Shown piece by piece: positions 1 through 64,000 of a stretch of DNA of 64,000 nucleotides. The stretch is taken from the IMG/VR virus record IMGVR_UViG_3300044729_001198, positions 32,001 through 96,000 of that record; one strand, given 5' to 3'. The notes under the pieces were generated by a model, which saw nothing but the letters and a program-made list of their open reading frames with translations, was not told the origin of the DNA and did no database searches. Position 1 is the stretch's first letter, and every line of letters begins with the position of its first letter. This DNA is from a virus. Both the position numbers and the translations under genes were made by a program.

Positions 1-1
1 C

Positions 2-3000
2 TTGTAAGTATACGTTATCGGTAGCAAGACCAAAACCTGGATTTGGATTTCCAAATACCATGTTACTTCCTGCCAACCCGCTCAAGTCTCCTAATCTGGC
101 TTTTAGTTCAACATCATAGATTCCACTACCAGTTCTTTCAACAATATCCATGTAAGGAGTAGCTTCGTCATTTGGATTTGCATTAATACGAATAAATCCG
201 GTGTTTAATTTACCAGTTGATACTAAAACTTGACCGGCTTCATATGATTGTGAAATTGCAGGAGCATCACCAAGTGATGATGAATCACCCGTAATACCAT
301 ATCCGTATGAACGAGTAACATACAAGTATCCTTTGAAGTTAGTACCACTTGCAGGTTCTAATCGTGACGCGGTTTCGACCTTCACATATTCAGTAGAGAA
401 TCCAGTATCGTTTACTTTTTTAAGAACAAGGATTTCGCCATTTACAAATCCCGTAACATTATCCACCACAAAAACACTTGCCGATGGTGAAACGTTGGTG
501 TATAGTACATCAACACTACTTTGACTACCAGCTGTTATTGTTGCTGATGTATTTGTGGAACTTGAGTATATGATAACACTTGACGTGTAGGTTGTTTGTA
601 ATGGCGCTTGAATTGACGAGGTGTCAATCTTGATATTATTTGAATCAATTCGTTCAAGAATTGGATATGTTCTTGTAGTACCACCAGCATCAAACGTTAT
701 CTGACCCTTTTGTGCAATAGACGTTGGAAAGGTGCTACCTAACGTAGAAACCACATTAGACGAGGTTTGTGAGTAAGAAATCGAAGAAGATAGTCTTGAC
801 ATCGTAATCTTCGTTCCTTGTGGATGTGGTGCTGTTGATGGGTCAAACGTGTAACCAGCATCAAAGTTAAATGAGAAAACACCACTTGCTAAATTAAAAA
901 TAGTAGCACGTGCTGTAGTTGACGGCGTACCATTGTCGGTAAAGATTGGGTCTACAGCAGCTATGTCTAATAATGGACCTATGAATGATGCGGTAGGCAC
1001 CGATGTATTGGGTAATAATGATGAATAAGAATCACTATCAAATCCCGGCTCGTTACCATTGTAATCATTTGATAAAAACGTTTCAGCTTCAAGATACGTT
1101 TGAATCGTAGTTGATAGCTGACGAGATGCTGTTACGTTTATACTTGTGTTTGTATTACTTTGTGAATAGTATAGTGTAGCAGAAGCTACATTTGCGTATA
1201 TTGGAGTACCTATTGTAAAATGTGTTGAATCTGCTTTAGATACTAACAAATAGTTGTTTCCACTATAATTTACATAATCATTACCAATTTGATTTCCAAA
1301 TCCACTTGGTAAACTTGTGGATGATGTAATCATTGAAGATGATATTGTTAATAATGTACTTACAGCAGAACCACTCACAGTAGTTGAATTTGCTATATAT
1401 AATTGACCACCAACAGCGTTTACGGATTCCTTTTCGAACGTAGTTGTTTTTAAAGTACCTCTTACTGAAATGTTTTCGAATTCAGCTTTACCATCTTGTC
1501 CGATTTTCCAACCCTTAACACCACTTGCGAAGTCTCGTGTTTGTATCTTACCACTTGAATTTATATCCAAGTTACTACTGAATATACTGCCAGTATTTAC
1601 ACCCCACCCACCAATACTTGCAGATACGAATTTTGCAAAACCTTGTGAGGTTATAGATGAAGATGCGTTATTGATATTTGATGGGGCTCCATCGATTGTA
1701 GCCGGTGTAAACAATTGATTGACTGATAGTCCAGCGTTGATAACTGCGTCAGCTCCAATAATCAATAAATTATTTTGAGGGTCAAGGTGGAATAATGATG
1801 AACTAATTTCAATGTTACCGTCAGAGCCACTTATAAATTGTGAACCAGTAGTACCAATAAAGAACTTTTCAGCTTTAATGTCAAGACTACCACCATCCTC
1901 GGTGGAGAATATCAAATGAGCATTATCATTAGGACCTACGAGTTGCATACCAACACCGGTCAATGTGTCAGCTCCAACTTGTAAAGCACCACTACCACTA
2001 TAGATTATGAATCCACCAGGACCAATTCCTTGTGATGCAGAAGTTTGACCTTCGTATCCAACCGAGCGTAAGAATCCACTTGATACGCCAGCAAGTTCTA
2101 TACCACTACCAATTGTATTACCAATGAAAAAAGAACCTGTGATTATAGATTGGTTTCCAGCAATGTATACGTTACCGCCAGGAAAAACAATATTATCAAC
2201 AATCAAAGAATAATCTGAAACTTCTCCGTTGATATTTAAAAATTGTAATTTAACACTCTTCGGGTCGTTGAGGTGTTCGGTTGGAATCGGTACTCTAAAA
2301 TATTGACTACCAGTTAATGGTACTCGTGTACTTCCTATGATTTGATAATCACCAGATATACCTTTGGATTTTATTAAGGTAGTGATACTATAAACACGAC
2401 CTACCAATGGTTCAAGGTTTGAGAGAGTTATGTTAGCGAACGAAATTTGATTTTGAGTCGCTACATATGATGATGTTGAATAATATGAAATGTTGGCTGA
2501 AACAATACCATCTGAATAATCATATGTGTGAATTGATTTAGAACTTCTATTATCACTTTGAGTTATTGGTGAATCAATTCTTAATACATTATTAGAATAT
2601 ACTTCAGTAATACTTGATGTAAATCGAGTTGGTTGTGATTGTCCAGTTAATCTTGGAAATAATGTTACGTTTCCAAAATCCAAACGTAAAGAACCACTAA
2701 CCATTTCACCATTAAATAAATCACCACTAACACGTTCTATGGAGATTTTATCACCCCAATTTGATTTTTTATAATATACTAACGATGAAGCCGTTACAGC
2801 ATTTAAACTACCACTTGTTGATGGTATGTTTACAAAAGTTTCTATTGATGCTGAAATTGTACATTTTGGTAATGAGGTTTGGTCAAATACAATTTTTGAT
2901 GTAGATGGTAAGTCCACTCTAATAGGAACTCTTCGTGACCATCTAATGTTTTGTCGATTCACCCACTCCGATGGGACGTTTGCAGAAGTTCCTACAAATA

Positions 3001-3334
3001 TCACCTCACCAACACCAGGAGCCGTGTCGTATTTATCATTTCTATTAGCGTAAACCCAAATAGAAATTAAACGAGTTTCATCCTCATCCTTTATATCAGA
3101 AATTTCCCAATAAACAGGTCGACCCGATTGGTCCAATATCTCGATATCAATTTCAGTATTGTCTTCGAGGTTTTTGGAATTACCACGAACTTTAATAGAA
3201 GATTTACCATCACCTAAATATGATGGGAAATCCACGATTGCGAAGTATTCAGCCGAATCTACCGAGGTATCTTCGATGTATACATCTATATCTTTTAGGT
3301 TCTCTTTACTCTTTACTTTGAGTTCTAAAGCCAT
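2..3334 (-). CDS. Large virion structural / tail-fibre-like protein (>1110 aa, runs off the left edge; absent from the ORF track)
   Basis: Manual translation from ATG at 3334 (MALELKVKSKENLKDIDVYIEDTS...) stays open to the edge. S/T/G-rich beta-type sequence; contains fibre-like 'GWKIGQDGKAEFENISVRG' and 'KARLGDLSG' segments. Confidence 0.75.
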   Translation of the reverse strand, partial: MALELKVKSKENLKDIDVYIEDTSVDSAEYFAIVDFPSYLGDGKSSIKVRGNSKNLEDNTEIDIEILDQSGRPVYWEISDIKDEDETRLISIWVYANRNDKYDTAPGVGEVIFVGTSANVPSEWVNRQNIRWSRRVPIRVDLPSTSKIVFDQTSLPKCTISASIETFVNIPSTSGSLNAVTASSLVYYKKSNWGDKISIERVSGDLFNGEMVSGSLRLDFGNVTLFPRLTGQSQPTRFTSSITEVYSNNVLRIDSPITQSDNRSSKSIHTYDYSDGIVSANISYYSTSSYVATQNQISFANITLSNLEPLVGRVYSITTLIKSKGISGDYQIIGSTRVPLTGSQYFRVPIPTEHLNDPKSVKLQFLNINGEVSDYSLIVDNIVFPGGNVYIAGNQSIITGSFFIGNTIGSGIELAGVSSGFLRSVGYEGQTSASQGIGPGGFIIYSGSGALQVGADTLTGVGMQLVGPNDNAHLIFSTEDGGSLDIKAEKFFIGTTGSQFISGSDGNIEISSSLFHLDPQNNLLIIGADAVINAGLSVNQLFTPATIDGAPSNINNASSSITSQGFAKFVSASIGGWGVNTGSIFSSNLDINSSGKIQTRDFASGVKGWKIGQDGKAEFENISVRGTLKTTTFEKESVNAVGGQLYIANSTTVSGSAVSTLLTISSSMITSSTSLPSGFGNQIGNDYVNYSGNNYLLVSKADSTHFTIGTPIYANVASATLYYSQSNTNTSINVTASRQLSTTIQTYLEAETFLSNDYNGNEPGFDSDSYSSLLPNTSVPTASFIGPLLDIAAVDPIFTDNGTPSTTARATIFNLASGVFSFNFDAGYTFDPSTAPHPQGTKITMSRLSSSISYSQTSSNVVSTLGSTFPTSIAQKGQITFDAGGTTRTYPILERIDSNNIKIDTSSIQAPLQTTYTSSVIIYSSSTNTSATITAGSQSSVDVLYTNVSPSASVFVVDNVTGFVNGEILVLKKVNDTGFSTEYVKVETASRLEPASGTNFKGYLYVTRSYGYGITGDSSSLGDAPAISQSYEAGQVLVSTGKLNTGFIRINANPNDEATPYMDIVERTGSGIYDVELKARLGDLSGLAGSNMVFGNPNPGFGLATDNVYLQ

Positions 3335-3352
3335 TAATTAACTCCAACTTTC

Positions 3353-6300
3353 TTATAAATATCTAATAGATGAAAACCCCTTCACTTTATTGATATCTAT
3401 AATTTGGTCTACCATGTCTCGTGTCTTGTCAATATGAGATATTGTAATAATAAAATCAAATTGTGTCTTTAAGTAATCAAATAATAAATAGAGAGAATTA
3501 AAGTTGTCCGTGTCAAGTGACCCAAATCCTTCGTCAATAGCAATAAAGTTTGGTCTTGGTAAATTTGATACATTGATTAAAGCAGTTCTAATTGCAATCG
3601 AACTAACAAACTTTTCCATACCACTTGTTAGCTCTAATGGCCACACCTTATCATCACCATAACATATGTAGGAGTTTATATTTTTACCATCAGTATTCAA
3701 TAGGATTTGGAAGTCAACAATCGGTTGTAAAATGTTATTGATTTCAATTTCAAGTTTTGGTAGTATTTCAGAAATCAACTGATATGGAACTCCATCACGT
3801 TTTACACATTTTAAATAGTATTCGTAACCATCGTATTTTGCTTCCATGTGTTGAAGTTTGCCAATAGATTGATTCACCATTTCGATTGTTTTTTCAGCAA
3901 TTTTAATATCACTATACACCGACATGATTTCATTAGTAACTTCTTGAATCTCATTTGAGATAGAGGTTTGTGTGAGTTTAAGAGAATTTACATTCATCAT
4001 AACATCAGCATTGAACTCAACTGCTTTTTGTTGGAGTTTAGCTCTACCAATAGTTTCAATTAAGGTATCAATCTCCCTACTATAAGTCATTAACATGGCG
4101 TTACAAGAGTCATAGTTTTTAGAAGTCTGATAACTTAATTTTGATAACTCAACATCCATCTGATTTAGTTTGTTGACTTTTTCGAGAGATTCTTTAACAT
4201 TATATTTTGTCTTGTTTTCACGAGCAGTTTCCAACTCACCAAGTCGAGTTAGTAAAGTTAAATGTAATCCACGAATTTCTTTTTGTAAAGACTGCGCTTG
4301 TTTAGCAAATGGTGTATTTTTATTTTGAACACAATGTTCACAATTATCATCAAATGTAAGCGAACCAATACCATCCAAATGTTTTTGTTTGTGTTTAATT
4401 TCCGATTCAAGTTGGTTTTGGCTTATAAGAATATCAGATTCAATACCATTCCACTTTTGCCATTCTAAATCCATCTCCTTCAACTTATCAACGTCTAGTT
4501 CAATAAGTTTATCAGAAACACGTTTACGTTTTTCTTCAACATCATTTAATTCTACTTTGATTGAATCACACTCTTCTTGATGTTTTTCAAGTTTCTCAAT
4601 AACACTACCAAGTTTAGATTCTAAAGAATCAACATCTTCAATATCTTCAACCGGTTTTAAAGTCATTACATAATCTGATATTTGATTTTGTATCTCAAGT
4701 GTCTTGGATTCCAATTCGTCTTTTTTTGATTGATACTCCGTAAGAGAACCTGTGATTGATGTCAACGTAGTTTGGGAATCAGCAAGTTGACCAGGTAGGT
4801 CTTGGTTTTTATAGTCTTTAAGTAGAGCTGATAATTCTTTAATCTCTTCACTTGCTACTTGATACAAATCTTCAAACACATCCATATCCAAGAATTGCGC
4901 AAGAAGTTCCTTACGTTCTTTTTGAGATTTATCAATGAACCCACTATTGTTTGATTGTGTTGACATAGCGGTCAAAACAAAATCATCATAAGTACCAACG
5001 TAATCACGGATAATAAAGTTTGTATCTCTACGTTGTTCACCATTCAGAGATTCAGCAACACCATTTACAAGTTTATAAAAGTTTACGTCAACTTTAACAG
5101 TACCACGTTTTGGGCTCTTTTTAGCAGCCCTTTCAATTACATATACTTCACCATTGACATCAAAAGTGAACTTACAATCAAATGACATCTTTGAGTAATT
5201 CATAACGTCTTCAGCCTTTGAGGTTCGTGAACACTTATCAAAGATACAAAACGCAAGAGCATCCCATAATGTAGACTTACCACTTGCGTTTGGGGCAAAG
5301 ATACCATAAGCACCTTTCATATTTGTAAAGTCAATAACGTTGTTAGGTCCATATGAAAACATATTTGAGAACTCAAATCTAACAGGAGTCCAAATAGAAT
5401 TTTTCATGGTGTGATTAGAACCCAACTTTGCGTTTATATCATTATTGATTGATTTTACAATCTGAAGTTGTTCATCGGAGATTTGGTCGTTAGTAGTTAG
5501 GTAATCCTCAATCAGTCGATTTTGAAAAGCAACGTCTCTGACATTTTGTAATGTTATTTGATGTGCTCCATTTTGTGAATTTTTACTGATAATCTTTTGA
5601 ATCGTAAGTTCTTCAATTTTGGTTTCTTTTTTCAACTCTGCAATTACACCATTCAAATCGGATTGTTTAGTATCCTTAACACGAATTCTCATCCGTGACT
5701 TCGTTGGGAATTTAGGTTTGTTTACAATAACACCCTCATCTACGTCAACAGTTACATATCCAAAATCATTTTCAATAGCAACAAATTCATGAGTACATGA
5801 TTTAGAATCCCAAACCAATAATCCATGGTTTGGATATAAAGATTCACTATGGTTTTGCATAATCAATGAACCGGGGTACATGATTAATTTATTACCATTT
5901 ACAGCATTGTTTGGAACGTGAATGTCACCCAACAACACCATATCGTAACCAGCAAACGAATCAGCGTTTATGTTATGGTTCTCAATTTCAAAACCATGTT
6001 CGGTTTGAATCTTGTCAACGGCTCCGTGGAACAAAGCAATCTTTACACTGTCTTTGATTTCCGATGATGGTATAAACCCTTTAGCGTCATCAAATACCGA
6101 TTGATGTGTGAATGTGTAGTCTCCATTCAACGTTTGCCAAACACCACTATCTTTTAAATAAAATAAGTTATTATGATTTAGAGCGTTGACAATTGGTTGA
6201 ATAGCATCCATCCGTGATGGGTTATTCAAGTTAGCATCGTGGTTGCCCGGAATGACAATGGTTGGTAGTAAATCGGCTAATGACTTCAAAAACTTTTGAG

Positions 6301-6520
6301 TCATCTCGATAACTTCAGGAGTCATATCAGTTTTTGCGTGTACTATATCACCAGCAACTACGATAATGTCATCGATTTCCATAGTCGATGATATGTACTG
6401 ATACAACCTATCAAACACTACATTGTATTCGGAGTGTCTTTTTAGGTTTCTAATATGTATATCTGCTACATGGTATATTTTACCAATTGTATCGATAGGT
6501 AGTTTCTTTGCTTTTCTCAT
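3353..6520 (-). CDS. Fused Mre11/SbcD nuclease - Rad50/SbcC ATPase (T4 gp47-gp46-like)
   Basis: N-terminal phosphoesterase motifs DIH, GD, GNHD, HG, GDIH; then Walker A APNASGKS, coiled coil with CEHC hook, signature TSGME, Walker B/D-loop IAIDEGFGSLD, ISH. Confidence 0.93.
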   Translation of the reverse strand: MRKAKKLPIDTIGKIYHVADIHIRNLKRHSEYNVVFDRLYQYISSTMEIDDIIVVAGDIVHAKTDMTPEVIEMTQKFLKSLADLLPTIVIPGNHDANLNNPSRMDAIQPIVNALNHNNLFYLKDSGVWQTLNGDYTFTHQSVFDDAKGFIPSSEIKDSVKIALFHGAVDKIQTEHGFEIENHNINADSFAGYDMVLLGDIHVPNNAVNGNKLIMYPGSLIMQNHSESLYPNHGLLVWDSKSCTHEFVAIENDFGYVTVDVDEGVIVNKPKFPTKSRMRIRVKDTKQSDLNGVIAELKKETKIEELTIQKIISKNSQNGAHQITLQNVRDVAFQNRLIEDYLTTNDQISDEQLQIVKSINNDINAKLGSNHTMKNSIWTPVRFEFSNMFSYGPNNVIDFTNMKGAYGIFAPNASGKSTLWDALAFCIFDKCSRTSKAEDVMNYSKMSFDCKFTFDVNGEVYVIERAAKKSPKRGTVKVDVNFYKLVNGVAESLNGEQRRDTNFIIRDYVGTYDDFVLTAMSTQSNNSGFIDKSQKERKELLAQFLDMDVFEDLYQVASEEIKELSALLKDYKNQDLPGQLADSQTTLTSITGSLTEYQSKKDELESKTLEIQNQISDYVMTLKPVEDIEDVDSLESKLGSVIEKLEKHQEECDSIKVELNDVEEKRKRVSDKLIELDVDKLKEMDLEWQKWNGIESDILISQNQLESEIKHKQKHLDGIGSLTFDDNCEHCVQNKNTPFAKQAQSLQKEIRGLHLTLLTRLGELETARENKTKYNVKESLEKVNKLNQMDVELSKLSYQTSKNYDSCNAMLMTYSREIDTLIETIGRAKLQQKAVEFNADVMMNVNSLKLTQTSISNEIQEVTNEIMSVYSDIKIAEKTIEMVNQSIGKLQHMEAKYDGYEYYLKCVKRDGVPYQLISEILPKLEIEINNILQPIVDFQILLNTDGKNINSYICYGDDKVWPLELTSGMEKFVSSIAIRTALINVSNLPRPNFIAIDEGFGSLDTDNFNSLYLLFDYLKTQFDFIITISHIDKTRDMVDQIIDINKVKGFSSIRYL

Positions 6521-7461
6521 ACACGAAATAATTTGTACTCCATGAGTTTCTGAAGATTCATAGGAGTTGTATTATAAATTTCTTTGTTAATCTTTTCATA
6601 TCCCATTTCGTTTGGGTCATCGTTACCCAAGTCCACAAGATAGGTTTCTATACCATAGTTCATAAATTTCTCTGCAAATCTAATTGCGTTCTTTAACGCA
6701 TCAGAGTCAAGACATATATAAACTTTACTTACTTTTTTATCTATGATTTTTTTCTCAAGATTAGATGGAATTGTTTTACCAAATAATGGTACTGCGTTTC
6801 TACGAATTGCGATAGCATCAAAAGCCCCCTCACAAAGTACCAATGGAATATCCCAATTGACAAAAATATCAAAACCAATGATGTCTTTTGAAACCTTTGG
6901 ATTCTTATGTTTAAATTTCGTAGGGTAGAATGACCTACCAACAAAGAAATTAAGTTTACCACTCTCATCGTAAGATGGGATAATAATTTTTTCATCATAT
7001 TCACCAGATTCACAATATCCTATATTATATTTTACAATTTGCTCAGGAGTTATACCACGACTCATTACATAATTTAAAGCGTGTTTCCACTTAATAGAAT
7101 CTGACTTTTGATATAGTGGTTTAAACTCTTTTGGTAACTCAACCAACTCAACACTTGTCGAGTTATTTAGGGAATTACTTGTAGGGTCGTATCTATTTAC
7201 CTTACTGAATATAGCATTGTATTCATCCCACGTTTGTTTTGATACGTTGAGTTTTTTGAATAGGGATTTGATAGTCTTACCCTTTTCATCAGAAATCCAA
7301 CAATGCCATGGGTTCTCACCACGAGGGGTAATCCGAATGTTGATTTCTAACTTTGGTTTGTAGTGGTCAACAAACGGAGAGTAGAACGCATAATTGTCAC
7401 CCGAAGTTTTCTTCGATTTACCTAATACAAGTTCTAATAGAGCAAGTAGTCTATCTTCCAT
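6517..7461 (-). CDS. DNA primase (Toprim, DnaG/gp61-like)
   Basis: CEGAFDAIAI and ICLDSDA Toprim motifs, FFVGRS; degenerate N-terminal Zn-finger region. Confidence 0.88.
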   Translation of the reverse strand: MEDRLLALLELVLGKSKKTSGDNYAFYSPFVDHYKPKLEINIRITPRGENPWHCWISDEKGKTIKSLFKKLNVSKQTWDEYNAIFSKVNRYDPTSNSLNNSTSVELVELPKEFKPLYQKSDSIKWKHALNYVMSRGITPEQIVKYNIGYCESGEYDEKIIIPSYDESGKLNFFVGRSFYPTKFKHKNPKVSKDIIGFDIFVNWDIPLVLCEGAFDAIAIRRNAVPLFGKTIPSNLEKKIIDKKVSKVYICLDSDALKNAIRFAEKFMNYGIETYLVDLGNDDPNEMGYEKINKEIYNTTPMNLQKLMEYKLFRV

Positions 7462-7492
7462 TAGGTCAAATATACGAAATTATTTTGAATAA

Positions 7493-7912
7493 TCAAAAAA
7501 AACTTTGTGTTGGTGTTTCGTCCAACCATTCTTGTGGTATTTCTTTCTTTGCCCACTTGAATCCGTACTTATCACACCATTCAGCATATGTCGTTTTTGA
7601 CCCTTTGTAAATTTTACCATTAGGCGATTGTAAGACAAATCGAATATCAAGTTCAGGATGTTGTTCTTTAATCAATAAGTGTTTTTTTCGGTCTTCAGGT
7701 AAGAACCAACCTTTTGATTCTATAAAGATACCATTTGGTAATCTGAAATCCGGCTTGTAAGTGTGATGTGATGCTGGGATGGTGTAGTTTATTTCATGCT
7801 TTTCATACTCACCATCAACACCTTGAATTCGTAACTGTTCGTTTATCTTATCTTCAAGACCCGACTTATGTCCTTTGGTCTTTTGGATATGACTCCAATT
7901 TCCTTTTGCCAT
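7493..7912 (-). CDS. T7 endonuclease I-like Holliday junction resolvase
   Basis: SGLE...YKPDFRLPNGIFIESKGWFLPEDRKKHLLIKEQHPELDIRFV closely follows the T7 gp3 pattern. Confidence 0.88.
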   Translation of the reverse strand: MAKGNWSHIQKTKGHKSGLEDKINEQLRIQGVDGEYEKHEINYTIPASHHTYKPDFRLPNGIFIESKGWFLPEDRKKHLLIKEQHPELDIRFVLQSPNGKIYKGSKTTYAEWCDKYGFKWAKKEIPQEWLDETPTQSFF

Positions 7913-7921
7913 AACTTATTT

Positions 7922-8554
7922 TTATCCCGCGTTAAATGTCCTTTGAATAAAATATATAACTCCGGCTATACTAACATTACCGCCGGTACATTGTACTTTC
8001 CATTGGTTACCATTTGTTACAAAATCAACATCACCATAAAAATGAAACACTTCGTAAAAGTTTTCCCATGTATCATTACCTTTTCCAAAAACCAATGTTT
8101 TAGAAACTCTATCATATGGAGTAGCTCCTGTGGATGATAATGATACATCCATATGTGTTTGATTTGCATTTGAACTTTTGGCTTTAAATGTGACAACCAC
8201 CGTATGGACATCGCCTTCATTTTCAATTTGAATTTTTTTAGAAGAACCATCATAAAAATTAATGGATGAATTCATATATGAATTTATTGTATTAGCTGCA
8301 TTATTTGGTAAAACTACAGCAGTAGCTCCATCCGTAACTACATATGCTGATGATGTTGTATATTGACCATCATCATATCTAGCCCACCCAAGACCAGTAC
8401 CACCTAAACCACTTGGTAAAGAACCTGTTATATTATTAACTAAATCTTGGAAGTCTACTTTTTTAGTTTCACCGGCACTAACGTCTACTACGGCAAAAAC
8501 ATCATTTGATGCAATTTCATTAAGTTCAGTAAATTGTGTTATTCTTTTATCCAT
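7922..8554 (-). CDS. Putative virion / fibre-associated protein
   Basis: N-terminus KRITQFTEL...DVFAVVDVS...TKKV resembles fibre attachment starts; beta-rich C-terminus; lies in the structural module. Confidence 0.5.
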   Translation of the reverse strand: MDKRITQFTELNEIASNDVFAVVDVSAGETKKVDFQDLVNNITGSLPSGLGGTGLGWARYDDGQYTTSSAYVVTDGATAVVLPNNAANTINSYMNSSINFYDGSSKKIQIENEGDVHTVVVTFKAKSSNANQTHMDVSLSSTGATPYDRVSKTLVFGKGNDTWENFYEVFHFYGDVDFVTNGNQWKVQCTGGNVSIAGVIYFIQRTFNAG

Positions 8555-8558
8555 TTTC

Positions 8559-8765
8559 TTACCAAATTATTCGTGAACCATCTTGTTGTAATATATATGA
8601 ACCATCTTCTTGTAGAATATATCGACCCCCAGGTCGTCTATGTGATTGTTGCCTCAATATAAATTCTTGTTGTTCTTTTAGTAATAAAAAATTATAAGAC
8701 CTTACAATCTCATTTAATGGTAACTTATCTTTGTGTTGTTGATAATAATGTGACCATTGTATCAT
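8559..8765 (-). CDS. Small protein with repeated YILQ(E/Q)DGS motif
   Basis: 68 aa; tandem YILQEDGS/YILQQDGS; tight spacing with neighbouring genes. Confidence 0.55.
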   Translation of the reverse strand: MIQWSHYYQQHKDKLPLNEIVRSYNFLLLKEQQEFILRQQSHRRPGGRYILQEDGSYILQQDGSRIIW

Positions 8766-8767
8766 GA

Positions 8768-10195
8768 TTAATCCAAATCAAATTTTACATTTATAGTGAC
8801 ATCAACGTCTTGTCTTTTTTTCAAAGGTGAGCCTAATTTAGCAACAGCTAACAAGTCACCAAAGTCATTATACAAACCAACTTGAGTAATATATGGTCTG
8901 AAGTCTGAACCAGTTACCATTGATTTTAGTCTTGGTTCGTTTTCATCATAAGTTACTTTTAAAGATGGGTTGGACGATACATTATATTCATCACGATTAA
9001 TTTCACAAAGAATCGATACCTCTTCAATTTGTTTGGTAGCTTTATAATTTAACTCAAAGCCTTTGTTTGTGTAATCAAAATCACCATTACCCAAAAACAT
9101 ATTTTGATATCGAGGTCGAGGGTCGGTAACTACAACCATACCATGTTTATAAAAAACATATCCAACTTCTTTTCGTTGCAGAGCAGAGCCGCTGGTTGAA
9201 TTATTTGATAATGATGATATAACACTCGATGATAACTCATTCCTATGTAGTCTAAATTGTGCAATTGAACCCGAAAACCCTAAACCGCCAGGAGATATGG
9301 TATCACTACCAATTACAATATCATTATCATTACTAACTAATTCAGCAAATGAGTATGACCCACTAACGTCCTTAACCCCATCTATATACAATGCTAATTC
9401 ATTTCCCACTTTATTTAAAGCGTAGTGGTGAAATGTCCCATCATTAACAGCAGTAGATGAAGATATATTTAGAGTTGAAATACCATCTGATGCTCTGACA
9501 AAAACGTGACCGGGAGATGCTGGGTGTAGTTCGGTATAAACTGAAAAGTCAAATGGGTAGTTTGGTAAATTATTTGTTTGAGTTCTCTCTATCCCATTTG
9601 CATCAAAGTATGTTTGTACATTTCTTTTTTGTATGATGGTTTGAGTTCCAACACCAGCCAATGATTGTGATGGTGGGATGTTAGCCCAAAATGAAACAGC
9701 CCAGTTATCTACCTTGTTAAGTATATTAAAGTTTTGTTTGTGTTTGATTTGGATATTATTATATTGATTAAAATTATAAAAATTACCAACACCTAAACTT
9801 GGGTTTGAAACCACACCACCAACGGAAATGGGAGTGCTTTCAGATGGAGTCGGCTCCGATTGTAAGGTAGCAGCTCCATTAATTGTCAAGGCATATATAT
9901 TATTTGGATTTAACTTTACAGTTTGAATTATTATCAAACCACTTTGTATGTAAGCTCCAATAACACCAGACCCATTTGTATACGGTACGCCATCAAGTAC
10001 AAAAGAAATATCACCAACAGAAGTAAATTCATAACCACTATCAGGATGAAGATATGCTACGTTATATAGATATGCTCCGGCTTGTGTTCCGGTTACTACT
10101 CGTGTCGTGATAGCCGACCCATATGGATTTGTATCGGCTCTTAAAGTAGAGTTAGTTACGTTGTTTGTATAATTGGTTCTTAATGAATATGACAT
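8768..10195 (-). CDS. LamG/ConA-like domain baseplate/fibre protein with tail-collar-like C-terminus
   Basis: WAVSFW...DGTFHHYALNK...LYIDGV...FSGSIAQFRLH (LamG); C-terminal YITQVGLYNDFGDLLAVAKL. Confidence 0.75.
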   Translation of the reverse strand: MSYSLRTNYTNNVTNSTLRADTNPYGSAITTRVVTGTQAGAYLYNVAYLHPDSGYEFTSVGDISFVLDGVPYTNGSGVIGAYIQSGLIIIQTVKLNPNNIYALTINGAATLQSEPTPSESTPISVGGVVSNPSLGVGNFYNFNQYNNIQIKHKQNFNILNKVDNWAVSFWANIPPSQSLAGVGTQTIIQKRNVQTYFDANGIERTQTNNLPNYPFDFSVYTELHPASPGHVFVRASDGISTLNISSSTAVNDGTFHHYALNKVGNELALYIDGVKDVSGSYSFAELVSNDNDIVIGSDTISPGGLGFSGSIAQFRLHRNELSSSVISSLSNNSTSGSALQRKEVGYVFYKHGMVVVTDPRPRYQNMFLGNGDFDYTNKGFELNYKATKQIEEVSILCEINRDEYNVSSNPSLKVTYDENEPRLKSMVTGSDFRPYITQVGLYNDFGDLLAVAKLGSPLKKRQDVDVTINVKFDLD

Positions 10196-10770
10196 TAGAC
10201 AATCCTATTTTCACTTGAATAGTTAGACATATCATTTAAATTATCATTAAAATCTAAATAAACCAATACGTCACGAGTATTTACATAAGTCGAACTTGTC
10301 AATTCATTTGCTATTAATATACCATACTCATCGGTGACTTTTAGGTCAGACAATGAAATAGAAGATGATGGATAATTGCTATTATCTATAATAGTGACCG
10401 AACCCGGTTTTATGCCTTCTCCAAATTTATTTTGAGGTATGGATACAATTGATGCGGTATCGTATAATGTGATATCACGTCTTCTTTTAAAAAATGTAGA
10501 ATTAAGAGAATACCAATTAATTTGTTGCGGTATGTGATTTAACTCATCACTTGATGCACCCGAACCACTAATGATTCGTGGGTCAGGTACATTTACACCA
10601 TTGACTGAACTTGATACTTCTAACAAAACTCCATTGTCTGAAATAGCTCTCAATATTGATATTTCAAATGACGATGAATAGTTAACATCAGTCACCTCAT
10701 ATCTTTTATGAGCTTCAAAGGGTCTCTGTTGGATACCCTCTCGAAATATTTTCTTGAAAACTACTCCCAT
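10195..10770 (-). CDS. Virion protein, possibly the N-terminal part of a split LamG-containing gene
   Basis: SIPQNKFGEGIKPGSV motif paralleled by RLKDKLDPGNW in the next ORF; TAATG stop/start overlap with 8768..10195. Confidence 0.6.
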   Translation of the reverse strand: MGVVFKKIFREGIQQRPFEAHKRYEVTDVNYSSSFEISILRAISDNGVLLEVSSSVNGVNVPDPRIISGSGASSDELNHIPQQINWYSLNSTFFKRRRDITLYDTASIVSIPQNKFGEGIKPGSVTIIDNSNYPSSSISLSDLKVTDEYGILIANELTSSTYVNTRDVLVYLDFNDNLNDMSNYSSENRIV

Positions 10771-10782
10771 GTGGGTTCATCT

Positions 10783-11985
10783 TTAAAAGTCTAATTTAAC
10801 CTTAACCAAGATTTCGTTTGAGAACGATTTCAAGATTGGTTTAGATAGTTTAGCAACTGCTAATAATTGATTATCATTATTGTAAAGTCCAACTTGAGTG
10901 ATGTACACTTTAGGGTCGCCGACAAACGTTTGTTGCCTTAATTGACCATTTGAACCAGTAATAAATGATGGGTTATTAGAAAAGTTATATTCAGCATTCT
11001 TTGCTCTTACAAAAAAGAAAGTCGATTTAACCTCTTCTTCGTTTCTGGCTTGAAATCCGTATGTAGCGTCAACAATAGCAGCACCACTAATGGCTGTAAA
11101 TAGTTTTTTGTGATTGTGTCTATCTTCACCGCCCGTAAGAGTTGGGACTACAGAACTTGCACTACGTTCAGTATTTAAAGAACAACTAGCATCTAATGTA
11201 GCAGCACTTAATACAAGAATTCCTTGTTGTGGATATACCGCTCCATAAACACCGGTACTATATACACCATTCAATAATGAGCCACTAACAATATTGTAAC
11301 TTGTAGCGGTAGAAACGCCTGTTTGATTTACATCACCACTGTCATCAATTAGAGACATCACTCTACCATTAGAACCCGACAATCTTAATTCCCAGTTACC
11401 TGGATCAAGTTTATCTTTTAAACGAGCTCTATTAATTGCTACAACATATATGTCATTTTGAGTTACACCGCCAAATGTAAAAGTTCTTTGGTTTGATGGT
11501 AATAATATTTGTTGAAATTGTGAATAGATTGCTTTAGATGGTGAATCTTCATTCTGACCATATGAACCACTACCTAATCTATGACCATATGTAATCGCAA
11601 ATTGCGGTTCTGATGTAGATGCTGATGGTATACCATTATAGATTTCATAATAGTATTGTTTTTGAGTTGATGATTGGTAAGACGATGTAAAGAACGATGT
11701 CAATTCGGCAACGTTACCACTCCATAAACCACGAGTCACTCGTTGTGTACCACCTTCAACTACGTCTTCAGTAGTGAATGCGTTATAAACTTTACCACTT
11801 CCATAATCATAAGCACCTGCTGGTACAGTTGGAGTTGCGTCTTGTTTGATATCATTTGCTAATATACTGGCTGCTGATGCTGGTTGTGCTGTTCCGGCTG
11901 AAGTTCCACCCGAAAGCGCTCCACCAAACATAGTACCAACTGTACCTGCACCACCTTGACCTTGACCTAAACTTACTACTGGCAT
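10783..11985 (-). CDS. Baseplate/tail protein with tail-collar-like C-terminus
   Basis: C-terminal YITQVGLYNNDNQLLAVAKLSKP, paralogous to 8768..10195. Confidence 0.65.
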   Translation of the reverse strand: MPVVSLGQGQGGAGTVGTMFGGALSGGTSAGTAQPASAASILANDIKQDATPTVPAGAYDYGSGKVYNAFTTEDVVEGGTQRVTRGLWSGNVAELTSFFTSSYQSSTQKQYYYEIYNGIPSASTSEPQFAITYGHRLGSGSYGQNEDSPSKAIYSQFQQILLPSNQRTFTFGGVTQNDIYVVAINRARLKDKLDPGNWELRLSGSNGRVMSLIDDSGDVNQTGVSTATSYNIVSGSLLNGVYSTGVYGAVYPQQGILVLSAATLDASCSLNTERSASSVVPTLTGGEDRHNHKKLFTAISGAAIVDATYGFQARNEEEVKSTFFFVRAKNAEYNFSNNPSFITGSNGQLRQQTFVGDPKVYITQVGLYNNDNQLLAVAKLSKPILKSFSNEILVKVKLDF

Positions 11986-12001
11986 TTTATTCCTTCCTTA
12001 A

Positions 12002-12673
12002 TTATGAGAATGTTGCTGATGTTCTTGTTGCTGTGATTACATCGTTAATAGGATTAACAGTCAAATCAATTTCAACTCTACCACCGGTCTCATTACCAAT
12101 AACAATAATACGGGTACTGATTGCGGTTCTTGTAGGGAGAACTTTAGTGGTTATTTTAATTTGGTTTTTACCAACAACACTTTGAGTCAAGTTTCTTGAG
12201 TAAGATGAAACGTTGATAATCGGATTAACACCACCAGGAACTCCAGGGTTACCAGAGATACTTGCAGCATCCGAGTTTAAAAGAATTGCAGTGTATCCAA
12301 GATTCTCGTTACCACCATTTTTAGTTGTTAAATCAATCGTAGCAGTTCTGCCGGATTCATCTAAACTTAATGTGGTAACTGATGCTTGAATATATGGTAA
12401 TTTTAATGTTGTTTTTGGTAATGTCAACAACTTGTATTTCATTGAATAGCTTTCATCAGTAAGCGCTTCAACTACAGGCATATTCTCTATAATAATACCA
12501 TAGTAATCCGTACCCAGCGGGTGTGCTGGATTCCATAATTCATAATCCACCTCATCATCTGCTAATGCAAATTGAGTAATTTGAAATTTGTCACGACCTT
12601 GTGCAAGTAACTCTCTACCCTTTTTTGTGAGGATAGCGTCTACAGTTACTGATGAGTTATCTAAAAATCCCAT
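12002..12673 (-). CDS. Virion protein with tail-collar-fibre-like N-terminus
   Basis: AILTKKGRELLA...FQITQFALADD resembles the N-terminal half of DUF3751/PF12571. Confidence 0.6.
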   Translation of the reverse strand: MGFLDNSSVTVDAILTKKGRELLAQGRDKFQITQFALADDEVDYELWNPAHPLGTDYYGIIIENMPVVEALTDESYSMKYKLLTLPKTTLKLPYIQASVTTLSLDESGRTATIDLTTKNGGNENLGYTAILLNSDAASISGNPGVPGGVNPIINVSSYSRNLTQSVVGKNQIKITTKVLPTRTAISTRIIVIGNETGGRVEIDLTVNPINDVITATRTSATFS

Positions 12674-12722
12674 GTTGTTTTCCTAATTTATATAATATAA
12701 ATATTGTTTTTTCTTTTTTATG

Positions 12723-15700
12723 TTACAATCTGCTTATGTTACTTTTGATATTCGTTATAGGGCTTGGTGCAAATACACTCGCTTGTGACTTAATTATACC
12801 TGCACTAGCAGAACCACTACCCTTATAATTAGTTGCTACCAAGTTTTTCGGATTCATCGCTTTAACAACTTTACCAGTAGGACTCTTAACATCAAGAACC
12901 CCACCACCGGCAGTTGTTGTTGAGAATACCAACTTGTTTGGTTTAACTTTAGTTACAACAATAACAGGACCACCATCCGGCGTATCTGGTGAATTTGTTG
13001 TTAGTGAATCAGAACTCACTCGACATCCGTTGAATTTTAAATTTTCAAGAGCCAATCCTTGATAATCAGAACCTTGTGCTGGTTTGTATGATGCTGAGGA
13101 TGGTAATCCTAAACTTGCTGAAAGAGCTGTACTATAGAATAGGTTTACAATTTGACCACCATTTTGAGATGGCCGAGCGTTCAACACACTACTGCCAGTC
13201 GGAATATACTCCCAATATCCATTTGTTGTTGTAAAGTATTCACCTGAAGAACTTAATTGAGATATGTAATACTTGTATGTGGATGCTTCATAATTATACA
13301 AATCAATTACACCATCAACCGACCCACTACCAAAACCATAATCTTGTCGTGAAGCGGTTATCATCGGAATAACTCTACCAATATTAGCAGAGTAGTCATG
13401 TCGTGTATAAGATACTTTACGGGGTCTACGATACTTACTACGTTCGAGGACGTGTGGTTCTATCAAGATACCTTTACGCCAATCAACCCGAGCAGGTAGT
13501 AGTTGTCGTATTTGTTCGAATACAGACATATCGTAACGAGCCAACATATCCATAATTAAATCAATAGCAGTTCCCGTTGTGTACTTTTGAAAGTAATTTT
13601 TGGCTTTGTATTTTAATAACGGATAGTCATCGTTGTATCTTTCGTCAGGATCACCAACGTAATCATCGGCTTCAAAATATCCTTCAGAATTAAATATGTC
13701 GTGGTTGATTGTATCTACAGTTGAAAAATAAGTTCCAATCAAGTTTGAATCTAATGCCGCAAAATCATATTCACTTTGTTCAACGCTATAATCAGGATTT
13801 AATACACCTTTTAATGAAGAGGATTCTATTCTGATTTTATTATTCATTAAGTTTAAAGCACCAACCGATGGTATTGACATCCATTGAGTATCAACCTCAC
13901 CAACAAGATTCGATGCTGATACACTTACAAACGAAGCACTTAAAATCTGACCTTGGTCGGTTTGTGTTACTTTTTGGTTTGGGTGAATAGATGAAATTGA
14001 AGCTGACTTAAATGTACTGTCCGGATAAATTCTATATAACAATTTATCATATGCGGTTAACATATTTAAGTCCGTTGTATTGTCATCAGCAAAATAGGCC
14101 TCTCTATTTTTTGCGTGTTCGGTTACAATCTCATTACTTAATACAGTGTTGTAATATCTAACTTCTTGAATACTTGCTGTATAATTGTTGGATGGGAATG
14201 TATATGGGCCTGGAACTTGTAATGTGGCGGAACTAACCGACCATATTGAGTTTAAAGTTGAAGCTGATGCTGGAGTAGACGTAGATGCTGTTGGATTTGC
14301 TAATATAAATCCAAAGTCATCAACCATAGCAGCATTTATAGAAAGACTTGAGGATGCTATTGTAAACACAACATCACGTCTCGTTTTATAAGGTACATAA
14401 CTCGAACTAACAATATCCGTACCATTTACACCGGCTCTGATTCGTGCTGATTTTGTATTTGGATTATAATCCCAAAAATAATCAAGGTAATCAGACCCGC
14501 TTGTCAACCTCATCAGATGGTAACTACCTACCGGCATTTTACCAATAATTTCAATTGTAGATGGTCTATATGAATTTATATCACCCCATGGGTGTGTTGA
14601 ATATTGGTCTTTGGCAAGTTCTAACTTGTATAAGAATACGTCATGCTCGTAAACATTTTTCTTTTCATTTACAGCAGGACCACCCCATTCTCTAATTTGT
14701 AAAAATGATTGTGGTATTCCATATGCTGATAGAATTGATTTGATGGAACGTGCTGTACCCTTTGTCTTATATAGCAATGGTATATTATTTACAATACGTC
14801 TCCACGTTTCATGTGTTATTTGCTCTCTAGCTTTTGATTGTAGAGAACTGCTTTGATATAGAGTACCATTATTCTCAACACCCAATGCATATTTCCACAA
14901 ACTTACATCAGAGTACCCATTGGATAATTGCCATCCAACCGATTGTGCTACTGATTTTAAAATCTCATCAGCCATACCATCTCGTGGGTGTTCTTCACGT
15001 TTATTGATATCCGTAAGTGCTTTTATATATGTCCAATATACATCAAAATGTTGACCAATCATGTCGACAAATGTAATGTAGTCAGAATTTTTATCATCTT
15101 CTTGTAGATGTATCGGAATGAAATTTCGTAAACGAGAGTCATTCAATTCATCATATAAAGAAGCCGATGCGTATACACCACTATACCACGTTTCTGCTTG
15201 AGAACTTGTGATGTGTCTTAAAATATGAGGATATGTTGCTACTTTTGGATATGGTTCGATTTGATAAGCAGATGATGACCAAAACGTATAATTGTTTTTA
15301 TTTACATCGTAATACATCCATTGTTCAAAATCATCAAACCCACCAACAATTCTATCTCTACGAACAAGCGATTGTGATATGTTTGTGATTGCTTCAGAAC
15401 CACTAACGCTACCCAATACATTTATACGATTATTATAGTTTTCTATTTGCTGTAGTTTGTATATAAAATTATCAACCCTCTCGGTTGCGGATGAAAAGTG
15501 TACAAAGTTAGCGAAATCGGAGTAGTCAATATTTAATTTGGTTTGACCAAGTGAACCACTAAAATAGTGATTTATTATTTGTTGAGACGTTGTAAGGTCA
15601 GCGTCTAACAAACTATCCCATGTTTGCCAGTCGGTTGAGTTTCCTGAATTTAAGGTTACATCTATAGCAAAATTTGGCTCTGAAAAATCATCTCTATCTG

Positions 15701-17009
15701 GCTTTACTGATGCTTCTGGAAATACTATAATCTTTTCTACATATGATTTCAATAAACGACCACACACAGCAACACTTGTTCTATTCTGAACTTCGTTACC
15801 AATTGGTTTTGTTAATTTAACAACAACCGAGGTCCATTGAGTTGGCGTTGTGTCGAATCGTGAATATGTTAATGAATCAAACCCAGCAGTTGTATTTATA
15901 ACCTTTATAGTGGTGTCAGGAACTTGAACTGCGTTTGGTAAAAAGAAATACCAAGCAACACCAAGTTCGGATGTAGGTACGGCGGCTCCACTTTTAGTTC
16001 CCCAAAAGTATGCAAGAGTAGAATCGTTTATTGTGGAATTTCTAACAGCATTTGCCGTTGCGTTACCAGCACTACCTGGAATTGCATCTAAAGCGGCTAT
16101 AATATCATCTTTTGATACTTCACGTTGTACAAACCCATAACCATTGTTTACACCAGTTTCTTGTAATTTAAAATAAGCAAATCTACCAGTCGGTTTACCA
16201 TCTTTATCAGCACCATTGGTAGTGCCACCAATAACAATAGTTGGGGTGTAAACTTCCATGAACAAGTCCCACTCGCCACTTGAAAAACTTGTTTTCAAAA
16301 AACGTGTACTGATATTGTCAAATGTCCCCCTTGGACATTGTAGTTCACTATCAACAACACCTTTTGATGGTCCAAAGAATTCCATCGATACGATGTCGTA
16401 TAAATTATTATCACCAAAGTTTAATACAAAATCTCTGAATACATTACCACCTTTGTTAAAAGAATTAGTAGCACTTGGTTCAAGATATATATCTCTTAAC
16501 AATGAAAAATTCTTTTCAGCAGGAGCAAGTTCATCTTTAATATCAATTGTTGTTTCACCAACAACTATAGAACCAGCACTTGCTTTTGCGGAAGATGGTG
16601 CTTTAAATGATAATTTAACTTCAGTTCTATCAGATGAAATAGCACTTACAATTACATCAGAGTTTTTAGGCGTACCATTAAATCTTTGCAAGAAGTTATA
16701 CACCATGGAATATGTACCTTGGTTAATTCCAGCGTCGCGTATATCCTTTTCAGGTTGAATATACAACTTTGACCCAATGTAATCAATTGGATTGCTATAA
16801 TACGATTTGATTAGGTTTTCACCAGCGTATATATGAACTTCAGATACGACATCCACATCACCTTCATCGTAATTACCTTTGAGGTCGTTTTCGGTAAGTT
16901 GAAGAATGTATTCTTTTAATGCTTCACGACTCTCCATAGGAATAGTCTCTCCGAATACAGGAACGTACCCAAGCACTTCATCGATATTTGTAAATCTATT
17001 TAACGACAT
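12723..17009 (-). CDS. Baseplate wedge protein (gp7 / P2 gpI-like), 1428 aa
   Basis: GQHFDVYWTYIK...VGW...NIPLLYKTKGTARSIKSILSAYGIP...IREWGGP is the gp7/P2-I-type KGT motif; next to gp6. Confidence 0.7.
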   Translation of the reverse strand: MSLNRFTNIDEVLGYVPVFGETIPMESREALKEYILQLTENDLKGNYDEGDVDVVSEVHIYAGENLIKSYYSNPIDYIGSKLYIQPEKDIRDAGINQGTYSMVYNFLQRFNGTPKNSDVIVSAISSDRTEVKLSFKAPSSAKASAGSIVVGETTIDIKDELAPAEKNFSLLRDIYLEPSATNSFNKGGNVFRDFVLNFGDNNLYDIVSMEFFGPSKGVVDSELQCPRGTFDNISTRFLKTSFSSGEWDLFMEVYTPTIVIGGTTNGADKDGKPTGRFAYFKLQETGVNNGYGFVQREVSKDDIIAALDAIPGSAGNATANAVRNSTINDSTLAYFWGTKSGAAVPTSELGVAWYFFLPNAVQVPDTTIKVINTTAGFDSLTYSRFDTTPTQWTSVVVKLTKPIGNEVQNRTSVAVCGRLLKSYVEKIIVFPEASVKPDRDDFSEPNFAIDVTLNSGNSTDWQTWDSLLDADLTTSQQIINHYFSGSLGQTKLNIDYSDFANFVHFSSATERVDNFIYKLQQIENYNNRINVLGSVSGSEAITNISQSLVRRDRIVGGFDDFEQWMYYDVNKNNYTFWSSSAYQIEPYPKVATYPHILRHITSSQAETWYSGVYASASLYDELNDSRLRNFIPIHLQEDDKNSDYITFVDMIGQHFDVYWTYIKALTDINKREEHPRDGMADEILKSVAQSVGWQLSNGYSDVSLWKYALGVENNGTLYQSSSLQSKAREQITHETWRRIVNNIPLLYKTKGTARSIKSILSAYGIPQSFLQIREWGGPAVNEKKNVYEHDVFLYKLELAKDQYSTHPWGDINSYRPSTIEIIGKMPVGSYHLMRLTSGSDYLDYFWDYNPNTKSARIRAGVNGTDIVSSSYVPYKTRRDVVFTIASSSLSINAAMVDDFGFILANPTASTSTPASASTLNSIWSVSSATLQVPGPYTFPSNNYTASIQEVRYYNTVLSNEIVTEHAKNREAYFADDNTTDLNMLTAYDKLLYRIYPDSTFKSASISSIHPNQKVTQTDQGQILSASFVSVSASNLVGEVDTQWMSIPSVGALNLMNNKIRIESSSLKGVLNPDYSVEQSEYDFAALDSNLIGTYFSTVDTINHDIFNSEGYFEADDYVGDPDERYNDDYPLLKYKAKNYFQKYTTGTAIDLIMDMLARYDMSVFEQIRQLLPARVDWRKGILIEPHVLERSKYRRPRKVSYTRHDYSANIGRVIPMITASRQDYGFGSGSVDGVIDLYNYEASTYKYYISQLSSSGEYFTTTNGYWEYIPTGSSVLNARPSQNGGQIVNLFYSTALSASLGLPSSASYKPAQGSDYQGLALENLKFNGCRVSSDSLTTNSPDTPDGGPVIVVTKVKPNKLVFSTTTAGGGVLDVKSPTGKVVKAMNPKNLVATNYKGSGSASAGIIKSQASVFAPSPITNIKSNISRL

Positions 17010-17014
17010 AATCT

Positions 17015-17449
17015 TTACTGATAATATGGGATGTTTTCAATGAATACCCAAGTTTGTGATGTAGCATTCCAATTATAGACATCATCACTTCCATCTTGAA
17101 GAGGAACTCTATTTTCTTCACCATCGGTCGTACCGGCATACCCAAATGGGTCATACGATGCTGGGGTTGAACTTGTACTCGATGGTGGTCGTGTATCTAT
17201 TTCGGTTTGATATTGTGGATTTGGTTTTATTTTAACAGCGGTTATTTTTGGTTTTATTTCGTTTGATATTTCATCAATAAATTCATTAAAGAATGAATAT
17301 TGTGTATACTTTGCAGTGTCGGTAAAATCACCAGCACCAATACCAAGTTTTCCGTATTGTTGTAATGGAGTTCCATTCTCATCAAATGAAACCGGGTATG
17401 ATATTATCTGACCCCTACCATTCCTTTTAATGTTTCTTTCTACTGCCAT
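17015..17449 (-). CDS. Hypothetical protein in the baseplate module
   Basis: 144 aa; ATG/TAA coupling with the upstream ORF. Confidence 0.55.
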   Translation of the reverse strand: MAVERNIKRNGRGQIISYPVSFDENGTPLQQYGKLGIGAGDFTDTAKYTQYSFFNEFIDEISNEIKPKITAVKIKPNPQYQTEIDTRPPSSTSSTPASYDPFGYAGTTDGEENRVPLQDGSDDVYNWNATSQTWVFIENIPYYQ

Positions 17450-19542
17450 TATTTAACCACTTTGAAATAGAAGTTATCGTCATAGTATTTTGTAGTACCA
17501 TTCATGACAACTTTAAATACAAACTTATAGAACCTTTCGGGTTGTAATCCATTGAACCAAAAATTAAAATAATTGGATGTTGAATCGCAACTTATCTTTG
17601 TATAAGTATCATCGAACGGAATAATTGTCTGATGTGTTTCAGCATCAACTACCGAGTAATATGTGGTTGTTGGTAAATACTTAACAACTTTTGTCGGTGA
17701 TGATGAAAATGTTCTCGTAGCGTATCTTTCTCTACCAAATACTCTAATTTTAGCTTGAGAGGTTTCTTTATATTCGGTAAGTAACCCTTTAACATATAAT
17801 ATTACATCATCAGCTCCAGATGCACTCGAAAGTGCTGACAATGAACCTGTAGTAAATGTAAAATTATTCCATCGTATATCGAGAGTTGGTGGGTATATTG
17901 TATGTGTGTCGGATGAGAAATACTTCATCGAACCGAATTTTTTGGTAGATGCTTCATCGACTCTGCTTTTCAATACAATAAGTCCATTATTTAACCTATC
18001 ACCTCGTAACCAATCGTTTACATATTCAGTAACTTCAACATTTACATTTTGAACATATTTGTCAAATGATTGTGAATATGTTGTATTAGTCCCCCATGAT
18101 GAGGTATACCATGTGCCACCACCGGAATTAACATTATATCGCGCTTCAAACGTTCTATCAGAATAATAAGCTCCGGTTGGATATAAGGTGGGGTCAGTCT
18201 TTAAAATAAATGATGACAATGATGCGCTTGCGTCACCGATGGTATCATTATAATATGTCCATCTAAAATAGTAATGACCATCTTGGGCTGCTACAAAACT
18301 TGAAGTGAATTGTATAGACCCACTTAAATATTCCGAATAACCATCCATTTCCGATGCTTGTAATTGACGACCATCGGGTTCTAATATGGTGAATGCTATA
18401 GAACTGCTAACATCGGAATTTGATGCAAACATATTTCCACTATTAGCATTAAAGCTTGCGGTATATCCAATTCCACCAAATAATTCAAATCGTTTAAATA
18501 ATGTAGCTCCGCCGAAATTAGAAGCACTCATATTTAGTTTACTTTGACTTACAAATATAGTTGGAATCTCACCAAGGCTACCCGTGATTGGTTCACTTAA
18601 AAAATAACTTGCTGAAGCAGGTGTACCATTAACTACAAACGTGTCATTTACTAAAGTTCCGGGAGATACCATTTTGTATATGAAAAAGTTATCAATTGTA
18701 GCTGTTACTCCATTTGAATTATTTTCATCAAAGAATGTAAATTGTATATTATGATTACCACTATTTGATGCAGTAAATGATACAGAGTGTGTAGCGGCTG
18801 TCGTTAAGTTTTGTGTATAATTTGAAACTTCAGCTGCTGTATAATATGTATTATCTGGCCTTTGTATTCTAAAGTCTATGCCATTTATATTAGTCGGGTC
18901 TACTTCAAAATCTATGTAGTATATTGAACCACTACTTAATGATGCTGATAGATTTGCAGTTCCACCACCATACGCTGATGCTGACATTTCCATCTTAAAA
19001 CTACTTGATATATTAAGTTCTGTAGCAGTACCATTAATACCATTTATAGCATCAATTAATGTAAATTCACCAAGGGTTGATACAAAATCGTAATATAAAC
19101 TTAAACCAGGAACGTTGGATGGGTGTTTTCCGGTATTAGCATTTGCATTAATAACATCCCAAACATCAGTACCATTTCTATAGACCCAAGATACACCATC
19201 AACATTGTGTGGTGTGTCTGGTTCCGAACCAACGCCCTCATCCCATGATTCTTTTAACGGATATACATATAGTGTATAGTTTGACGCTATTTGAGATTCA
19301 TCAATAGATTCGAGATGTAAGTAGTATTTAATACTACCGCTAATGTCACCATCAACAATAGATTGACTTATAGTAGATAGGTCATATTGTAGTAGGGCTC
19401 TACTATTACCAAATAATGTAGTGTTATCGGTGTCATACAATTTTATAACTTCAAGAATCTCGTCCTTGCCGGTGTTCTGATTCTTACGAAGTGTATCTTC
19501 GTAGATTGTTGCGTCCTTCTTTGGATAAAGTCTATAAATCAT
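17449..19542 (-). CDS. DNRLRE-like domain virion protein
   Basis: KDATIYE...NTGKDEILEV...SRALLQYDLS N-terminus; beta-sandwich inserts; PPTLDIRW closure. Confidence 0.65.
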   Translation of the reverse strand: MIYRLYPKKDATIYEDTLRKNQNTGKDEILEVIKLYDTDNTTLFGNSRALLQYDLSTISQSIVDGDISGSIKYYLHLESIDESQIASNYTLYVYPLKESWDEGVGSEPDTPHNVDGVSWVYRNGTDVWDVINANANTGKHPSNVPGLSLYYDFVSTLGEFTLIDAINGINGTATELNISSSFKMEMSASAYGGGTANLSASLSSGSIYYIDFEVDPTNINGIDFRIQRPDNTYYTAAEVSNYTQNLTTAATHSVSFTASNSGNHNIQFTFFDENNSNGVTATIDNFFIYKMVSPGTLVNDTFVVNGTPASASYFLSEPITGSLGEIPTIFVSQSKLNMSASNFGGATLFKRFELFGGIGYTASFNANSGNMFASNSDVSSSIAFTILEPDGRQLQASEMDGYSEYLSGSIQFTSSFVAAQDGHYYFRWTYYNDTIGDASASLSSFILKTDPTLYPTGAYYSDRTFEARYNVNSGGGTWYTSSWGTNTTYSQSFDKYVQNVNVEVTEYVNDWLRGDRLNNGLIVLKSRVDEASTKKFGSMKYFSSDTHTIYPPTLDIRWNNFTFTTGSLSALSSASGADDVILYVKGLLTEYKETSQAKIRVFGRERYATRTFSSSPTKVVKYLPTTTYYSVVDAETHQTIIPFDDTYTKISCDSTSNYFNFWFNGLQPERFYKFVFKVVMNGTTKYYDDNFYFKVVK

Positions 19543-19552
19543 TTCTTACCTC

Positions 19553-21469
19553 TTAAAACAATCTAACTACCTTACCACGGATGTCCGTGTCAGGATATTT
19601 TACTTCAAAAATAGCTGGGTCTTTGGGTGGGTATATCATACCATTTCGAGTTGCGTTTTTCATATCGTATTTGTTTGATGAATATAATCCATCATATTTG
19701 TTTACTATTTGTAAACCACCCTCACCATTTTCATTTGGTCTAACTACACTTTGTACACCCTTTACACCATCCAATAATACATACACATCCGATAGGTTTA
19801 TTGGTTGATTTATTTGCATATTATCAATGTGGAAATATTTCTTTAGAGCATCTACACATCTTAATAAAACTTCATTAGAGTTGTAGTTTGGTAATACAAT
19901 GATTTCAAAATCAATACCAACGTTGACTATATGTGCGTTTTTAATATTTACAGCATCAGTTAAAATTCTATAATATGACAAATAGTTTTTAAGATTCTCT
20001 TTGGTAGCTGTATTTAAGTTTTTTAATCTTTGATTAGCATCATAACCAAGAATATAGAAGTTTATAGCTAATGGATTTGGAATTCCGTTTTTCACATAAG
20101 TACCATCAAGAGCGGTTGATACTTGGAAATCAGGAGCAACATAAGCTTTAGATACCGACCCAAATTGAGGCGGCATTGCGTACGCTCTTAATACATAGTC
20201 TTCACGAGTTACTGCTCGATTTTGAGCTCTGAAATATGATATAGCATTTTGGCGTACTTCTTCAATTTCTTCTTCGTATTTACCACCACCAGCAGCCGCT
20301 TCATTTGTTGCGGCTATTGAACGTTGAACCACACGATATACTGTACCATCCAAATCAGTAGCATCGTTTTCTAAAATTAAATCGGATATTTTTGTAAGGT
20401 CTTGAGATGGTACGTTATCGACTACACCATTACCAACTCGATATGTAACAGTTAATGTTGTATTCGCTGGAGCTACACCATATGTTTTTGAATACATAAA
20501 GTTAGATGGGTCAATTCCTTGGTCAAGATTTGAAGTAGCATTGTATAACGCAGAACCAACATTAGTTGGGTTTGGTAAGATTTCTTCATCAGCATTTGAT
20601 GATACGCCTGCCCCAAACTGAATGTCTATTGAACCATCGTCAACAATTCGAGTTACGAATCGCTTTGGAACTTTTTTAAGTCTTAATAGATATGGAGTTT
20701 CTGAAGCGTATACTGACATTTGTAGTGAATAGTCGGTTGTATTTGGTACTTGTTCAAATACAGTATCTTGAGCAAGATATTCTACTTTAGACCACACGTC
20801 ACCATCATCATCCATGATTTTAATCACATCAATCAAACCATCATCTTCGATTTTTATTTTGTCGTAAATCTTTGGAGTAGTAAATGTAAATGTGGATGTT
20901 TTTTCTTCACCACTTACAGCTTTTACATATTTTTTAAGAAGATAATAGATTGGTTCATTCGTAGTTTCGTCTATCTGATAAACCGTTACTTCAGTTGGGT
21001 CATATGATGATGAGAACGAAAAGTTTACTTTTTCAATTGTTGAGAATACCACATTCGGATTTGATACCGATGAGGCCTTCATACCTTCTTTGATTGTTAA
21101 TGCGTAGTCAAAATCAGGAGCTACATTATCACCAACACCCTTTGATGGTACAATTTGATAAACACTTAAAGTTGTACTCGCAGGAACATTCAGTTTTGGT
21201 TTGTAACCAAATGATTGTGCTATTGTAAATACATTCTTTTTTTCTTGAGCTTCTTCAAGAATAGATTCTCTCAATTGAACGTCTGTATAATATGAAAGTA
21301 CGTCACCAACATATGAAGCCATTTCCATGAACATCATTCCGGGTGACGACTCGTTAAAATCGTTATATGTTTGTGGGAAGTAATTCTTTGTGAAGTCAAT
21401 TAGATTTTGTCTAATATCTCCAAAATCACGACCAATTAAATTAACTTCTTTTTTTATTTTGTCTGCCAT
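19553..21469 (-). CDS. Baseplate wedge subunit, T4 gp6 / baseplate J-like
   Basis: RDFGDIRQNLIDF...YNDFNESSPGMMFMEMASYVGDVLSYY and AQNRAVTREDY motifs. Confidence 0.9.
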   Translation of the reverse strand: MADKIKKEVNLIGRDFGDIRQNLIDFTKNYFPQTYNDFNESSPGMMFMEMASYVGDVLSYYTDVQLRESILEEAQEKKNVFTIAQSFGYKPKLNVPASTTLSVYQIVPSKGVGDNVAPDFDYALTIKEGMKASSVSNPNVVFSTIEKVNFSFSSSYDPTEVTVYQIDETTNEPIYYLLKKYVKAVSGEEKTSTFTFTTPKIYDKIKIEDDGLIDVIKIMDDDGDVWSKVEYLAQDTVFEQVPNTTDYSLQMSVYASETPYLLRLKKVPKRFVTRIVDDGSIDIQFGAGVSSNADEEILPNPTNVGSALYNATSNLDQGIDPSNFMYSKTYGVAPANTTLTVTYRVGNGVVDNVPSQDLTKISDLILENDATDLDGTVYRVVQRSIAATNEAAAGGGKYEEEIEEVRQNAISYFRAQNRAVTREDYVLRAYAMPPQFGSVSKAYVAPDFQVSTALDGTYVKNGIPNPLAINFYILGYDANQRLKNLNTATKENLKNYLSYYRILTDAVNIKNAHIVNVGIDFEIIVLPNYNSNEVLLRCVDALKKYFHIDNMQINQPINLSDVYVLLDGVKGVQSVVRPNENGEGGLQIVNKYDGLYSSNKYDMKNATRNGMIYPPKDPAIFEVKYPDTDIRGKVVRLF

Positions 21470-21478
21470 TTATATTCC

Positions 21479-21913
21479 TCAAACTAATGTCATACTTCCT
21501 TGTGATGTTATTGTCATTGTGATATTTCTATTAGCCCCATTTTCAGTAACTTTATAATTTAAAGATATGTTTATCCTATTTGTATCTTCATTAACGTTTA
21601 CGTTGATAGAGTCAATTATTATGTATGGTAACCAGTATTTAATATCTTCTGTCAATGAATTTGAAAGTGAGTCTTCAAGGTCATCGGTCATTTGTTCAAA
21701 TAACAATGAGTAAACATCAGTACCAAAAAATGGTTGAAATGGACGTTCACCCTTTCGAGTCAACAATAAATTCTTTAGATTTGAAATAGACTGCTCTTCG
21801 GTAGTGTAGGATAATTTAAATAAGGGGTCACCACCCAATGGTAACATAACACCAATGGCTGTATTCTTTTTTAAATCAAGTGGATTTATTTTCCATTCCC
21901 TACGAGTAGCCAT
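21479..21913 (-). CDS. Baseplate wedge gp25 / GPW-like
   Basis: NLKNLLLTRKGERPFQPFFGTDVYSLLFE...IKYWLPYI. Confidence 0.9.
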   Translation of the reverse strand: MATRREWKINPLDLKKNTAIGVMLPLGGDPLFKLSYTTEEQSISNLKNLLLTRKGERPFQPFFGTDVYSLLFEQMTDDLEDSLSNSLTEDIKYWLPYIIIDSINVNVNEDTNRINISLNYKVTENGANRNITMTITSQGSMTLV

Positions 21914-22413
21914 TACATACCCTTCTTCTTGGCGTCAATTGCTTTCATTAAAGCTGAATAGTCTTTTGTTAAAGCGTCAACAACAGCAGCACCAGCTTCA
22001 GTTTTTTGAAGTTGTTCTACCGATACCGACCTACCTTCTGCCGTTTCAAGAACTCCGCTTTGTATTGAACCAAACCCTTGAGCCACGTTAGATGTGAATA
22101 CACGACTACCGCCAGTTGAATTGATACTTCTCCACTCACCACTTTCGGCGGTCTCATTTAGTAAATTTGAAAACTTCCCACCAAATTGGACTGTTGCCTT
22201 TTTTGTTACAGTGTTTGTGGTGTTTGATTCAAATAGATGGTCAACGTCTAATGGGTCTTTTTCAACCTTTTTAGCTATCGGTTTTTTGTTGGAGGTCAGT
22301 TTCATTTCTTTCAAAATGGATTCACGAATGGCTTTTTCACGTTTAGCCATTTCTTTTTTAACCTCTTCTTTAACGATGATTTGAATCGCTTTAAATAGTT
22401 TATTTGTGTCCAT
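21913..22413 (-). CDS. Hypothetical protein
   Basis: 166 aa, helical; coupled to gp25; preceded by ATATTTAT. Confidence 0.6.
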   Translation of the reverse strand: MDTNKLFKAIQIIVKEEVKKEMAKREKAIRESILKEMKLTSNKKPIAKKVEKDPLDVDHLFESNTTNTVTKKATVQFGGKFSNLLNETAESGEWRSINSTGGSRVFTSNVAQGFGSIQSGVLETAEGRSVSVEQLQKTEAGAAVVDALTKDYSALMKAIDAKKKGM

Positions 22414-22436
22414 AGTAATAAATATCTTTAAATTAA

Positions 22437-23423
22437 TTATTGTTTCATTAATTGTAGCTTTACTAAAGCTTGTGTGAGTCCAGCCACATCCATGGGAACT
22501 CCAAGGCCGGTTAACAAAGCAGCTGCTTTATTAAGTTCGGTAGTAAGTAGTTCAATCGTATTTACAAGTTCATCAACATTAGATTTCCAATTTGGTGTAG
22601 AAATGTGAACTCCCTTACCACCACTTAAAATAATGTGGTCGTTTCGTGAGTTTAACACTAACCTATCAGAGGTTAATATCAATTGTGGTTTATTATAAAT
22701 TGAAACCGGCTGAACTCCTAATGTAATTTGTTGAGATAATTTTAACCCAACTTGCTGTTGAGAACACATCCAAATAGAAGTGTCATCTTTGTTAATATCT
22801 TCTACTACAAATTTATTATAACCCCGACTGACGCCAGCTCCATTTCTAAATATGGTAATTGGGGATTCGGGTTTAGTTGATGACCATGATGGTTCTATAG
22901 TAGCACCATCAATATACGGGTCTGATTTTTTAACATTTTTAGGAGTGTATCCAAATCGAATTGACTGACCAAATCTACCTTCAAATATCACATCACCAAT
23001 GTAACCTTGTAATTGTGATATGCTCGGCACCTCAACAAACCCATTACCAAGTTCCGGCTTTGAGTCGGTTGACGATACCGCAGGTATACCAGCAGAAGCT
23101 TGAGTTATAGCAGCAGCACCACTACCACCTGGTTTTAAATAATTTAAGGTTGGTAGTGAATTGTGGTTTATATTAAATTGTAACGATACAGGTGATATGT
23201 AATAATTTTTTATCTTTTTAGCAGTAGCTGATGATGCTGAATCAGAACCACCCACCACATAGATTTGTTCACCTATAATTGGTATTTGTCTTAAATTTAA
23301 AGATAAAGGATAACATTCAATATTAGAACCAACTCCACCAGATTGAGTTGAGGCTATAATTGAATTTATTTTATTAGGGTCTTTATCGTTTAGTATGACC
23401 TTTTGAACTGTGGCTAATTTCAT
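22437..23423 (-). CDS. Baseplate central spike, gp5/VgrG-like (no lysozyme domain)
   Basis: N-terminal OB-fold-like PIIGEQIYVV; GDVIFEGRFGQSIRFG; LILTSDRLVLNSR beta-helix-like segment. Confidence 0.7.
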   Translation of the reverse strand: MKLATVQKVILNDKDPNKINSIIASTQSGGVGSNIECYPLSLNLRQIPIIGEQIYVVGGSDSASSATAKKIKNYYISPVSLQFNINHNSLPTLNYLKPGGSGAAAITQASAGIPAVSSTDSKPELGNGFVEVPSISQLQGYIGDVIFEGRFGQSIRFGYTPKNVKKSDPYIDGATIEPSWSSTKPESPITIFRNGAGVSRGYNKFVVEDINKDDTSIWMCSQQQVGLKLSQQITLGVQPVSIYNKPQLILTSDRLVLNSRNDHIILSGGKGVHISTPNWKSNVDELVNTIELLTTELNKAAALLTGLGVPMDVAGLTQALVKLQLMKQ

Positions 23424-23797
23424 CTATCATCTCCATCGGATTCTTTAGGTAGGTCCTTTTCCACTTCGTCAATGGCAGCCATCAATTGTTTCTTTTCTTC
23501 GTCCGACAATATAAAACCACCGGTTTCAGCAGCAGCATTGTCTTTCATCATACGTTGTACTATAGCAGCCAACTTAATTAATGCGTCATCATTTTTAACA
23601 GACACATCAAGATATTCTTTAATCAAAGGCACGACAACAGCCGCATCGTTAAGGTTTCTAACGAGCGGCTCAAGTTGTGCTATCAGTAATTTAATTTGTC
23701 GGTCTTTCTTTTTCTGATTTTCATAAATGTCCTTCATTAAATCTGAAAATGACTTACCTCTAAATATTTCATCGTTTTTATCCATTGAATTCTCCAA
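23420..23797 (-). CDS. Hypothetical helical protein
   Basis: 125 aa; overlaps both neighbours in operon fashion. Confidence 0.6.
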   Translation of the reverse strand: MENSMDKNDEIFRGKSFSDLMKDIYENQKKKDRQIKLLIAQLEPLVRNLNDAAVVVPLIKEYLDVSVKNDDALIKLAAIVQRMMKDNAAAETGGFILSDEEKKQLMAAIDEVEKDLPKESDGDDR

Positions 23798-24503
23798 TCC
23801 GATGTGTTATACTCATATTATCACCTCTACTATAGTCGGAGTATAATGTAGCGTAAATGATTTTCATTTTACCAACTACCTTTGTGATATATTGAGTTTG
23901 AACACCAGTTCGTTCTCTAATAAGTATGTACAGAGCCTTTTTGTTATACGAATATAAGTTTTGTCGTGTTCTAAACAATTCCGTTAAAGCATCTGCGATT
24001 TTTCTATCTCTATCTTTTTCAAATAAGGTGTATATGTTAGAGTCCATATATCTAACATAGTAATCCATAAAATCAGATTGAGTTTCGTATTGTTGTGATT
24101 GCCAAACCTCATTTACAATATTACGAGAGGTATCAATCATATCAACCTCTTCTCGCGCTTTAAATTGAGCATAGTTTTGATTGTTCTCATTGAATAGATA
24201 GTTTCTTGCAATTACCGTGAAGTATGAAAAGGCTCTACCATTTTCACCTTTGAATTTATGAATCTTTTCATTTAAAAACGCAACTACATTTTGTTTGACA
24301 TCTTCGTATGGTACATCAAAGTAATAAGTCTTGTAAGTGTGAATTACATTCTCGACTAATTTGTCAAATGGATAATGAATAAACCTATTATAGATTTTAT
24401 TCTTTAATCGTTGGTCATCACACTTATTATAAGCGTTGATAGCGATTTCAGTTATCGCTGTAAAATACCTCTTACTCTTTGGTTTCGTCGCCCTTCTCGC
24501 CAT
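23778..24503 (-). CDS. Phage sigma factor, T4 gp55-like (late transcription)
   Basis: YFT...AINAY...DKLVENVIH...KIHKF...RAFSYFTVIARNYL parallels sigma region 2 (FAYFT) of gp55-like proteins. Confidence 0.7.
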   Translation of the reverse strand: MARRATKPKSKRYFTAITEIAINAYNKCDDQRLKNKIYNRFIHYPFDKLVENVIHTYKTYYFDVPYEDVKQNVVAFLNEKIHKFKGENGRAFSYFTVIARNYLFNENNQNYAQFKAREEVDMIDTSRNIVNEVWQSQQYETQSDFMDYYVRYMDSNIYTLFEKDRDRKIADALTELFRTRQNLYSYNKKALYILIRERTGVQTQYITKVVGKMKIIYATLYSDYSRGDNMSITHRIGEFNG

Positions 24504-24780
24504 AGTATGTCTCTAAATCTTCAATAATTTGATACATCTCTTTAAAGATGAATCCGGTTTCGTCATCAGCTTCAAATGAGCCGATTCTATCAATCTCTTT
24601 CATACGAGCCACAGCAGCATCAATATGTCCTGCCATATTTGATAGTTGTACTTCAGCTGCTTCATATTCAGTATATAAAGCATCGTACTCATATTCTAAA
24701 GCTTCATATTTTTTGAAAAGATTGTATGTGATATAAGAAAGAACACTTACAATTAGTAATAATATAATAATAGTCATCAT
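24472..24780 (-). CDS. Membrane-anchored coiled-coil protein
   Basis: N-terminal hydrophobic helix IIILLLIVSVLSYI. Confidence 0.6.
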   Translation of the reverse strand: MMTIIILLLIVSVLSYITYNLFKKYEALEYEYDALYTEYEAAEVQLSNMAGHIDAAVARMKEIDRIGSFEADDETGFIFKEMYQIIEDLETYYGEKGDETKE

Positions 24781-24782
24781 AA

Positions 24783-25574
24783 TTAGTCTTCAATTAAATC
24801 TTTAAAAGCGTCAAATACATTTGTCGAATCAAACCCACCAGAAAGTGTATTTGACATAACATCTCCTAATTTCGCTTTAGTAGCAGGTCTACCATTTGGG
24901 TTTCTTGTTGATTTTTCAGCTGACATTTCTTTCAACCAACGTTCGTTTTCAAATCGTGCAGCAAACAAGTCAGCCGTATGCATGATGAATGGTAGTGAGG
25001 TTTTGATTGCCTGGTCCTTATCGAACTTGATAAAATACTCTTTATTGTTTTCATCATACAAACCATCGGTAAGTTTAATACCAATCCACTCTTCTTGACT
25101 ACACTTAACACCAAACTGATTGAGTAAATAAAACGTTCTATCGGTAAGATTCATCCAATGGATATTTGAATTGTATTTGTAAATCTTACCTTGATTTTTA
25201 ACATGCCACTCGGAATCGTTTTTGATATACAAATCTTCCTCAAGTGTTCCCAGTTTTCCAAGGTCATGGTGAAGTGCTGTAAAGATTACGTTTTCACGGG
25301 TGTAGTCTCCTTGACCCATACCAAGTTCAGTATATAGGTCGTATACCTTTAAAGCGTTCTTGGTCACACGAAGAACGTGGTCAATATATCCACCTGGAAA
25401 AGCATTGTGAAAATGTTCAGTAGATGATGCGGGTGTATAAATGATACGTTCCTCAAAGTGGTCGTACATTTTATTTAAAGCATCAAGACGTTCGCCTGTA
25501 AATGTTTTGTTGATTACGGAACGGAACTTTTCATAGTTGGATACCAACTCTTCTGCGGTAAAATAGTTAATCAT
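24783..25574 (-). CDS. HD-domain phosphohydrolase
   Basis: H...GGYIDHVLRV...LHHDLGK...HTAD. Confidence 0.85.
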   Translation of the reverse strand: MINYFTAEELVSNYEKFRSVINKTFTGERLDALNKMYDHFEERIIYTPASSTEHFHNAFPGGYIDHVLRVTKNALKVYDLYTELGMGQGDYTRENVIFTALHHDLGKLGTLEEDLYIKNDSEWHVKNQGKIYKYNSNIHWMNLTDRTFYLLNQFGVKCSQEEWIGIKLTDGLYDENNKEYFIKFDKDQAIKTSLPFIMHTADLFAARFENERWLKEMSAEKSTRNPNGRPATKAKLGDVMSNTLSGGFDSTNVFDAFKDLIED

Positions 25575-25577
25575 ATA

Positions 25578-26213
25578 TTATATAATTTGGTCAATAATTC
25601 CAAGTTCAAGTGCTTGTTCAGCATTTAAGAAGTAATCTGATTTTTGATTCTCTTCCCAATACGTTTTATCTTTTTTAGTGAATTGCCCCATTAACTCATT
25701 ACATTCATCCTCAAGTTGTTCGGAGAATTTAGCATTTGATTTAACATCACTTAATTTACCAATGGCAAATGTGGATAATTGGTGAACCATGATTTTGGAG
25801 TGTTTACTTGCGGTTCGAGTACCCGTACCAGCCGCCAATAATAAAGCAGCAGCGGACATAGCCATACCTCTACAAATTATATTAAACGTGACTCCTTGAG
25901 ATTTCATACTATGAATATAGTCGATTAAAGCAAGAGTCTCCACCACATCACCACCCGGTGAGTTAAGCATAACATTAATTACACTAGCGTCTTTGTTTAT
26001 TTTACGAATCAATCTCACTTTAGAGATTACATCAAAAGTTAAACCATGTACAATCTCGTCTTGAATTAAAATTACATTATCAGTAAAGTCAATACCATAA
26101 TCAAATTCACGAAAATATTTTCTTTGGTTATCGGTATCACTACCATCAACATTAGTGTCTTCAAATCTAATGTTGGTGGTGTCACCGGTAGTAGTTACAT
26201 ACAATTCATCCAT
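25578..26213 (-). CDS. clpP: ClpP-family serine protease
   Basis: NSPGGDV, AMSAAA (Ser), IMVHQ (His), DYFLNAEQALELGIIDQI (Asp). Confidence 0.9.
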   Translation of the reverse strand: MDELYVTTTGDTTNIRFEDTNVDGSDTDNQRKYFREFDYGIDFTDNVILIQDEIVHGLTFDVISKVRLIRKINKDASVINVMLNSPGGDVVETLALIDYIHSMKSQGVTFNIICRGMAMSAAALLLAAGTGTRTASKHSKIMVHQLSTFAIGKLSDVKSNAKFSEQLEDECNELMGQFTKKDKTYWEENQKSDYFLNAEQALELGIIDQII

Positions 26214-26267
26214 AACTTTTTATATTATATTAAATCAAATATACGAAATTCTTTTGAAGAATCCAAA

Positions 26268-27392
26268 TTATTTTTGATATCTTTTTGCATTAGCATATGT
26301 ATGCTGATGTCTTGGTGCTGGTGGATTTTTTACTTCACCATACAACTCTTTAGCAACCTCATCATCAGTTGGTACAAATATTACTTCTTCTTTTTCTTTT
26401 TTAATTTGTTCTTCAATTGGTCTATCTTCAATCTCAATTGTGTCTTCATTTGTTTCGATTGGTTCTCCGATTGTAGTTTCTGGTTGTAATACTTCTTCAT
26501 CAACGGAGTCGCTAATAAGAACCCCATCGCCAATGTGAATATCAGTAGTGTTATCATTGATACTATTTGATTGATTTCCATCAGTTTCCTTTTTTGTTTT
26601 AGTTAATTTATTTAAAGCGATAACCATAGAAATGGCTAACGGGTCGAATACGAATACAATCAAAAGGGTAAACCAGTTCACGATTACATTCATAGGTTTG
26701 CCTGTGATTTCAGACATATATCGTAACGGACCAACTTCGGCGGCTACCTCATTGTTGGTTTGTAAATCCAATACTTGTAAATCTAATTGGGTAACTGAAT
26801 CAGTTAATACCTCTATTTTTTTGGATACGGATTCTCGTTGTTCAACGGCTGTTGTAAGTTGTGACTCCAATGCTCTACGTTGTGCCGATGATGTAGATGT
26901 AATTATATTACCATTCCTATCAACACGAGATTGTGTGTTGTTAGCCAAACCACCACGGAGCCCATTTATGGATTCATTGAGTTTTGATTTTTCATCAGTA
27001 TAGTAAGTTAGTTGTTCTTGAAATCGAGACTTCTTTAACTCAACAACCTCAACCATTTTATCAGTAACACCCAACTTGTCAGCGGTGGATTGATATGCTG
27101 ATGTTAAGAATCCATAGATACCAGCCGAGGTGATTAACATCAGTACACCTACAGCTAACGTTAGATACCATTTCATCCAACCAGCTTTACTCCAATGGTT
27201 GTGTAGGTATGAAGCAAGTATGAGTTTAGAGAACTCAAGAGCTCCGGCCATTATGATTACTTCAGTTCTAGCTCCAGCAAACAAGGAACTTAAACCAAAC
27301 ACGGAATAGTAAGCCGCTGAACCGGCTAATGCAAACGTACTGATAACCATCAGAACGATGAACCCATTTTCCCTTGTTAAAAACTTTTTCAT
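26268..27392 (-). CDS. Multi-TM membrane protein with long coiled coil and acidic tail
   Basis: Three N-terminal hydrophobic helices, central coiled coil, VFVFDPLAI helix. Confidence 0.7.
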   Translation of the reverse strand: MKKFLTRENGFIVLMVISTFALAGSAAYYSVFGLSSLFAGARTEVIIMAGALEFSKLILASYLHNHWSKAGWMKWYLTLAVGVLMLITSAGIYGFLTSAYQSTADKLGVTDKMVEVVELKKSRFQEQLTYYTDEKSKLNESINGLRGGLANNTQSRVDRNGNIITSTSSAQRRALESQLTTAVEQRESVSKKIEVLTDSVTQLDLQVLDLQTNNEVAAEVGPLRYMSEITGKPMNVIVNWFTLLIVFVFDPLAISMVIALNKLTKTKKETDGNQSNSINDNTTDIHIGDGVLISDSVDEEVLQPETTIGEPIETNEDTIEIEDRPIEEQIKKEKEEVIFVPTDDEVAKELYGEVKNPPAPRHQHTYANAKRYQK

Positions 27393-27537
27393 TTTTTTTC
27401 CTAAAACCTAATTTTATTAACTTTCTAATCTGTACTTATTATCACAATCAAGTTACTGATAACCGCTTAACGCTTAAGCAAACAAGCTGCTTGTGACTAA
27501 CATAAATATCAAGCAGATTGTTAATAATAATATATTA

Positions 27538-28467
27538 TTAAGCATTGCCCATATTATGCCCCTTTGGGTGTTTACCAAATTTGGAAATGTAATCTAACAC
27601 AGTCAGTTCTTTCATCTTGGCTTCAATGTCAATATCAAGGTCATGACCATATGTATTGATTTCCGAATAGATGAAGTCAGAGTGTGCTTGTGGTTTAGCA
27701 GTAGGGTCTTCTAACGTCTTTGATTCTGAATAGTGGACAAGTGGTTTGACATCACCCCAAGTAGACATAGCAAGTTCAAGGGCTTCTTGTTCGGTCAGTC
27801 CGCCAGTATTGAATGTATGGTGGTGGTAGTCGAACACAATAGGGATACCAGTACGTTCGTGGATATACATAAGGTCTTTAACTGAATACATACTACCTTT
27901 GTCATCATTCTCAACAGTCAGTCGTGTTTGAACTGATTCTGGTAACAATTCAAAATTCTTACAAAATCTATCCATAGCAGATTGCTTGTCACCATACACA
28001 CCATTACAATGGATGTTAATAAGGTTGTACGGACTACGTTCCAATCCCATAAGGTCAAAGTGTTCACCATGAATAGATAAGTCTTTGATGGTGTTCTTAA
28101 CCACGTTCTCGTTAGGTGATACTAACACATTGAATGGACCAGGATGAGACGTGATACGTTGATTGTACATATTAGCGAGACTACCGGCACCACGAAGTAC
28201 ATTTGAAAACTTGTCAAAGTCTGGCATATCTGATAACTGAAATTCAGTAGCCCATGGTACAAGGTCCGATGTCATACGAAATAGTCCGAACCCATTTTGG
28301 TGATTCCACTTGATAATCTCTACAAGGTCACGAGCGTTTTGGAGTGCTAGATTGGATGACCTACTAATACCTTCCTTGAGAAATGTCTTCTTGACCATAG
28401 AACGATTTGTGGTAATCTTTTGTTTACCAAGGGTCATGTTAATACAGCAATATCCTAATTGTGTCAT
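27538..28467 (-). CDS. uvsE: UV DNA damage endonuclease
   Basis: GYCCIN, FRMTSD, SHPG, VENDD, FDYHHH, HYSES, AHSD, EAKMKE motifs. Confidence 0.93.
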   Translation of the reverse strand: MTQLGYCCINMTLGKQKITTNRSMVKKTFLKEGISRSSNLALQNARDLVEIIKWNHQNGFGLFRMTSDLVPWATEFQLSDMPDFDKFSNVLRGAGSLANMYNQRITSHPGPFNVLVSPNENVVKNTIKDLSIHGEHFDLMGLERSPYNLINIHCNGVYGDKQSAMDRFCKNFELLPESVQTRLTVENDDKGSMYSVKDLMYIHERTGIPIVFDYHHHTFNTGGLTEQEALELAMSTWGDVKPLVHYSESKTLEDPTAKPQAHSDFIYSEINTYGHDLDIDIEAKMKELTVLDYISKFGKHPKGHNMGNA

Positions 28468-28532
28468 ATCTTTTAGTTATATACAAATGTAATAAAAAAA
28501 AAGGACTTATACAAGCCCTTTTTCATTTTTAT

Positions 28533-29657
28533 TTAAAGTTTTTCAAATTTAGGTTTTAACGCCTTCCAAATTATCTTATCATAATCCTTACCATCCCACA
28601 TAGCAAACATGATTGATTTTGCAATTGGATGATGGTCTTTGATATGTTCGGCAAATTGTTTTTTAGTTGGTTCTGGGTCAACATCACCATATTTACCAAA
28701 CCTAAAGTAATCGTAGGTTTTACCTAATTGATTCCAGTATTGGTAGTACCCATATTTAAGAGTTGAAACATAAAGCTTTATCTTTGTATAAAACTCATCA
28801 GGAACATCTTTAAGAATGTCATCTATATTACCACCACTTGATACTACTTCCCAAATTGAGGTTGTAGACAAATTGGTCATTATTTTATGTAAACGAACAT
28901 ATTCTTCAAATTTGATTTTCATTCTAAAATTACCTGGGTGGAATCTTAAAACAAAACCCTCTTTGTTAATTTCATTCTTTTCCTTCAATGACTTATAAAG
29001 TTCATCAGAGAAATTAAAGTGTTGTTCAGTTTTAACAATGTCTGATTTTTTAATTCCATTTCCAGCAAAGATAGAACAAGCAGTTGTCCAATGAAGTTCG
29101 ATTTCGTCTGTCGGTTTCCAACCTGTAAATCCTTCGTTTAAAACCACCGATAGAAAAACTACCGTTTCTTTACCATAATCTACTACAATTCGGTTTTCAG
29201 GATAAATGATTTCTACAAGGTAAGCATATTCCCTCATCCAAACATTATCAAAGACCGGATAGTTTCTTTTAAGAATTTCCATACCTCTGATTGCTTGGTC
29301 TGAAGTAAATGAACCACGAGTTGCCATAACCCACTCACCTTCGTAGTTAAATAGGATACCCAACGAACCGTCCATTTTTTCTTGGACATAGACATAATCC
29401 CCTTTAGTAGGAATTTGACTTTCACTCCACTTACCACCCACTAACTCTTCGTAATTAAAGAATTTTTTAAATGGACGTACTATTACTTTACCAGAATCCG
29501 TGTTGGTTATAAGACCTCGACATTGAATGGTTACATCATCCCATAGACTCTCATATTGAACCTTTTCAGTATAGTTCCAAATAGTAAGTGGTAACGTGGG
29601 ATGTGTCTGACTATACAACAACCCATCCGATTCATATTTTTTAAGTACGTCTAACAT
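28533..29657 (-). CDS. RNA ligase, T4 Rnl1-like
   Basis: CRGL, KKFFN, adenylation motif QEKMDGSLG, EGFVL, MKIKFEEYVRLH. Confidence 0.9.
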   Translation of the reverse strand: MLDVLKKYESDGLLYSQTHPTLPLTIWNYTEKVQYESLWDDVTIQCRGLITNTDSGKVIVRPFKKFFNYEELVGGKWSESQIPTKGDYVYVQEKMDGSLGILFNYEGEWVMATRGSFTSDQAIRGMEILKRNYPVFDNVWMREYAYLVEIIYPENRIVVDYGKETVVFLSVVLNEGFTGWKPTDEIELHWTTACSIFAGNGIKKSDIVKTEQHFNFSDELYKSLKEKNEINKEGFVLRFHPGNFRMKIKFEEYVRLHKIMTNLSTTSIWEVVSSGGNIDDILKDVPDEFYTKIKLYVSTLKYGYYQYWNQLGKTYDYFRFGKYGDVDPEPTKKQFAEHIKDHHPIAKSIMFAMWDGKDYDKIIWKALKPKFEKL

Positions 29658-30067
29658 AACTTCAATTCAAATCGATTTTTCATTTGTTCTAACTTATCGT
29701 CAGGCACACCATGTACGTTTACACCACCATGTCTATTTTCAACTACTAATGAGTAAACTCTATATCCATATTGTTTAGCCAATTCAAAGTATGTTTGCAT
29801 TTCCCATTCTTGGGTAAATGTATTTGATACTACAATTTTTCGATAGAATTGGTCATTAACCAAAGAATCTTTCATATAAGTTTCAACTGTATTTCTACAA
29901 AACTCATGTGCATCTTTTAATTTAGAACCATCAAAGTTGTAGTTACCTTCTTTATCATAAAAATACTTATCAGCTTCACATATTAAGAAATCACTTCCTA
30001 CTATTGAATTTGCTAATGTTGATTTACCACTGCCGGGCAATCCTCTTAATAAAAATAACTCTTTCAT
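29651..30067 (-). CDS. P-loop polynucleotide kinase-like (AAA_33)
   Basis: RGLPGSGKSTLA, EADKYF, VVSNTF, HGVP. Confidence 0.85.
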   Translation of the reverse strand: MKELFLLRGLPGSGKSTLANSIVGSDFLICEADKYFYDKEGNYNFDGSKLKDAHEFCRNTVETYMKDSLVNDQFYRKIVVSNTFTQEWEMQTYFELAKQYGYRVYSLVVENRHGGVNVHGVPDDKLEQMKNRFELKLC

Positions 30068-30714
30068 ATTAATCTTTTTTCGTGATGGTCTTTAGGTAAA
30101 CATAATTTTTTAATAGGTCGGTCTTTTAACAAGTCTAAAATTTCAACAAGTTCGATTGGGTATAGTTCGTTACCATCCATACCAACATCCATAGCACGAC
30201 CCTCGGCAATACGATGTTGTGGATACAGGTGACAATGACCATGTAAGTGCATTATACCAGCATTCATGTTATCCCAACTTGCAATTGGATAATGCATACA
30301 CACAAATGAAAACTTATCTACAAATTTACCATTTGGGATTCGTAAGTCAAGATACAAATACTCATGGATTGACTTGAACAACCTCTGAATGTTTTCTTTA
30401 TTTCTACGAATGTGGTGGTCGTGGTTACCAAGAACCAAGTGTATGTTTTTACAAAGAATCCTATTCCTAAACTCTTCAATCTTATCAAACCCACCAAACG
30501 ACCAATCTCCCATGTGAATCAAAACATCGTTTTCACCCACCACCTCGTTGATGTTGTTCACAATAGCATCGTTCATCTCTTCAATAGAATCAAAGTGACG
30601 AGCGGTATCATCAGCATCCTTCCAATTCGTGGTAGCTGAACAAATGTTTGCGTGACTATAATGGGTATCGGATGTGAACCACAATCGTTGACCCTTTTCT
30701 AATACTAATTTCAT
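30064..30714 (-). CDS. Calcineurin-like metallophosphoesterase
   Basis: SDTH, GD, GNHD, HYP, HGHCH motifs. Confidence 0.88.
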   Translation of the reverse strand: MKLVLEKGQRLWFTSDTHYSHANICSATTNWKDADDTARHFDSIEEMNDAIVNNINEVVGENDVLIHMGDWSFGGFDKIEEFRNRILCKNIHLVLGNHDHHIRRNKENIQRLFKSIHEYLYLDLRIPNGKFVDKFSFVCMHYPIASWDNMNAGIMHLHGHCHLYPQHRIAEGRAMDVGMDGNELYPIELVEILDLLKDRPIKKLCLPKDHHEKRLI

Positions 30715-30735
30715 AATACAAATGTAAATAAAAAA

Positions 30736-30755
30736 GGGGACTTAAACAAGCCCCC
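30736..30755 (-). terminator. Hairpin GGGGGCTT-GTTT-AAGTCCCC + T-tract after hsp20, overlapping the next promoter
   Basis: Identical 20-mer at 36248 and 38683; variant at 28501. Confidence 0.65.
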
Positions 30756-30777
30756 TTTGTTAAAAAATTGTTAAGTT

Positions 30778-31155
30778 TTACTTTATCTTAACACGAACGG
30801 ATTCTTTTTTAGAACTTTTAACTTTGGGGATTCTAACAATCAAAATACCATTCTTTAATTCAGCCGTAGTTGATTCGGTATCAAAGCTTGAATTAATCTT
30901 GTACTTACGAGAAAAATGTCTAACTGAATTTTCAGCGTTCATAACCAAGACTCCCTCTTCAATGTTAATTGATACTTCGTCTTTTTCAAAACCGGGAATT
31001 TCAAATTCCATTTTTAATTCTGAATCAGTAACTTCCATGTGGTCATTTCTGATATCATAGTTTGTAGCAGCTGTTGACCACAAACTAAAATCTTTGTCGT
31101 CTAATAGATGTTTTAATAACGATGTCATAAATTTCTCCTTTTTTTGATATACCAT
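30778..31155 (-). CDS. Small heat-shock protein Hsp20
   Basis: EIPGFEKDEVSI...FSRKY...AELKNGILIVRIPK alpha-crystallin motifs. Confidence 0.9.
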   Translation of the reverse strand: MVYQKKEKFMTSLLKHLLDDKDFSLWSTAATNYDIRNDHMEVTDSELKMEFEIPGFEKDEVSINIEEGVLVMNAENSVRHFSRKYKINSSFDTESTTAELKNGILIVRIPKVKSSKKESVRVKIK

Positions 31156-31194
31156 TTACCAATGTCATACCAATCTTAATTTCATGACATATTG

Positions 31195-31545
31195 TCAGTT
31201 AACTGACCTTGCTGGTGTAGTTCCAATCAGGTTATATATGTCAACATTTCCTTTATTCTCACGAAATGTCAGGATTAACCCATCCATCATAAAAGTTCCT
31301 ATGGTCTTTTTTCTTAAAACAGCATCATCACACTTTATAAGAAATGCATTTTCAGTAATAATAACATCTATATCTAACGGATGTGATTGAGGTGAATTGA
31401 AATCAATACCATCAATAGTTTCAGAGTCGTAATTAAAGAACTCATAGATGTATTCTAATTTATCTGTATCTGACATCGACATGAAGAAATCAAACTCTTC
31501 AGCATCCCAAATCCAATCAGAGTCTTCCATATACAACCCTCCCAT
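31195..31545 (-). CDS. Hypothetical acidic protein
   Basis: ORF track; coding-like, in gene-dense run. Confidence 0.55.
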   Translation of the reverse strand: MGGLYMEDSDWIWDAEEFDFFMSMSDTDKLEYIYEFFNYDSETIDGIDFNSPQSHPLDIDVIITENAFLIKCDDAVLRKKTIGTFMMDGLILTFRENKGNVDIYNLIGTTPARSVN

Positions 31546-31559
31546 ATTATATAAGTATT

Positions 31560-31913
31560 TTATTTATGGGATTTGTATATGTCATTCAAAAAAAGTAAAC
31601 CCTCTTTAGACATTGCGGTTTCTGATTCTGAAATATAATCCATACAAATTTTTATAAAATTTTTAGAAAATTCATCGGTTACTTTCCAATACACTTCAGT
31701 TAGCTTATCCATCATACGAACCTTATACTCTTCCGATATTGGAGTATCTGATGTTAGATACATTTTAACTTTAGATGATACTATAGTAAAAACGGGGTCT
31801 CGTTTATCTCTTATGATTTCGATGACCCCGCTTGTACCTGTTAACCAATCTTTTAAATCTGAAGATTCAGAATCAGACCCCATGTTCACTATCTTACTAA
31901 TAAGGTCTGCCAT
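31560..31913 (-). CDS. Hypothetical protein
   Basis: ORF track; tight spacing. Confidence 0.55.
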   Translation of the reverse strand: MADLISKIVNMGSDSESSDLKDWLTGTSGVIEIIRDKRDPVFTIVSSKVKMYLTSDTPISEEYKVRMMDKLTEVYWKVTDEFSKNFIKICMDYISESETAMSKEGLLFLNDIYKSHK

Positions 31914-31917
31914 CTTT

Positions 31918-32220
31918 TTAATTTAAAGTACCAATTCTAAATCTTTTTTGTGAACTTGTCACAGCATCATCCAAGGTGTGAATGATTCTTTCAGCCTCTG
32001 CTTTAGTAATAGCAATTTCATGATTACCAACAATCAGCATACCAATTTCAGTAGCGTTACGAATTGGATAGTCTTCCGGTTTTAAATCTGGATTAAATTG
32101 AAAGTCAATTGTATTCCATTTAGAACCAAAGGCTTTTTCCAAACGAGCTTCTTCAGATGACGCTACACCAAAAGCATTATTAACGAAGCTTTTGTGATTT
32201 GTTTTATTGTATTTTTGCAT
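31918..32220 (-). CDS. Hypothetical protein
   Basis: ORF track; preceded by ATATTTAT. Confidence 0.6.
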   Translation of the reverse strand: MQKYNKTNHKSFVNNAFGVASSEEARLEKAFGSKWNTIDFQFNPDLKPEDYPIRNATEIGMLIVGNHEIAITKAEAERIIHTLDDAVTSSQKRFRIGTLN

Positions 32221-32270
32221 AACGATATAAATTTATTTGATAATAAATATCGTCACCAACATTAATAAAA

Positions 32271-32567
32271 CTAATTCTTTCGATTCCTACGAGATAATCT
32301 CATGAATTTTTTCTCGTTTTGTTCGAACTCCATTTTATCAGGATGAGTTCTCATAATATTTTGGCTTGTACGAATTGTTTCGGCAGCCCAATGCCAAGCT
32401 GAAGCTACATTGTCTTGTGGTGGTATCATGAATTCTTCACCAATATAAGAACCCATTCCATCCGACACATAGAACTTACCATCGTTGGTTATTTTGGTTG
32501 TAGCATTTGGGTACTTATTCAGCACCTTCTTCTTCAGTCGAAGAAACTTCTTCTTGTCCACTTGCAT
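32271..32567 (-). CDS. Hypothetical basic protein
   Basis: ORF track. Confidence 0.55.
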   Translation of the reverse strand: MQVDKKKFLRLKKKVLNKYPNATTKITNDGKFYVSDGMGSYIGEEFMIPPQDNVASAWHWAAETIRTSQNIMRTHPDKMEFEQNEKKFMRLSRRNRKN

Positions 32568-32769
32568 TTTTTAATGTTTTTGTCAATCCTTTAATAATGT
32601 GATTTGGGCTAAGTTCTTTGTTTACCGAACAATTCTCAACAAGTTTACCATTCTCAAGAACTACTGAATAAATGATACCTCGTTTTAATCGGCTAATTTG
32701 AGTGATGGTGCCCACTCGGTGGACACCATTAACTCGAACTACAACTTGGTCTTTAACCGAGTAACTCAT
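32515..32769 (-). CDS. Hypothetical protein, SH3/KOW-like beta pattern
   Basis: VKDQVVVRV...VGTITQI...YSVVLENG. Confidence 0.5.
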   Translation of the reverse strand: MSYSVKDQVVVRVNGVHRVGTITQISRLKRGIIYSVVLENGKLVENCSVNKELSPNHIIKGLTKTLKNASGQEEVSSTEEEGAE

Positions 32770-32966
32770 GCAATTACCTTAACGATTTTTGTTTCAATAA
32801 CTGCGGTTACCTCGAATTCAAGATTTGAACCTTGGAATTCTTCAACCACCTTAACTTCAGCGTCCGTAACCGATACCGCATCTACGAGGTATTGTTCAGT
32901 TACTTTTTTAACACGTCCTTTGTCATCTTCATGATGAACTTTCACTTTTGCGATGTAATAAGCCAT
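32766..32966 (-). CDS. DUF4494-like protein (Bacteroidota family)
   Basis: KVK...KGRVKKVTEQYLVDAVSVTDAEVKVVE matches the recalled family pattern. Confidence 0.75.
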   Translation of the reverse strand: MAYYIAKVKVHHEDDKGRVKKVTEQYLVDAVSVTDAEVKVVEEFQGSNLEFEVTAVIETKIVKVIA

Positions 32967-33007
32967 AATTTATTTGTTTTTATTTGGTTTTAATAATTAG
33001 TGTTGGG

Positions 33008-33370
33008 TTAAAAAAATTTATTATCCGAACCATCACCCAACATACTTTTGATGATATCTGATATAGCCTTACCTTCTTCAGTAGCCCTATAACCAAGCTG
33101 ACCATTTTCGTCAATATGCATTTGAATCAATCCATGGTCGGACAAGTAGTCTACGATAGTATTGAATTGCCAGTCTCTATAGTCATTTAAGCAATCCAAT
33201 AATATAATGGTTAATCGTGTATTTTCATTTGCGTCATATAATCGTTGTTCTAAAAACTCAAGGAACTTAAATCGGTCATCGATTTGATTTAGTTTGTAAA
33301 AGTTTTCGTTCTCCAATAAAAGAACTACCTTTGCTACCATTTCTTGAAACTCATCTGGCTCCCAACTCAT
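33008..33370 (-). CDS. Hypothetical protein
   Basis: ORF track. Confidence 0.55.
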   Translation of the reverse strand: MSWEPDEFQEMVAKVVLLLENENFYKLNQIDDRFKFLEFLEQRLYDANENTRLTIILLDCLNDYRDWQFNTIVDYLSDHGLIQMHIDENGQLGYRATEEGKAISDIIKSMLGDGSDNKFF

Positions 33371-33536
33371 GTTCTTCTTTTTTTAGTTGTTCAAGAAACC
33401 TAATAGATTCTACACTACCAATCAAAGCATCAGCCGATGCAAATCGTTTTAAGACATATTCAGACCCATAGTCATAAACCATTTGTTGTAGAATATCAAT
33501 TGTTGGAACTATCTTTTTATTAAATCCCATCTTCAT
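33351..33536 (-). CDS. Hypothetical protein
   Basis: ORF track; overlaps neighbours. Confidence 0.5.
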   Translation of the reverse strand: MKMGFNKKIVPTIDILQQMVYDYGSEYVLKRFASADALIGSVESIRFLEQLKKEEHELGAR

Positions 33537-33819
33537 TTGATTTTAAACGTTCAGCCATCATTCGATTTGATTCTTGTCTATATTCTTTAGCCATCTTATT
33601 TAGATTCTTATGATGGTCATCCGTAATTTTAGAACCACGGTTTGCAGCATCAATATAAGCGTATCTTTTTAAATAGTAACCGGGAAGAGGTGCTGAGAAT
33701 TGTTTAAGATATTCAGCCTTTCCATCAAGGTATTCCATCAAAGCGTCATCTGATAACGACTCCAACTGATGGTCACTCAATTCATTTTTAGGGTCATATT
33801 TCATATTACAAATATACAA
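33520..33819 (-). CDS. Hypothetical protein (likely start MKYDP at 33804)
   Basis: The track start overlaps the -7 promoter element at 33809-33816. Confidence 0.55.
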   Translation of the reverse strand: MYICNMKYDPKNELSDHQLESLSDDALMEYLDGKAEYLKQFSAPLPGYYLKRYAYIDAANRGSKITDDHHKNLNKMAKEYRQESNRMMAERLKSNEDGI

Positions 33820-33834
33820 AATTAATTTGATATA

Positions 33835-34125
33835 TCAAAATGGTATTTTTGTTGATGAAGCGTAAGATTCACCTTCTACAATTTCAAATCTGAAATCGTT
33901 TTCATTTTTCCAAATGGTAATACGAAATCCATCACCAGTTCCTACCGCCTGACACCATCCCTTGTAATCAGGTTTTGGTCCGGCTGTTCCTGGAAGATTC
34001 TCATTGTAATGTGCTCTGAACCTACCATGGGCTCGTAGCTTACCAATAACGTTAGATTCTCCATAGTTTTGAACATGAGATTCTCGTAACTTATTTAATT
34101 CTTCTTTATCTTTTAATCTTGACAT
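33835..34125 (-). CDS. Hypothetical protein
   Basis: ORF track. Confidence 0.55.
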   Translation of the reverse strand: MSRLKDKEELNKLRESHVQNYGESNVIGKLRAHGRFRAHYNENLPGTAGPKPDYKGWCQAVGTGDGFRITIWKNENDFRFEIVEGESYASSTKIPF

Positions 34126-34136
34126 ATACTTAAAAA

Positions 34137-34568
34137 TTAAACACCCATACCACGTCTACGCATCAATTCTTGACAGTAAAAATCATATAGGTCTTCCAAC
34201 TCCATAGGTTCTTCATTCATCATTTCATCCCACAAATCAAAACCAAACGTTTCTATTAGTTTAGTTCGTAATTGGTGCAACATCATCACTTCATTCTTAT
34301 GCGCTTCCTCAAACAACTTTAAAGCCCGAACACGAAGCATTCTACCAGCATCATATGCGCTTTGTAAGCGATTTGATTCATCATTACCACCATATGATTC
34401 ATATGCTAAATTGAAACGGATAGAGGCCTGACGTTGAGCCTCTTCCGCTTCGGTGTAATAATGAGAGTAGTTAAAGTCACCGTTGATGATTTTGTCATAC
34501 AAGTCTGCTGTTTCGGGAAGCATCTTGCGTTTTCCTTTTGTCCACCAACGATATTTGTTATACGCCAT
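34137..34568 (-). CDS. Hypothetical protein
   Basis: ORF track. Confidence 0.6.
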   Translation of the reverse strand: MAYNKYRWWTKGKRKMLPETADLYDKIINGDFNYSHYYTEAEEAQRQASIRFNLAYESYGGNDESNRLQSAYDAGRMLRVRALKLFEEAHKNEVMMLHQLRTKLIETFGFDLWDEMMNEEPMELEDLYDFYCQELMRRRGMGV

Positions 34569-34587
34569 AATTTCTTTTATTTTTTTG

Positions 34588-34660
34588 TGGACCTGGTAGG
34601 ATTTGAACCTACGACCAACTGATTATGAGTCAGCTGCTCTGACCGCTGAGCTACAGGTCC
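34588..34660 (-). tRNA. tRNA-Ile2 (CAT, lysidine type)
   Basis: GGACCTG/CAGGTCC stem, GACTCATAATC anticodon arm as in bacterial Ile2, TTCAAAT T-loop; CCA not encoded. Confidence 0.85.
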
Positions 34661-34678
34661 TTGAGTCATAACCCTTAA

Positions 34679-35953
34679 TTAGAATGGGTTAGACAAGTCC
34701 ATGTTAGGGTCGGTATTGAAGAGGTCTTCATTGACGTTCTGATTGATGAACTTTTGAACGAATTGTTTCATGTAAACTCGTTCTGACTGAGCACCACCAG
34801 CATTCTCAAAGAATGGGTAGATGGTAATTTCTGCAGCTTCTTGAAGAGAGAATCCATCGTAAAGAAGAGACCCCATCTCAACAGCAGCCCGTGTAGAAAG
34901 TGAGTTAGACAATTTCGGAGATTCTGACATCACCTCTGAACGAGTCATCGAAGTGATTTCTGCGATAGCCTCGATGTCGCCTTTGTGAACCGATGGGTAC
35001 ATCATCTGAAGAAGTTCAGATTCTTGTTCTTTGGTCAAGGTATCCATTTCAATGACAGTGAATCGGTCAAGGATGGCGCGGTCAAGCATTCGAGTGGCGG
35101 TGTACTCATTACCGATGTTAGCGGAAGCGATAAATGAAACACCCTCGGCGACCTTAACAACTGGTGAATCAGCAGCCTCGTCAAGACGTAAGTATCGTTG
35201 ACCTTGGTCAAGGACAGTCATCAAGATGTTCCAAGCCTCTGGATGAGCACGAGTAATCTCGTCAAGAACCACAACCGTGTTAGGGGTCTGAATGGCCTTA
35301 ACAAACGGAGATGGGTTAAAGACAGTACCTTTGGCCGCCTCAAATTGAGTATTACCAATCAAGGTACTTCGTGGGTCTTGAGTAGCACCCAAGTTGATAA
35401 TGAATGTGTTGTAACCCTCAAGGGAGTTAGCAGCAGCCTTAGCCGCCATGGTCTTACCACAACCAGCAGGACCGGTCATCATGATGTTCTTACCACGGAT
35501 AATGTTACGAAGTAGATACTTCCACTTCAAAGATTCCATAAACAACATTTTAGGTTTCAATTCACTAGCTTCATTGTGAATAAAGTTCATAACATCCGAA
35601 GCAATCGGAGCGGAGACTACATTAGGTTTTCCTTCGACAGGCATAAATTTAAATTGTTCTAAACCACCATTTGGTTTAGAGAAGTTCATAACGGGCTCAG
35701 CCCCATTGATTTTTTCAGCAGGCACTCGACCATAAGCAAGTTCACCACTTGTAAGATTACCTACGACACGGATTTTGAAACCGAATCGGTCAGGGTGTTT
35801 AGCAGCACCACGAGCACGTTTATAAAGGGATGTCCCAACCTCATTCAGAGCGGGCACGTTAAAAAGATTACCGGCGCTGTCTTGAAACAACAACACACCA
35901 TTCAACTCGACAATTTTTCCGAAAACTTGTTTTTGATTTTTCATAACTCTCAT
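34679..35953 (-). CDS. MoxR/CobS-like AAA+ ATPase (likely start 35944)
   Basis: Walker A GPAGCGKT, Walker B LDEITRA, ASANIGNEY, AILDRF. Confidence 0.9.
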   Translation of the reverse strand: MRVMKNQKQVFGKIVELNGVLLFQDSAGNLFNVPALNEVGTSLYKRARGAAKHPDRFGFKIRVVGNLTSGELAYGRVPAEKINGAEPVMNFSKPNGGLEQFKFMPVEGKPNVVSAPIASDVMNFIHNEASELKPKMLFMESLKWKYLLRNIIRGKNIMMTGPAGCGKTMAAKAAANSLEGYNTFIINLGATQDPRSTLIGNTQFEAAKGTVFNPSPFVKAIQTPNTVVVLDEITRAHPEAWNILMTVLDQGQRYLRLDEAADSPVVKVAEGVSFIASANIGNEYTATRMLDRAILDRFTVIEMDTLTKEQESELLQMMYPSVHKGDIEAIAEITSMTRSEVMSESPKLSNSLSTRAAVEMGSLLYDGFSLQEAAEITIYPFFENAGGAQSERVYMKQFVQKFINQNVNEDLFNTDPNMDLSNPF

Positions 35954-36018
35954 TTTTTATTACAGTGTAAAGATAACATATTTATTTGACATTTCCAAGC
36001 AAATCTTGAAAAAAGTTA

Positions 36019-36219
36019 TTAACATTTTTTATTTTTTTCGAAGGCGGACAACATACCAACACCACCACCCATACTCATCATTACGGCCATAGCCATCTCA
36101 TTTAAGGGGTCAGCGAAGTAAACGTATTCTTGAACTTTACCAGCCATCAGACCATACATAAGGCCAAAACACACAAGGCCAAAAACGAAGGGGATTAAAT
36201 TAACTTTCATATCTCTCAT
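36019..36219 (-). CDS. Small two-TM membrane protein
   Basis: Two hydrophobic helices; own promoter cassette. Confidence 0.6.
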   Translation of the reverse strand: MRDMKVNLIPFVFGLVCFGLMYGLMAGKVQEYVYFADPLNEMAMAVMMSMGGGVGMLSAFEKNKKC

Positions 36220-36282
36220 TGATTACAGAGTAAAGGTAATACTAATTGGGGACTTAAACAAGCCCCCAATGTTATTAAATTG

Positions 36283-38424
36283 TTAAATGTTAACTTGGAA
36301 TTTTTCATTCAATGTTTTAGCAAGTTCTGATACTTGAGTCACGTTGATGAATGCGGCGTCCTTACCATACATCTTGCGGAATTGTTCACCACCACTCTGG
36401 CCGTAGCTATCCGTGATAAAGTAAGAAAGTACATTCACACCATACGAACGAATTTTCTTAACTTGGTCTGCGGTGTGGTTGACCGCTTGGTCACCACAGT
36501 AGTTGATGTCCGAGTTATCGAAACCGGGGTAACCATCGGAGAAGTTAATAAAGTAGGTATCAGTACCTTTCTTTACTTGAGTCAATTGTTTCATGATTGC
36601 CTCAAAACACAAACCCTCTGGTGTAGTACCATCGTACACAATGTGTTTAAAGAGTTGTTGAATCTTTGAAAACTTATCCTTACGACTATCATAAGCAATC
36701 AGAACCAATGGTTGGTATTTACCATTTCGGTTGTTGTGGATGGCGCGGTAAGAAATCACAACATCCATGTTTTGAGTCATTGAAGCAGCCTTAGCGATTG
36801 CGACAGCGGCAACTTGAGTATTGTCCCATTTAGAACCACCCATAGACGAACTTGCGTCAATTGTGATGTGAAGTAAAGCGGGATTGACTTGGGTGGCCAT
36901 GGTACGTTCGAAGATGTCAAAGTTACCAAACCCAATCTCATGAATCATACGACCACTCAAACGACCTGATTTCATTCGTGGAGTAACCAGTGAACGTTCT
37001 TCGTTACGAGTCTTGAGCTTTTTACCAAGTAGAGTACCCAAAGCAATACCTTTCTTAACATTCTCATCACCACGATTGACGTAGTGAGAATAATTGGTCA
37101 ACATACCAACCAAGTTGGACTCAATGAGATTCTTGGTCAAGTTGTTGATAATGTAAGTTTCAGTACCACCTGACTTTTGATTACCATACCAACCTTGTTG
37201 AAGATTCTTACCAGTAACTTCAGTCTGAATGTCAGCCTTATCAAGTGATTCGACTTTTTTAGAATCCGATTTACTTAACTTGGTTTTCTTAACCTCACCC
37301 TCTTGGAACTCTTTTTGTTTCTCGATAGCCTTTTTAAGTTGGTCAAGTTGTTTTTGAGTAAGACCATCCAAGTTACCACCAGCCCCATTTGAGTTAGAAC
37401 CGCCGGTAGGACTACCTTTCTCATTTGAGTCGGAGTTACCATTAGCTTCAGAGTCAGACTCCGAGTTAGATTTCATCGACTCACCACCACCACTAGCAGT
37501 CATACCTTGTGACTGGTTGGTAGCAGACTCTTCCATATCACCACTCATTGGTGAATTACCATTCTCACCCCCACCATTCTCACCAGACTCACCCGAGCCA
37601 GAGGATTGTTGTTGTGACTGACGAGTTGGAATGTTTTTTTCGATAATCATAAAAATCTCACCAGCAACCTCAAGAGCATCCCATGAATTTTTCAATCGAG
37701 AAATGTTACGAAGGTCAAGAACATTCCAAATCTCACGAAGACCATTCAAAGCATCAAGGTCACGATTTGAGTTTGTTAAGTTGATAATTCGGAACATATA
37801 AGAACCCCAATCTTCAGAACGATACTCTGATGATTGAAGACCTTTATCGATGATTGGAGCGTGGAAGTATTTGTCATACATTGACTGATAGTAACCACGA
37901 TAACCAGGAGCGGTGGTGAAGATAAAGTTGTCAATCCGGCGGTCCTCAACATAGTTAAGTAAGGACTTGAGATTCTCAATAGCGTAATGTGACACCCACG
38001 ATTGACTATCGAACCCATACTTTTGTTTAAGGAACTCGATATCAATTGATTGGGGAAGGTAGTTGTCACGAACCATAGCTTTAAGCGTCATAAAGTCCGT
38101 GAGTTTAATGTGAGAACCCTCGTGTAGAGCAAGACCCACAGTAGGGTCAAAGTCATCACCATCCATCTTAGCGGAGATAACAACCGACTTACCATCGGTG
38201 TAGGAATCACCACCCTTGTCATCAAAATGAACTGGAATCGATTGGCCAGTAACAATAGAAACGAAGTTAGAAATCGAACGTTTGTACGATACTAACTTCA
38301 TGATATCAGACGATTTACGTTCGATAGCATTTTTATCGTTGACTGAATAATCATCTTCGAACAACGATTTGTCCATCCAAAAGGATGAATAACTTGAATA
38401 CTTATTTTTCTTCATAACTCTCAT
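36283..38424 (-). CDS. CobT-like VWA protein with N-terminal HExxH domain
   Basis: YTDG...LHEGSH...NYVEDRRID; S/G/N/E-rich linker; MIDAS IDASSSM, TPEG, FSDG. Confidence 0.85.
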   Translation of the reverse strand: MRVMKKNKYSSYSSFWMDKSLFEDDYSVNDKNAIERKSSDIMKLVSYKRSISNFVSIVTGQSIPVHFDDKGGDSYTDGKSVVISAKMDGDDFDPTVGLALHEGSHIKLTDFMTLKAMVRDNYLPQSIDIEFLKQKYGFDSQSWVSHYAIENLKSLLNYVEDRRIDNFIFTTAPGYRGYYQSMYDKYFHAPIIDKGLQSSEYRSEDWGSYMFRIINLTNSNRDLDALNGLREIWNVLDLRNISRLKNSWDALEVAGEIFMIIEKNIPTRQSQQQSSGSGESGENGGGENGNSPMSGDMEESATNQSQGMTASGGGESMKSNSESDSEANGNSDSNEKGSPTGGSNSNGAGGNLDGLTQKQLDQLKKAIEKQKEFQEGEVKKTKLSKSDSKKVESLDKADIQTEVTGKNLQQGWYGNQKSGGTETYIINNLTKNLIESNLVGMLTNYSHYVNRGDENVKKGIALGTLLGKKLKTRNEERSLVTPRMKSGRLSGRMIHEIGFGNFDIFERTMATQVNPALLHITIDASSSMGGSKWDNTQVAAVAIAKAASMTQNMDVVISYRAIHNNRNGKYQPLVLIAYDSRKDKFSKIQQLFKHIVYDGTTPEGLCFEAIMKQLTQVKKGTDTYFINFSDGYPGFDNSDINYCGDQAVNHTADQVKKIRSYGVNVLSYFITDSYGQSGGEQFRKMYGKDAAFINVTQVSELAKTLNEKFQVNI

Positions 38425-38472
38425 TTACAGTGTAAAGATAATAAAAATAGTTGACAATACCAAATCCCAATG

Positions 38473-38640
38473 TTAAGAAATTGTTAAATCTTTTTTGTGT
38501 TTCTCCTTACGAGTATAAGATTTTTTACTGGTTTGGGTTTGTTGTGTGGTCTTTTTTGAGATATGGTGAGCAGCTTCACCACGAGACCAACCACCATTGA
38601 AGTCCAATGGTTCTTGATATGTTTTGTTTTTCTTGCTCAT
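38473..38640 (-). CDS. 55-aa basic protein with ArfA-like KSYTRKEKHK motif (not in track)
   Basis: Manual translation MSKKNKTYQEPLDFNGGWSRGEAAHHISKKTTQQTQTSKKSYTRKEKHKKDLTIS; promoter upstream. Confidence 0.6.
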   Translation of the reverse strand: MSKKNKTYQEPLDFNGGWSRGEAAHHISKKTTQQTQTSKKSYTRKEKHKKDLTIS

Positions 38641-38736
38641 TTTAACTCTCCTCTCAAATACATAACAAAGATAATAAAAAAAGGGGACTTAAACAAGCCC
38701 CCTTTGTTAAATTTTTGTTAAGTTATCAACATCCTA

Positions 38737-39582
38737 TTAACGATGTGTTAGCATCTTTTTTGTAGAACCATCGCTATAAACATAAATAATGATTTCATTT
38801 TCTCGAGCATAGTTAAGAGGTCTACCCAACATATCATACATAGCAACTAACTTTGGCTCGGGTCTTGATAAATTAAATACGTTTGATGTTGGGTTTGATT
38901 TACAAACATCCAAACGTCTAAACATAAAGGTATCTTGTCGTAAACATTTGTTCCACCATTGAGCATACATCAATACACGACCGGTGTCTTTAAATGTTAA
39001 ATCAGCAATCCGTGTTTGAGTATAACCTAAAAAGTCAGCGTCAGGAAAATCATACTCCATACCGATTTGGTAATCAGTTAGGTTATCCCATTCTTTTTGA
39101 GACATAGTATCCATCCAAGGACCTTTATAAAATACCATATAGTATTCCATACAAGTATCTTTCAATGGTATACCCTTAATATACGTCATCTCAAATTTAT
39201 ACTTTTTACAATCAGCCATGTTTACAGAATACCCAACACCTGCTCCGGGAAACTGAACAATATTAACTTCACGATATAAAGCAGTATCACATTTCTCACA
39301 TTTATTCCTAACTTTCAAATACAATTTGTATTTACCTTTGACGTTGAATTGTACTTCAACTATACCACGAATATCTTGAATTGTATCGGTTTTTTTGGTT
39401 TGGAAATCATACACCATAAATGTGTAATCAACACAACTATCATCGAGTATCTGACCACTCACATACCACTTGTAATAATTGCGCTCATTCCATTGTTGGA
39501 GTTTTAGTGAACTCCAATCACATTTTGCACTCGCTGTTGCTAAGGAGACCAAAAGCATTAACAGCATTACTATACGTTTCAT
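38737..39582 (-). CDS. Secreted Cys-rich PKD-like repeat protein with T9SS-type C-terminal domain
   Basis: Sec signal MKRIVMLLMLLVSLATASA; two F..GxY..WNKC..DT repeats; C-terminus YDMLGRP...IIYVYSDGSTKK. Confidence 0.7.
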   Translation of the reverse strand: MKRIVMLLMLLVSLATASAKCDWSSLKLQQWNERNYYKWYVSGQILDDSCVDYTFMVYDFQTKKTDTIQDIRGIVEVQFNVKGKYKLYLKVRNKCEKCDTALYREVNIVQFPGAGVGYSVNMADCKKYKFEMTYIKGIPLKDTCMEYYMVFYKGPWMDTMSQKEWDNLTDYQIGMEYDFPDADFLGYTQTRIADLTFKDTGRVLMYAQWWNKCLRQDTFMFRRLDVCKSNPTSNVFNLSRPEPKLVAMYDMLGRPLNYARENEIIIYVYSDGSTKKMLTHR

Positions 39583-39583
39583 A

Positions 39584-39790
39584 TTATTTTTCTAATCCAA
39601 ACTTGATATATTTGTACCAAGCTCTTTCGTGTAGATAGTATAAGACCATCTTGGTAATCACCTCGAACCCACCTATTGCAAGTCCAAGTTTTAAATCACC
39701 AGTTATTATCCACCCAAGAATCATTGTATCAATAGTTCCAACGATTCTCCAAGTTATTGTCTTTGCAATATGTCTTTTATAACTTACCAT
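39584..39790 (-). CDS. DUF2061 membrane protein
   Basis: RHIAKTITWRIVGT...KMVLYYLHERAW. Confidence 0.85.
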   Translation of the reverse strand: MVSYKRHIAKTITWRIVGTIDTMILGWIITGDLKLGLAIGGFEVITKMVLYYLHERAWYKYIKFGLEK

Positions 39791-40127
39791 CCTTACGAAG
39801 TTCTTCTCTTATCTTTGTAGCTGATATTTCCGATATATCCGTTGGTGGTATGTGTTCAATTACGTTATATCCAACCCCACGTCCATAGTTAACGGACTCA
39901 ATATCTGGAATAATCATGAGTTTAATTTTACCTTGTTTAATCAGGTCATAATGAACTTTAGATAAGTTCTTATAAACTTGTTCAGCAGTCCATGGATTAC
40001 TATCATCCGGCTGTACGTCTCTAATACACAATAAAACTCGACTACCTTGATTGAGTTTTTGGTCAATCAACCATTGGTGACCATCGTGCCACGGCTGCCA
40101 CCTACCTATAAACATTGCGTATTTCAT
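39777..40127 (-). CDS. HxGH-class nucleotidyltransferase (cytidylyltransferase/NMNAT-like)
   Basis: FIGRWQPWHDGH, ISATKIR; ATGA overlap with cysC gives start 40127. Confidence 0.85.
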   Translation of the reverse strand: MKYAMFIGRWQPWHDGHQWLIDQKLNQGSRVLLCIRDVQPDDSNPWTAEQVYKNLSKVHYDLIKQGKIKLMIIPDIESVNYGRGVGYNVIEHIPPTDISEISATKIREELRKDGKL

Positions 40128-40555
40128 ATATAATCTTTTACATCCAATAAACACTCTATTGGGGATTTGTTTGTGGTATCAATCGAGACATCATCTTCAT
40201 CAATTTCTATTTCGGTAAAATACATTTCACGCCCACGAATTTCGGTGGTATGAACAAAAAAGTATTGACATCTACACATACTCTTCAATTCATTACGAAC
40301 GTCTTTATATGGTGCTACTAAAGACACAATTACATCATACCCCATGTGGTCGAGGTAACGAGTTATATTTGTAGCAGTTCGTATATTGTCCACTCTGCCA
40401 TTTGGTGTATAATTAGCATTACCCAATATCAATCGTAGGGTATCACCATCCACCTGAAAAACTTGTCGATGTAAATTAAATTGTAAATGTTCTGATAATG
40501 TTTTTGCTAAAGTTGTCTTGCCGCTTCCCGGCTGACCATAAAACCAATATACCAT
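40124..40555 (-). CDS. cysC: Adenylyl-sulfate (APS) kinase-like
   Basis: WFYGQPGSGKTTLA, DGDTLR, VSLVAPYKDVR; short form. Confidence 0.8.
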   Translation of the reverse strand: MVYWFYGQPGSGKTTLAKTLSEHLQFNLHRQVFQVDGDTLRLILGNANYTPNGRVDNIRTATNITRYLDHMGYDVIVSLVAPYKDVRNELKSMCRCQYFFVHTTEIRGREMYFTEIEIDEDDVSIDTTNKSPIECLLDVKDYI

Positions 40556-40935
40556 TATTTAACCCATTCGTGATACGCCTGTTGATATGCTGTAACTCTA
40601 TCAAGTTTTGGGTCTTGGTCCATTAAGGATTTAGCCCAACTTAATACCTCTTCTCGTAGACCATACGAGTTAGCCTCAATAAGGATTTCCTCTATAATTT
40701 CTTCGTTCGTTATTGACATTTCTCTTTCATATACAATTTCTAATGACTCCAATTGACAATCACCAAATGACTGACCCGTAGTTGTGTAATACACATAATC
40801 ATCAGCCATTGGGAAATATTCTACTTCGTCAATTTGATGAATTTCTTTTTTACCAATGACATTCACAAATTGTAATTCCGTAAATAGTTGTTTCTTCATA
40901 TATTCAGAATAATAGGAGTGTAAGGGAAACCTCAA
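40555..40935 (-). CDS. Hypothetical protein
   Basis: ORF track; start uncertain. Confidence 0.55.
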   Translation of the reverse strand: MRFPLHSYYSEYMKKQLFTELQFVNVIGKKEIHQIDEVEYFPMADDYVYYTTTGQSFGDCQLESLEIVYEREMSITNEEIIEEILIEANSYGLREEVLSWAKSLMDQDPKLDRVTAYQQAYHEWVK

Positions 40936-41104
40936 TCAGGGGTTTGTTTTACGGTTCAAAGAGTTTTGATATTTGACAATTGATTTGTGAACACTTAAAT
41001 CTTGAATTTTGAATTCAATATCAATATCGAATATCTGCTTATATGGCGTAGTAGAAAGTAAAAAATAACTTAACTTCGGCCTCCCTTTACATCTCCAAGG
41101 TTAT

Positions 41105-41536
41105 TTAGATGTGGTGTGTATTATTCCAAACATCCAACTCATTCTGAAGAGTTTCAATTTTAGCTTCAAGTTCTGAAACTTTAGTGTCGAGGGTAACTAC
41201 ATCCATTTCAACTACCATCATAGTAGGTGGAGCATCTGACCATCGGTGAGCAACCATTCCCTCATCGGAAGAAATAGCACGGTACTTCTTGATTAGATTT
41301 TTAAGTTCAGAGATTTCAAAAATCTTCGAATACACTGGAGCATTAGCAAGGTGAATTTTAGTTTTCAACTCAACTAACTCATGAGTTAATTTCTCCATAC
41401 CTTCAGCAGCAGCCTTGGCCGAATACCTACGAACTGAATCAGCTGCCATAGAATTATACTTCATGGCGATTACGGCTTGTTTATCAATTTCAGATACAAG
41501 CTTGTTTTTACGTTTTAGAGCTTCATTAATTGTCAT
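41105..41536 (-). CDS. DIP1984-like coiled-coil protein
   Basis: MTINEALKRKNKL...LVELKTKIHLAN...IETLQNELDVWN resembles the recalled family. Confidence 0.6.
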   Translation of the reverse strand: MTINEALKRKNKLVSEIDKQAVIAMKYNSMAADSVRRYSAKAAAEGMEKLTHELVELKTKIHLANAPVYSKIFEISELKNLIKKYRAISSDEGMVAHRWSDAPPTMMVVEMDVVTLDTKVSELEAKIETLQNELDVWNNTHHI

Positions 41537-41595
41537 AACTTTTTATTTTTGATAATACAAATATACGAAATAATTTTCAAATAAACAAATTTTTA

Positions 41596-41862
41596 TTACT
41601 CATAGTCAAAATAAATCCGACCATCGTTGAATGGGTCGGTTGACCATCCAATAGAATATTCATCCAAGACATCAAATACAATTTGTTTCATGTGGTCCGA
41701 ATTACCTGTGATGATATAATACTTACCCTCTATATCAAAATTCTTTTCTACAAATTCAATAATAACCCCCCTTGCATCGGAATGGGTATATCCATGTAAG
41801 TCCAATGATATAAACTTTTCAGATTTCATCTTTTTGTTATACCTTTTTGTAAACCTTGACAT
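41596..41862 (-). CDS. Stand-alone Smr-domain protein
   Basis: SLDLHGYTHSDA...IITGNS...MKQIVFDVL. Confidence 0.8.
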   Translation of the reverse strand: MSRFTKRYNKKMKSEKFISLDLHGYTHSDARGVIIEFVEKNFDIEGKYYIITGNSDHMKQIVFDVLDEYSIGWSTDPFNDGRIYFDYE

Positions 41863-42343
41863 AATCCGCTTTACCTTGGGTGATAATACGCATTTTTTTT
41901 ATAAACAATTTAACGTCATCTATGTTGTTAGTTTTGTAAACTAAATAATCATCGACATATAATTCAATAGAATCTTCAGACCACATCAATCCAAACTTAT
42001 GAGACTTGATTGATTTATTAAAATAGTGATTTAGTTTCGCAGGTTCAAGTTCAAATGGTGATTGTAAATAGAATTTGTTATTTTCATTTAAAACAATCTT
42101 CAAGGTTGAAAGTTCCTTGGATTGTAATTTAACATGATTACTTGTTTTTATTTCAAAGTATCCAAATTTCCAATCCGACATAGATACTAACGTGTCGTCA
42201 CCACTCCAATTCAAATAACCAGCATATCGAGTTTTTTTATAGTCGAACTCGTGAAATACAACTAAATAGTCTGATAATATTTTTGAATCAAATCTCTTTC
42301 GAGAAATGATAAAGTATTTCATATATCTTAAAAATTCTTTCAT
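41837..42343 (-). CDS. GH16/ConA-fold-like protein, catalytic motif not evident
   Basis: WKFGYFEIK...HKFGLMWSEDSIELYVDD; no ExDxxE. Confidence 0.55.
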   Translation of the reverse strand: MKEFLRYMKYFIISRKRFDSKILSDYLVVFHEFDYKKTRYAGYLNWSGDDTLVSMSDWKFGYFEIKTSNHVKLQSKELSTLKIVLNENNKFYLQSPFELEPAKLNHYFNKSIKSHKFGLMWSEDSIELYVDDYLVYKTNNIDDVKLFIKKMRIITQGKADYVKVYKKV

Positions 42344-42384
42344 AGATAAATCCTTTACAATAAATAGTAAAAATTATTTTGTAG

Positions 42385-42455
42385 TTACCCCTCAAGGACT
42401 CGAACCTCGATTAACTGGACCAAAACCAGTTGTCCTGCCATTAGACGAAAGGGTA
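42385..42455 (-). tRNA. tRNA-Gln (TTG)
   Basis: TACCCTT/AGGGGTA stem, ACTGG-TTTTGGT-CCAGT arm, TTCGAGT loop. Confidence 0.9.
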
Positions 42456-42481
42456 ATATATCAATGTAGTTCGGTTAGTAA

Positions 42482-42784
42482 TTATCCTTTTAAAATTTCT
42501 TGTTTGTTTGTGATTTTGTTTTCAAACTTATCAAACCGTGAATCAATATAACGATAAATCTCATTGACATGATTTTCACTTGTGTTATGAAGCGTGTCAA
42601 CATAATTCATAGTTTCTTTTTCTTTTTGAATAACAGTTTTAAATATTTCAGCAAGTGTACCATCCGTGTCCATAACATCAGACTCCAACTGCTTTACCGA
42701 TTTTCTCAACTGAAACACGACTACAATCATTCCAACATAGAACATTGTAACCGCACCCCAACCGAACGCAATAATTGTTTCCAT
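42482..42784 (-). CDS. Membrane-anchored coiled-coil protein
   Basis: N-terminal TM helix. Confidence 0.6.
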   Translation of the reverse strand: METIIAFGWGAVTMFYVGMIVVVFQLRKSVKQLESDVMDTDGTLAEIFKTVIQKEKETMNYVDTLHNTSENHVNEIYRYIDSRFDKFENKITNKQEILKG

Positions 42785-42877
42785 AATTTTCTCCTAATTT
42801 AAAGAACTACATTGATATAGATAGACTCGGGCCTAGCGAGCCGCCAAAGCGGAAAGGCCCTTTTTAAAGTCTATTTG

Positions 42878-42949
42878 TTGCGGGGGGCGGACTCGAACCA
42901 CCGACCTCAAGGTTATGAGCCTTGCAAGCTACCACTGCTCTACCCCACA
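42878..42949 (-). tRNA. tRNA-Met (CAT), initiator-like
   Basis: GGGGTAGAGCAG..GGTAGCT..CAAGGCTCATAACCTTGAGGTC resembles fMet tRNAs; U1:A72 paired. Confidence 0.85.
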
Positions 42950-42955
42950 ATGTTG

Positions 42956-43028
42956 AGCGAAAGAGGAGATTCGAACTCCCGACCCTCACCTTGGCAAGGT
43001 GATGCTCTACCAACTGAGCTACTTTCGC
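42956..43028 (-). tRNA. tRNA-Gly (GCC)
   Basis: GCGAAAG/CTTTCGC stem, U73, CACCT-TGCCA-AGGTG arm. Confidence 0.92.
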
Positions 43029-43031
43029 AAT

Positions 43032-43215
43032 TGTAATATCTTATCTCCGGTTTTTACTTATGGTTTGTTCCCCATAACCTGTTGACGTGCACATCAGAGC
43101 AGGGACCTGAACATAGTCTACTGAGCCGTTTCCAAACTTCCGATTTGTGGTTGCGACCCACTTGGAAGTCAGTAGTCCTTTCAGAGAAGCGATATCTCCT
43201 TATGTAGATATTACA
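43032..43215 (-). ncRNA. Putative 184-nt multibranch structured RNA
   Basis: Closed by TGTAATATCT/AGATATTACA; at least four internal stems; lies between two tRNA-shaped genes. Confidence 0.55.
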
Positions 43216-43218
43216 TTG

Positions 43219-43290
43219 AGCGGAGAGGTGGTTCTGCCCCACCATCTCTCATCTGGTTGATGAGTGAGTTTCTCTAAACTCCTCCTCCGC
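43219..43290 (-). ncRNA. Non-canonical tRNA-Gly-like cloverleaf, copy 1 (loop CAACCAG)
   Basis: GCGGAGG AG GAGT TTAGAGAA ACTC A CTCAT CAACCAG ATGAG AGAT GGTGG GGCAGAA CCACC TCTCCGC T. Confidence 0.85.
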
Positions 43291-43368
43291 GTTGTAGGTA
43301 TGAATCTCCGGTAACACTCGAATTAGATTCACTGCAGGCGGTTTCATTCCTGTCTTCAATTCATACCT

Positions 43369-43444
43369 TGGAGCCACCAGAGGGACTCGAACCCCCGACC
43401 TACTGATTACAAATCAGTAGCTCTACCAACTGAGCTATGGTGGC
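43369..43444 (-). tRNA. tRNA-Thr (TGT), CCA encoded
   Basis: GCCACCA/TGGTGGC stem, CTGAT-TTGTAAT-CAG region, TTCGAGT loop. Confidence 0.93.
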
Positions 43445-43516
43445 TTTTGAGAGGGGTGTTTTAGTGAGTGCTAACTTACCCCCCTCGGTGGGCTAGACTC
43501 AGCAGTTACTCGGCGA

Positions 43517-43666
43517 TTACTCGGCGCTAGTTGTGTCTACAACAGCGGTAGTATCTACAACAGCAGTCGTGTCAACGGCAGTAGAATCTACTGAAGTCTC
43601 TTCGGTTGAAGTTGAGCAAGATACCAAAGCCAAGGTAGCTACGAAAGCAAACAATACTTGTTTCAT
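43517..43666 (-). CDS. 49-aa lipoprotein with D(S/T)TAV repeats (not in track)
   Basis: MKQVLFAFVATLALVSC-STSTEETSVDSTAVDTTAVVDTTAVVDTTSAE; lipobox LVSC. Confidence 0.8.
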   Translation of the reverse strand: MKQVLFAFVATLALVSCSTSTEETSVDSTAVDTTAVVDTTAVVDTTSAE

Positions 43667-43712
43667 GGTTCGTTTCTCATTATTAAGGTTAAACATATGT
43701 GAACTAAATTTG

Positions 43713-43784
43713 AGCGGAGAGTTGGAACTGCCCCAACACCTCTTATCTGGTTGATAAGCGACTTTCTTTTAAGTCTTTCCCCGC
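43713..43784 (-). ncRNA. Non-canonical tRNA-Gly-like cloverleaf, copy 2 (loop CAACCAG)
   Basis: GCGGGGA AA GACT TAAAAGAA AGTC G CTTAT CAACCAG ATAAG AGGT GTTGG GGCAGTT CCAAC TCTCCGC T; promoter directly upstream. Confidence 0.85.
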
Positions 43785-43794
43785 GATTGTTTAA

Positions 43795-43826
43795 CAAATA
43801 TACGAAATAAATTTCATATTGCCAAA
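43795..43826 (-). promoter_or_regulatory. Bacteroidota sigma-A-type promoter for the atypical tRNA-Gly-like RNA
   Basis: TTTG-N20-TATATTTG ending 11 nt before the RNA 5' end. Confidence 0.8.
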
Positions 43827-43873
43827 TCTTTTTTAAAAAAACCCCGACCTAGCTCGGGATAACACATCGGATG

Positions 43874-43960
43874 CGGAGGCTCAGGGATTCGAACCCCGGT
43901 TACAATTTCTCGTAAAGCAGTTTTCAAGACTGCCGCATTCGACCGCTCTGCCAAACCTCC
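43874..43960 (-). tRNA. tRNA-Ser (TGA)
   Basis: GGAGGTT/AGCCTCC stem, G73, long variable arm, GCAGT-CTTGAAA-ACTGC. Confidence 0.92.
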
Positions 43961-44066
43961 GTGTTTTATCATTTGTTTTTTTCTTGATAGGTAGCCAATA
44001 AGTACGCTGATACAATCATAAAAGCTACAATACCCAACCCAATTAAAAATGATTCCATGATGTATA

Positions 44067-44288
44067 CTATAAATTGTAGTCTGTAAAATTAGAACGTAAC
44101 ACTTCCAATTTATCACTAGCATTAGCCATTTGTTCAACGAGAGTATCAAGCTCTTCAGTATGTTGTGGATGTTCTCCAATGGCTACGGGTGATTCAAAGT
44201 AAATACTAATTCTTGCGCGAGCGTCCAAAATCTCGGCTGTGTATTTTGCCTCAAGGGCTTGGAACAATTGTTTTGAAATTCTGCTCAT
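44067..44288 (-). CDS. Hypothetical protein
   Basis: ORF track (MSRISKQLFQALEAKY...GEHPQ). Confidence 0.65.
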   Translation of the reverse strand: MSRISKQLFQALEAKYTAEILDARARISIYFESPVAIGEHPQHTEELDTLVEQMANASDKLEVLRSNFTDYNL

Positions 44289-44334
44289 AACTTTAGTTTA
44301 ATATAAATAGGTTTACCAACATTAATAAAATTAG

Positions 44335-44406
44335 TAGTCCGTGCGGGAATCGAACCCGCCTTTTATCCGTGAAAGGGATATGTCCTAACCGATAGACGAA
44401 CGGACC
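44335..44406 (-). tRNA. tRNA-Glu (TTC)
   Basis: GGTCCGT/ACGGACT stem, TATCC-CTTTCAC-GGATA arm. Confidence 0.92.
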
Positions 44407-44563
44407 AAGTTGACTACGAGAGCACGTTGTTCTTTGCACCTCTTTGATATTCCCCGTGGTTAGTCAAACCAGATATAAATTTGTTATATCAGCAGTTCCA
44501 TATGAGGTATCACCCCACTTCTCATCGTATTGGACATACTATTCGGTGATGAACCGAACCGTG

Positions 44564-44693
44564 TAGTCAGGACAGGAATCGAACCTGTATGTCAACCTCT
44601 ACGACAGAGCTGTTCTTATTAACCGTGGCCAGCGGGTTTATTACAGTTGTAGTTGACTATCTATGTAGCGTCTACCAATTCCGCCACCTGACT
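44564..44693 (-). ncRNA. tRNA-shell RNA A (Leu-like acceptor/D/T arms, long hairpin core)
   Basis: 5' AGTCAGGTGGCGGAATTGGTAGACGC ... ACAGGTTCGATTCCTGTCCTGACT-A 3'; no anticodon arm. Confidence 0.85.
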
Positions 44694-44793
44694 AAATAAA
44701 TTGGAGTAAGACCCTCTACTACTGGACCAATTGTAGTCGCTGGATTTAAACTTAACCTATTACGTAGTGTTTCCAAAACCTACCACCAATTTG

Positions 44794-44915
44794 AAGTCAG
44801 GACAGGATTGTGAACCTGTATTTAAACGGAGGTGTTTTTACACTGCGTTTAATTTCTAACTGTGTTTTCACATACAGTAGTTGTAGAAGCGTCTATACTT
44901 TTCCGCCACCTGACT
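44794..44915 (-). ncRNA. tRNA-shell RNA B (two-hairpin core)
   Basis: 5' AGTCAGGTGGCGGAAAAGTATAGACGC ... ACAGGTTCACAATCCTGTCCTGACT-T 3'. Confidence 0.8.
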
Positions 44916-44987
44916 ATTAAATAATTCTGTGTTGGCCAACTAAGCACGTACCTGCACCAGATACTTTTTATGCATCAGAATTATTTG

Positions 44988-45112
44988 CAGTCAGGACAGG
45001 ATTCGAACCTGCAATTGTGGATTTCAAAGAAGGACTCGTATGGGTTTTTTCCATTCCACACCCACGATAATACTATCCTTTCTTATTGCGTCTACCATTC
45101 CGCCACCTGACT
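44988..45112 (-). ncRNA. tRNA-shell RNA C (long irregular hairpin core)
   Basis: 5' AGTCAGGTGGCGGAATGGTAGACGC ... GCAGGTTCGAATCCTGTCCTGACT-G 3'. Confidence 0.85.
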
Positions 45113-45193
45113 AAATAGTGGAGCGTCATTTATTTCTAAATTATCCACTTCGGTTACGTTATCTTTCGATAAGAGGCTTTACCGAGCCCAATG

Positions 45194-45267
45194 TATCCCC
45201 GATTGGATTCGAACCAATGACCTACGCATTAGAAGTGCGTTGCTCTATCCAGCTGAGCTACGGAGAC
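45194..45267 (-). tRNA. tRNA-Arg (TCT)
   Basis: GTCTCCG/CGGGGAT stem, ACGCA-CTTCTAA-TGCGT arm. Confidence 0.92.
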
Positions 45268-45309
45268 GTTTTAATAACAATGTCAAAGAACTATATGTGA
45301 GTTTCCGTG

Positions 45310-45395
45310 TACCGCCTGCCGGAATCGAACCGGCACGGACATCGCTGTCCGAGGGATTTTAAGTCCCTTGTGTCTACCTGTTTCACCAAGGCGGC
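45310..45395 (-). tRNA. tRNA-Leu (TAA)
   Basis: GCCGCCT/AGGCGGT stem, AGGGA-CTTAAAA-TCCCT arm, long variable arm. Confidence 0.92.
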
Positions 45396-45405
45396 ATCTT
45401 GTATA

Positions 45406-45437
45406 CAAATATACGAAATAAGTATGAGATTGCCAAA
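45406..45437 (-). promoter_or_regulatory. Bacteroidota sigma-A-type promoter heading the Leu-Arg-shell-Glu RNA operon
   Basis: TTTG-N20-TATATTTG. Confidence 0.8.
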
Positions 45438-45438
45438 T

Positions 45439-45612
45439 TTATTTTCTCATGCCATCACGAACTCCACGTTGATACAACGTATACGAATTGATGACCCAAA
45501 GAAGTGTGATAATTTGCCATGTAGGATTTTCACCATTCTTATAATGTAAAATGGCTGATGTTGCGGCTAGGATAGCCATAATAACGAATAATGATTTTTC
45601 GAATAGTTTCAT
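45439..45612 (-). CDS. 57-aa two-TM protein (not in track)
   Basis: MKLFEKSLFVIMAILAATSAILHYKNGENPTWQIITLLWVINSYTLYQRGVRDGMRK. Confidence 0.55.
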   Translation of the reverse strand: MKLFEKSLFVIMAILAATSAILHYKNGENPTWQIITLLWVINSYTLYQRGVRDGMRK

Positions 45613-45614
45613 AA

Positions 45615-45932
45615 CTAATATTTTTCGATTTGTGTTTTGATTTTGTGTATAAGTTCCATGTCACCTAATTGTGGGATAATTTCTTCCAACAAAGATTTCA
45701 TGTGTTGTTTTGATTTACGTTTAGATTCAGCTTGATTAGCTCGTTCTACTAAATACAAGTGATATGCAATCTCATCAACCTGTTTTAGTTTGTCGTAATA
45801 CTTTTGAATACGAGCATCTAACTTACGAGACCGATGTAGGTCAATGACTGTTGGAAATGCTTTGTGTAATTCATCTAATCTACCTTTTAGGTATTGGATT
45901 TCCCCGTATCGTTGAATTTCGTGTTCGGTCAT
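45615..45932 (-). CDS. Hypothetical protein
   Basis: ORF track. Confidence 0.6.
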   Translation of the reverse strand: MTEHEIQRYGEIQYLKGRLDELHKAFPTVIDLHRSRKLDARIQKYYDKLKQVDEIAYHLYLVERANQAESKRKSKQHMKSLLEEIIPQLGDMELIHKIKTQIEKY

Positions 45933-46084
45933 CGTGATATTTTAAATACTGACAAAAATGACTTGAGACTCATTTGTTTTACCTGAGCAAAATACTTTGC
46001 AGCTCCCAAACGACCCCAAGCTTTTGTATAGGCAATGGGTTCTGATGTTTTGTCTGTTTTAGAATAAAAATAATACTTTTTCAT
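45929..46084 (-). CDS. 51-aa hypothetical protein (not in track)
   Basis: MKKYYFYSKTDKTSEPIAY...; ATGA coupling to the next ORF. Confidence 0.5.
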   Translation of the reverse strand: MKKYYFYSKTDKTSEPIAYTKAWGRLGAAKYFAQVKQMSLKSFLSVFKISR

Positions 46085-46092
46085 TTCCTTCA

Positions 46093-46251
46093 TTATTGTA
46101 CTCCCATGGGCTTGCCAAGTGTAGCTGATAATCGAGTAGCAAAATCTTCAGCGAAGTCTTTCTTGATAAATGTCTTTACGACTTCACCATCAAGTTTAAC
46201 ATCAAACGCTTTGTTTGAGATTTTGGATGTAACGATTTCAATACGTTCCAT
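46093..46251 (-). CDS. 52-aa hypothetical protein (not in track)
   Basis: MERIEIVTSKISNKAFDVKLDGEVVKTF... Confidence 0.5.
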   Translation of the reverse strand: MERIEIVTSKISNKAFDVKLDGEVVKTFIKKDFAEDFATRLSATLGKPMGVQ

Positions 46252-46290
46252 TTTATAAATAAGTGTTAAAAATTAATCAAGGTTAAAATG

Positions 46291-46620
46291 TTAGTGTTTC
46301 TTTTTAATTTGTTCGATAAGGTCCGTTACAAATTCACCGGCATATGTTTTACCACCAACGTTCCATCGTTTGTTTTCAAACTCTGCGAATTCACGACTTC
46401 CACTTTTCCAATCGTATAGTGTAAATACAGCACCATCAGATGTACGTTGGAATACCCACTCGAAATTTACTTTACCATCACCACTCGGAGTGTCAAAGGT
46501 TGGTTTACCAAATGTTTTTACTAATTGGTTAAAGGTCCAACCTACAAGTGAATCTTTATAAGACGTTCCATTTGTTAGATTCAGAGCGTCTTTTTCATTT
46601 TTAATGATATTATACTTCAT
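46291..46620 (-). CDS. Hypothetical protein
   Basis: ORF track; promoter upstream. Confidence 0.65.
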   Translation of the reverse strand: MKYNIIKNEKDALNLTNGTSYKDSLVGWTFNQLVKTFGKPTFDTPSGDGKVNFEWVFQRTSDGAVFTLYDWKSGSREFAEFENKRWNVGGKTYAGEFVTDLIEQIKKKH

Positions 46621-46702
46621 GTGTTTCTTATTTACTTTGTAAAGATACGAAATAATTTTGACATTGCCAAATTTATTTTAAATGTTAGCACCTGCTGACA
46701 TT

Positions 46703-47251
46703 TTAGCTTGGTAATACATCGATGGCAATAATATCCCACGGCCAAACTTCACAATGATACCCATGTGTAGATAGATGTCCTACAATCGCATCGAAGCTGG
46801 AATGTTTGTGTTCTATCTTTATATACTTTGGCCGTAGCGGACCTCGTAGGTCAACCATTTTCAATATCTCATAATCATGACCTTCAGTATCAATCTTCAA
46901 ATAATCAACTTGAGTGATATTACACATCGATATTAAATCCGAATATGTAAGTGTTGGTACTGTGATTGACCTATCATGTGAACCTGCCTTTTCAGATTGT
47001 ACGTTTTTATAAAACGATGACATTCCAGCATAATCTTTGTCGGAATCAACCAACTCTTCAGAGCACAACCACAACTCCCTACTACCACGTTCAGTATCAA
47101 CGGCTGCGTTAACATAGAACACATTTTCTTTTTGTTCAATGTTATCTAAATATTTTTTTACGGGTTCAACAATAACACCTTTCCATCCAAAATCGGATAG
47201 ATAGTTTAATGTTTGAAAGTCACACGACCCAATTTCTATAAATGTTTTCAT
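46703..47251 (-). CDS. FkbM-family methyltransferase
   Basis: IEIGS, VEPV, VNAAV, DYLKIDTEGHDYEIL. Confidence 0.85.
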   Translation of the reverse strand: MKTFIEIGSCDFQTLNYLSDFGWKGVIVEPVKKYLDNIEQKENVFYVNAAVDTERGSRELWLCSEELVDSDKDYAGMSSFYKNVQSEKAGSHDRSITVPTLTYSDLISMCNITQVDYLKIDTEGHDYEILKMVDLRGPLRPKYIKIEHKHSSFDAIVGHLSTHGYHCEVWPWDIIAIDVLPS

Positions 47252-47252
47252 A

Positions 47253-47528
47253 TTATTTTAATGCTACACAAACCATACACTTAATACCATCTTCAGATTC
47301 AAACAACCATTCGTTGGTATAATCAGTTTCAACTTCTTTTACAAATCTAAATCTACGAGCCCCTTGCGTTTTCCAATTCTTGATATAAAATTGCTTTCTT
47401 CCATTTGGGAATGTAAACTGATAATATACACCATTACCCACTTCTTGAAGATTCCAAGCATCGCCATAAAACGTATTAGAATCAGCATCCCATTTAAAAC
47501 TATGAATATCGTATGTTATTTTTTTCAT
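47253..47528 (-). CDS. Hypothetical protein
   Basis: ORF track. Confidence 0.55.
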   Translation of the reverse strand: MKKITYDIHSFKWDADSNTFYGDAWNLQEVGNGVYYQFTFPNGRKQFYIKNWKTQGARRFRFVKEVETDYTNEWLFESEDGIKCMVCVALK

Positions 47529-48220
47529 AAAAATACAATCTCATTGGTATCAGGATTCCAATCAACACTAACAGGTCGTTGAGTATAATTGTATCGTTCG
47601 TCTAATACTGCTGCGTTAAAGAAATGTGTACCATTTTCAAACTTATAACCATACCCGGTATGAATATGACCACAAACATGAATCTTTGGTTTAACTTCCT
47701 TGATACGCTCGGCCAATAATTCACAACCCAATGGGATGGAACGGCTATGATAAACTGTATCTAAATTACCCCAAGATGGTCCGTGAGTAACAAGAATATC
47801 GGTATCATCAGGAATACCTTTCCATTTCACTTCCAGTTCCCAACCATTTCTTGGCAAGTTAAATGCCCAATTATAAAATTCCGGCTGCCAAGGACTACCA
47901 TAAATCTTAACCAGATTATCCATATCTTCGCCAACTTTCAACCAATCATCTTCTAAATAATCGATAGTTTTATAGCCAGTTAAAATTCCTCTCGATACAT
48001 CTGGCGCATTTTCCATCCACCTATCATGATTACCAGCAATGAATATTTTATGGTCGTAGTTATTAATATTATCAAGCCAATCAAAGAACTCAATTGCTTC
48101 AGTTTGATGGTAACCTGAATTCATAAAATCACCCGCATGAATCAGTAAATCACCGCCCGGCAAATCTTCCGTAATATTTCGGTGTTTAGTGTGTGTGTCT
48201 GATATAAACGTAATTTTCAT
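47525..48220 (-). CDS. Metallophosphoesterase (MPPED/239FB-like)
   Basis: ISDTH, HAGD, AGNHD, VTHGP, CGHIH. Confidence 0.9.
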   Translation of the reverse strand: MKITFISDTHTKHRNITEDLPGGDLLIHAGDFMNSGYHQTEAIEFFDWLDNINNYDHKIFIAGNHDRWMENAPDVSRGILTGYKTIDYLEDDWLKVGEDMDNLVKIYGSPWQPEFYNWAFNLPRNGWELEVKWKGIPDDTDILVTHGPSWGNLDTVYHSRSIPLGCELLAERIKEVKPKIHVCGHIHTGYGYKFENGTHFFNAAVLDERYNYTQRPVSVDWNPDTNEIVFL

Positions 48221-48408
48221 ATTAATCTCTTTTCTCTATTTCTTTTAGGACATCCTTTATGCCCCATAATGCCGCCAAAACTATGGCTATTATTCCAACT
48301 AAAATTGCTATTAATTTCATATACTTGTAGGTCTACCACAATAAATCATGGTGTTAATTTTTTCTTGTTCTAACCATCCAAGAAAATTCCAAATCTTTTT
48401 TAATGTTC

Positions 48409-48702
48409 TCATGCTGGATATTTTGACTTTGGAGAACATCCCATCAAAATTCCAATACGGAATCCATCGGCTATGTATTTTTTAAATTTAAATTTTTTTG
48501 AAACTTCTTTAATGATTTCTTCCAAACGCTCGTGCTCTATCTCGTATTCGAGATACGGAATCACCTTTTGACCCATTTCATTAAGTTCAGCATTTTCTAC
48601 TAATTGGTCAAAATCAGCGGATGGTGTTGCTTCATTGTAGAGTCTACGATAGCATTCTAAAAACGCATCATCAATCTTCTTTTGTTGTCGTGTTGTATAC
48701 AT
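48409..48702 (-). CDS. Hypothetical protein
   Basis: ORF track. Confidence 0.55.
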   Translation of the reverse strand: MYTTRQQKKIDDAFLECYRRLYNEATPSADFDQLVENAELNEMGQKVIPYLEYEIEHERLEEIIKEVSKKFKFKKYIADGFRIGILMGCSPKSKYPA

Positions 48703-48880
48703 CTGATATCAAATTACTATTATTAAGTTTGTGACTTAAACATTCTTTACACATCAATGGTAGGCAGTCTTGATTACCATCCATACATTCTTTTTCAAAT
48801 TGAGACATTTCACCCCGTGTCTTTATCACACAACCACAATCACTACACACAGCACCAATGTCGTTATGTATCCGTTTCAT
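48671..48880 (-). CDS. Small CxxC...CxxC Zn-ribbon-like protein
   Basis: CSDCG and CKEC. Confidence 0.5.
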   Translation of the reverse strand: MKRIHNDIGAVCSDCGCVIKTRGEMSQFEKECMDGNQDCLPLMCKECLSHKLNNSNLISDVYNTTTKED

Positions 48881-49086
48881 GGTTTTCTAAAAACTGATTT
48901 GAATACGTTAAACCAAAATATAAAAGACATTATAGGCCATACTAATATTGTCGATATTCTTTCAGGATGCCCAAAGTATATTTTCTCTTCAGCATCACTT
49001 ATTTTGTTTATTCTAAAAATAACAAGGTCCATCAAAAACATATGAGCCAGCCCAAGGAGTAAATACAATATAATGTAACTTATCAT
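48877..49086 (-). CDS. Small two-TM protein
   Basis: Two hydrophobic helices. Confidence 0.55.
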   Translation of the reverse strand: MISYIILYLLLGLAHMFLMDLVIFRINKISDAEEKIYFGHPERISTILVWPIMSFIFWFNVFKSVFRKP

Positions 49087-49255
49087 TTCTTAAACCCCCA
49101 ATTGAAAGAAAGACCCTTGTTTAAGAATACAATCTCAAATGTGTAATGACCATATAGTAATCTATCTGGTGTTATTTTCATGGTAGGAAGCAAGTACCAT
49201 TGGTATCCTATTGTGTACGTTTCAATCTTCATATTACAAATATACAAAAAATATT

Positions 49256-49501
49256 TTAATTTTCCAAATCATTTTTAAACCACTCGTTGATATCGTGGAT
49301 GTTCATGTCGTGAACGAATATTGGAGTAGACTCTCCTACATAAGCGGACCATGTATTAAACTCAAGAAACTCAACAGCCTCCTCTTCAGACATACCATCG
49401 TTGGTCAAAATATCGACCATTTTTTGTTTAGAGTAAACTACACGTTGATATTCAGTATCAACTCCGAGTATAGCTTCATCGTAACCAAATGCAAGAATCA
49501 T
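49256..49501 (-). CDS. Hypothetical acidic protein
   Basis: GYDEAILG...VVYS...EEAVEFLEFNT..AYVGE.TPIF; 5' end may extend further. Confidence 0.6.
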   Translation of the reverse strand: MILAFGYDEAILGVDTEYQRVVYSKQKMVDILTNDGMSEEEAVEFLEFNTWSAYVGESTPIFVHDMNIHDINEWFKNDLEN

Positions 49502-49586
49502 AATAAGTAGTTTAATAAAAGGTGACCAAATCCAATTCCTGCCAAAAAGTAAATTAGGTTATTTAACCAATTAGGATATTTCATAT

Positions 49587-50183
49587 TTAGTTGTTTAAAA
49601 GTTTTAAAATTTTATCTATTACACCACTCTGTTTAATTCCCTCACTTGAGTAGGGTGTGTGAACAAAGTTGGTCAATCCGGCCTTGTCATCAGAACCATT
49701 ACTGGCTATAAAATGATTGCTTAAAAAATCAATAGACATATCTAAATCATCCACAGCGACCCAATGGGTAATTTCAGAATGATTATTCAACCAATGTTGA
49801 ATCTCCATACTACGTTCCAATTCCAAATCAGCTCTAAATCGTAATACAGACCACTCCCTTGGGTGTATGTCTTTAAACATATCAGTTGTTGCGATTGGTC
49901 GTTTGATAATACCCTGTGATGTGTAGTAATCACCCAACTCTTCCAAATTAGCGTGAAATCGCCAATCGGAACTAACTACTATTTCAGCACCAGTCTCCGT
50001 TAAGATTTTATTAAGAACTTCAATAGCGCCTTTATCAAAATCATCAAACCGGTATTGAACCGGTATTTCACGAGATGTCATAGACAATTTACGACCACCC
50101 CATTTTTCTTGTTTCTTGTAACGACCACCCCAATTGTTGGATAGGCATATAACGCCATCGTTATCTAAAAATATTACTTTCAT
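49587..50183 (-). CDS. HAD-family phosphatase (HAD_SAK_2-like); start moved to MKVIFLD
   Basis: FLDNDGV (DxD), VVSSDWR, AVDD. Confidence 0.8.
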   Translation of the reverse strand: MKVIFLDNDGVICLSNNWGGRYKKQEKWGGRKLSMTSREIPVQYRFDDFDKGAIEVLNKILTETGAEIVVSSDWRFHANLEELGDYYTSQGIIKRPIATTDMFKDIHPREWSVLRFRADLELERSMEIQHWLNNHSEITHWVAVDDLDMSIDFLSNHFIASNGSDDKAGLTNFVHTPYSSEGIKQSGVIDKILKLLNN

Positions 50184-50187
50184 TTTT

Positions 50188-50403
50188 TTATCTATATAAA
50201 GTGACAAATGACCCAAAGTGTCGGTCAAAGACCTGTACAAGGTTTTCATAGTCACCACTCTTCATCTCATCCAAAATTGGTTTGGAATCAATACCAAGTT
50301 GTTTAGCAAAATTTGAAGCAGTTCCCAAAAGGAAAAATGCGTTACCTTGTGGACCGGTCAAGTCGATTTCGATACCACGAGTATTTGATTTAGTTTTTAT
50401 CAT
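50188..50403 (-). CDS. Hypothetical protein
   Basis: IDLTGPQGNAFFLLG...DEMKSGDYENL. Confidence 0.65.
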   Translation of the reverse strand: MIKTKSNTRGIEIDLTGPQGNAFFLLGTASNFAKQLGIDSKPILDEMKSGDYENLVQVFDRHFGSFVTLYR

Positions 50404-50409
50404 AACTTA

Positions 50410-50745
50410 TTAGATTAAGTAAGCAGGTCCGTAAGCACCATAGTTAGCAGTTCCTTCGATTACGTTACCACGAGCGTGTTTAGCAGCTTGGTTTCGACCA
50501 GCAGGTTTCATCAAGTCACCTTTACGAATTTGAACACCTTTGTGAATCATTGGGATTCTAGCGATAAATCCCCAAACAGAATTACCAGATACGATTTTGT
50601 AAAACTTACTTCCACGTTTGACAACCACATTAGGAACTGGCAAGCAACTGAATTTGGTTTCGTAATACTCTTTAATTTGATTTTTCAACATTGATTCGAA
50701 CTCTTCGATAGTTGAACACGGGGTGGGTTTAAAAATTTCTTCCAT
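50410..50745 (-). CDS. Hypothetical protein
   Basis: KFYKIV...VWGFI...GDLMKPAG..AAKHARGN; own promoter cassette. Confidence 0.65.
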   Translation of the reverse strand: MEEIFKPTPCSTIEEFESMLKNQIKEYYETKFSCLPVPNVVVKRGSKFYKIVSGNSVWGFIARIPMIHKGVQIRKGDLMKPAGRNQAAKHARGNVIEGTANYGAYGPAYLI

Positions 50746-50911
50746 AACTTATCTCTCTTATTACTCTGTAAAGATACGAATAATTCCCGATATTACAAAC
50801 TTTCAATGTTATCAAATTGTTAAATTTAAAAAAGAATTAGAGGAAACGATATCATCACTCCTAACCAAATCAATAAGTAGATGGTGGTTTTCAACTCATG
50901 TTTATCTATCT

Positions 50912-51157
50912 TCATGTGTTGTTCTTTAATAACAATACCAATACTTCCAAGTCACCAGCTCCTTTGATTTTTAAAGTCATCGAGTCAAATATAAAACCAT
51001 GCCACCCTTCGACTTCTGCGCTCTCATTATCATTTGACATAATACAAATATCACCAATGTCAATAGTATAATAATGGAATGGGGTGTCAGCGCCTGATTC
51101 TTCGATTGATACATCAACTCGTTCGAATCCTAAATCTATAAATGTTTGTTCAGTCAT
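50912..51157 (-). CDS. Hypothetical protein
   Basis: ORF track. Confidence 0.55.
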   Translation of the reverse strand: MTEQTFIDLGFERVDVSIEESGADTPFHYYTIDIGDICIMSNDNESAEVEGWHGFIFDSMTLKIKGAGDLEVLVLLLKNNT

Positions 51158-51159
51158 AA

Positions 51160-51633
51160 TTATGAAAAATTGGTTGAGTCTGAAATACGAAGACCATCAA
51201 CATATCGTTCCACATGGCGAAACCAATTGGTTCGTGGGTGTTCGGTATCATATGATTGTAAATCCCAACCATCAGTACACCACGTTAACGCCATTTCAAT
51301 AAATTCATGAGTCGGTATCAATTCACCATACTCATCAACAACTCGACCGGAGTTAATAAACCTAAATAAACTTTCTTGGTCATGGTAATATTTGTTATCA
51401 TGAAAATTCCACAAGAACTTCCAACCACCACTTCGTTTACCTAAATGGATGTTTATTTCATTTGTGAATTCACCCCAAGGATTATCATATTCCCAGTCGC
51501 CGGTTGGAATGGTATTGAACTCACGTTCAATATTAGCGGGTGTCATTTCCATATTGGAAATACGTTCTTGGAGTCGAGCTTTACGTTGTTCAACTTCTTC
51601 AACGGATGGTATTCGATAATAGTTAGTTCCCAT
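51160..51633 (-). CDS. Hypothetical protein
   Basis: MGTNYY...HLGKRSGGWKFLW...VVDEYG. Confidence 0.65.
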   Translation of the reverse strand: MGTNYYRIPSVEEVEQRKARLQERISNMEMTPANIEREFNTIPTGDWEYDNPWGEFTNEINIHLGKRSGGWKFLWNFHDNKYYHDQESLFRFINSGRVVDEYGELIPTHEFIEMALTWCTDGWDLQSYDTEHPRTNWFRHVERYVDGLRISDSTNFS

Positions 51634-51687
51634 GTTTTATTTTTTATTAGATTGTAAAGATAGTGAATAATTTTGAGATTTCCAAAT

Positions 51688-51936
51688 TTATTTTACAAAA
51701 ATACTATCAATGTAGATAGTGTCGCCAACACCATGTGGTTTTCGTGATTTTACCACTACATCATATTGGTTCACATATAATTTCCAATATGGGTCAAGTT
51801 GCATTACATTGTCATGACCAACCCCATGGTACTCTACGGAATCAACAACACACTTAACACTTTTACGTTCGGTTGTGGATTGTGTACATGACATAATAGT
51901 CAATGTCAATAATCCTAATAGATTAATCTTCTTCAT
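51688..51936 (-). CDS. Putative lipoprotein
   Basis: MKKINLLGLLTLTIMSC lipobox. Confidence 0.65.
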   Translation of the reverse strand: MKKINLLGLLTLTIMSCTQSTTERKSVKCVVDSVEYHGVGHDNVMQLDPYWKLYVNQYDVVVKSRKPHGVGDTIYIDSIFVK

Positions 51937-52387
51937 AGTATTTTATTTCAACGTTTGCTTCTTTAAACATTTCAATTGAACGAATCGCATGTTCGTCCCA
52001 TATTCCGCCAGTTGCTCCACCATTACGTTCGAGGTACACTCGTTTGATTCCTGAATTAATAATTCCACGAGTACAATCGGTACAACACATACCACACGTC
52101 AAATACATTGTAGAATCTTTCAGAGACACACCAATCCTAGCCGCATTGTAAATAGCATTTCGTTCAGCGTGTTCAAACCAATAGTATTTTTCAGGTCGGT
52201 CTTGTCGCCAATCCAACTCATCATTAATCCCTCGTGGGAATGAGTTATAGCCGGTAGATATGATTTCATTATCCTTACCAACCACAACCGCACCTATTTG
52301 AGTTCGAATATCTTTCGACTTTAATTTTACTTGATGAGCGATATTTCTAAAGTATGTGTTCCAATTCATTTTCAGATTCCTTATCAC
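51923..52387 (-). CDS. dCMP deaminase / ComEB-like (likely start 52369)
   Basis: IGAVVV...STGYN.FPRG...HAERNAI...MCCTDC. Confidence 0.9.
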   Translation of the reverse strand: MIRNLKMNWNTYFRNIAHQVKLKSKDIRTQIGAVVVGKDNEIISTGYNSFPRGINDELDWRQDRPEKYYWFEHAERNAIYNAARIGVSLKDSTMYLTCGMCCTDCTRGIINSGIKRVYLERNGGATGGIWDEHAIRSIEMFKEANVEIKYYEED

Positions 52388-52390
52388 AAT

Positions 52391-52777
52391 TTAGTATGGT
52401 AATTCAATATCAGCCAGTTTGTTTCGTAGTTTGTGGTCGTCCCAAAGAGCCCGTAATACCAATCGGGGTGTTGCTATATCTCCGAAGAAAACACCAAGAC
52501 CGATTACATATTTGAATCTTGCGTTTCGAGGTCCAAAATTAAAACTTAATAAGAACTTTGAATCCCCAGTCAACGTATCCGAGTAGTCTCGTTCGAGTCG
52601 AACGTCATCAACACGTTGGTTTCCAATAAGTGGGTCGTAAATTTGTATACTCTGCCACATGATACCAATGTCACCCTTACCTATGATTTCTTCGATTGAA
52701 TTTAAATGTACTTCAGTAATTTCCACAACGTGTCTTTTTGTATTTTCAAATATACAACATAATATCGATATTTCCAA
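52391..52777 (-). CDS. Hypothetical protein (start uncertain)
   Basis: ORF track. Confidence 0.45.
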   Translation of the reverse strand: MEISILCCIFENTKRHVVEITEVHLNSIEEIIGKGDIGIMWQSIQIYDPLIGNQRVDDVRLERDYSDTLTGDSKFLLSFNFGPRNARFKYVIGLGVFFGDIATPRLVLRALWDDHKLRNKLADIELPY

Positions 52778-52812
52778 GCATGCGCTTTAAAAAAATTTAA
52801 TCATTTTTAGCT

Positions 52813-53106
52813 TTATGGCTCTGGGGCTCTATGGGGCTTGGGTAGGTATTTTTGTTGATAAGAATACATCTTTCGTAAAACCTCTCGTGACGTATCATTC
52901 AATGTAGAGGTTTCTTTTATGATGTATTCACATTCGGGGGTTCTTAACAAGTACCGATGTTCAATATGACCCGACGCATGGGTCATGAGTGGTGAAAGCA
53001 CCAATTCGTACACATACCCATCTTCATCAATACGCAACTCGGCACCTTTCCAAGTCATTTCACTTAACGCAGCCCATTGTTCATCGGTGATAGGTTTTGG
53101 GTTCAT
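52813..53106 (-). CDS. Hypothetical protein
   Basis: ORF track. Confidence 0.55.
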   Translation of the reverse strand: MNPKPITDEQWAALSEMTWKGAELRIDEDGYVYELVLSPLMTHASGHIEHRYLLRTPECEYIIKETSTLNDTSREVLRKMYSYQQKYLPKPHRAPEP

Positions 53107-53336
53107 TTCTCTTTGGCGTTAAATGTTTCATTGTGCAGTTTAACAAAGTATTCCGCTGTTTCTTTTAACATCTCACCGCTCCGTACAACGTAATATTCTG
53201 ACAAGACATCACCATCCTCAAATAGGATTGGTTCTACTGGCTCTATGGTTCTACACCAACATTGTTCACCTTGAGAACAAGTTCCGGTTTTCCACTTGGC
53301 AGTGAATGATTTGTCTATTGCTTCTTGATAGGTCAT
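53103..53336 (-). CDS. Hypothetical protein (Cys cluster CSQGEQCWC)
   Basis: ORF track; ATGA coupling. Confidence 0.55.
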   Translation of the reverse strand: MTYQEAIDKSFTAKWKTGTCSQGEQCWCRTIEPVEPILFEDGDVLSEYYVVRSGEMLKETAEYFVKLHNETFNAKEK

Positions 53337-53515
53337 TTTAGTTTACTATTAAATAAATCTTTTGCAAGTTGTTCATCACCATCTTCTTCAAAGAAAACGC
53401 CGATAATAAAATCAGCTTCTTCAATTGTACATTTGTTTTCAATTACGTCAATGTAGGTTTCTACACTAACACCTAATGACTCGGCTATCAGTTCGTCTAT
53501 AAATTCAAATAACAT
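53333..53515 (-). CDS. Hypothetical acidic protein
   Basis: ORF track. Confidence 0.55.
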   Translation of the reverse strand: MLFEFIDELIAESLGVSVETYIDVIENKCTIEEADFIIGVFFEEDGDEQLAKDLFNSKLK

Positions 53516-53516
53516 A

Positions 53517-53795
53517 TTAATCTATTTCAGGAATTTTTACTGAATGTTGGTATGACTTAATATTGATTTCCATTTTTACATTATTCCAATAAGTAATATA
53601 TTCTTCCGTAACAGGTTGGTCAGCAACACTATCCAATAAATTTACCACGGAAAAATATGCACACATGATGGCTTCTTTGTATCTTGATTCACAGCTATTG
53701 ATACCATAATCAGAATATCCGTTATTGGGTAACGAATAGTAAAATTTATTGATAATCAATATAGCTTGTTCTTTTGAGGTCATGCGCTTATCCAA
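53517..53795 (-). CDS. Hypothetical protein
   Basis: ORF track. Confidence 0.55.
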   Translation of the reverse strand: MDKRMTSKEQAILIINKFYYSLPNNGYSDYGINSCESRYKEAIMCAYFSVVNLLDSVADQPVTEEYITYWNNVKMEINIKSYQHSVKIPEID

Positions 53796-54085
53796 TCAAT
53801 AGTATCTTTAAACATAAGTGATTCTCTACCATCGTATTCTTCGATGAAAAATTGTGTACCTTCTACGACCCAAACAACACTTAATTCGTCAACACCACCG
53901 GTGTATACATCTGGATAGGTTTTTTCAACATATTCCAAAGCATCATCGTATTTTTGATTTTCAATTAAATAAATTAGTTCAGGGTCAAATATTGCCCGTA
54001 GGGGAGCTCCCCATGTGTAGAACCCTGCGCCCCATCCGCCGGAAATAAGAACTCCGACCATTCCATCTCTAATTACTTTTTTCAT
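53780..54085 (-). CDS. Hypothetical protein
   Basis: KVIRDG.V.VLIS.GWGAGFYTW...FFIEEYDGRES. Confidence 0.65.
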   Translation of the reverse strand: MKKVIRDGMVGVLISGGWGAGFYTWGAPLRAIFDPELIYLIENQKYDDALEYVEKTYPDVYTGGVDELSVVWVVEGTQFFIEEYDGRESLMFKDTIDWISA

Positions 54086-54278
54086 TTACTATACCTTTTT
54101 TTAAGTCTGCTTTAATTTTCCACATAGATTCTCTATAGAACATATAACTGTGTCTTGCTTGTTGACCACCCTTTACATTGTGTAAATCTGAAATCAAATC
54201 ATCCATCAATCTGGATAAGAAATCCAAATCTTCAAATACAGTGTTTAATGCCTCTTCGCTTACTTTAAATGTTTTCAT
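54069..54278 (-). CDS. Hypothetical protein
   Basis: ORF track. Confidence 0.55.
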   Translation of the reverse strand: MKTFKVSEEALNTVFEDLDFLSRLMDDLISDLHNVKGGQQARHSYMFYRESMWKIKADLKKGIVNEKSN

Positions 54279-54414
54279 CTTATTTTTATTTAGTCAATTG
54301 GTTCATAAATTGTGTAGGGTTCGGAAACACCATCTTGATTAAAACGTTGGACTGTAATTTCTTTACAATACCCAACTCCCTCTATGTATACTATGTTATT
54401 CATCTTATTCTGAT

Positions 54415-54600
54415 TTATTTAGTTGTTTTAATAAAACCACTTACCCAAAAGTTTGAACGAGCTTGACCGGTGTCCTTCATCACCTTTGCAATAGCTTCGT
54501 TTTCAACATTTACATTAGGTATGCCTTTAATGTATTTAAACTCATAGTCAACTTTGTTCTTGAGGTCTTGTACAATAAACCCCTTATAAGTATTTTTCAT
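54415..54600 (-). CDS. Hypothetical protein
   Basis: ORF track; AAGAGAT leader. Confidence 0.55.
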   Translation of the reverse strand: MKNTYKGFIVQDLKNKVDYEFKYIKGIPNVNVENEAIAKVMKDTGQARSNFWVSGFIKTTK

Positions 54601-54605
54601 ATCTC

Positions 54606-55385
54606 TTATTTTACTGCGTTAAGTTTTGATTGAAGTTTAGTGAGTTCTTTCTGATAACCCTTACGACTTCGAGTCGGCCACTCGATGTTTTGAGTTCTCC
54701 AAAATTCAATACCATGCTTTTTAGATTTCTTAACCGATTCGAGATATTCAGTCTCACTATTGTTAAAATTATCAGCAGCACCATTCTTAATGATTTGTTC
54801 CCAAGATGGATTATTATGAGACCAGTGACCCTCTTTTGTTAAAATCGTCCCAATCCGTTCATCGGTAATACCCTCAATTGAAGAGAGGTTGTAGTCAATC
54901 TCAAGAATTCGATTTTCGTAATTTTGGATTTCTTGTTCCAACTTTTCAATCTTGGTCAACTTCTTGTATTGTTCTTGATACTCACGAGCCAACTCTGATT
55001 TGATTCGTGGCATCTTGGTCTTGGTCAAGTATCGTAGGTGAAGTCGTTGGATGTTGTAACCACCAGCGTAGATGGCTTCGGTGAAGAACTGATAAACTTC
55101 AGACCCACGACCAATCTTAGCACTAATCTCAATTCCCTTACCACCCTCACACCAATTCATACTAATCAACTTGTCTTCCGAAGACACATAGTTTTGGAGA
55201 GCCTTCATAAGGTCAATCACCAAACTCAAACGAAGCATCTCTTTGTACCACTCACTAACCTTCATCACACGGCCAGTACGTTCAAGGAACTCTTTCTTTT
55301 CACTCTCGATAATACGTTCAACGATACCATTCATCGGAACTTTCAACTCATAAAGGATTTCTTCTTTAATACTCATATCTCTCAT
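54606..55385 (-). CDS. Hypothetical coiled-coil protein (likely start 55376)
   Basis: ORF track; early-type cassette upstream. Confidence 0.65.
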   Translation of the reverse strand: MRDMSIKEEILYELKVPMNGIVERIIESEKKEFLERTGRVMKVSEWYKEMLRLSLVIDLMKALQNYVSSEDKLISMNWCEGGKGIEISAKIGRGSEVYQFFTEAIYAGGYNIQRLHLRYLTKTKMPRIKSELAREYQEQYKKLTKIEKLEQEIQNYENRILEIDYNLSSIEGITDERIGTILTKEGHWSHNNPSWEQIIKNGAADNFNNSETEYLESVKKSKKHGIEFWRTQNIEWPTRSRKGYQKELTKLQSKLNAVK

Positions 55386-55480
55386 TGATTACAGAGTAAA
55401 GGTACAACAAAGGGTTGATATATCCAAATATCGTGTGTTAACAAATTGTTAAGGTTTCGGTGAAGTAAAAACAAATCAGC

Positions 55481-55810
55481 TTAAATAGAATTCAAGGGAG
55501 TATCATCACTATATAATTGACCAGATGGAACATGATGATATAACTTATACCACTCACCATACATATAACGTAGTATAGAGGTATCATAAGAAGATATAAC
55601 CCCATCAGAGTATAAGTCAACATCATAGGTAGGATATACCAACTTCCAATGAAACCACCCCCTTCGGATATCCCCATTAACAAGTTTAACATAGACCCTT
55701 CCAGCCTCATCAGATGTATACCCCAACCTAACGGAGTCCCCAGAGGACATCCTATTTAAAGCAATTATTTGTTCTTCAGTCATAGTGTTACCAATATACA
55801 AATCAGTCAT
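55481..55810 (-). CDS. Hypothetical protein
   Basis: ORF track; promoter at 55817-55848. Confidence 0.55.
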   Translation of the reverse strand: MTDLYIGNTMTEEQIIALNRMSSGDSVRLGYTSDEAGRVYVKLVNGDIRRGWFHWKLVYPTYDVDLYSDGVISSYDTSILRYMYGEWYKLYHHVPSGQLYSDDTPLNSI

Positions 55811-55919
55811 GTAACCTAAATATACAAAAAAGATTCGACATATCCAAATTAGGTTTAAGACTTATAATCCATCATTATTAGAGTGTACCCTTATATAACC
55901 AATGGAATGAGCTAAATAA

Positions 55920-55955
55920 GAATTAGGGCATAGGAATTAGGGCATAGGAATTAGG
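55920..55955. repeat. 14-bp tandem repeat GAATTAGGGCATAG x2.6
   Basis: Read directly in non-coding DNA. Confidence 0.9.
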
Positions 55956-56138
55956 TCTGTGTCCGTGTCTACACGGGTTCGGAGGGGACTTTTCTCCCCA
56001 GCGAAAAAACCGGGCTCGATAGAAAAACGGACTACACGAGCGTCTAACTCATTGACCCTCAGCGGTTTACAAGAAAATGCCCCCCCCCCTGCTCGAGTAT
56101 CTTTCATCACCTTTAAAGGCTTACGGGGGTTTGTGGGC

Positions 56139-56399
56139 TTATTTCACTTTCATCTCTGGCCATACGCCATATACCTCATAATGGCGTTTTTGGAAATACT
56201 GAACCTTGTTTAGTGCGCTAATCTGGTCAAGGGCTGTCTTTGCGTTCATTAGCTTATCGGTCCAATACTGAACCTTGGGGATATACCCTTGGCTATACTT
56301 TACCTCTTCTACTATAAGGGGAACGCCTTTCTTGTTGGCTTCTTGTAGTTTGTTATCCATATTGGACAACCACATTTCGAACTCTTGTATCTTGTTCAT
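56139..56399 (-). CDS. Hypothetical protein
   Basis: ORF track. Confidence 0.6.
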   Translation of the reverse strand: MNKIQEFEMWLSNMDNKLQEANKKGVPLIVEEVKYSQGYIPKVQYWTDKLMNAKTALDQISALNKVQYFQKRHYEVYGVWPEMKVK

Positions 56400-56424
56400 A
56401 TACTGGGTGTTAGCTATTTTTATT

Positions 56425-57003
56425 TTATTTCACTTCATGTCCCATCCCAACCAAGATAGTCTTGGCCTTTGCGGGGTTCATCTTGGTACTACTATCGGTG
56501 TAGTATTTAATCACTTGACTAAAGGCACGACCCTCATTAAGGACCTCGTTAAGGATAGCTTCTACAGTACCGAAGCGTGGTCGGTTGTTAACGTGGACAT
56601 ACTTAACACCGGCTTGGAGTTCCATTCCTTTGTCAGTTTTAGCACCCGAAGCCTCATAGTCTTCATATATGTCGTACATTCCGTTGAACTTTCCGTACTC
56701 CCATAGGTTAGCAAACTGATTAATTTCTTTAAAGATTTTCTCACTCACCTCACCACCGATTTTGTTGTGGACATATACGTCCAAGGAGTTACCACCAGCG
56801 AAGGAGTCTGATTTAACCTTGACTACCACGTCTTGGTTCTTATACATCTTCTTAACAAACTGCTTGACCAACGACCCAGCGTCAGCGTGACTGACATAAA
56901 TGTACTGGCGACCTTGGTAATTACGAAGGGCTTTAGCAGACAATTCGTAGATTTCGTTGTTGATTTGGACTTGGATTTTGTTTTGGTTTTTCATATCTCT
57001 CAT
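56425..57003 (-). CDS. LPD29-like polyvalent-protein domain protein (likely start 56994)
   Basis: VKVKSDSFAGGNSLDV...FNGMYDIYE...GVKYVHVNNR resembles the recalled LPD29 pattern. Confidence 0.55.
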   Translation of the reverse strand: MRDMKNQNKIQVQINNEIYELSAKALRNYQGRQYIYVSHADAGSLVKQFVKKMYKNQDVVVKVKSDSFAGGNSLDVYVHNKIGGEVSEKIFKEINQFANLWEYGKFNGMYDIYEDYEASGAKTDKGMELQAGVKYVHVNNRPRFGTVEAILNEVLNEGRAFSQVIKYYTDSSTKMNPAKAKTILVGMGHEVK

Positions 57004-57078
57004 TCTTACAGAGTAAAGGTACTGATTATTATTGGATAATACAAGCGTCTAATGTTAACAAATCGTTAAATTTTAATC

Positions 57079-57201
57079 TCAATTAACTTTGTGTTTAATC
57101 CACATAACTGCCGGTTTGATAGCATCTTCGTTCTGATAGTACCAATACATCCACTTAATGACCTTAAAAGCGGCAGGAAAAATAAACTCTAATAGACTCA
57201 T
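57079..57201 (-). CDS. 40-aa protein behind an early-type cassette (not in track)
   Basis: MSLLEFIFPAAFKVIKWMYWYYQNEDAIKPAVMWIKHKVN. Confidence 0.5.
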   Translation of the reverse strand: MSLLEFIFPAAFKVIKWMYWYYQNEDAIKPAVMWIKHKVN

Positions 57202-57452
57202 CTCAATCATTACAGAGTAAAGGTAATGATAGTATTTCAATAAAACAAGCTTTTAATGTTAATTTTTTGTTAAGTTTTCAACAAGTTATTAACACTCTGG
57301 AACCCTTATTCCCGTTGAGTTCCAGAGCCCCGTGTTATTATTTAGCTATTTTTTTTTATATAATAGCACCCGCACAGTACAAATATACGAAATAATATGC
57401 AACTTGCCAAATATCTTGCCATTTTTTTCAAAAAAGTTATTAACAATTTCTT

Positions 57453-57566
57453 GCACTTAAACCTTTACTTTAAGTGACATTGTGTCAGGCCGGCACTTAA
57501 AGCTTTACTTTAAATAAAAATTCCAATCGTAGCACTTAAAGCTTTACTTTAACTGACATCGTGTCA
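57453..57566. repeat. Three 21-bp direct repeats GCACTTAAA(C/G)CTTTACTTTAA plus two TGACA-N3-TGTCA palindromes
   Basis: Copies start at 57453, 57493 and 57532; palindromes at 57475 and 57554. Confidence 0.9.
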
Positions 57567-57985
57567 GTCTTTTTATGACAAAAAAGTTATCAACATCGCA
57601 TTGTTAATAACTTTCCCAGCAAAAATTTTGCCTTCCGCCAAAAAAGACGTACTATGCGGTGCTTATTTGTGTTAAATAGAAACTTCGGGGGGTTTACCCA
57701 CTACTTGTTTAACATAATTGTGGTAAAAATGAATCATTTAGGGTTTTTGTGGGATTGGTACGGCTGAAAGAGTGTTTACTAATAATACAATACAAGCTTT
57801 TATAATATGTTTTTAGTGGACGTGTTTACCATAAAGTGGGGAATTGTGGGGAAAAATGGGTGATTTTGGGACACTTTTTCCGATATTTGTCATCTTGTCA
57901 TGGTGCTGATGAGGAGATTATGGGATATAAGGGCATAAAAAAAGGTGGGATTGCCCACCAAGTTTTCGTGATAAATCTTCAGCCC

Positions 57986-58183
57986 CTAATCAATCCATGG
58001 GTTAGAGGTATAGTATTTCTTACGTTTCCTCTCCATGTCCCATATGTGTAACAACTGACCTTGTAAATGGTCAAGTGTACCCTTATCCAGCTCTTTTATA
58101 GGGATTATTCTTGTTTCGGTCAGGGCTTCAATGATTAATGAGTCCCCTCTGAACTGAACGGAAATTATTTCATTATTAATCAT
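57986..58183 (-). CDS. Hypothetical protein
   Basis: ORF track. Confidence 0.5.
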   Translation of the reverse strand: MINNEIISVQFRGDSLIIEALTETRIIPIKELDKGTLDHLQGQLLHIWDMERKRKKYYTSNPWID

Positions 58184-58386
58184 AATATCCCATCTGGCCT
58201 AATACCCATAGGTATATCATCATACTACCTATTACTACTACTCCTAATACTATGAGTTCTTTTACTGGAAACTTTTTCATCTTTGTGTTTCTTCCTTTTA
58301 TTAGCTAATTTATTATTAGATAGTTTTACTATCACCCAAATTACCGGCCATATTGCCACTCCTGCAACCATGACCATTCCAACTGA

Positions 58387-58557
58387 CTATCTCCATGGTT
58401 CTGGCCTTGTTCTTACCACCTCTTCACCATTTACTTCCTTGAGACACTCTTTTCTCCATCGGTTCAACTCTTCACGTTGTTGTTCGGTGAGGTTTGGGTC
58501 GTGGATTGCTTGATAGTATCGGGTGTTCCAATATTCTAATTCTTCAATGAGTTCCAT
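58387..58557 (-). CDS. 56-aa hypothetical protein (not in track)
   Basis: MELIEELEYWNTRYYQAIHDPNLTEQQREELNRWRKEC... Confidence 0.45.
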   Translation of the reverse strand: MELIEELEYWNTRYYQAIHDPNLTEQQREELNRWRKECLKEVNGEEVVRTRPEPWR

Positions 58558-59075
58558 AGCTCTATGTCCTTTCTATATATTAATCTGATTAGTTCATCGG
58601 TTTTATCATCAATTTCCACATGAATCTTATCATGGGTTTTGTTTGAGTGTTTGAGTGGTACATTGAAATGTTTATTCCAATCGTTTTGTAGATTCTCAAA
58701 CTTTAATATGTGGTCTACTCGTATCTCTCCATCTATAGAGATAAAATCTACTTGTGGATGGAATACAAACTCATATTGTGATTTGTTGTATATCTTTAAT
58801 AATACTGATTTTAATTTATCGTATAAATCACCACGACCTGGCATCATATTCCAACCACTAACGGCTCTGTCCCATGGGTTTCTGATTACACAATAGGTTG
58901 GATATGGACTACGAACGTCTTGTAACTTCCAATGGTCGTGTGTGTTGTATTTACCATCTTGTGGTAGATTCTCATCATAAAGAGATTCCCATACGGAATA
59001 TGACCCCGCTTTGGGGATTCCTATAAATTGTACTTTATGATTGTGAAATATCATATCTAAAAGTGTGGATGCCAA
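58536..59075 (-). CDS. Sulfotransferase family 2 (HNK-1/CHST-like)
   Basis: 5'-PSB loop IPKAGSYS, 3'-PB motif IRNPWDRAVS, HPQVDFI, KFENL; start uncertain. Confidence 0.8.
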   Translation of the reverse strand: MASTLLDMIFHNHKVQFIGIPKAGSYSVWESLYDENLPQDGKYNTHDHWKLQDVRSPYPTYCVIRNPWDRAVSGWNMMPGRGDLYDKLKSVLLKIYNKSQYEFVFHPQVDFISIDGEIRVDHILKFENLQNDWNKHFNVPLKHSNKTHDKIHVEIDDKTDELIRLIYRKDIELWNSLKN

Positions 59076-59359
59076 CTATCGTATTCGTCCGGCTCTAATC
59101 CATCTTGACTATCACCCCCACCCCATACTATTGTGGGTTTTGGATTTACTAACGTAACTAACTGGTAAGTAACTAACTCATCGGTAAGTTGGATTTGGAT
59201 GGTTTGGGCCTTGGAGAGGGTTTGGGCGACATTGAAGTTTGAGTCATTTAAGGAGATTTGGGCGACATCGCTAGATGTCCCCAAATTTTCTTTAGGACAC
59301 ACGAAATCGTCTCCGACCATTTCTATGTTGGGGTCGATGTTATTTTTTTGGATTGTCAT
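59057..59359 (-). CDS. Hypothetical protein
   Basis: ORF track. Confidence 0.45.
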   Translation of the reverse strand: MTIQKNNIDPNIEMVGDDFVCPKENLGTSSDVAQISLNDSNFNVAQTLSKAQTIQIQLTDELVTYQLVTLVNPKPTIVWGGGDSQDGLEPDEYDSWHPHF

Positions 59360-59506
59360 ATTCTTGAGAAGATATATAAGGATTTTCTGAATAACTTACC
59401 CACATCTTGTAATCATGTTCTTGGTCTTCTACGATGTTAGGTTTTTTAATGGATTTCTGGCCGGCTTTTTTCTTATCGTGTATCTTACTGATAAGAGTTT
59501 TGATTT

Positions 59507-59920
59507 TCATGTGTTGGTCTCCTTGGATGGTTGAAAGAATGATAAATAACTACCTTTTATAATATGTATGACACTTTTACTTATTGGTGTGAATTTGTAG
59601 TTGTTTATTTCGTAAAAAGTTATAAATTTTACCTCTGAATGGGCATTTAGTCGGGGTTTACCACTCACGAAATTACATATCCAAGGATGTACCATCATAC
59701 CTTCCATTTCTCGTGGTGGTATCAAATAATGTGGATGAATATCAATCTCCATCTCTTCCATCCACTCACGTTTCAATCCATGCCACGAAGACTCATCAGT
59801 TGGGTCTATCTTACCACCGGGCAACTCCCATAGACCTGGATGATTCTTATTATCATCCATACGTCTACCTATAAGAAATTTATCTTCATTTCGAAGAGCA
59901 CCAAGTGTAATTTCTAACAT
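59507..59920 (-). CDS. Nudix hydrolase (MutT-like)
   Basis: WELPGGKID...GLKREWMEEM Nudix box. Confidence 0.9.
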   Translation of the reverse strand: MLEITLGALRNEDKFLIGRRMDDNKNHPGLWELPGGKIDPTDESSWHGLKREWMEEMEIDIHPHYLIPPREMEGMMVHPWICNFVSGKPRLNAHSEVKFITFYEINNYKFTPISKSVIHIIKGSYLSFFQPSKETNT

Positions 59921-60059
59921 TTGTCGTCTATAATCCCAATTTTTTCTGGTTCAATTCCTACTAACTTACCATCCTTTACGGATTTTATTAACATCTTTAA
60001 TGCGTATATCATATCCTTGGTATCTGAATTCCACAGGTATGATGCTAGTATTGAGTCTT

Positions 60060-60455
60060 TCATTTGTTTACAAATCCGTATTTTTCTCTAACTCTATCTG
60101 AAATAGGAATAGCATCACCATTTTCATCAATTCTTACGAATACGATGTTTGTTGATAACACCGGCACTTGTTTACCGGTGTATACGTTGTGAGCTCTTGC
60201 CTCCATGTATAATGTCAATGATGTATTACCAATACTATCAACCCTTCCATAGATTTTCAATAATTGACCTTCCTTAGCGGGTTTTTTAAATATACACTCG
60301 TCAATCTTGATTGTCACCATTCGTGGTGAATCTGCTACTTGCATGGCCATAGCAGCACCTGCCGCATCTAACCAAGCCAAGAGCTTCCCACCAAATAAGT
60401 TGGCGTGGAAGCCCAAGTCCGTTTTTTTGATAGGATGGGTTGAAATTAACTCCAT
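60060..60455 (-). CDS. Hotdog-fold acyl-CoA thioesterase (YciA-like)
   Basis: DLGFHANLFGGKLLAWLD..GA...VGNTS...FVRIDENG. Confidence 0.88.
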   Translation of the reverse strand: MELISTHPIKKTDLGFHANLFGGKLLAWLDAAGAAMAMQVADSPRMVTIKIDECIFKKPAKEGQLLKIYGRVDSIGNTSLTLYMEARAHNVYTGKQVPVLSTNIVFVRIDENGDAIPISDRVREKYGFVNK

Positions 60456-61048
60456 TATCTACACTTACATTTATATTGATTCAAGTCTGATGTTGTAGGT
60501 GCTACATTCTTGAAATAGTAGCAGTATTTTTGATTACCCACTTTTAGTTCTTTGTAGAACCCACTTGGAATAGCTGCGCCTGCTGGTACTCGTGGTGGAT
60601 TGGGTGCGAATTCAATTCGAATATATACATCAACTTGTGCCGTTCGAGCCCACTCTCGTTCTTGAATCTCTAACTTCTTCCATACACCACGATTCAATGA
60701 TTGTTGTTGTAGAGCTGAATTCATATAACTAAAAGTTTCCCACAACATATCCTTATTACAATTCAATGAAGCGGCTGGAGCCATGTGACCCTTGTCCCAT
60801 TCATTATTTACATAATCTGCGTTATCCGATGTGACAATTCCCTTTTCGGTAAAGAAATCCATCCCAGCTCTTGAAGCCGTACCATTTGGACAAGCGACAT
60901 TGTAATATGCTGCTTTTGGTTGTTGTAACACCTCTGAATAGATAATTCTATAATATGGCGTATTCCAATCAATAGAATCTTGGAGTTGTTGAGCGAATGT
61001 GGTTACTGATAACAGTAACGAGAGTAAAAATAGTGTTGTTTTTTTCAT
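60455..61048 (-). CDS. Secreted DNA/RNA non-specific endonuclease (NucA-like)
   Basis: Signal peptide MKKTTLFLLSLLLSVTTFA; DKGHMAPAA, N..LQ..SLNRGVWKKLE, IPSGFYK. Confidence 0.9.
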   Translation of the reverse strand: MKKTTLFLLSLLLSVTTFAQQLQDSIDWNTPYYRIIYSEVLQQPKAAYYNVACPNGTASRAGMDFFTEKGIVTSDNADYVNNEWDKGHMAPAASLNCNKDMLWETFSYMNSALQQQSLNRGVWKKLEIQEREWARTAQVDVYIRIEFAPNPPRVPAGAAIPSGFYKELKVGNQKYCYYFKNVAPTTSDLNQYKCKCR

Positions 61049-61058
61049 TTTATATCAT

Positions 61059-61634
61059 TTATTGTTCGTTGTAGTCATCATCAACCCAAGTCACATCTTC
61101 AAGAGCTTCATCACGACACCCACATCGTGATTCGTCTGCAATCTCATGAAATTCAGCACAAGCATCAAAATACTCATCCTCATTTTCAAATGCGTCTCGG
61201 TCTGGATATTTTAGAGTTTCATCCGAGTATTCGTATAAGTCATCTACATTTTTGATAGCACCACCACCAACGAAGTTATATCCCTCATCCTCAAAGGTAC
61301 ATGACAGTACGACATTTGGGTCAACTTCATGTAGAATCTTATGAAGTCGTACAAAAGCACCACGACACCAATCCCATGCTGATGTGGTTTGTAATTCAAA
61401 ACCATCTTCAGAAATATCACAATCTTCGATGTGACACCACTTCGCACCCATTCGTGTAGTAAACACTTCACGGTCATAGTCTTCTCCGGCGTGTTCCGGA
61501 TACAAGGTATCATGGAATTTTTTAGAATCCCAAGAATCCAAATTTGATGAATCTCCAAACATTAGTTGGAGCTTTTGGTATACTTCGGGTGACCCCTCTT
61601 CTACCGAAATCCAAGTAGTAACGTGATTTGCCAT
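61059..61634 (-). CDS. DUF1281/YubB ferredoxin-like domain protein
   Basis: MANHV...MGAKW...TTSAW...FEDEG. Confidence 0.6.
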   Translation of the reverse strand: MANHVTTWISVEEGSPEVYQKLQLMFGDSSNLDSWDSKKFHDTLYPEHAGEDYDREVFTTRMGAKWCHIEDCDISEDGFELQTTSAWDWCRGAFVRLHKILHEVDPNVVLSCTFEDEGYNFVGGGAIKNVDDLYEYSDETLKYPDRDAFENEDEYFDACAEFHEIADESRCGCRDEALEDVTWVDDDYNEQ

Positions 61635-61653
61635 TTTTTTAAATTTATTTATA

Positions 61654-61685
61654 CAAATATACGAAATTATTTTGAATTTTCCAAA
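61654..61685 (-). promoter_or_regulatory. Bacteroidota sigma-A-type promoter
   Basis: TTTG-N20-TATATTTG. Similar elements at 7467-7497, 26236-26267, 33809-33839, 41558-41589, 49237-49268, 57380-57411. Confidence 0.8.
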
Positions 61686-61752
61686 TCATTTTGAGAACCA
61701 CTTGGTTCTGATGCGGGGACGTAATCATCCCAATATACAAATACCCAACTCA

Positions 61753-62856
61753 TTAGTTTGACAATGGTGCTTTAATTGTTGGATGAGATTGGTAATTAAA
61801 TAACACAAAATCATCAGGTACAAATCCTTTTAAATCTTTATCATATTCACCTTCTCTATAATCTAAACATAAAGTAGGTAAGTCAAATGGTTCTCTTCCA
61901 ATTTGTTCTTTTGCTTGTTCAATGTGATTTGAATATAGGTGAACATCTCCTAAATTACCAATCAATTCATCGGGTATCATATTTACCTCTCTAGCAATTA
62001 TTTGGAGTAATAAACCATAAGAAGCGATATTGAATGGTAATCCTAAAAATGTATCTACTGAGCGTTGATTCCACATCAAGGAAATTGCTCTCTTTGGAAC
62101 TCGTAAACTATCCATATGAGAGTGGTGATAATCCATACTTCTACTCAATGGTTGTTTTGTTGAATTAAAGTATTCGATTCTTTCATCCAAATCTAATTCT
62201 CTGGTATATACTTGAAACCCATAATGACATGGTGGAAGAACCATTTGGTCTAATTCACCTACATTCCAAGCTGAAACCATTAATCGTCTTGAGTCTGGAT
62301 TATTTTTAAGGTCGTTGATTAGATTTTGGATTTGGTCAATATATTGTGTTCCTTTTACATACAAAGGTTCAACATCATCACCATCATCAATTTTTAATGT
62401 CGTTGGGATGGCAACCTCACTTTGCCACTCTCTCCATTGTGCTCCATAGATTGGACCTAATTCACCCCATCTATTAGCCCAATCATCATCAAGCTTAATT
62501 GCTTTAACGAAATCTTCTTCGGAAAGTTTTGGAACTGGTCCAAATGGTGAAGTTCTATTTGCTTCTTCGTTCCATTTTTCATAGTTCTTATAAGCATCAC
62601 CATTCCAAATATTACAATTGTTATTGACCAGGAATTTGATATTAGTATCACCACGAAGAAACCATAGCAGTTCCACCACCATGGTTTTGAATGCCATTTT
62701 CTTGGTAGTAATTAAAGGATATCCTTCAGACATTTTGTGTCTAATTTGACGACCAAATACTGAAATAGTTCCAGTACCGGTTCTGTCTTGTTTTTCTATA
62801 CCATTGTCCAAGATATCTTGAAGTAGGTTTTTATAGTTTTTATCGAGATTGTTCAT
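61753..62856 (-). CDS. thyA: Thymidylate synthase
   Basis: DRTGTGT, ELLWFLRG, GPIYG.QWR, LPPCH, QRSVD.FLGLPFNIASY, GDVHLY.NH. Confidence 0.97.
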   Translation of the reverse strand: MNNLDKNYKNLLQDILDNGIEKQDRTGTGTISVFGRQIRHKMSEGYPLITTKKMAFKTMVVELLWFLRGDTNIKFLVNNNCNIWNGDAYKNYEKWNEEANRTSPFGPVPKLSEEDFVKAIKLDDDWANRWGELGPIYGAQWREWQSEVAIPTTLKIDDGDDVEPLYVKGTQYIDQIQNLINDLKNNPDSRRLMVSAWNVGELDQMVLPPCHYGFQVYTRELDLDERIEYFNSTKQPLSRSMDYHHSHMDSLRVPKRAISLMWNQRSVDTFLGLPFNIASYGLLLQIIAREVNMIPDELIGNLGDVHLYSNHIEQAKEQIGREPFDLPTLCLDYREGEYDKDLKGFVPDDFVLFNYQSHPTIKAPLSN

Positions 62857-62868
62857 ATAGTTAATATT

Positions 62869-63528
62869 TTACATATCCAATAGTAATGGGTCATCTGATT
62901 TAGATTTTAAATCATCAGGTAAGTCGGATTCATCTACTTTTAACTTGGTCTGACGTTCCACTTCTTTCACTACTCCTTTTTTATCACCCCTGCCCCACTC
63001 CCAAGCTAATGTTGATTTCATACGATGTATTTCGAACTCAAGTTGTTTTATGTTTTTTTCGAGTATCATTTCATCAGTTTCATCAATCTCATAATCTATA
63101 TTAAATTCATCAGCCATAGCCAATAAGTCTAATAGATTATTCGACTCAAATGATTTACGAACTCGGACAAATTCTTCATGAGAACCACCTCGGTCTGGAT
63201 GTACATTTGCAGATAGTTTTTTATATAATTTTTTCAGTTTTTCGGGTTTATTTTTCAACTCCTCACGTTTCTTTTCAAGGAGTCGGTCTTGTTGTTCCCG
63301 ATACTTCCTAAACTCATCGTTGGTCGGGGGAGTATCTCTCACCTCCCCCGTTTCATCATTCACCCAAACGATTCGTTCTTCAGCATCCAATTTATTTCTT
63401 TTAGCATAATATTTGTTAAAACGACCCTCAAAATCATCTATGTACGATTCGAGTTCGTTTCTAATATCATCCTCTTCGAGTTTAAGATACTGATACTTTA
63501 AATTATATTTGTGGAGTTTGCGGTTCAC
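62869..63528 (-). CDS. J-domain (DnaJ-like) protein
   Basis: LYKKLSANVHPDRGG..EEF. Confidence 0.75.
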   Translation of the reverse strand: MNRKLHKYNLKYQYLKLEEDDIRNELESYIDDFEGRFNKYYAKRNKLDAEERIVWVNDETGEVRDTPPTNDEFRKYREQQDRLLEKKREELKNKPEKLKKLYKKLSANVHPDRGGSHEEFVRVRKSFESNNLLDLLAMADEFNIDYEIDETDEMILEKNIKQLEFEIHRMKSTLAWEWGRGDKKGVVKEVERQTKLKVDESDLPDDLKSKSDDPLLLDM

Positions 63529-64000
63529 TTACTACTTTTGGTTCATTGACAATCATACATTCAGTAGTAAGTAGTGTACCAGCAACCGAAACTGCTTTTT
63601 CAATAGCAGTTCTTGATACTTTGGTCGGGTCAATAATACCAACTTCCATCATATCAACAAATTTCTCATTGATGACATCAAATCCAACGCCAGACTTACC
63701 AAAGTCTTCAGTTAAATCACCATCATGAGTCAAACCAGCGTTTGATAAGATTGCAAGAAATGGAGCTTTACAAGCTTGTAACACAATGAAATATCCACGT
63801 TCTTCATCTTCATTTGATGTGGGTGTATTATTTGCATCAATACCCAGTCGAGCATGAATCAAAGAAGCACCACCACCAGGAACAATTCCCTCTTCAACAG
63901 CTGCCTTTGTAGCCAAAAGTGCGTCATCGATTCGGTCTTTCTTTTCCTTCATCTCTACTTCAGATTGAGCTCCAACACGGAGTACAGCTACACCACCTGA
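63503..64000 (-). CDS. groEL: Chaperonin GroEL, C-terminal part (gene starts beyond the right edge)
   Basis: SGGVAVLRVGAQSEVEMKEKKDRIDDAL.ATKAAVEEGIVPGGG...GIIDPTKV; no GGM tail. Confidence 0.96.
   Translation of the reverse strand, partial: SGGVAVLRVGAQSEVEMKEKKDRIDDALLATKAAVEEGIVPGGGASLIHARLGIDANNTPTSNEDEERGYFIVLQACKAPFLAILSNAGLTHDGDLTEDFGKSGVGFDVINEKFVDMMEVGIIDPTKVSRTAIEKAVSVAGTLLTTECMIVNEPKVVSEPQTPQI

Follow-up and report, generated by a model that had tools for sequence, protein, structure and literature searches.

Within the tRNA array of this freshwater phage, in the 64,000-nt stretch of DNA analysed here (the window), lie two 72-nt elements that resemble tRNA-Gly at the acceptor end and depart from it in the loops, and the question they raise is whether such RNAs read glycine codons, supply glycine to some other process or serve no aminoacyl role at all. 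Both lie on the minus strand, which is that of the tRNAs in the array. Copy 1 occupies 43219–43290 (G1 at 43290, C72 at 43220, U73 at 43219) and copy 2 occupies 43713–43784 (G1 at 43784, C72 at 43714, U73 at 43713), each with the 3' trailer CAA. ARAGORN calls nine tRNAs in the window, neither copy among them, and the Rfam tRNA model RF00005 gives no match to either at E ≤ 10 in a 4-kb search.

Fold and setting of the two RNAs

The four-arm cloverleaf is the minimum-free-energy structure of both elements, at −31.5 kcal/mol for copy 1 and −26.1 kcal/mol for copy 2 (z-scores −4.1 and −3.3; 0/200 shuffles equally stable), in agreement with a first-pass annotation that had drawn two such cloverleafs here without naming the strand. 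The plus strand gives a less stable fold, and every neighbouring RNA gene is encoded on the minus strand; a plus-strand reading of both elements was rejected for these reasons. Copy 1 has a 7-bp acceptor stem, the D stem GAGU/ACUC, the anticodon-like loop CAACCAG, a 4-nt variable region, the T stem GGUGG/CCACC and the T-loop GGCAGAA; in copy 2 the same loop CAACCAG goes with the D stem GACU/AGUC, the T stem GUUGG/CCAAC and the T-loop GGCAGUU. The two are identical in 63 of 78 aligned columns (~81%), and their alignment bears out that the D, anticodon and T stems differ by compensatory changes, as listed by the first-pass annotation. Its further observations, namely the common CAACCAG loop, a T-loop beginning GGCAG and the glycyl-tRNA synthetase (GlyRS) identity set, also agree with the sequence: G1-C72, C2-G71, G3-C70, U73, C35 and C36, the set given in PMC7826273, are present in both copies.

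U8, U33 and TTC are missing from both copies, which carry A8, U14 and A33 instead. With UUAGAGAA or UAAAAGAA as the D-loop and GGCAG in the T-loop, the universal tRNA core (U8, A14, G18 G19, T54 Psi55 C56, U33) is not reproduced, and C32 and G38 could pair in both, leaving a loop of 5 nt. The canonical tRNA-Gly(GCC) of the phage (42955–43028, minus strand; ARAGORN, 71.8 bits with Rfam) equals the copies in cloverleaf size and shares with them the GCG/CGC/U73 acceptor top, discriminator included, and the CAA trailer. Unlike the copies, however, it has a normal D-loop (GG), U33 and a TTCGAAT T-loop, and its T stem runs G49-U65, G50-C64, G51-C63, as opposed to G49-C65, G/U50-C/A64, U51-A63 in the copies. 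Relative to canonical tRNA-Gly (RF00005), the phage RNAs therefore differ by a swapped U8:A14 pair, the loss of G18 and U33, the replacement of T54-Psi55 by GG and a pairable C32-G38.

Upstream of copy 2, a promoter-like motif on the minus strand (43795–43826; TTTG, 20 nt, TATATTTG) is of the Bacteroidota −33/−7 type and ends 10 nt before G1, so that the promoter proposed for this copy by the first-pass annotation holds as a consensus match; a sigma-70-style scan also flags 43825–43797 as a match to its own consensus. The underlying pattern, TTTG-N17-22-TAnnTTTG, recurs phage-wide; the window contains 13 instances, where 3.8 are expected (0/100 shuffles reach 13), several of the sites having a common extended core, typically TTTCGTATATTTG. 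Between tRNA-Ser and this candidate promoter lies a terminator-like hairpin (43841–43860, minus strand), a 7-pair stem followed by TTTTTTT, likewise a consensus match. Copy 2 is 47 nt upstream of a small ORF for a small lipoprotein, and a freshwater-1 RNA (RF02979; 43052–43113, minus strand; 74.3 bits with Rfam, whose gathering score is 72) follows copy 1 at a distance of 106 nt.

A family of RNAs in uncultured phages

The two copies are far beyond chance: relatives with strong covariation occur in well over 100 uncultured phage contigs, from freshwater, marine and estuary phages, and form a large RNA family uncatalogued before. An ortholog of copy 1 that differs by 1 nt is retained in related phages despite rearranged flanks, and orthologs of copy 2 in three contigs (L179, L200 and L208) are 91–93% identical, the upstream promoter region included. 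Among 91 distinct cloverleaf members, 98.3% of cells are paired and 17 of 21 pairs show two-sided compensatory changes. The covariation score and paired percentage of these members are reached by 0/500 shuffles, and slid-alignment controls are only 35–49% paired. The cloverleaf fold of the family is real and under selection. A subtype without a D-arm (68–69 nt) is 97% paired, with compensatory changes in 12 of 20 pairs, and forms with an 8-nt loop also exist. The covariance model of the cloverleaf subtype, R1, scores copy 1 at 96.4 bits and copy 2 at 97.6 bits; it also detects canonical phage tRNA-Gly(GCC) genes weakly, at 30–36 bits, and for this reason the family looks derived from tRNA-Gly. 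Among the matches listed from a scan of bacterial genomes, most are high-GC chance hits and a few MAG contigs are true members.

Within the family, some positions are fixed and others free. Invariant in 86 of 86 distinct members are G1, C2, G3, C70, G71, C72, U73, C74, C35, C36 and A37, and many members encode U73-CCA. When a scan fixed only the D-loop and T-loop, all 53 distinct Gly-type matches proved to have a common acceptor top, with the GlyRS identity set, and an NNCCA(G/A) loop. Position 33, by contrast with these fixed sites, is A in 41, U in 25, G in 16 and C in 4 of the 86 sequences, and position 34 is U in 47, A in 25 and C in 14. The first-pass annotation had read the missing core bases as lost, and while U8, U33 and TTC are indeed absent from both window copies, the elbow as a whole appears to be lost only in part, since C56 and one D-loop G, plausibly G19, hardly vary across the family. 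Moreover, A8:U14 is found in the majority of members, U8:A14 in a minority and C14 in those of high GC, so that the tertiary pair 8:14 may be swapped and not lost. At the level of the family, the proposal of a chargeable but non-decoding glycine carrier has gained ground: judged by the invariant identity positions, the RNAs are probably chargeable with glycine, and with positions 33 and 34 free and D-arm-less and 8-nt-loop variants in existence they seem unfit for codon reading.

The same features bear on whether these could be odd but working decoding tRNAs, i.e., a tRNA-Gly(ACC) for heavy GGT use, as in collagen-like genes, with the altered elbow as a phage peculiarity or an escape from host tRNA nucleases. 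The cognate codon of an ACC anticodon would be GGT, and GGT accounts for 66% of the glycine codons of this phage genome-wide and for 60% of those in collagen-like ORFs; the only canonical tRNA-Gly of the phage is GCC, both RNAs are part of the tRNA array and share its strand, and about one third of the family combines U33 with a UCC anticodon. In addition, the altered D- and T-loops recur on a tRNA-Ile(GAU) and a tRNA-His(GUG, G-1:C73) in two contigs (L445 and L447), in arrays without another Ile or His gene in view, and since both keep canonical anticodon loops the altered elbow alone is no proof of exclusion from the ribosome. Against decoding, however, stand A33 and the possible C32-G38 pair in both window copies, the non-U base at position 33 in 61 of 86 sequences, the presence of 8-nt-loop and D-arm-less variants within the same family, and the distribution of the family described below, which follows the DNA-modification gene mom and not codon usage or tRNA arrays and often places the RNA inside the mom ORF. 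On balance we regard a decoding role as unlikely.

The elements could also be tRNA-shaped processing or stability signals, at which RNase P or RNase Z cuts punctuate a transcript or cap neighbours such as the small lipoprotein mRNA and the freshwater-1 RNA, with no aminoacyl role. The short distances to these two neighbours fit such a role, as does the position of the element at the end of the mom mRNA in other subtypes. Yet C35, C36, U73 and the encoded CCA, needless for RNase P, are invariant, and the neighbours change between relatives while the RNA is retained; a purely processing role therefore strikes us as very improbable. Metagenomes from 17 studies, of lakes, fresh water and estuaries, contain the phage DNA, and contigs from four metatranscriptome runs, in which DNA carry-over is possible, span 43046–43200 and 43483–43667, thus covering neither RNA; the uncovered parts are uninformative. 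Contigs from two studies start ~19 nt (43200) and ~46 nt (43667) beyond the 3' ends of the RNAs, a feature that could at best hint weakly at processing.

Association with Mom

The first-pass annotation had proposed looking for a GNAT-type aminoacyl-tRNA transferase in the full genome, and what is found there is Mom: the full genome record encodes three Mom (PF25680) paralogs (positions 138988–139563, 144040–144678 and 145381–146043 of that record), with scores of 159, 155 and 118 bits, where the cut-off is 27. They lie 63–70 kb from the two RNAs, which are in the tRNA array, and there is thus no local linkage of RNA and mom in this genome, a point against a functional tie between them. Elsewhere the linkage is tight. 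Unsupervised clustering of neighbouring ORFs recovers Mom (PF25680, 1.5e-40) at 32 of 104 RNA loci, and besides Mom no partner recurs across all RNA subtypes. Among IMG/VR records that bear the RNA, Mom is present in 37/67 overall, in 14/15 of those at least 60% complete and in 9/9 of those at least 90% complete, whereas the corresponding control records, contigs with chance matches from a loose pattern scan (16 fixed bases, variable gap), give 0/76, 0/36 and 0/19 (Fisher p = 1e-11 for the co-occurrence). The nine near-complete records with RNA and Mom are all phages of about 170–186 kb and probably one clade, and their contribution to the co-occurrence lacks phylogenetic independence.

For three other subtypes the relation is closer still: of 51 distinct cases in which the RNA adjoins mom, 49 have it embedded in the 3' end of the mom ORF. 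The T-loop of these embedded RNAs is read through in two different frames, which places the conservation at the RNA level. A protein-coding cause of the conservation was accordingly rejected, since two frames traverse the element in relatives and the window copies are intergenic. The converse, Mom-first search, made with a single-protein Mom query, found a tRNA-Gly or tRNA-Gly-like gene at the mom 3' end in 62 of 73 evaluable relatives with a generic detector and in about 70 of 73 by eye. As the family accompanies mom genes, and is often written inside them, the RNAs most likely serve the virus as its own carriers of glycine for the protection of its DNA.

Phage-encoded tRNAs can counteract defences that target tRNA, and the first-pass annotation had offered a decoy as its alternative. 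The RNAs would then act as a sponge against a host defence on tRNA-Gly or Gly-tRNA-Gly, such as a Gly-tRNA-acetylating GNAT toxin or a tRNA nuclease, or would titrate GlyRS, and the part read by such toxins, the acceptor end, is indeed intact. A decoy for an anticodon nuclease should, however, mimic the host anticodon loop, whereas positions 33 and 34 drift freely here; Mom is the sole partner that recurs across all subtypes, and a decoy explains neither the outcome of the Mom-first search nor why the RNA should be written into the mom ORF. The decoy alternative has gained no support from our analysis, and we hold it to be highly improbable.

Mom-like genes are present in 244 INPHARED records of cultured phages. 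A blastn search with three RNA representatives gave no credible match among cultured phages, and no culturable model emerged. R1 had no match in Polaribacter phage P12002L, Synechococcus phage DSL-LC03, Melnitz, Aeromonas PX29, HGTV-1 or one fecal contig, a negative that is weak because R1 covers the cloverleaf subtype only. Since Mu Mom uses ordinary tRNA-Gly and the cultured Mom phages checked are without the RNA, a private carrier is not required by Mom.

A probable dedicated glycyl carrier and the closest known systems

We consider it likely that the two RNAs are non-decoding phage tRNA-Gly derivatives that act as dedicated glycyl carriers for the three Mom enzymes, i.e., for DNA momylation. 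The use of a charged tRNA by Mom for DNA modification was established only in 2026, with a host tRNA-Gly as donor: in Mu, the glycine of Gly-tRNA-Gly is passed by Mom to dA in dsDNA (Silva et al., Nat Commun 2026, PMC13219725), a reaction that requires the 3' terminal adenosine and does not accept Gly-tRNA-Ala (PMC13219725).

We propose the following route. Transcription of the RNAs would be part of that of the tRNA array, with a separate promoter for copy 2; they would then be trimmed by RNase P and a 3' nuclease as tRNAs are, and provided with CCA. Host GlyRS could charge them through G1-C72, C2-G71, G3-C70, U73, C35 and C36. By analogy with the staphylococcal non-proteogenic tRNA-Gly, the loss of U33 and the rebuilt D/T elbow may keep the charged RNA away from EF-Tu and the ribosome, and the elbow may also serve as a handle for Mom. 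Mom would then move the glycyl group to the adenine N6 in double-stranded phage DNA, where it would rearrange to N6-carbamoylmethyl-adenine and block restriction, a chemistry known from Mu Mom with host tRNA-Gly.

The three paralogs (118–159 bits) belong to the same enzyme family as Mu Mom, PF25680; the donor chemistry, a glycyl ester on the acceptor end of tRNA-Gly, would match, and the RNA retains the acceptor features by which Mom is believed to recognise its donor, i.e., the 3' end and the identity as tRNA-Gly. In contrast, Mu has no tRNA of its own and uses all three host isoacceptors, and the Mu Mom paper (PMC13219725) makes no mention of a phage-encoded tRNA, whereas here a rebuilt carrier is phage-encoded and, in other phages, written into the mom reading frame.

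A functional parallel, probably without sequence kinship beyond tRNA-Gly and treated here as an analogy and not as membership, is found in Staphylococcus. There, the non-proteogenic tRNA-Gly (NP1–NP3) are donors for FmhB, FemA and FemB and belong to a lineage reported to be confined to staphylococci (PMC7826273); in S. aureus the dedicated tRNA-Gly is told apart by FmhB through its D and T arms and binds EF-Tu poorly (Rietmeyer et al. 2021, PMC7826273). In both systems the GlyRS identity elements are kept and the D/T arms altered, and the staphylococcal RNAs supply a tRNA-dependent transferase and not the ribosome, being partitioned by the D/T arms and by weak EF-Tu binding. They differ in being a cellular lineage with normal anticodon loops and a peptidoglycan acceptor, whereas the acceptor proposed for the phage RNAs is DNA, and the preference between EF-Tu and transferase, measured in staphylococci, is for the phage RNAs a prediction.

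If phages routinely bring a rebuilt glycine carrier, they would possess an insulated supply line for DNA hypermodification, a viral equivalent of the way in which staphylococci keep the tRNA-Gly for translation apart from that for the cell wall. Such RNAs would offer a simple genomic marker of phages with modified adenine, and a natural enzyme–tRNA pair, maybe orthogonal to translation, could serve as a tool for studying tRNA choice by GNATs and possibly for DNA labelling. A bolder extension, which we think unlikely as a whole, would take the GGCAG T-loop and rebuilt D-loop as a purpose-built 'orthogonal elbow', a tag for a DNA-modifying GNAT that is hidden from EF-Tu and the ribosome. The elbow on tRNA-Ile and tRNA-His would then point to Mom-like enzymes that put other amino acids on phage DNA, and in the embedded forms excision of the tRNA from the mom mRNA would take the stop codon with it, making enzyme synthesis and carrier release mutually exclusive and the system self-limiting. 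No Mom was found in the contigs of the Ile- and His-type tRNAs, but as these are just 9–11% complete its absence is uninformative.

The carrier reading would also explain 'pseudo-tRNA' calls and unannotated gaps beside mom, including an element reported in 2011. The ssrA genomic islands of Dehalococcoides contain a conserved 76-bp tRNA-Gly-like fold with the anticodon DCC inside a mom homologue (McMurdie et al. 2011, PMC3146451). Likened by description, this is the same kind of RNA–mom pairing as in many phage contigs, although the pseudo-tRNA lies in the first 150 bp of the mom homologue, whereas the embedded phage relatives are found at the 3' end of mom and the two copies in the window stand alone. 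It was reported as a functionless curiosity, and a link to the glycyl-tRNA chemistry of Mom can now be drawn. A point against the carrier reading is that in a Dehalococcoidia MAG (L357) a family RNA lies inside an ORF other than Mom, the assignment of this ORF to Mom having been rejected by both Pfam and hhalign.

Two tRNA-Gly-like RNAs in a phage tRNA island

The source record is an uncultured virus of 186,631 bp (98% complete, 36% G+C), of which the window represents bases 32001-96000. Both RNAs lie within a minus-strand tRNA island, annotated with ARAGORN and Rfam, which in transcription order comprises Leu, Arg, Glu, Ser, copy 2, a small ORF, Thr, copy 1, freshwater-1 (RF02979), Gly(GCC), Met and Gln. 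Copy 1 (43290-43219, minus strand) and copy 2 (43784-43713, minus strand) are 72-nt cloverleafs with an acceptor stem of 7 bp, a D stem of 4-5 bp, an anticodon stem of 5 bp, a variable region of 4 nt, a T stem of 5 bp and U73. The cloverleaf is the minimum-free-energy structure of each (-31.5 kcal/mol, z -4.1, for copy 1; -26.1 kcal/mol, z -3.3, for copy 2), and for both elements the plus strand folds more poorly than the minus strand. The copies are identical in 63 of 78 aligned columns (~81%) with compensatory differences in the stems, and both end in U73-CAA, as does the phage's own tRNA-Gly(GCC). These folds and alignments agree with the first-pass annotation, which had correctly described two 72-nt cloverleafs with compensatory stem changes; its only flaw was to leave the strand unstated. 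Neither copy is called by ARAGORN or matches the Rfam tRNA model, even at E <= 10.

Copy 2 lies directly behind a recurring phage promoter motif, TTTG...TAnnTTTG (13 found vs 3.8 expected), and as a motif match this fits the statement of the first-pass annotation that copy 2 has a promoter of its own. The motif, consisting of TTTGG, an AT-rich spacer and ATTTCGTATATTTG, is promoter-like and of the Bacteroidota -33/-7 type. Minus-strand sites are located at window positions 7467-7497, 26236-26267, 41558-41589, 43795-43826, 45406-45437, 57380-57411 and 61654-61685, one being ahead of copy 2 and another ahead of the head of the tRNA array.

Metatranscriptome contigs reach the neighbours of both copies, not the RNAs themselves, which proves nothing either way. 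The freshwater-1 RNA (74.3 bits; 43052-43113, minus strand) sits between copy 1 and tRNA-Gly(GCC), and contigs from two studies span 43046-43200; in a related phage (L179) this 190-nt stretch is missing and copy 1 directly adjoins tRNA-Gly. The small ORF (43517-43696, minus strand), 47 nt downstream of copy 2, encodes 59 aa when counted from the listed start and shows both a lipoprotein-like signal (LVSC) and repeats of Thr/Val/Asp; it has no match in Pfam, and RNA contigs of three studies span it with zero differences.

A covarying RNA family and its fixed and free bases

IMG/VR, JGI metagenomes and GTDB genomes were scanned with sequence patterns, and the matches were filtered with a covariance model of the cloverleaf subtype (R1) built from seven members. 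The family recovered comprises considerably more than 100 contigs of freshwater, marine and estuarine phages, with a few MAG contigs among the matches listed. In an alignment of 91 distinct cloverleaf members, pairing holds in 98.3% of cells and two-sided changes occur at 17 of 21 pairs, a covariation reached by none of 500 shuffles; pairing falls to 35-49% in a slid-partner control. Rfam 15 holds no family corresponding to these RNAs, and none was found in the cultured phages checked with R1, which represents the cloverleaf subtype only.

G1, C2, G3, C70, G71, C72, U73, C74, C35, C36 and A37 are fixed in all 86 sequences, and C32, G38, the T-loop G54-G55-C56-A57-G58 and one D-loop G are near-invariant. 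Position 33 is A in 41, U in 25, G in 16 and C in 4 of these sequences, and position 34 is U in 47, A in 25 and C in 14. Several search patterns had themselves fixed CCAG, GGGGCAG and CGCTC, so the scan was repeated fixing the D-loop and T-loop only; all 53 distinct Gly-type matches carried the GCG...CGC-U73 acceptor and an NNCCA(G/A) loop. Positions 8 and 14 form an A:U pair in most members and U:A in a minority, suggesting that this tertiary pair is kept in swapped form. U73-CCA is encoded in about one-third of distinct members (23/77). R1 also picks up canonical phage tRNA-Gly(GCC) genes, with scores of 30-36 bits, which suggests that the family derives from tRNA-Gly.

A second architecture, 68-69 nt long (alignment A6; loci L209, L211, L221, L234, L236 and others), replaces the D arm with an 11-12-nt linker, typically AAGCAGGCTAAC, and keeps all else. 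It covaries in turn, with 97% paired and compensatory changes at 12 of 20 pairs. This subtype has a bulged A in the T stem, encodes U73-CCA and shows a possible 3-bp helix between the linker and the variable region (90% paired, one compensatory change). The third copy of one array (L289:5443-5522, plus strand) has a tRNA-Gly acceptor, an encoded CCA and canonical D- and T-loops (GGG and TTCAAAT, respectively) but a loop of 8 nt, CATTCCAG; it resembles a transitional form between ordinary tRNA-Gly and the rebuilt family.

Could these RNAs simply decode glycine codons as tRNA-Gly(ACC)? GGT accounts for 66% of glycine codons and the sole canonical phage tRNA-Gly is GCC. Moreover, two phage tRNAs (L445:1515-1588 and L447:12442-12517, both plus strand) have the same altered D-loop (AAAAGAA) and T-loop (GGCAGNN) with normal anticodon loops, so this elbow need not by itself prevent decoding. 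Several features nevertheless make a decoding role unlikely: A33, a C32-G38 pair that may form, drift at position 33, loops of 8 nt, D-arm-less forms and the tie to Mom. Of the two elbow-altered tRNAs, one is GAU (Ile) with A73-CCA and the other GUG (His) with G-1:C73 and CCA; both are missed by ARAGORN and lie within tRNA arrays with no further Ile or His gene in view, on contigs that at 9-11% complete are too partial to judge Mom presence.

Genomic association with Mom

When every ORF of 70 aa or longer from 104 RNA-bearing loci was clustered without prior assumption, the DNA-modification enzyme Mom (PF25680 at 1.5e-40; also phrog_1384) was the third most widespread cluster (32/104 loci). 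Mom is present in 37 of 67 RNA-bearing IMG/VR records, rising to 14/15 at >= 60% and 9/9 at >= 90% completeness, although the near-complete genomes holding both probably represent one phage clade, and most of the independent support is provided by the three embedded subtypes. Every Mom-less RNA-bearing record is a fragment. Control records, whole IMG/VR records with chance matches of the loose first pattern, carry Mom in 0/76 cases (0/36 at >= 60% complete, 0/19 at >= 90%; Fisher p = 1e-11). In one batch of loci negative by a crude sequence filter, 18 of 21 encode Mom, and there the D-arm-less subtype was found right at the mom 3' end.

The first-pass annotation had also advised looking for a GNAT transferase in the full genome (G000), which indeed encodes three paralogs of this GNAT family (PF25680; G000:C1:138988-139563, 144040-144678 and 145381-146043), all on the minus strand, outside the window and 63-70 kb from the RNAs. 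They fall within ~7 kb of one locus (L453, G000:C1:137500-147500), adjoining a family-B DNA polymerase and a GT4-like glycosyltransferase. Two of them lie on either side of a 208-aa ORF that matches nothing in Pfam, and the promoter-like motif recurs upstream of this ORF and the second paralog (L453:7917-7948).

In other phages the RNA lies inside mom itself. In 49 of 51 distinct cases of an RNA next to Mom, the mom reading frame continues uninterrupted through the RNA to a stop 4-75 nt past position 73; in three subtypes the RNA lies within the last 25-45 codons. Examples are L303 (ORF 2333-3091, Pfam Mom on residues 3-190, RNA 2996-3070), L172 (ORF 8068-8886, RNA 8787-8867) and, among many others, L236 (2974-3695). 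Since two different reading frames, differing among subtypes, cross the T-loop, the conserved entity is the RNA, not the peptide. Excising an embedded RNA would strip the mom mRNA of its stop codon.

Starting instead from relatives (46-100% identity) of one RNA-embedding Mom, we collected 75 IMG/VR loci, 73 of them evaluable. A generic detector located a tRNA-Gly(-like) gene at the 3' end of mom in 62/73, or ~70/73 after its misses were inspected by eye, three being on the opposite strand. T-loops in this set vary, from canonical ones (TTCGA/TTCAA) to GGCAG and others. At L512, L514 and L517 (~3600-3700), a tRNA-Gly(UCC)-like gene with a near-canonical T-loop overlaps the mom ORF end on the opposite strand.

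A proposed glycyl carrier

Mom of phage Mu transfers glycine from Gly-tRNA-Gly onto N6 of dA in dsDNA, and an on-base rearrangement yields N6-carbamoylmethyl-dA; it accepts all three E. coli tRNA-Gly isoacceptors, rejects Gly-tRNA-Ala and requires the terminal adenosine (Silva et al., Nat Commun 2026, PMC13219725; preprint 2023). That study nowhere mentions a phage-encoded tRNA, whereas such a carrier is what we propose here. The non-proteogenic tRNA-Gly of staphylococci retain the GlyRS identity set, bind EF-Tu weakly and are preferred by FmhB via D- and T-arm determinants (Rietmeyer et al., PMC7826273); the preferred-substrate role of a dedicated tRNA-Gly, demonstrated there, is drawn here by analogy.

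The fold and the family are established, as are the retention of the synthetase identity bases, the freedom of positions 33 and 34 and the genomic link to Mom. We propose the following mechanism. The RNAs would be transcribed, copy 2 from its adjacent promoter motif, processed like tRNAs and given CCA. Host GlyRS would then charge them, and exclusion from EF-Tu and the ribosome would leave them to donate glycyl groups to the phage's Mom enzymes. Such a private carrier would leave the tRNA-Gly pool free for translation in a late burst of DNA modification and, as in Staphylococcus, could offer Mom a preferred substrate. We consider it probable that the RNAs are private glycyl carriers for phage Mom. 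The first-pass annotation had seen in them a chargeable, non-decoding Gly carrier or a decoy; the identity bases, free positions and Mom tie support and sharpen the former. A pure processing signal and a decoy for tRNA-directed defence are both improbable; neither accounts for the conservation of exactly the GlyRS identity bases and CCA, or for Mom as the constant partner.

A tRNA-Gly-like 'pseudo-tRNA' with anticodon DCC was described in 2011 inside a mom homologue of Dehalococcoides islands, with no function proposed (McMurdie et al., PMC3146451). Our literature search returned no paper connecting Mom glycyl chemistry, non-proteogenic tRNA-Gly and this mom-embedded pseudo-tRNA and, as far as it shows, a dedicated non-proteogenic tRNA-Gly has not yet been described for phages. 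On a Dehalococcoidia MAG contig, a family member (L357:1763-1842) lies inside the 3' end of a 191-aa ORF (L357:1726-2301, minus strand) that is not Mom by Pfam or hhalign and stands directly upstream of the terminase small and large subunit genes.
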